Shown: positions 1 to 15,407, counted from the first letter of the stretch. The stretch: DNA of 15,407 nt from an uncultured Methanosarcinales archaeon (GCA_964419615.1 CAYQPU010000006.1:1-15407); one strand, 5' to 3'. The notes: generated by a model not told the origin, from the letters alone. Made by a program: numbers and translations.

Positions 1-1204
1 TAAGAGAAAACAATTCTTGAAGATCCTGCATGTCTGACAAGTTCTTAAGCAAGCTTGATTTGCTTTGAGCTATTTTTCTTTTAATTAATGGGATTATTTT
101 TGCTGAGTTTTTTAAAGCAACTAAGTCTCGAGCATTGCAATTACCAAAATTAATTCTTGAGATTAGTCTTTCAACATCATTGATTTTAACCAAAAGACTT
201 TGAAGGTCCTTTCTTATGATTGTTTGATTAATGAGAATCTCTACTGCTTCTAATCTCAAATTTATTTTGCTTAAATTTAACAAAGGATGCAGCAACCATT
301 TTTTTATTAGCCGAGAGCCCATTGGAGTTTTTGTTTTGTCAATCACCCAAAGTAAAGTTTCTTTTTTTTCACCTCTTATGTTTTTTATAAGTTCCAGGTT
401 TTTTATTGTTGTGTCATCTAACATTAAGTAGTCTGTTTGTGAAATTGCTTTTACTTTGTTTATGTAGCTTAGAGCTGTTTTTTGTGTTTCTTTAAGATAT
501 TGTAAAAGTCCGCCTGCTGCACTGATTGCTAATGGCTGAGTTAGACCATAACCTTGCAGAGTTTGAACACTGAGTTGTTTCTTGAGCAATGCTGTACTTT
601 TTTCCAAGTTAAATGCTGAATCAGGGTATGTTTCAAGAAATGTTATTTCTTTGAGTTTATTTTTTAGTTGGGTATTTACACATAATGATTCTGGTATGAT
701 TATTTCTGAAGGATTGTATATTGATATAAAATCAAAAAGATTTTGTGTGGTTGATGTTAAGAATTCTCCAGTTGAAATATCCACAAGAGCCAAACCATAT
801 TCTTCTCCTTTGCAGTATATGCTGAGAATGTAATTGTTAGATGTTGATTCAAGAGCAGTGCTTTCCATTACTGTGCCTGGTGAGATTACTCTGACAACTG
901 CTCGCTTTACAACTCCTTTTGTTAATTTTGGATCTTCCATTTGATTGCAGATTGCCAATTTATAGTTATTTTTTACGAATTTTGCAATGTATGGTTCTGC
1001 TGATCTGATTGGGATTCCTGCAAGTGGAATTTTTGTATCTCTAAGTGCTCTTTTGGTTAGTGTAATTTCCAAAACCTCAGATGCAATTACAGCATCTTCG
1101 TAAAACATTTCATAGAAATCGCCTAGTTGGAATAATAATATACAGTCTTTGTATTTTTCTTTGATTTCTGCATACTGCTGCATAGCTGGTGTTTTATTTA
1201 CCAT
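1..1204 (-). CDS. mutS: DNA mismatch repair protein MutS (MutS1), N-terminal ~401 codons, truncated at window edge
   Basis: Not in the ORF track because it runs off the edge; both ends translated by hand, middle not checked codon by codon. N-terminus MVNKTPAMQQYAEIKEKYKDCILLFQLGDFYEMFYEDA carries the Phe-X-Glu mismatch motif. Also KRAVVRVISPGT and the core TLLWVIDKTKTPMGSRLIKKWLLHPL...DVERLISRI...NARDLVALKNS. SD-like GAGGGGAT just upstream of the ATG. Confidence 0.97.
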   Translation of the reverse strand, partial: MVNKTPAMQQYAEIKEKYKDCILLFQLGDFYEMFYEDAVIASEVLEITLTKRALRDTKIPLAGIPIRSAEPYIAKFVKNNYKLAICNQMEDPKLTKGVVKRAVVRVISPGTVMESTALESTSNNYILSIYCKGEEYGLALVDISTGEFLTSTTQNLFDFISIYNPSEIIIPESLCVNTQLKNKLKEITFLETYPDSAFNLEKSTALLKKQLSVQTLQGYGLTQPLAISAAGGLLQYLKETQKTALSYINKVKAISQTDYLMLDDTTIKNLELIKNIRGEKKETLLWVIDKTKTPMGSRLIKKWLLHPLLNLSKINLRLEAVEILINQTIIRKDLQSLLVKINDVERLISRINFGNCNARDLVALKNSAKIIPLIKRKIAQSKSSLLKNLSDMQDLQELFSL

Positions 1205-1236
1205 TATCCCCTCAATAGGGAAGAGTTAAGAAAGAT

Positions 1237-1250
1237 ATTTATATGTTTTT
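1237..1250 (-). promoter_or_regulatory. Putative BRE/TATA of mutS
   Basis: Minus strand AAAAAC-ATATAAAT, 32 nt upstream of the ATG; matches archaeal BRE+TATA consensus. Confidence 0.45.
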
Positions 1251-1256
1251 AATGGT

Positions 1257-1811
1257 TTATAAAGGGCTGTTGTAAGCCTCTTCAAGAGCGTCACAGTATA
1301 TCATTGTTTCCCGATCAAATAATTGCAAATGTTCTTTATTTTGTTTATTGTCATAAACTAGACAAGCAACAATACCAATCATAAGTCCTAAGGTTCCACC
1401 TGTTGCGGGAAAACCAACAGCAGCTCCACCTCCCAAACCAATTAGAGTTGGGGTGAATATAGAGGCCAGATATGTTACCAGAGATTTTCCTTTTAATTTA
1501 GCAGCTTGCTTCTCTTCATAATTCTTCATCGCATTAATTACCATAGGAATGCCTTCCACAGCAGTTGTTAGCATAGATTCAAGCCTTTGGCTGCACTCAT
1601 TATCTGGACAGTCAATTCTTAACATATCTATGTGATGTCCAATTTCATCTTCAACAATCCTAACAAGTTCTTGATTTGCATTTTCAGGATTAACATAATT
1701 TTTTTTCTTAATGTTATATACATTAACTGGTTCAAGATAATCTAATATTGCTGCTGTGGCGTCTTCAGCAATATCATATACATCTCCTTGTGATAGTTTT
1801 TTGATCATCAT
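1257..1811 (-). CDS. Hypothetical protein with glycine-zipper hydrophobic hairpin (paralogue 1 of 3)
   Basis: 184 aa ORF. Helical acidic N-terminal region, then SIFTPTLIGLGGGAAVGFPATGGTLGLMIGIVACLVY, then a polar C-terminal helix. No signal peptide. TATA-like TATTTATA at 1834-1841. Start may be 1808. Confidence 0.85.
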   Translation of the reverse strand: MMIKKLSQGDVYDIAEDATAAILDYLEPVNVYNIKKKNYVNPENANQELVRIVEDEIGHHIDMLRIDCPDNECSQRLESMLTTAVEGIPMVINAMKNYEEKQAAKLKGKSLVTYLASIFTPTLIGLGGGAAVGFPATGGTLGLMIGIVACLVYDNKQNKEHLQLFDRETMIYCDALEEAYNSPL

Positions 1812-1857
1812 AATATAAGGTTACTATAAGAAGTATAAATATTTTACTACTTATTAA

Positions 1858-1870
1858 GAGAGAAAAAAGG
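1858..1870 (-). terminator. Possible oligo-T archaeal terminator after paralogue 2
   Basis: Minus strand CCTTTTTTCTCTC directly after the TAG at 1872-1874. Confidence 0.35.
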
Positions 1871-1871
1871 T

Positions 1872-2426
1872 CTAAGTATCAATATGATCGACATAAGCAT
1901 CTATCATTGGCGCCGCCATGTTACTCATTTCTTCTTTTATTTCATCTTTGTAATTGTCAATGTGACCTTCATTTGTCATAGCAAACAAGACAATGCTAAT
2001 GATTCCGCCAATTATTGTACCTACTCCATTTCCAGCAAAACCCAAATCAAAAGCAGCTCCTGCCACAATAGGTCCCAATCCGGTTATTGAATATTCTTTC
2101 CAATGCTCTTTATACCTATTTCTTATCCTATCTTCGTTTTTTAATTTGAATTTAATTAAATGATCTATGTACTCAATGCCAGCTTCTAGTGCTGCTTTGT
2201 ATCTTTGTATTGCTTCAGTTGGATAATCAATTTCAGCATCAAGTGTTCTGCTTAATCTAAATTCTAGGGATTTTGATATTACATTTTTCACATCATCCAC
2301 ATCATCGATGCCAAAATTAATTCTTCGATAGCTAAGCTGGACTACTTTTAAATAACCAGCAATATCTTTTTCCAAAATTGCATTAATATATGCACTTGCT
2401 TCTCCTGCTGTTGGTATGTCTCCCAT
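1872..2426 (-). CDS. Hypothetical protein with glycine-zipper hydrophobic hairpin (paralogue 2 of 3)
   Basis: 184 aa. HWKEYSITGLGPIVAGAAFDLGFAGNGVGTIIGGIISIVLFAM hairpin at the same position as in paralogue 1. TATA-like TTTTATAA at 2451-2458. Confidence 0.85.
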   Translation of the reverse strand: MGDIPTAGEASAYINAILEKDIAGYLKVVQLSYRRINFGIDDVDDVKNVISKSLEFRLSRTLDAEIDYPTEAIQRYKAALEAGIEYIDHLIKFKLKNEDRIRNRYKEHWKEYSITGLGPIVAGAAFDLGFAGNGVGTIIGGIISIVLFAMTNEGHIDNYKDEIKEEMSNMAAPMIDAYVDHIDT

Positions 2427-2500
2427 TATATTAAGAGGGAATTGAATTAATTATAAAAGGTTAACTACTATTTAGAAAGGAATTATTAAAAACCTAATTA

Positions 2501-3109
2501 CTAATATGAGAAGTCTTCCAACACTTTATCATAGATTTCAGTGGATAATTTGGCTAAACCACTCTTGAATCCTTGCGAATATATTTTTCTTAAGTTATCA
2601 TGCACAAAATGTAATGAAGATAAAGCACCACATGCTGTTCCAGATAATCCTGATTTAACTGCACCTAGAAAGTTGTGATCTGATGCTGAATAAAACATTG
2701 CTCCAAATATTAGGGAAACAACCCCAATGTGTATTGCATATTCTTTCCAGTGATTAGAAACTCTATGTTTAATATTCAACTCAGTCTGAGATCTTGCATC
2801 AAATATATCATCTATATAAACCACAGTCATTTTGGCAACTTCTTCTGGATCTGGCTGGATCTCGATTTCAGTCCTTCTTTCTTTAGGAGCATTTCCACTT
2901 CTTGTATAAAAATTAGCAAGAGCTTTTAACTGAAGTTCCATAAAGTTCATTTCTATTTGATGTTTAATATCGTTATAAGCACTAACTCTGTCTGTCCTTC
3001 CCTTCACATTTGTGAAGTTGTACATTTGAACGGTTTTAAATACACCTTTTAGTGTATCATCAATGACTTGTTTTACATTAATAGGATTAATCTTGTATAC
3101 ATTATCCAT
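2501..3109 (-). CDS. Hypothetical protein with hydrophobic hairpin (paralogue 3 of 3), 202 aa
   Basis: The ORF track starts at 3133, but TATA-like TTTTTAAT (3132-3139) lies 22 nt before the ATG at 3109 (MDNVYK), matching the spacing of the other two. Shares YID...E..I..R...HWKEY.I ungapped with paralogue 2. Confidence 0.85.
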   Translation of the reverse strand: MDNVYKINPINVKQVIDDTLKGVFKTVQMYNFTNVKGRTDRVSAYNDIKHQIEMNFMELQLKALANFYTRSGNAPKERRTEIEIQPDPEEVAKMTVVYIDDIFDARSQTELNIKHRVSNHWKEYAIHIGVVSLIFGAMFYSASDHNFLGAVKSGLSGTACGALSSLHFVHDNLRKIYSQGFKSGLAKLSTEIYDKVLEDFSY

Positions 3110-3177
3110 GCAAATAAAAAGAATTAGTTTCATTAAAAAAGTTTTCTAGAAAGATTATTAAATTGAATAATTAGTCA

Positions 3178-4410
3178 CTACTTGATTATACCATATCCAA
3201 TTAATCTAAATCTATTTGCTACTCTTCTTGAGATTGTGACCCTTGCATCCTTATCAGCACAAACTGGTCTTTTTAGTTCGATTTCTGCTTGGTTTTTTCC
3301 AATTTCAGATACTCTTCCAACTGTTGCGGCAGAGTTAACATTTAGCATTACCATTTCACCTAGTTTTAGGGGAATGACTTCTGTTTCTTCTTTTGTTCCA
3401 ACAACTCTTTCCAGAAGATGAACCTCAAGATTTAGTTTGTCCAAGGTCGGTGGAAGTTTGCCTTTTTCTCCTACAATTGATCCTACTAACTGATCAGATT
3501 TGACTATTGAAGGGTCAAGTTTTGTTTGCAGGCCAATGTTTCCACCAGGTAAGACTTCTTTTGCAGATTTTCCCCCAGTCATCAGGCTAACTATATCTGC
3601 TATTAATGGAATGTATTCTATTTTTCCATCTTTTTCAATTCTTCTTCCTGGCCTTATTTCAATTTCCTGTTTTACTTTTAATTTTCCTTCAACAACAACG
3701 CCACCTAACACACCACCACCCATTTTAAATGGATCACTTCCAGGTTTGTTTATGTCAAAGCTTCTTGCCACAAACATTAATGGATTCTTTTTAGCATCTC
3801 TTTTAGGAGTGGGAAATGTTTTTTCGATCATTTCAATTAGAACATCCACATTAACATTATGTTGGGCAGACACAGGGATTATTGGGGCATCTTCATAATC
3901 TGTCCCCTTAAGAAATCCTTTGATTTGATCATAATTTTTCATTGCTTGTTTTTCATCCACAAGATCAACTTTGTTTTGGATAACAATTATGTTTTTTAAT
4001 CCTGATATTTGTAGTGCCATGACATGTTCTCTGGTTTGTGGTTGAGGACATTTTTCATTAGCTGCGATTAATAGTAAACCTGCGTCCATGATTCTAGCTC
4101 CTGAAAGCATTGTTGCCATTAGACTTTCATGACCAGGCGCATCAACAAAGCTGACTTTTCTTAAGATCTTTGTTTCAACTTTATGTTCAGGGCACTTTTC
4201 TTCAACAGAGTATGCTTTTGAGCCTTTGCATTTTGGACATTTTCTAAAAACACCATCTGCATAACCCAATCTGATTGTTATTCCTCTTTTCATTTCTTCA
4301 GAATGAGTATCAGCCCATTTTCCAGTCAGGGCTTTGACTAATGTGGTTTTACCATGATCAACATGACCAATGGTTCCAATATTAATTACAGGTTGAGTGT
4401 TTTCAGCCAT
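3178..4410 (-). CDS. eif2g: Translation initiation factor 2 subunit gamma (aIF2-gamma)
   Basis: G1 GHVDHGKTT, EMKRGITIRLGY, zinc knuckle CPKC...CPEH, G3 DAPGHE, G4 QNKVD, G5 SAQH, C-terminal RFRLIGYGII. The ATG overlaps the rps6e TAA by 1 nt (TAATG). Confidence 0.98.
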   Translation of the reverse strand: MAENTQPVINIGTIGHVDHGKTTLVKALTGKWADTHSEEMKRGITIRLGYADGVFRKCPKCKGSKAYSVEEKCPEHKVETKILRKVSFVDAPGHESLMATMLSGARIMDAGLLLIAANEKCPQPQTREHVMALQISGLKNIIVIQNKVDLVDEKQAMKNYDQIKGFLKGTDYEDAPIIPVSAQHNVNVDVLIEMIEKTFPTPKRDAKKNPLMFVARSFDINKPGSDPFKMGGGVLGGVVVEGKLKVKQEIEIRPGRRIEKDGKIEYIPLIADIVSLMTGGKSAKEVLPGGNIGLQTKLDPSIVKSDQLVGSIVGEKGKLPPTLDKLNLEVHLLERVVGTKEETEVIPLKLGEMVMLNVNSAATVGRVSEIGKNQAEIELKRPVCADKDARVTISRRVANRFRLIGYGIIK

Positions 4411-5027
4411 TATTCTTTCTTTTCCTCTTTAGGTTTATCAGCAGGTGCCTCTTTCTTTGCTTCTACTTTAGGAGCTTTTTTCTCTACTTTCTCTTCTTTA
4501 GGCTTGTCTGCTTTTTTTGGCTCTTCTTTTTTTGGTTTCTCTTCCTTGACTGGTGCTTTTTCTTCTTTAGGTTTCTCCTTAGGTTTGTCAGGAGCTTTTT
4601 CTGCTTTTGGTTTTTCTTGTTTTGCAGGTTTATCAGCTTTTTCTTCTGCTCCTTCTTTTGGAGTCTCTTCTAGTTTAGCTTTGCCTTCTTTTAAAACTCT
4701 TAAATTAATTTGAGATATTTTAGTATGAATTGTGTTTCCACATACAGTTCTTCTTTTTCTAATCCCTCTTTTTGATTCTCTATTTCCAACGCCTTTGGTG
4801 ATTAGAATTTTTTTTCTACTAGAACCACTTACGTCTTTTCTCATTGGAAACCCACAATTATCTGAGCCACCAGTGATTTCAAGTTCATAGCCAGCAAGTC
4901 CAATTTTGCTTCCATCAACTTTATCGCCAATCTTTAGTCCAACTAAACTCTTTGCTTCCTGGTCTGATACGACCTTTTGCACTGTTTTTCCATCCTTTAG
5001 TCCGAGTATTATTTTAAAATTAACCAT
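4410..5027 (-). CDS. rps6e: Ribosomal protein S6e (eS6) with 86-aa Lys/Glu/Pro/Ala-rich C-terminal tail
   Basis: GYELEITGGSDNCGFPMRKDV and GIRKRRTVCGNTI...QINL are eS6 signatures. SD GGTGA 4 nt before the ATG. Conserved adjacency to eif2g. Confidence 0.97.
   Translation of the reverse strand: MVNFKIILGLKDGKTVQKVVSDQEAKSLVGLKIGDKVDGSKIGLAGYELEITGGSDNCGFPMRKDVSGSSRKKILITKGVGNRESKRGIRKRRTVCGNTIHTKISQINLRVLKEGKAKLEETPKEGAEEKADKPAKQEKPKAEKAPDKPKEKPKEEKAPVKEEKPKKEEPKKADKPKEEKVEKKAPKVEAKKEAPADKPKEEKKE
4413..4670 (-). repeat. Low-complexity coding repeat (ADKPKEEK/KPKEEK units) forming the eS6 tail
   Basis: The 86 residues use only E,T,P,K,G,A,D,Q,V. ADKPKEEK occurs twice and PDKPKEKPKEEK once. Confidence 0.85.
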
Positions 5028-5057
5028 GATTTCACCTATATATGAGGATTAAGGTTG

Positions 5058-5075
5058 TATTTAAATAGTTTTGGG
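5058..5075 (-). promoter_or_regulatory. BRE/TATA of the rps6e-eif2g operon
   Basis: Minus strand CCCAAAAC-TATTTAAATA, 30 nt upstream of the ATG, followed by SD GGTGA. Confidence 0.6.
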
Positions 5076-5184
5076 AAGGATGAATTACGAAAGTATTATT
5101 ATAGCTATTTATAACCTATTTATAGAATCTCTTGCATGTGTAATTAAACTATATCTCATGTTGGGAGATTTTTTTGATTTGAGA

Positions 5185-6129
5185 CTAGTTTTCCAATGCA
5201 ATTCTTAGTTCAGCCATATCTAGAATGAGTTCTGGAATCTGCAATAATCCACCAATTATAATAAGATCATGCTTTGAGAATTGATTGAGTTCTTTGAAGA
5301 AATCAATTCTTATGTCTTCCCTTGATTTAATAAACGCTTCAACCTTTTTCAGATCAAAACTGTAGAACAATTCATAGAATTGATCCATTACTTGGCTTAT
5401 CTGCTTTATTACTTCAACAGATTTTGGAGTCAAATGGAGTTTACTCTTAGTAATATACCTAGATGCATTTTTAATAAAATCCTCTATCTTGCTCAAGTAA
5501 AGTATAAGTGAGAAGTAGAATGAAGATTTCTTGTCATCATCGTGCCCAAATTTATTGAGTAATCTCAAACAAAAATTAATAAATTTTTTAATGTTTATAT
5601 GATGAAATTCAATTGTTTGCAAGACTTCAGAATCTTTATTCTTTATCCCTTTAATAAAAACGTTCATTTCCTCTTTAAGGAGCAAGAAAATTCTTCTTAA
5701 AACTGTATCAAATTCATCTTTTGATTCCTCTGTAATTTTTTTTATTGAAAAAGAAGTTGAAGTAGAACTGATTAGTTCTGATCCTATAAGCCTGTTAATT
5801 GTGTTATGAATAACATAGGAGACTGTTACATCACAATTTTTTCTGTGGTGAACGGACTTTATTTTATTTGTTTGAATATTTATAGTGTCATAACCAAACC
5901 TATAGAAAGCCTGAATTAAAAGAATTATGGAAGTTCGATCAAGATTACTTACATCAGAACTTACTGTCTCTTTGGCCCGGGTTGTTTGCAAATTTGAGAT
6001 TTTAAGATGGTCTCCATGATTTGTAACTTCAATTTCACTTCCCGCCTGTATACTCTGCTCATTTACCCATACTTTTGGTAAGGTTATTGTTAATGTGTTG
6101 TGGCCTTGTTTTATTACTTTTCTCTTCAT
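5185..6129 (-). CDS. AbrB/MazE-domain PhoU-family regulator (archaeal phosphate uptake regulator-like)
   Basis: N-terminal swapped-hairpin motif MKRKVIKQGHNTLTITLPKVWV...GSEIEV. Middle IILLIQAFYRFGYDTI...LIGSELIS. Helical PhoU-like repeats LRRIFLL, INIKKFINFCLRLLNK. TATA TTTATATA (6153-6160) 23 nt before the ATG. Confidence 0.85.
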   Translation of the reverse strand: MKRKVIKQGHNTLTITLPKVWVNEQSIQAGSEIEVTNHGDHLKISNLQTTRAKETVSSDVSNLDRTSIILLIQAFYRFGYDTINIQTNKIKSVHHRKNCDVTVSYVIHNTINRLIGSELISSTSTSFSIKKITEESKDEFDTVLRRIFLLLKEEMNVFIKGIKNKDSEVLQTIEFHHINIKKFINFCLRLLNKFGHDDDKKSSFYFSLILYLSKIEDFIKNASRYITKSKLHLTPKSVEVIKQISQVMDQFYELFYSFDLKKVEAFIKSREDIRIDFFKELNQFSKHDLIIIGGLLQIPELILDMAELRIALEN

Positions 6130-6145
6130 TTGACATAAGAATTAC

Positions 6146-6228
6146 GAACAAGTATATAAATTTTACGAAAAATATATTGAGATATTGAAAAATATATTCT
6201 ATATTGGGAAAGAATATATATCAATTGC
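6146..6228. promoter_or_regulatory. Divergent promoter region with four phased ~21-bp imperfect repeats
   Basis: Units start at 6146, 6167, 6187 and 6208 (GAACAAGTATATA, GAAAAATATATTG, GAAAAATATATTC, GAAAGAATATATA). The outer units contain the two divergent TATA-like boxes. Confidence 0.55.
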
Positions 6229-6247
6229 ATCCATAAAAAAGTTAATT

Positions 6248-6724
6248 ATGAACAAAAAGAAAATGCTCACTAAAAAAGATGCTTTGATTATGTCTTACTT
6301 GAGAAAAAATGCAAGAGAAAAAATAACAACTATTTCCAGAGAGACTGCCATCCCAGTTACAACAATTTATGACAGGGTAAGGGCACATGATAAAGAAATT
6401 GTATCCAAACATGTTTCTTTACTTGACTTTCAAAAGATGGGTTTTAATGCAAGGGCCAAAATCTCAATAAAAGTTAACAGAGATTCAAGAATTGATTTAC
6501 AGGAATTTTTGGTTAGCCACACTAATGTAAACTCATTATACAAAACAAATTATAAATCTGATTTTTTAGCAGATGTTGTTTTTAAAAACACAGAAGAACT
6601 GAGCAATTTTGTAGATAATCTTGAAACTAATTTTGATACTATCAGTATTCAGGTTTTCAGTATAATTAGTGAAATAAGGAAAGAAGAATTGTTCACAAGA
6701 CCAGATCATTGGGATTTGGTTTAG
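6248..6724 (+). CDS. Lrp/AsnC family transcriptional regulator (158 aa)
   Basis: HTH KDALIMSYLRKNAREKITTISRETAIPVTTIYDRV, linker LLDFQKMGF, RAM-like C-terminal domain. The ORF-track start at 6185 is TTG inside the promoter repeats; ATG 6248 (or 6263) is preferred. Confidence 0.9.
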   Translation: MNKKKMLTKKDALIMSYLRKNAREKITTISRETAIPVTTIYDRVRAHDKEIVSKHVSLLDFQKMGFNARAKISIKVNRDSRIDLQEFLVSHTNVNSLYKTNYKSDFLADVVFKNTEELSNFVDNLETNFDTISIQVFSIISEIRKEELFTRPDHWDLV

Positions 6725-6769
6725 AGGGTGTATGAAAATGAATTATGTTAGCGAGAGCTAAGGGGTAAA

Positions 6770-8026
6770 ATGGACAGACCAGATAAGGAAGATGAATTGG
6801 GCAGGGTAGGATTACTTCAGATTGGCTATACTAGTGAATGGGCACTAGCTAAATTCTTCCCAGCTATTTTTGATTTGGGCTTATCTGATTATTTTAATCT
6901 TGTAGGGGTTTGCGGGAGAGAATTAAATAAAAATGAAGCAATATCAAGACTATATTCTGAGATATCAAATAAAGTGCAAGCGATTCAGCAGGACAAAACA
7001 TGGAGATTAGGGAATATACATTCTGAGATAAGGAGTGCACTAACCTTAATAGATCACTTATCCCATGATAGAATCAATTATTACAGGTTACCTGATTTAC
7101 CTAGTGAAGGATACGATGCTGCAGTTATTCATACTTCAAATTTTACCCATTTAAATTATATAAGTGAGTTAGCACAAACTTGCAAACATATTTTGTGTGA
7201 AAAACCACTTGTAACTGTAACAGACGAGAATCATGAAGCAGATTCTGGAGAATTAGAAAGTCTTGAGCAGATAATTAAGGGCTGTAACTCAGGATTAATA
7301 TTAATGGATTCTGAGCATTATTCTGCCAAAACTGCATCTCTTGCTTTTTTTCGGAATATTGGGGATATGGTGGCAAGGTATGGGAGAATAAAAAGCATAG
7401 AAGGTCATTTACTCGAAATTGATGATCATGAAAAAATAAGAACTAGAAATTTGTTATGCAGGCAGAATAAGACAGGATTGTTATTAGACGTGGGTGTACA
7501 TTTGTTTGCTATGATCACAAGCATTGAAGGTAATATTGGGAAAATTCTGGATGCTCAATATGGAATTTTCCCAGGCAGAACCAATTCACAAAGTTATGAT
7601 GTTGAAACTTATGTTAATACTAAATTTGAGATTCATGGTCACCTTTTCCATGATAGGGCCGATGGTACGTTTACATTTGCAAAGTTCATTAAATTATTTG
7701 AAGATCCCCTTACAAAAGATGATAAAAGAGCTGTTGTGACTTTTGTTAACAAAGAATTTGAAGAAACAGAAGTGTATATTGATTTTAGCAAAGGCATAGT
7801 AACTGATTCAAATGGTTTTCTTTGGTACACAGATTCCTCATCTCAAGAATATGTTAATATTTTAAGACAGTTTGCAAATGCAATTATTAGAGGACAAGCA
7901 CCCAGAACTTGTTTTGAACACTCAATGGGAAATCTCAATGCAATATACAGAGTTTATAGAGATTTCCCTATCAAGGAAAATATAATCCAAAAGTACAGAG
8001 GAGATCCACTACCTGAACATATTTAG
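6770..8026 (+). CDS. Gfo/Idh/MocA family oxidoreductase (divergent)
   Basis: HILCEKPL and GLLLDVGVH family motifs, plus DAAVIHTSNFTH. The glycine-rich loop is degenerate. SD-like GGGGT at 6762-6766. Confidence 0.85.
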   Translation: MDRPDKEDELGRVGLLQIGYTSEWALAKFFPAIFDLGLSDYFNLVGVCGRELNKNEAISRLYSEISNKVQAIQQDKTWRLGNIHSEIRSALTLIDHLSHDRINYYRLPDLPSEGYDAAVIHTSNFTHLNYISELAQTCKHILCEKPLVTVTDENHEADSGELESLEQIIKGCNSGLILMDSEHYSAKTASLAFFRNIGDMVARYGRIKSIEGHLLEIDDHEKIRTRNLLCRQNKTGLLLDVGVHLFAMITSIEGNIGKILDAQYGIFPGRTNSQSYDVETYVNTKFEIHGHLFHDRADGTFTFAKFIKLFEDPLTKDDKRAVVTFVNKEFEETEVYIDFSKGIVTDSNGFLWYTDSSSQEYVNILRQFANAIIRGQAPRTCFEHSMGNLNAIYRVYRDFPIKENIIQKYRGDPLPEHI

Positions 8027-8047
8027 ACCAAAAAGTTTGTTGATAAA

Positions 8048-9547
8048 ATGAAATATTTTATGGGAATTGATGTTGGAACACAGGCTGTAAAAGCTGGCAT
8101 CTTTGATGAAAGAGGAGATTTGATTTCAATGTCTCAAAAAAGTTATCCCACAGCATATAGAGAAGATGGCTTTGCCAGCCAATCTCCGGGAGATTGGTGG
8201 ACTGCTTTGGAAAAGATTGTCCAGGAAAGTGTTAAAAAATCTGGATTAAAACGTAAACAAATAGTTTCTTTGTGCGTTGATGGCACAGCCCCAACAGTTT
8301 TAATGGTAGACAATCAAGGAGAGCCAATAGGAGATGCAATGTTGTGGTGTGACAGAAGAGCAACCACACAAGCAGAAAAGATTCAATCATTGGCTGATGA
8401 TGAGATCTTAAAATACTCTGGAGGAACAATATTACCAAGTTGGATATTACCCAAAGTTTTGTGGTTAAAGGAAAATGACCATAGATATACTGACTCATAC
8501 AAAATATTGGATTGTGCTGAATGGATAACTTTCAGGCTAACCAGAGAATTTACAGCATCAAGATCAACATTAATTAGAAAAGCAAATTACTTATCACATA
8601 TTGAAGGTTGGCCAGATGGTTTTTTAAAACGTATTAATCTTGAAGATTTTCTTGGAGAAAAGCTTCCAAAAAAAATACTTGGTCCTGGTAAATATGTGGG
8701 AGATTTAACAGCAGATACTGCAAAAAAAATTGGTTTGAAAAAAGGTACTTCTGTTATCCAAGGAGGTATTGATTCATATGTTGGTCTGATTGGGATGGGT
8801 GTTCATCAGGATGGACAAGTAGGTATTTTAATGGGAAGTTCAATTCCTATAGAAGCTGCATCCCATGATCTAATTTTTAGCAAGAATCTGCTAGGACCTT
8901 ACCTGGATTTGATTTACCCAGACATGTGTTTTTTAACTGGAGTTGTATCATCAGGAGGTTCATTAGCCAGGTGGGTGATTGATAATTCTCCCATGTCCTG
9001 GATGTATCACAATGCTGCTTATGATACGTTTGAAAGAAAAGCATTTGAAATTGCTCCAGGTAGTGATAATCTGCTCTGCCTCCCTTATTGGAACGGTGTA
9101 AAAGCACCAATAAAAGATTCATCTGCAAGAGGTGTTTTTTTTGGTTTGAGTCTTAGGCATAAAACAGAGCATTTGCTTAAGTCAGTCTATGAAGGGATTG
9201 CTTATGCAACAAGACAATGTTTAGATGAACTTGATAATATTGATTACAAGACAAAGGAAATAGTAATTAGTGGTGGCGGTGCGAAAAGTTTGTTATTTAG
9301 ACAAATAATGGCTGATGTTCTGGGATATGAATTGAGTTTGGCTTTTGATGAATCTTCTTTATTAGGAGGAGCAATTCTTGCTTCGGTTGGTATTGGGGAA
9401 CATGAATCAATTCAAGATGGTATAATTAATATGACTATACCCAAAAAGAAAATAGAGCCAGATATGGGGAATCATGATATTTATTCCCATTTCTATGAGA
9501 GTTATAAAAAAATTTACCCAGCATTAAAGGATGTGATGCATGCATGA
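8048..9547 (+). CDS. FGGY-family carbohydrate kinase (xylulo-/ribulo-/sedoheptulokinase-like; substrate unknown)
   Basis: GIDVGTQAVK, DGTAPT...AMLWCDRRA, GGIDSYVG, LPYWNGVKAP...ARGVFFGL, SVYEGIAY, SGGGAKS. Confidence 0.95.
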   Translation: MKYFMGIDVGTQAVKAGIFDERGDLISMSQKSYPTAYREDGFASQSPGDWWTALEKIVQESVKKSGLKRKQIVSLCVDGTAPTVLMVDNQGEPIGDAMLWCDRRATTQAEKIQSLADDEILKYSGGTILPSWILPKVLWLKENDHRYTDSYKILDCAEWITFRLTREFTASRSTLIRKANYLSHIEGWPDGFLKRINLEDFLGEKLPKKILGPGKYVGDLTADTAKKIGLKKGTSVIQGGIDSYVGLIGMGVHQDGQVGILMGSSIPIEAASHDLIFSKNLLGPYLDLIYPDMCFLTGVVSSGGSLARWVIDNSPMSWMYHNAAYDTFERKAFEIAPGSDNLLCLPYWNGVKAPIKDSSARGVFFGLSLRHKTEHLLKSVYEGIAYATRQCLDELDNIDYKTKEIVISGGGAKSLLFRQIMADVLGYELSLAFDESSLLGGAILASVGIGEHESIQDGIINMTIPKKKIEPDMGNHDIYSHFYESYKKIYPALKDVMHA

Positions 9548-10266
9548 TAATCGACCTAACTTATGAGATTCATGATGACATGCACAAGTATCCCAGTGAC
9601 CCGAAGTTTAAGACTTTAGAAAGAATAACAGCAAAATTACCAGATGGAAAAGTAATTTCAGGTTATTCAACTCATAAAATGAGATCGCATCATGGGACAC
9701 ATATTGATGCACCAGCGCACAAGATTGCTAATGGCAAAACAATTGGCCAATATAGTATTGCTAATTTCATTAACAGATGTCAATTAATTGATTTGGTTCA
9801 TCTTAATATTCCTGATAGAAAAATAAAAGGGATTACAATTCAGGATTTGTACGGACGAGTTGCTCCAAATATTGTTTTGCAAAGAGGCGTAAATTCCTTA
9901 ATTTTCAATACAGGGTATTTGGACAGGATATCTTCTAAGACTGCAGAAAAAAGAAGAAAAGATGTGGAAAAAGGATTTACATTTTTTACAAATGAGGCAG
10001 CAGAATATGTTGCCTCAATTCCTAATCTTAGAATAGTTGGACTAGATTCATTTTCATTTGACAGATCAGGAAGCAATAGTGAGTCTCATCTTTTTTTCTT
10101 GTCAGAAGATATTCTTTTGCTTGAGACTGTTGCCAATCTTGCATATTTATCCTCAATGATTGAGGATTCTATTTTCACATTGGTCTGTGCACCAATACTA
10201 TATCAAAATAATGATGCAGCCCAGACAAGAGCCTATGCAATAGTTGGAGGAGAACTCCATGGCTAA
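9544..10266 (+). CDS. Cyclase-family (kynurenine formamidase-like) metal-dependent hydrolase
   Basis: SHHGTHIDAPAH fits HxGTHxDxPxH. Also MIIDLT start, GLDSFSFD and LLETVANL. ATGA overlap with the kinase. Confidence 0.92.
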   Translation: MIIDLTYEIHDDMHKYPSDPKFKTLERITAKLPDGKVISGYSTHKMRSHHGTHIDAPAHKIANGKTIGQYSIANFINRCQLIDLVHLNIPDRKIKGITIQDLYGRVAPNIVLQRGVNSLIFNTGYLDRISSKTAEKRRKDVEKGFTFFTNEAAEYVASIPNLRIVGLDSFSFDRSGSNSESHLFFLSEDILLLETVANLAYLSSMIEDSIFTLVCAPILYQNNDAAQTRAYAIVGGELHG

Positions 10267-10921
10267 ACAAGTGTTAAAAACACTTAGTAACAGAATTGAC
10301 CATAGAACCTATACCGAGACAAAATCAACCTTAAGTAATTCAGGTAATTTTAGTAATTCTGATAGTTCTGATATCCCAAATAACACAACAAGTCAGAAGA
10401 ACATAAAGCTGAATTTAGGCTGCGGTGACAGAGTCTATAATGGCTATGTGAATATAGATTGTGTTTCGCTCCCTGGTGTAGATTTGGTTATTAATCTTGA
10501 AAACCCTTTGCCTTTTGAAGACAATTCAGTATCAGAGATTAGAGCAGAGCATATTCTTGAACACATTACTAACTTCATGCAATTAATGGAGGAGATTCAT
10601 AGAGTGTCTAGGCATGGTGCCAGGTTATATGTGCTTGCACCTTATTATAAATATGAAGGTACTTATCGCGATCCAACACATGTAAGATCTTTTACAGAAC
10701 ATTCTTTTGACTATTTCCAGGATAGAGTAAAATTTTCCCATATTTCAAATGCCAGATTCAAGGTTCACAAAGTTAGAAAGAGAGTTAGATTTTTGAGCAG
10801 TGTAAGAAATAAGCAAAAAAAGATTATGAAATTAATTCCTGAGTTACTAAGACCATTACTTGATATCTTTTTTTGGAATATTTACTCAGAAGTTGAATAT
10901 GAAATGAATGTGATAAAATGA
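10259..10921 (+). CDS. Class I SAM-dependent methyltransferase with Ser/Asn/Thr-rich N-terminal extension (220 aa)
   Basis: KLNLGCG motif I, LPFEDNSV, HILEHI...EIHRV, DPTHVRSFTEHSFDYF. SD GGAGG (10246-10250) 8 nt before ATG 10259; the ORF-track start at 10244 is TTG. Confidence 0.92.
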   Translation: MAKQVLKTLSNRIDHRTYTETKSTLSNSGNFSNSDSSDIPNNTTSQKNIKLNLGCGDRVYNGYVNIDCVSLPGVDLVINLENPLPFEDNSVSEIRAEHILEHITNFMQLMEEIHRVSRHGARLYVLAPYYKYEGTYRDPTHVRSFTEHSFDYFQDRVKFSHISNARFKVHKVRKRVRFLSSVRNKQKKIMKLIPELLRPLLDIFFWNIYSEVEYEMNVIK

Positions 10922-12336
10922 AGGTAGCAGGAATATATCCTCAGCAATTAGTTAGTGATCACAAATTACAGCATGCAGTAAGTGAGCCTTATGGACTATC
11001 AAAAATCCTAGCTATTGCACAAGAAGAAGGCCATGAAATTGAGTTGTTTATTCCAAATAACTCTTTTGAGAAATATATTAATTCAATAAAACAATTCAAT
11101 CCTGAAGTGGCATGCTATTCTATTTACACCTGCCAATATCCTTTGGCAAAAAAAATTGGTCAAGAACTTAAAAAATTCAATTCAAAGATAATTAATATTG
11201 CAGGTAATCGCTATCCAACATATCTTAAAGGAGATTTAGAGCAGCCATTTGATATATCTGTAATGGGAGAAGGTGAGGAAACTTTTTATGATCTTTTAAA
11301 TGTAATTAATAAGGGAGGGATATTAAATCAAGTTAAAGGTATAATCTATAAGAACAAAGCTGGCGTAGTAATAAATAAGCCAAGACAAAGAATAAAAAAT
11401 CTTGACAAATACCCAAATGCAATTAGATTTAAGAAAATTCTCTCACAAATTTATCGTTCTGTATCAATTCCCACCTTATCAAAAAACCCCCACTATGCAA
11501 TCATGGAATACAGCCGGGGCTGCTTGGGTGTTTGCAATTTTTGTGATAATGCTAACTTTTGGATCAAGAAAAGTACTAAAGTGGTTCACAGGTCAGCAAA
11601 AAAAGTAGTTGATGAAATGAAACAAATCCAAAAATCATGCAAACCAGTAATATTCTATTTCATGGATCTTAATTTTACTGCTTATCCAGATAAAGTTTGG
11701 GAGTTGCTCGAAGAAATGGAGACCCAGGGATTAGATGCATCTTGGTACTGCATGAGTAATATTTCTAGTGCAGAAAATCAAACTAGTCTGCTAAAAGCAA
11801 TGAGAGAGAAGGGATGTTATAAGATAGCCTTTGGTGTTGAGTCCACAAAAGATGAGAATTTGAAAAAGATGAATAAAAGTTTTGATGGTGAGATGCTTGA
11901 TGTAAATAAAACTAAAAAAGTTCTCAGGCAAACTGCAGATCTTGGGTTTGTTAATCAAGGATTTTACATAATTGGATTTGAATGGGATTCACAAGACTCA
12001 ATTTTAGCTCAGGCAAAAGGTTTATTGGATTTAGATATTCACCTACTAAATATTGGTATTTACACACCCATCCCACTAAGTGCTTACTATCCCAGATATA
12101 AGAAAATGGGTATTGAAGAAGATTTGTCAAAGCACGACAGAGGACACCTTGTTTTCAAACATCCCAATGGACTTACTGATCAAAGCATTAGAAAACTCCA
12201 GCAAGACATACACTCCAACTATTACAATACACCTGAATACAAAGCAAAGGTTAGGAAACTAACCCAAATTATTCCAGAATTACGTCAAAGTTTTGAGGAA
12301 TATTTTCAGCACATAGGAGAGGAGGTGATAATATGA
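10918..12336 (+). CDS. Cobalamin-binding radical SAM enzyme
   Basis: CxxxCxxC = CLGVCNFC within YSRGCLGVCNFC. N-terminal B12-binding domain (EPYGL...NPEVACYSIYT...MGEGEETF). Also FYFMDLNFT, IAFGVES and FYIIGF. ATGA overlaps on both sides. Confidence 0.93.
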   Translation: MKVAGIYPQQLVSDHKLQHAVSEPYGLSKILAIAQEEGHEIELFIPNNSFEKYINSIKQFNPEVACYSIYTCQYPLAKKIGQELKKFNSKIINIAGNRYPTYLKGDLEQPFDISVMGEGEETFYDLLNVINKGGILNQVKGIIYKNKAGVVINKPRQRIKNLDKYPNAIRFKKILSQIYRSVSIPTLSKNPHYAIMEYSRGCLGVCNFCDNANFWIKKSTKVVHRSAKKVVDEMKQIQKSCKPVIFYFMDLNFTAYPDKVWELLEEMETQGLDASWYCMSNISSAENQTSLLKAMREKGCYKIAFGVESTKDENLKKMNKSFDGEMLDVNKTKKVLRQTADLGFVNQGFYIIGFEWDSQDSILAQAKGLLDLDIHLLNIGIYTPIPLSAYYPRYKKMGIEEDLSKHDRGHLVFKHPNGLTDQSIRKLQQDIHSNYYNTPEYKAKVRKLTQIIPELRQSFEEYFQHIGEEVII

Positions 12337-13097
12337 AATTAAAGAGGAAAACAGCTGTTGTTACAGGTGCTTCAAGAGGAATAGGAAAAGCAATAGCAAT
12401 AAAACTCGCTGAACAGAACTTAAGAGTTGCGTTAATATCCCGAAACAGTAAAGATCTTAGAAAAGTGATTGGTGAATTAAAAAATCCATCTGTGCACAGA
12501 GGATATCAATGTGATGTCAGAGACAAAAAACAGGTTGTTAAGACTTTTGCTGACATTTATGAAAGATTTGGATCAGTGGAAGTTCTGGTTAACAATGCAG
12601 GTATTAATTCTAGAAAAACAATATCCTTTGCTTGCAAGAACATAAGTGATGTACTAAATCAGAGTCTTAAAGGATGGCAGGATGAATTAGACACAAACCT
12701 TACTGGAGCTTACTTATGTTCTTATGTAGCAGCCCATTACATGTTAAAAGGGGGGAAAGGTAGTATTGTAAATATTTCTTCAATAAAAGGTAGAGAAGCA
12801 ACCAGCAGTCCAGGTTATGGTGCATCCAAAGCAGGTGTTATTAAACTTACAAAAGACTTTGCTAAAACATTGGCCCCACATAGTATTAGAGTTAATTGTG
12901 TATTGCCTGGTTTTATTGATACAGGCCTAACAGCTGAACTTTCTACTGAAAAAAAGAGCATGTATCACAGGATGATTCCTCTTGGAAGATTTGGGAAAGT
13001 TGAGGAGGTGGCTGATACTGTTATGTTTCTGGCATCCTCTTCTTCGTCTTATATTACTGGTGCTTGGATTATAGCTGATGGAGGTTATTTAGTTTAA
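12333..13097 (+). CDS. Classical SDR oxidoreductase (FabG-like, NADP(H) fingerprint)
   Basis: TGASRGIG, SRN after beta2, NNAG, catalytic SS...YGASK, RVNCVLPGFIDT, YITG...ADGG. Strong SD GAGGAGGTGAT. Confidence 0.95.
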   Translation: MKLKRKTAVVTGASRGIGKAIAIKLAEQNLRVALISRNSKDLRKVIGELKNPSVHRGYQCDVRDKKQVVKTFADIYERFGSVEVLVNNAGINSRKTISFACKNISDVLNQSLKGWQDELDTNLTGAYLCSYVAAHYMLKGGKGSIVNISSIKGREATSSPGYGASKAGVIKLTKDFAKTLAPHSIRVNCVLPGFIDTGLTAELSTEKKSMYHRMIPLGRFGKVEEVADTVMFLASSSSSYITGAWIIADGGYLV

Positions 13098-13098
13098 G

Positions 13099-13980
13099 AT
13101 GGTTTTAATGGAGGAACTGGATAAAAAAGTATTTACTAGTTTAAAACAAATTTATAATCCAAATGCATTGCAAGGAGTCAGAACAGTAGTCACCGGAAGT
13201 TGTGAAGGAATAGGTTTACAAACAGCTTATAATCTTGCAGAGCTAGGTGCTCAAGTTGGAATTTTACATTACAATCCAGAGAAAGCAATATCAACCGCAG
13301 CTCAGCTAAATGGTTTTTTAGATGGAGATTATGCAATTCCATTTACTTCAGATGTTAGTGATTTTACTCAATTAAAAGAATGTTTCAATGATATATCAGA
13401 TGTGTTTGATGGAGCAATAGATGTTTTCATAAATAATGCTGGACGAAACTATCCATGCAGAATTGAGGATTTATTAGCTGAAGATAATAATATTAAACAA
13501 GTGGAAGAGATGATTAGGATTAATCAGTTAGGCACAATTTACTGTGCAAATCTTGCTTATCCATTGTTACTTAATGGAATAAATCCTTCGTTTACAATAA
13601 TTGGTTCGTGCGCATCACAAGGTTCTGAAGGTCAAGGAGGTTATGCAAGTACAAAAGCTGCTTTGCGAGGGTTAGTCGGAACGCTTGTGAAAGAATGGGT
13701 AAAAACAGATACTAAACAAGCTGTGAGAGTAAACTTGATTGAAGGTGATTATTTTGAACCAACAGGTATCCGAAGTCAGGAATATATCTCAGCTTTGGCA
13801 TATTCCAGAAGAACCTCAATTAGTAATGTTTCAAATGATGTTGTAGCCAGAACTAAAGTTCCTGTTAAAAGGGAAGGAAGATTAGTTGAAATTGCTGAGG
13901 CAGCTGTGTATCTGACCTTAGCCAAATATGTTAACGGTAATGTGCTAACCATTTCTGGAGGTAAAACTGTAAGACTATGA
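13099..13980 (+). CDS. SDR oxidoreductase, sorbitol-6-phosphate 2-dehydrogenase (SorD-type)-like, copy A
   Basis: TGSCEGIG, NNAG, INQLG, GSEGQGGYASTK, EPTGIRSQEYISALAYSR and SGGKT end recall the SorD-type sorbitol-6-P dehydrogenase pattern (GSEGQSxYAATK...EATGLRT..YEEALAYTR...GGK). Recognised from memory, not searched. Confidence 0.85.
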   Translation: MVLMEELDKKVFTSLKQIYNPNALQGVRTVVTGSCEGIGLQTAYNLAELGAQVGILHYNPEKAISTAAQLNGFLDGDYAIPFTSDVSDFTQLKECFNDISDVFDGAIDVFINNAGRNYPCRIEDLLAEDNNIKQVEEMIRINQLGTIYCANLAYPLLLNGINPSFTIIGSCASQGSEGQGGYASTKAALRGLVGTLVKEWVKTDTKQAVRVNLIEGDYFEPTGIRSQEYISALAYSRRTSISNVSNDVVARTKVPVKREGRLVEIAEAAVYLTLAKYVNGNVLTISGGKTVRL

Positions 13981-14828
13981 AAGAACCAAAACATTCCATA
14001 TTTTATAAAACAAAATTACTCGATGGGAAAAAGACTGTTGTGACTGGTGCAGGCAGAGGAATAGGAAAACAAGTGGCATTTACTTTGGTAGAGCAAGGCG
14101 CTCAAGTTGTGATATTAGATCAGGATCACGATCTCGCTAAATCCACTGCAAATTTAATTAACTATGAATTTGGATTAAATATGGCTTTGCCAGTTAAATG
14201 CGATATTAGTAATACTGAAAGTCTTGAGCATGCTTTTTCCGTAATTTCAGATTTTTACAAGGGCAGTTTAGATATTTTTCTTAACAGTGCCGGCATTAAT
14301 GCTCCTTGCAGAATTGAAAAAATATCAGCTCCTGAACATATGAAAAAGCTAAATAAGATGATAGAGGTAAATCAAATCTCTGCTTTCTCTTGTGCAGCTT
14401 TTGCATATCCTTTACTGCTCAAAGGACAAAACCCTTGTTTTATTATAATGGGTTCATGTGCATCACAAGGTTCAGAGGGTCAAGGTGGTTATGCAAGTAC
14501 AAAAGGAGCATTAAGATCATTAATGGGCACCTTGGTTAAAGAATGGACTGCGACAGAGTATAAGCCTGCAGTCAGAATTAATCTAATTGAACCAGATTAT
14601 ATGGAAGCTACTAGCCTAAGATCTGCCAAGTATTTGGAAGCTCTTGCAGATTCAAGATTAACTACAGTTGATAAAGTTGCAAATGATGTAGTGGCAAGAA
14701 TTAAAGTTCCTATGAAAAGGGAAGGAAGATTGATTGAAATTGCTGAAGCTGTTGTGTATCTGGCTTTAGCTGAATATGTTAATGGTAATGTTTTGATAAT
14801 TTCTGGTGGAAAGACTGTGAGGTTGTAA
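13977..14828 (+). CDS. SDR oxidoreductase, sorbitol-6-phosphate 2-dehydrogenase-like, copy B (NAD fingerprint)
   Basis: TGAGRGIG, Asp at the end of beta2 (VILDQD), NSAG, YASTK, EATSLRSAKYLEALADSR. Close paralogue of copy A. ATGA overlap. Confidence 0.85.
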   Translation: MKEPKHSIFYKTKLLDGKKTVVTGAGRGIGKQVAFTLVEQGAQVVILDQDHDLAKSTANLINYEFGLNMALPVKCDISNTESLEHAFSVISDFYKGSLDIFLNSAGINAPCRIEKISAPEHMKKLNKMIEVNQISAFSCAAFAYPLLLKGQNPCFIIMGSCASQGSEGQGGYASTKGALRSLMGTLVKEWTATEYKPAVRINLIEPDYMEATSLRSAKYLEALADSRLTTVDKVANDVVARIKVPMKREGRLIEIAEAVVYLALAEYVNGNVLIISGGKTVRL

Positions 14829-14890
14829 GATTGAGAATGAAAATTGTTATTGTTGATGCTGGAAGATATATTAGATAAAATGAGAGAAAA

Positions 14891-15268
14891 ATGAGTATAA
14901 AAAACACAGAATTCAGACCATGGGGTTCTTTTACTTTATTTGCTCTTAATGAGAAATGTACTGTAAAAATCTTAAAAGTCAAAGAACAACTTTCACTACA
15001 ATCACACAAGAATAGAGAAGAATTTTGGCATGTTATTGATGGAAAAGTTGAAGTATTAAAAGGACCAGTAACAGAAAACATAGATGAATTAGAGGCGAAC
15101 CTTGCTTCAAGTATCCTGACATCCGGAGAAAGCATAATTATTCCAAAAAATACAGCACATACTTTAAAAAATTTAAATGTTAAGAGCTCAAGAGTTCTGG
15201 AAATTTCTTATGGTCGTTTTGATGAAAGTGATGAAATTAGATACAAGGATTTGTACGGTAGATCCTGA
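14891..15268 (+). CDS. Cupin protein, stand-alone type II mannose-6-phosphate isomerase domain
   Basis: RPWG, LSLQSHKNREEFW, IPKNTAHTLKN, LEISYG.FDESD.IRY.D.YGR. Confidence 0.88.
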   Translation: MSIKNTEFRPWGSFTLFALNEKCTVKILKVKEQLSLQSHKNREEFWHVIDGKVEVLKGPVTENIDELEANLASSILTSGESIIIPKNTAHTLKNLNVKSSRVLEISYGRFDESDEIRYKDLYGRS

Positions 15269-15284
15269 CAAAAACGGAGGTAAA

Positions 15285-15407
15285 ATGGTTAAAAAGTTAA
15301 GATTCGGCAAAAGAAGTTTTGAACCCAACATTAGGATGTTATATGATTTAAAGGATGTGTTGTATGAGCAAGAGAATACTATTTCTACACCTAATAGTGT
15401 TGCTTAC
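15285..15407 (+). CDS. Probable cupin-type archaeal glucose-6-phosphate isomerase, N-terminal 41 codons (truncated at edge)
   Basis: Hand translation MVKKLRFGKRSFEPNIRMLYDLKDVLYEQENTISTPNSVAY resembles the N-terminus of cupin PGI-family proteins (L.FG....P.IR.L.DMK.VLY). SD GGAGGT at 15276-15281. Only a fragment is visible. Confidence 0.6.
   Translation, partial: MVKKLRFGKRSFEPNIRMLYDLKDVLYEQENTISTPNSVAY

Follow-up and report, generated by a model that had tools for sequence, protein, structure and literature searches.

A rare modular gene cassette on an island in a DPANN archaeal genome and its possible role in sugar-phosphate or sugar-acid tailoring

The window, a stretch of 15,407 nucleotides (C6:1-15407), is part of a 54.5-kb contig and carries an operon of 11 same-strand and mostly overlapping genes (Table 1), which, according to the coordinates of the open reading frames, extends from 6248 to C6:16002. 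This end is that of the gene of a cupin-type phosphoglucose isomerase (PGI), which closes just beyond the window and is interrupted by a scaffold gap of 10 Ns (C6:15409-15418). The co-orientation of the genes and every junction described in an earlier note on this DNA are reproduced by these coordinates, including the ATGA overlap of the kinase and hydrolase genes at 9544, the 8-nt overlap between the hydrolase gene and that of the methyltransferase with its ATG at 10259, the overlaps of the radical SAM (10918), SDR1 (12333) and SDR3 (13977) genes with the respective preceding gene, and the 1-nt gap between SDR1 and SDR2 (13098). The boundaries given there, 6248-15407, leave out the divergent regulator, which is the most conserved partner of the cassette, and the end of the PGI gene. 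Most of its family labels were confirmed by Pfam and NCBIfam, namely Gfo/Idh/MocA, FGGY, Methyltransf_11, B12-binding and Radical_SAM, the three SDRs, the PMI-type cupin and the cupin PGI, the assignment to Lrp being weaker. Since the operon enzymes all score below equivalog cut-offs, any substrates assigned to them are guesses. Table 1 distinguishes core genes, which recur in other genomes and which we assign to two modules A and B, from accessories specific to the window.

Table 1. Features of the locus, with positions counted from the first nucleotide of the window.
Feature	Position	Strand	Basis
AbrB-PhoU-like regulator	5185..6129	-	Pfam AbrB match and AF2/Foldseek
Putative divergent control region	6130..6247	.	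sequence reading; inferred function
Lrp/AsnC-like regulator	6248..6724	+	Pfam scores just below cut-offs
Gfo/Idh/MocA-fold sugar dehydrogenase; core, module B	6770..8026	+	PF01408, AF2 model
FGGY sugar kinase; window-specific accessory	8048..9547	+	FGGY_N, FGGY_C
PF04199 'cyclase'-family metal-dependent hydrolase; core, module B	9544..10266	+	Pfam, motif
Class I SAM methyltransferase; core, module A	10259..10921	+	Methyltransf_11, motifs
Class B (B12-binding domain) radical SAM enzyme; core, module A	10918..12336	+	PF02310, PF04055
FabG-like classical SDR (SDR1); core, module A	12333..13097	+	adh_short_C2, motifs
SDR2, tandem paralogue of SDR3; window-specific accessory	13099..13980	+	adh_short
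SDR3; window-specific accessory	13977..14828	+	adh_short_C2
Single-domain cupin, type II PMI C-terminal family; window-specific accessory	14891..15268	+	PF01050
Cupin-type phosphoglucose isomerase gene, 5' part	15286..15407 (to C6:16002)	+	PF06560

The divergent regulator combines an N-terminus of the AbrB/SpoVT type (Pfam MazE_antitoxin/AbrB, residues 6-44) with a helical C-terminal domain, which in an AF2 model (pLDDT 83.8) appears PhoU-like. PhoU or PhoU-like proteins account for 12 of the 16 first ranks listed by Foldseek, with TM values of 0.39-0.65 and weak E-values of about 2e-3. The protein neighbours the cassette divergently in at least 20 of 27 lineages, and there is a correlation (r=0.58) between its pairwise distances and the distances measured for the radical SAM enzyme. 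The adjoining region, which contains the direct repeat GAAAAATATATT with copies at 6167-6178 and 6187-6198, probably serves as control region. In the Lrp/AsnC-like protein encoded by the first gene of the operon, AsnC_trans_reg (23.4 bits) and HTH_AsnC (18.2 bits) both score slightly below the Pfam cut-offs, and the Lrp equivalogs of NCBIfam reach a maximum of 41 bits compared to cut-offs of at least 190. Its orthologues occupy the equivalent position in L009, L010, L012 and L056 and an Lrp head, as described for the operon in the earlier note, is found in only 4 of the 27 lineages.

Module A starts with the methyltransferase (Methyltransf_11, 25.9 bits), whose motifs LNLGCG, NID and EHILEHI are conserved, the mean column identity being 52 %. 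Its coupling to the radical SAM gene is not confined to the window, as the two open reading frames usually abut or overlap also elsewhere. The radical SAM enzyme, with invariant C202, C206 and C209, contains a B12-binding domain scoring above the Pfam cut-off (PF02310, 45.9 bits) followed by a PF04055 match (35.6 bits), and may bind cobalamin and catalyze a methylation. It reaches no equivalog cut-off in NCBIfam (BchE 126/481, HpnJ 103/578 and AprD4 30/500 bits), and the best PDB matches of its family profile are AprD4 (1.6e-22, radical SAM core) and TokK (2.2e-22). The family contains about 80 clusters of 39-53 % identity, with DPANN archaea prevailing among those with a named source. SDR1 (adh_short_C2, 205 bits) shows the motifs TGASRGIG, NNAG and YGASK and its orthologues (45-60 % identity) directly follow the radical SAM gene in at least 20 of 27 lineages. 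This order, together with the match to AprD4 as best solved structure, would agree with an anaerobic catabolic route, where an AprD4-like diol dehydratase and SDR1 as AprD3-like reductase deoxygenate a sugar acid in an Edd-independent, Entner-Doudoroff-like pathway fed by kinases and isomerases, and the presence of kinases (FGGY here, ROK elsewhere) and of two regulators would suit an inducible operon of this kind. We regard such a route as improbable, in light of the low score for the AprD4 equivalog and the B12-binding domain, since AprD4 binds no cobalamin (PMC12931638). It would also leave the tightly coupled methyltransferase without explanation, a search of the window's genome (G000) for both types of KDPG or KDG aldolase gave no match, and no transporter is contained in the archaeal loci examined.

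Within module B, the Gfo-like dehydrogenase (PF01408, 32.9 bits) contains the conserved residues EKP, EHY and D..H and a GxGxxG loop that is degenerate in the main clade. The best matches of its AF2 model (pLDDT 91.7) are aldose-aldose oxidoreductase, levoglucosan dehydrogenase, GFOR and scyllo-inositol dehydrogenase. The fold thus resembles C1-oxidising aldose dehydrogenases, although other members of the Gfo/Idh/MocA family attack free or NDP-bound sugars at C2 or C3, and the C1 oxidation of a sugar phosphate is a putative activity. The hydrolase (PF04199, 71 bits) has retained the metal motif HxGTHxDxPxH, with HHGTHIDAPAH being invariant, and is a candidate lactonase or esterase of a family with proven esterase and dienelactone-hydrolase (lactone-hydrolase) members (PMC5341072). 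The isomerase of the module is in other genomes represented by F5, a new cupin distantly related to cupin PGI (94 % probability and E 1e-7 in a profile alignment), and of the 32 long proteins of the F5 family, 24 are fusions with the Gfo-like protein. F5 was not found in the window's genome, where a true cupin PGI (PF06560, 126 bits on the part following the gap) is located at its place. The fusions, the alignment and this replacement all point to a coupling of isomerase and dehydrogenase. In just one lineage (L017), which contains neither the PF04199 hydrolase nor F5, the Gfo gene is followed by that of a genuine Pgl (142 bits, cut-off 124), and in just two others a genuine Gnd (335 bits, cut-off 271) is present, flanked by hydrolase and F5 in L009 and located ahead of F5 in L041. 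Together with the fold of the dehydrogenase and the characterized PF04199 members, these insertions suggest a conversion via lactone and aldonate.

The remaining enzymes are particular to the window. The FGGY kinase (FGGY_N 128 bits, FGGY_C 107 bits; best equivalog XylB, 271 bits with a cut-off of 380) is absent from all other cassette loci examined and has no orthologue in the 60 relatives searched, with one match at 27 %. SDR2 (adh_short, 107 bits; glycine motif TGSCEGIG) and SDR3 (adh_short_C2, 113 bits) are 56 % identical, and the motifs TGAGRGIG and ILDQD of the latter suggest the use of NAD. Their previous description as SorD-type is weak, considering that PRK06171, the best NCBIfam match of SDR2, scores 122 bits for this protein and 141 bits for SDR3 at a cut-off of 304. 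The PMI cupin (PF01050, 60 bits) attains just 53 of 373 bits for the GMP_PMI equivalog, and neither it nor SDR2 or SDR3 accompanies the cassette at any other locus examined.

Cassettes of this type are rare and were identified in about 27 distinct lineages of Woese-, Pace- and Aenigmatarchaeota and two Bacillota MAGs. Their recurring core consists of the divergent regulator, the Gfo/Idh/MocA protein (19 lineages), the hydrolase (14), F5 (17), the methyltransferase (21), the B12 radical SAM enzyme and the FabG-like SDR, with regulator and SDR1 each detected in 20 of the 27 lineages, all numbers being lower bounds because many loci are incomplete. The homologues thus do co-occur elsewhere, as the initial proposal implied, but not its ten genes as one unit, since only the Gfo, hydrolase, methyltransferase, radical SAM and SDR1 genes recur, with PGI replacing F5. 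While pairwise distances correlate within module A (r 0.5-0.66), they tie module B only weakly to it (r=0.07 for radical SAM and Gfo), and module A is found alone in Aenigmatarchaeota-type and bacterial loci, as if two unrelated small modules without common pathway had been juxtaposed by chance or regulation in compact genomes. We consider this very improbable, since 19 of the 27 lineages combine both modules, and do so in several gene orders, one regulator heads whichever is first and the entire set has moved into the window's genome together. That the modules belong together is indicated by their interleaving in L010, L012 and L056 (Gfo-MT-rSAM-SDR1-(hydrolase)-rSAM2-F5) and their tight packing in L007, L014, L016 and L017. 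The pair of methyltransferase and radical SAM genes is found without module B in L003, L018, L033, L043 and L060 (with L033 and L060 being short contigs), which, as their tight coupling, would be expected if both proteins acted on SAM itself in a VioH/VioG- or methyl-ACC-like manner. They would then form a non-proteinogenic amino acid, whereas the sugar genes would be unrelated or process a nucleoside by-product, and PMC7277169 describes a precedent for the C-methylation of SAM by a B12 radical SAM enzyme. This appears highly improbable in view of the ordinary SAM-binding motifs of the methyltransferase, for which no similarity to AZE or ACC synthases was noticed, of SDR1 and the sugar enzymes, which would be left unexplained, and of the absence of any tRNA-editing or peptide-assembly partner.

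The neighbourhood in other genomes consistently reflects hexose-phosphate and nucleotide-sugar metabolism, in line with the sugar context suggested earlier. Genes near the cassette include a GalE-like one (8 lineages) and, in several lineages, those of PGM, NTP-transferase, GHMP kinase and ROK kinase. RpiB and PGI adjoin the cassette in some loci, and FBPase and TIM follow it immediately in L049. In the bacterial L003, the nearest relative, the methyltransferase-radical SAM pair is located beside an MFS transporter, a HAD phosphatase, a GT2 glycosyltransferase and an epimerase.

In the window's genome, the cassette resides on an island of about 14 kb (about C6:5080-19250), which is absent from genomes of the same genus and family. 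There, the S6e gene directly adjoins that of the AAA_18 kinase (G001, same genus; G002, same family). Orthologues of the radical SAM enzyme were found in none of 60 relatives and in one of 400 genomes of the class, and cupin PGI has no clear match in 30 relatives. In a quick tree, the radical SAM enzyme is sister to a bacterial sequence and the methyltransferase closest to DPANN proteins, a difference in placement that suggests the island may be mosaic. The rightward extension proposed in the earlier note revealed no nucleotidyltransferase, glycosyltransferase, aminotransferase or exporter, the first two and the exporter being absent from the entire island. The next gene of the island contains a faint IMPase-like stretch (E 0.011), which, with HpnJ as second-best NCBIfam match of the radical SAM enzyme and inositol dehydrogenases among the Gfo-fold relatives, could hint at a cyclitol or a ring contraction (HpnJ-, Cds- or OxsB-like), as previously envisaged, yielding a carbocyclic polyol that would serve as compatible solute or in the head group of a lipid. 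None of the scores comes near its cut-off, the IMPase match does not reach the Pfam threshold and the neighbours elsewhere are hexose-phosphate and nucleotide-sugar rather than inositol or lipid genes; we found nothing specific for this chemistry and judge it clearly improbable.

The gene content of the host is relevant for a further alternative, a non-canonical oxidative pentose-phosphate branch, where the functions of the missing Zwf and Pgl would be taken over by cupin PGI together with a Gfo-type G6P dehydrogenase and a lactonase of PF04199, providing 6-phosphogluconate, NADPH and pentoses, with module A as co-regulated passenger. The window's genome contains Tkt, Tal and Rpe but, according to Pfam, no match to Zwf (PF02781), Pgl or RpiA, and its only Gnd candidate is a 431-aa frame that weakly matches NAD_binding_2. 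Canonical Zwf is missing in 11 of 14 cassette genomes, and the Pgl and Gnd genes within cassettes and the adjoining RpiB and PGI would fit as well. However, Zwf is present in the other three, Gnd to consume 6-phosphogluconate is missing in 10 of the 14, the module genes are interleaved in several lineages, and the rarity of the cassette and its location on an island would be odd for central metabolism. We thus regard this branch as unlikely.

Collectively, we tentatively favour, at somewhat less than even probability, a horizontally acquired island in a tiny DPANN archaeon of the Woesearchaeota, with an undescribed sugar-phosphate or sugar-acid tailoring cassette, in which modules B and A would act in succession. 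Module B, comprising the cupin isomerase, the Gfo/Idh/MocA dehydrogenase and the metal hydrolase, would receive a ketose or aldose phosphate, most likely F6P/G6P, oxidise its C1 and open the resulting lactone, which would give an aldonate phosphate, for instance 6-phosphogluconate. The enzymes of module A, which is co-inherited with the AbrB-PhoU-like regulator, would then carry out a C-methylation or dehydration as radical step, a redox step at a keto or hydroxyl group and a methylation. The resulting modified sugar or sugar acid would, judged by the neighbours in other genomes, probably enter nucleotide-sugar and surface-glycan metabolism, and the FGGY kinase, the two extra SDRs, the PMI cupin and PGI may constitute a local funnel of hexoses and polyols towards the F6P/G6P node. 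The modified-sugar pathway proposed in the earlier note is thus retained in its recurring sugar-phosphate and radical SAM core, though not in the unity of the full set, the cyclitol or the ring contraction. Its novelty is supported by our searches of the full-text literature and by a review on B12 radical SAM enzymes from 2026, neither of which revealed a described pathway with this gene set.

The pairing of a class I methyltransferase with a B12-domain radical SAM enzyme is shared with BchM/BchE, the Mg-protoporphyrin methyltransferase and anaerobic cyclase, and BchE is the top NCBIfam match, although at a quarter of its cut-off. There are no tetrapyrrole genes, and members with a named source are assigned to non-phototrophic DPANN archaea. 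The automatic JGI name 'anaerobic Mg-protoporphyrin IX monomethyl ester cyclase' of some family members is an over-annotation. The oxidative pentose-phosphate pathway (PGI, Zwf, Pgl, Gnd) resembles module B in the proposed order of isomerase, 1-dehydrogenase and lactone hydrolase and in the Pgl and Gnd genes of L017, L009 and L041, but the isomerase of the cassette is a cupin, its dehydrogenase is of the Gfo/Idh/MocA fold instead of Zwf and its hydrolase belongs to PF04199 instead of Pgl, most cassette genomes are devoid of Gnd and the set always travels with the radical SAM module. A similarity to the NDP-D-glycero-D-manno-heptose pathway (GmhA, HddA, GmhB, HddC) and to the tailoring of heptoses for surface glycans lies in the GmhA-, HddA-, GmhB- and HddC-like genes next to the methyltransferase-radical SAM pair of L003 and in pairs of HddA-like GHMP kinase and NTP-transferase flanking the cassette in L015 and L016. 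These matches are top for the protein or domain yet below equivalog cut-offs, the window's island contains no such genes, and we know of no B12 radical SAM step in heptose pathways. Finally, the class B enzymes of aminoglycoside clusters, among them the C-methylases GenK and GenD1 and the dehydratase-reductase pair AprD4/AprD3, share with the window's enzyme an N-terminal Rossmann/B12-type domain, the CxxxCxxC core and a sugar-modifying cluster, and the SDR directly following the radical SAM gene of the cassette parallels the pairing of AprD4 with AprD3. They differ in that the scores for KedN5, PhpK, HpnR and others are, as for AprD4, far below the cut-offs, and that the cassette is embedded in a DPANN sugar-phosphate and central-metabolism context rather than an antibiotic cluster and includes a dedicated, translationally coupled class I methyltransferase.

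The eleven genes starting with the Lrp/AsnC-like regulator constitute a real operon, whose co-oriented arrangement, as described in the earlier note, and gene junctions were reproduced by ORF calling. In order, they encode the regulator, a Gfo/Idh/MocA-like protein of 418 residues, an FGGY kinase, a hydrolase of the PF04199 'cyclase' family, a methyltransferase (Methyltransf_11), a B12-binding radical SAM protein (rSAM), the FabG-like short-chain dehydrogenase SDR1, the related proteins SDR2 and SDR3, which share 56 % identity, a small PMI-type cupin and a cupin-type PGI, whose gene is interrupted by a 10-N scaffold gap. Two ORFs of 118 and 77 residues that share sequence with the PMI and PGI genes in a different frame are without family match and probably spurious. 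The operon is located on a 54.5-kb contig (C6, whose numbering is that of the window) in an assembly of 1.48 Mb (G000, 99 % complete, 33 % G+C), and the suspected DPANN-like nature of the genome was borne out by the nearest relatives of its eIF2-gamma, which are named Candidatus Woesearchaeota and are up to 83 % identical. Extending the contig rightwards, as suggested in the earlier note, revealed no glycosyltransferase, nucleotidyltransferase, aminotransferase or exporter; the operon stops at the PGI gene and is followed by the gene of a 1002-residue protein, nucleoside and nucleotide kinases and a ThyA-MtrA fusion.

Coordinates of features in the window, on its contig C6 and in other loci
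Feature	Position	Strand
Three tandem paralogous ORFs	1257-3133	-
Loss of homology with same-genus genome G001	near C6:5078	
Direct repeat GAAAAATATATT, first copy	6167-6178	
Direct repeat GAAAAATATATT, second copy	6187-6198	
Operon, Lrp/AsnC-like gene to cupin-type PGI gene	6248 to C6:16002	+
ORF of 118 aa	14779-15135	-
ORF of 77 aa	15177-15407	+
Cupin-type PGI gene	15286 to C6:16002	+
10-N scaffold gap	C6:15409-15418	
Gene of 1002-aa protein	L001:2245-5253 (= C6:16245-19253)	
AbrB-type paralogue in G000	C6:29128-29874	
AbrB-type paralogue in G000	C23	
AbrB-type paralogue in G000	C1	
Second divergent AbrB-PhoU-like/Lrp-like pair in G000	C21:4388-5853	
Second B12-rSAM, locus L010	L010:12930-14585	
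Second B12-rSAM, locus L009	L009:11476-13080	
Second B12-rSAM, locus L012	L012:5640-	
Second B12-rSAM, locus L056	L056:12346-	

The operon forms part of an island. In G001 and in G002, a genome of the same family, the genes for MutS, eIF2-gamma and S6e are directly followed by those for an AAA_18 kinase, dNK, ThyA-MtrA and Tmk. In G000, S6e and the AAA_18 kinase are separated by about 14 kb that comprise the genes from a divergent AbrB-PhoU-like regulator through PGI and the 1002-residue protein at the right end. Orthologues of the rSAM were found in none of 60 relatives and in one of 400 other genomes of the class, those of the FGGY kinase in none of the 60, with a single match of 27 % identity, and the cupin PGI had no clear and one borderline match in 30 relatives; these tallies include the unpublished, 65 % complete genome G006, which showed only a paralogous rSAM match and no match to the FGGY kinase or cupin PGI. 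A gain in G000 is more parsimonious than repeated loss. GC content does not shift at the island borders (0.334 vs 0.343), no direct repeat flanking the island exceeds 9 nt, and the window (to 15407) is free of tRNA genes. The 1002-residue protein, whose gene overlaps with its stop the convergent AAA_18 kinase gene, contains a protein-kinase domain (residues 726-979) and shows faint matches to Inositol_P (E 0.011, below cut-off) and TPR; no homologue was found in five genomes of the family and its N-terminus had no match in a phmmer search against PDB sequences. Three tandem ORFs between MutS and eIF2-gamma, encoding paralogues of 184, 184 and 210 residues, are missing in G001 and G002, where both flanking genes are adjacent, and they thus mark a second lineage-specific insertion beside the island.

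The Lrp/AsnC-like protein shows matches to both domains of its family in the right order, with scores just under the cut-offs (23.4 bits against 25 and, for HTH_AsnC, 18.2 against 27), and the AbrB-type protein has a helical, PhoU-like C-terminal domain, with PhoU or PhoU-like proteins occupying 12 of the 16 first listed Foldseek ranks at weak E-values. Elsewhere in G000, another AbrB-PhoU-like gene is paired divergently with an Lrp-like gene, at 27 % and 40 % identity, respectively, and there are three further AbrB-type paralogues. In the divergent promoter region between the two regulator genes of the window resides the exact direct repeat GAAAAATATATT, whose copies are 20 nt apart and which, as judged from its sequence, may serve as an operator or represent two TATA elements.

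Part of this gene set recurs as a cassette in other organisms. Using an alignment of the rSAM family, we sampled 16 genome loci and at least 30 metagenome loci, in which ORFs were called and proteins clustered, and collapsed near-identical loci to 27 lineages. The rSAM is accompanied by the methyltransferase in 21, by the divergent AbrB-type protein and by SDR1 in 20 each, by the Gfo-like protein in 19, by a cupin family termed F5 in 17 and by the PF04199 hydrolase in 14 of these lineages, numbers that are lower bounds since many contigs are truncated. Lrp accompanies the cassette in four lineages, and no cassette locus other than that of the window was found to contain the FGGY kinase, SDR2, SDR3 or the PMI cupin. 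The gene order is variable, with Gfo-hydrolase-F5 preceding methyltransferase-rSAM-SDR1 in L007, L014 and L037, following it in L004, L006 and L008, and both being interleaved in L010, L012 and L056 (Gfo-methyltransferase-rSAM-SDR1-(hydrolase)-rSAM2-F5), and the Aenigmatarchaeota-type loci contain methyltransferase-rSAM-SDR1 alone with the regulator. The six-gene core spans L007:1243-7007 and L014:3153-8955. The cassette was therefore treated as two modules, A (methyltransferase, rSAM, SDR1 and AbrB-PhoU-like regulator) and B (Gfo-like protein, hydrolase and F5). Pairwise-distance matrices are correlated within module A (r 0.5-0.66) and weakly between modules. The cassette is conserved but rare and consists of two modules, with links among its parts by fusion and neighbourhood, and we give very little credence to the possibility that these genes are unrelated neighbours.

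In module A, the CxxxCxxC motif of the rSAM (C202, C206 and C209) is invariant across 32 sequences, and the protein's matches to Radical_SAM (PF04055, 35.6 bits against a cut-off of 29.5) and, in an N-terminal Rossmann domain, to the B12-binding family PF02310 (45.9 against 32.1) place it by motif and domain in the class B (cobalamin-dependent) superfamily, where its use of cobalamin is predicted, a similar domain in AprD4 and ArsL being devoid of cobalamin binding (PMC12931638). The protein scores below every named B12-rSAM equivalog of NCBIfam (BchE 126 bits against 481, HpnJ 103 against 578, HpnR 77 against 650, AprD4 30 against 500) and likewise below PhpK (65 against 600) and BzaD (33 against 450). 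Its family is compact, with about 80 clusters at 39-53 % identity and named members mostly from Pace-, Woese-, Aenigmat- and Nanoarchaeota, and a search of the ESM Atlas retrieved nothing beyond generic B12-rSAM clusters. The loci L052, L054 and L057, with 31-35 % identity to the rSAM, occur in the context of branched-chain amino-acid ABC transporters and were set aside as paralogues. A second B12-rSAM of about 530-550 residues (BchE 189 bits against 481) is found in the cassette of four loci from three lineages, and G000 encodes further B12-rSAM paralogues on contigs C1, C9, C62 and C2.

Among solved structures, the family profile matches best, at about 2e-22, to AprD4 in the radical SAM core and to TokK in the B12 domain (2.2e-22). 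The former resemblance is in line with a catabolic deoxygenation akin to that of AprD4/AprD3, which would proceed in an Entner-Doudoroff-like manner, a reading that is weakened by the result that no KD(P)G aldolase, of either the Eda or the DHDPS type, was found in G000, and which we regard as improbable. The methyltransferase contains ordinary class I SAM-binding motifs and has no informative relative, including no phmmer match against PDB sequences; that module A would serve a SAM-derived amino-acid chemistry is very improbable. A role of the methyltransferase and the PF04199 hydrolase as a BioC/BioH-like pair, placing and removing a methyl ester, is unsupported, as their presence does not co-vary across loci. 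SDR1 as a substitute of Gnd was rejected, as the L009 genome carries both. SDR2 and SDR3 contain classical SDR motifs; the SorD-type label (sorbitol-6-phosphate dehydrogenase, SorD/SrlD) used in the earlier note is weak, with 122 and 141 bits against the cut-off of 304 of PRK06171.

In module B, the Gfo-like protein shows the two-domain fold of Gfo/Idh/MocA proteins (Rossmann plus alpha/beta sheet domain), including the EKP lysine and the D..H pair. Its model (pLDDT 91.7) matches many family members with a Foldseek probability of 1.0 and TM-scores of 0.6-0.78, best among them aldose-aldose oxidoreductase, levoglucosan dehydrogenase, GFOR and scyllo-inositol dehydrogenase, and it scores 32.9 bits to PF01408 (cut-off 24), with E144-K145-P146 and D240 invariant and H244 nearly so. 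The last of these structural matches would suit a pathway leading to a cyclitol or a ring contraction, which we regard as very improbable. The canonical GxGxxG loop is degenerate (GYTSEWA) in the main clade, including the window, and GxGxx is kept only in a divergent sub-clade (L007, L013, L016 and L017); phmmer against PDB sequences gave no match. A divergent Zwf, as considered from its EKP and DHY-like motifs, was rejected, since the top structural matches listed all belong to the Gfo/Idh/MocA family, and neither Zwf domain (G6PD_N, G6PD_C) was matched in Pfam.

F5 has no Pfam match and carries a GHxH...QE...G cupin motif (H89, H91 and E100 kept), and its profile aligns to that of cupin PGI with 94 % probability in hhalign. 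It was not found in G000, where a true cupin PGI (PF06560, 126 bits against 20.7, with a GHxH...E motif) closes the operon, and we read both as functional counterparts. The family is tiny, with 147 representatives among 1.84 billion proteins, and in 24 of its 32 long members F5 is fused to a Gfo-like domain (E 1e-4 to 5e-13), as detected by an HMM from the DPANN Gfo-like alignment, which independently links an isomerase-like cupin to the dehydrogenase; P0299 is one natural fusion of this kind. Five fusions of about 1200 residues (P0287, P0294, P0302, P0314 and P0333) contain an extra C-terminal region of about 500 residues that matches no cassette profile, and P0316 an additional N-terminal region of about 450 residues. 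The hydrolase (71 bits to PF04199) has an HxGTHxDxPxH metal motif, H49/H50-G-T-H53-x-D55-x-P57-x-H59, that is invariant in 12 sequences, and it falls below the arylformamidase equivalog (56 bits against 223); among the members of its family are proven esterases and a dienelactone hydrolase (PMC5341072). The FGGY kinase scores well over the cut-offs of FGGY_N and FGGY_C and below those of the substrate-specific equivalogs, with 271 bits against 380 for XylB and 231 against 428 for ribulokinase.

Genes within or touching the cassette are indicative of the hexose-phosphate node and of sugar activation. A true 6-phosphogluconolactonase directly follows the Gfo-like gene in L017, which is without hydrolase and F5, and a true decarboxylating 6-phosphogluconate dehydrogenase is found between hydrolase and F5 in L009 and ahead of F5 in L041. 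RpiB and a cupin PGI occur in L011, and in L049 the cassette is followed by a class V FBPase and TIM. Eight lineages have a GalE-like epimerase/dehydratase, and several have PGM, NTP-transferases and ROK and GHMP kinases. A rival reading, which we consider unlikely, is a plain non-canonical branch of the oxidative pentose-phosphate pathway. Canonical Zwf was detected in 3 and Gnd in 4 of 14 cassette genomes, and G000 has no match for Zwf (PF02781), Pgl or RpiA and a weak NAD_binding_2 match as sole Gnd candidate; it does carry transketolase, transaldolase and Rpe. The rSAM closest to that of the window (53 % identity, grouped together in a quick tree) is found in L003 (JAEZCE010000054.1), a 'Bacillota bacterium' MAG contig with an MCP chemotaxis gene, where methyltransferase and rSAM are followed by an MFS transporter, a HAD phosphatase, a GT2 glycosyltransferase, an NTP-transferase/GmhB-like fusion, an HddA-like kinase, a GmhA-like isomerase and an epimerase. 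The presence of this closest rSAM on a contig with a chemotaxis gene and a heptose-like nucleotide-sugar/GT2 cluster suggests that the genes were transferred between bacteria and DPANN archaea or that the contig was binned wrongly.

We propose that module B would convert a ketose phosphate via an aldose phosphate and its lactone to an aldonate phosphate, in analogy to PGI, G6P dehydrogenase and lactonase, and that module A would then carry out a radical step, a redox step and a methylation. The kinase, SDRs and PMI specific to the window may channel other hexoses or polyols to F6P and G6P, and the product would enter nucleotide-sugar and glycan metabolism. Taken as a whole, this scheme has somewhat less than an even chance of being correct. 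More speculative, and rather unlikely, is a new B12-rSAM reaction on a central sugar or aldonate phosphate. The cupin isomerase and Gfo dehydrogenase, fused or coupled, would for example supply a 6-phosphogluconate-type intermediate that is then C-methylated or deoxygenated by a radical route. This would yield a new branched or deoxy sugar, displayed at the surface and spread by gene transfer among DPANN archaea and a few bacteria.

For DPANN archaea, whose genomes are very small and which rely on hosts, an island of 14 kb that encodes eleven enzymes and two regulators constitutes a large investment; surface sugars are prime candidates for the attachment to a host. If module B makes 6-phosphogluconate, it would replace Zwf and Pgl in archaea by non-orthologous enzymes. 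As a compact and clonable unit, the cassette poses three enzyme problems: a B12-domain rSAM family none of whose close relatives is characterised, a new family of cupins that frequently occur as fusions with the partner dehydrogenase, and a PF04199 hydrolase within a sugar-related gene set. The literature searches brought up no described pathway that combines these genes. A 2026 review of B12 rSAM enzymes covers methylation, ring contraction, formation and expansion, and thioether formation; the words 'sugar' and 'archaea' gave no hit when its text was searched (PMC12931638). The interest in the cassette rests mainly on its being compact, mobile and directly testable. Its parts fall into known superfamilies, and class B rSAM enzymes have precedents in sugar clusters.
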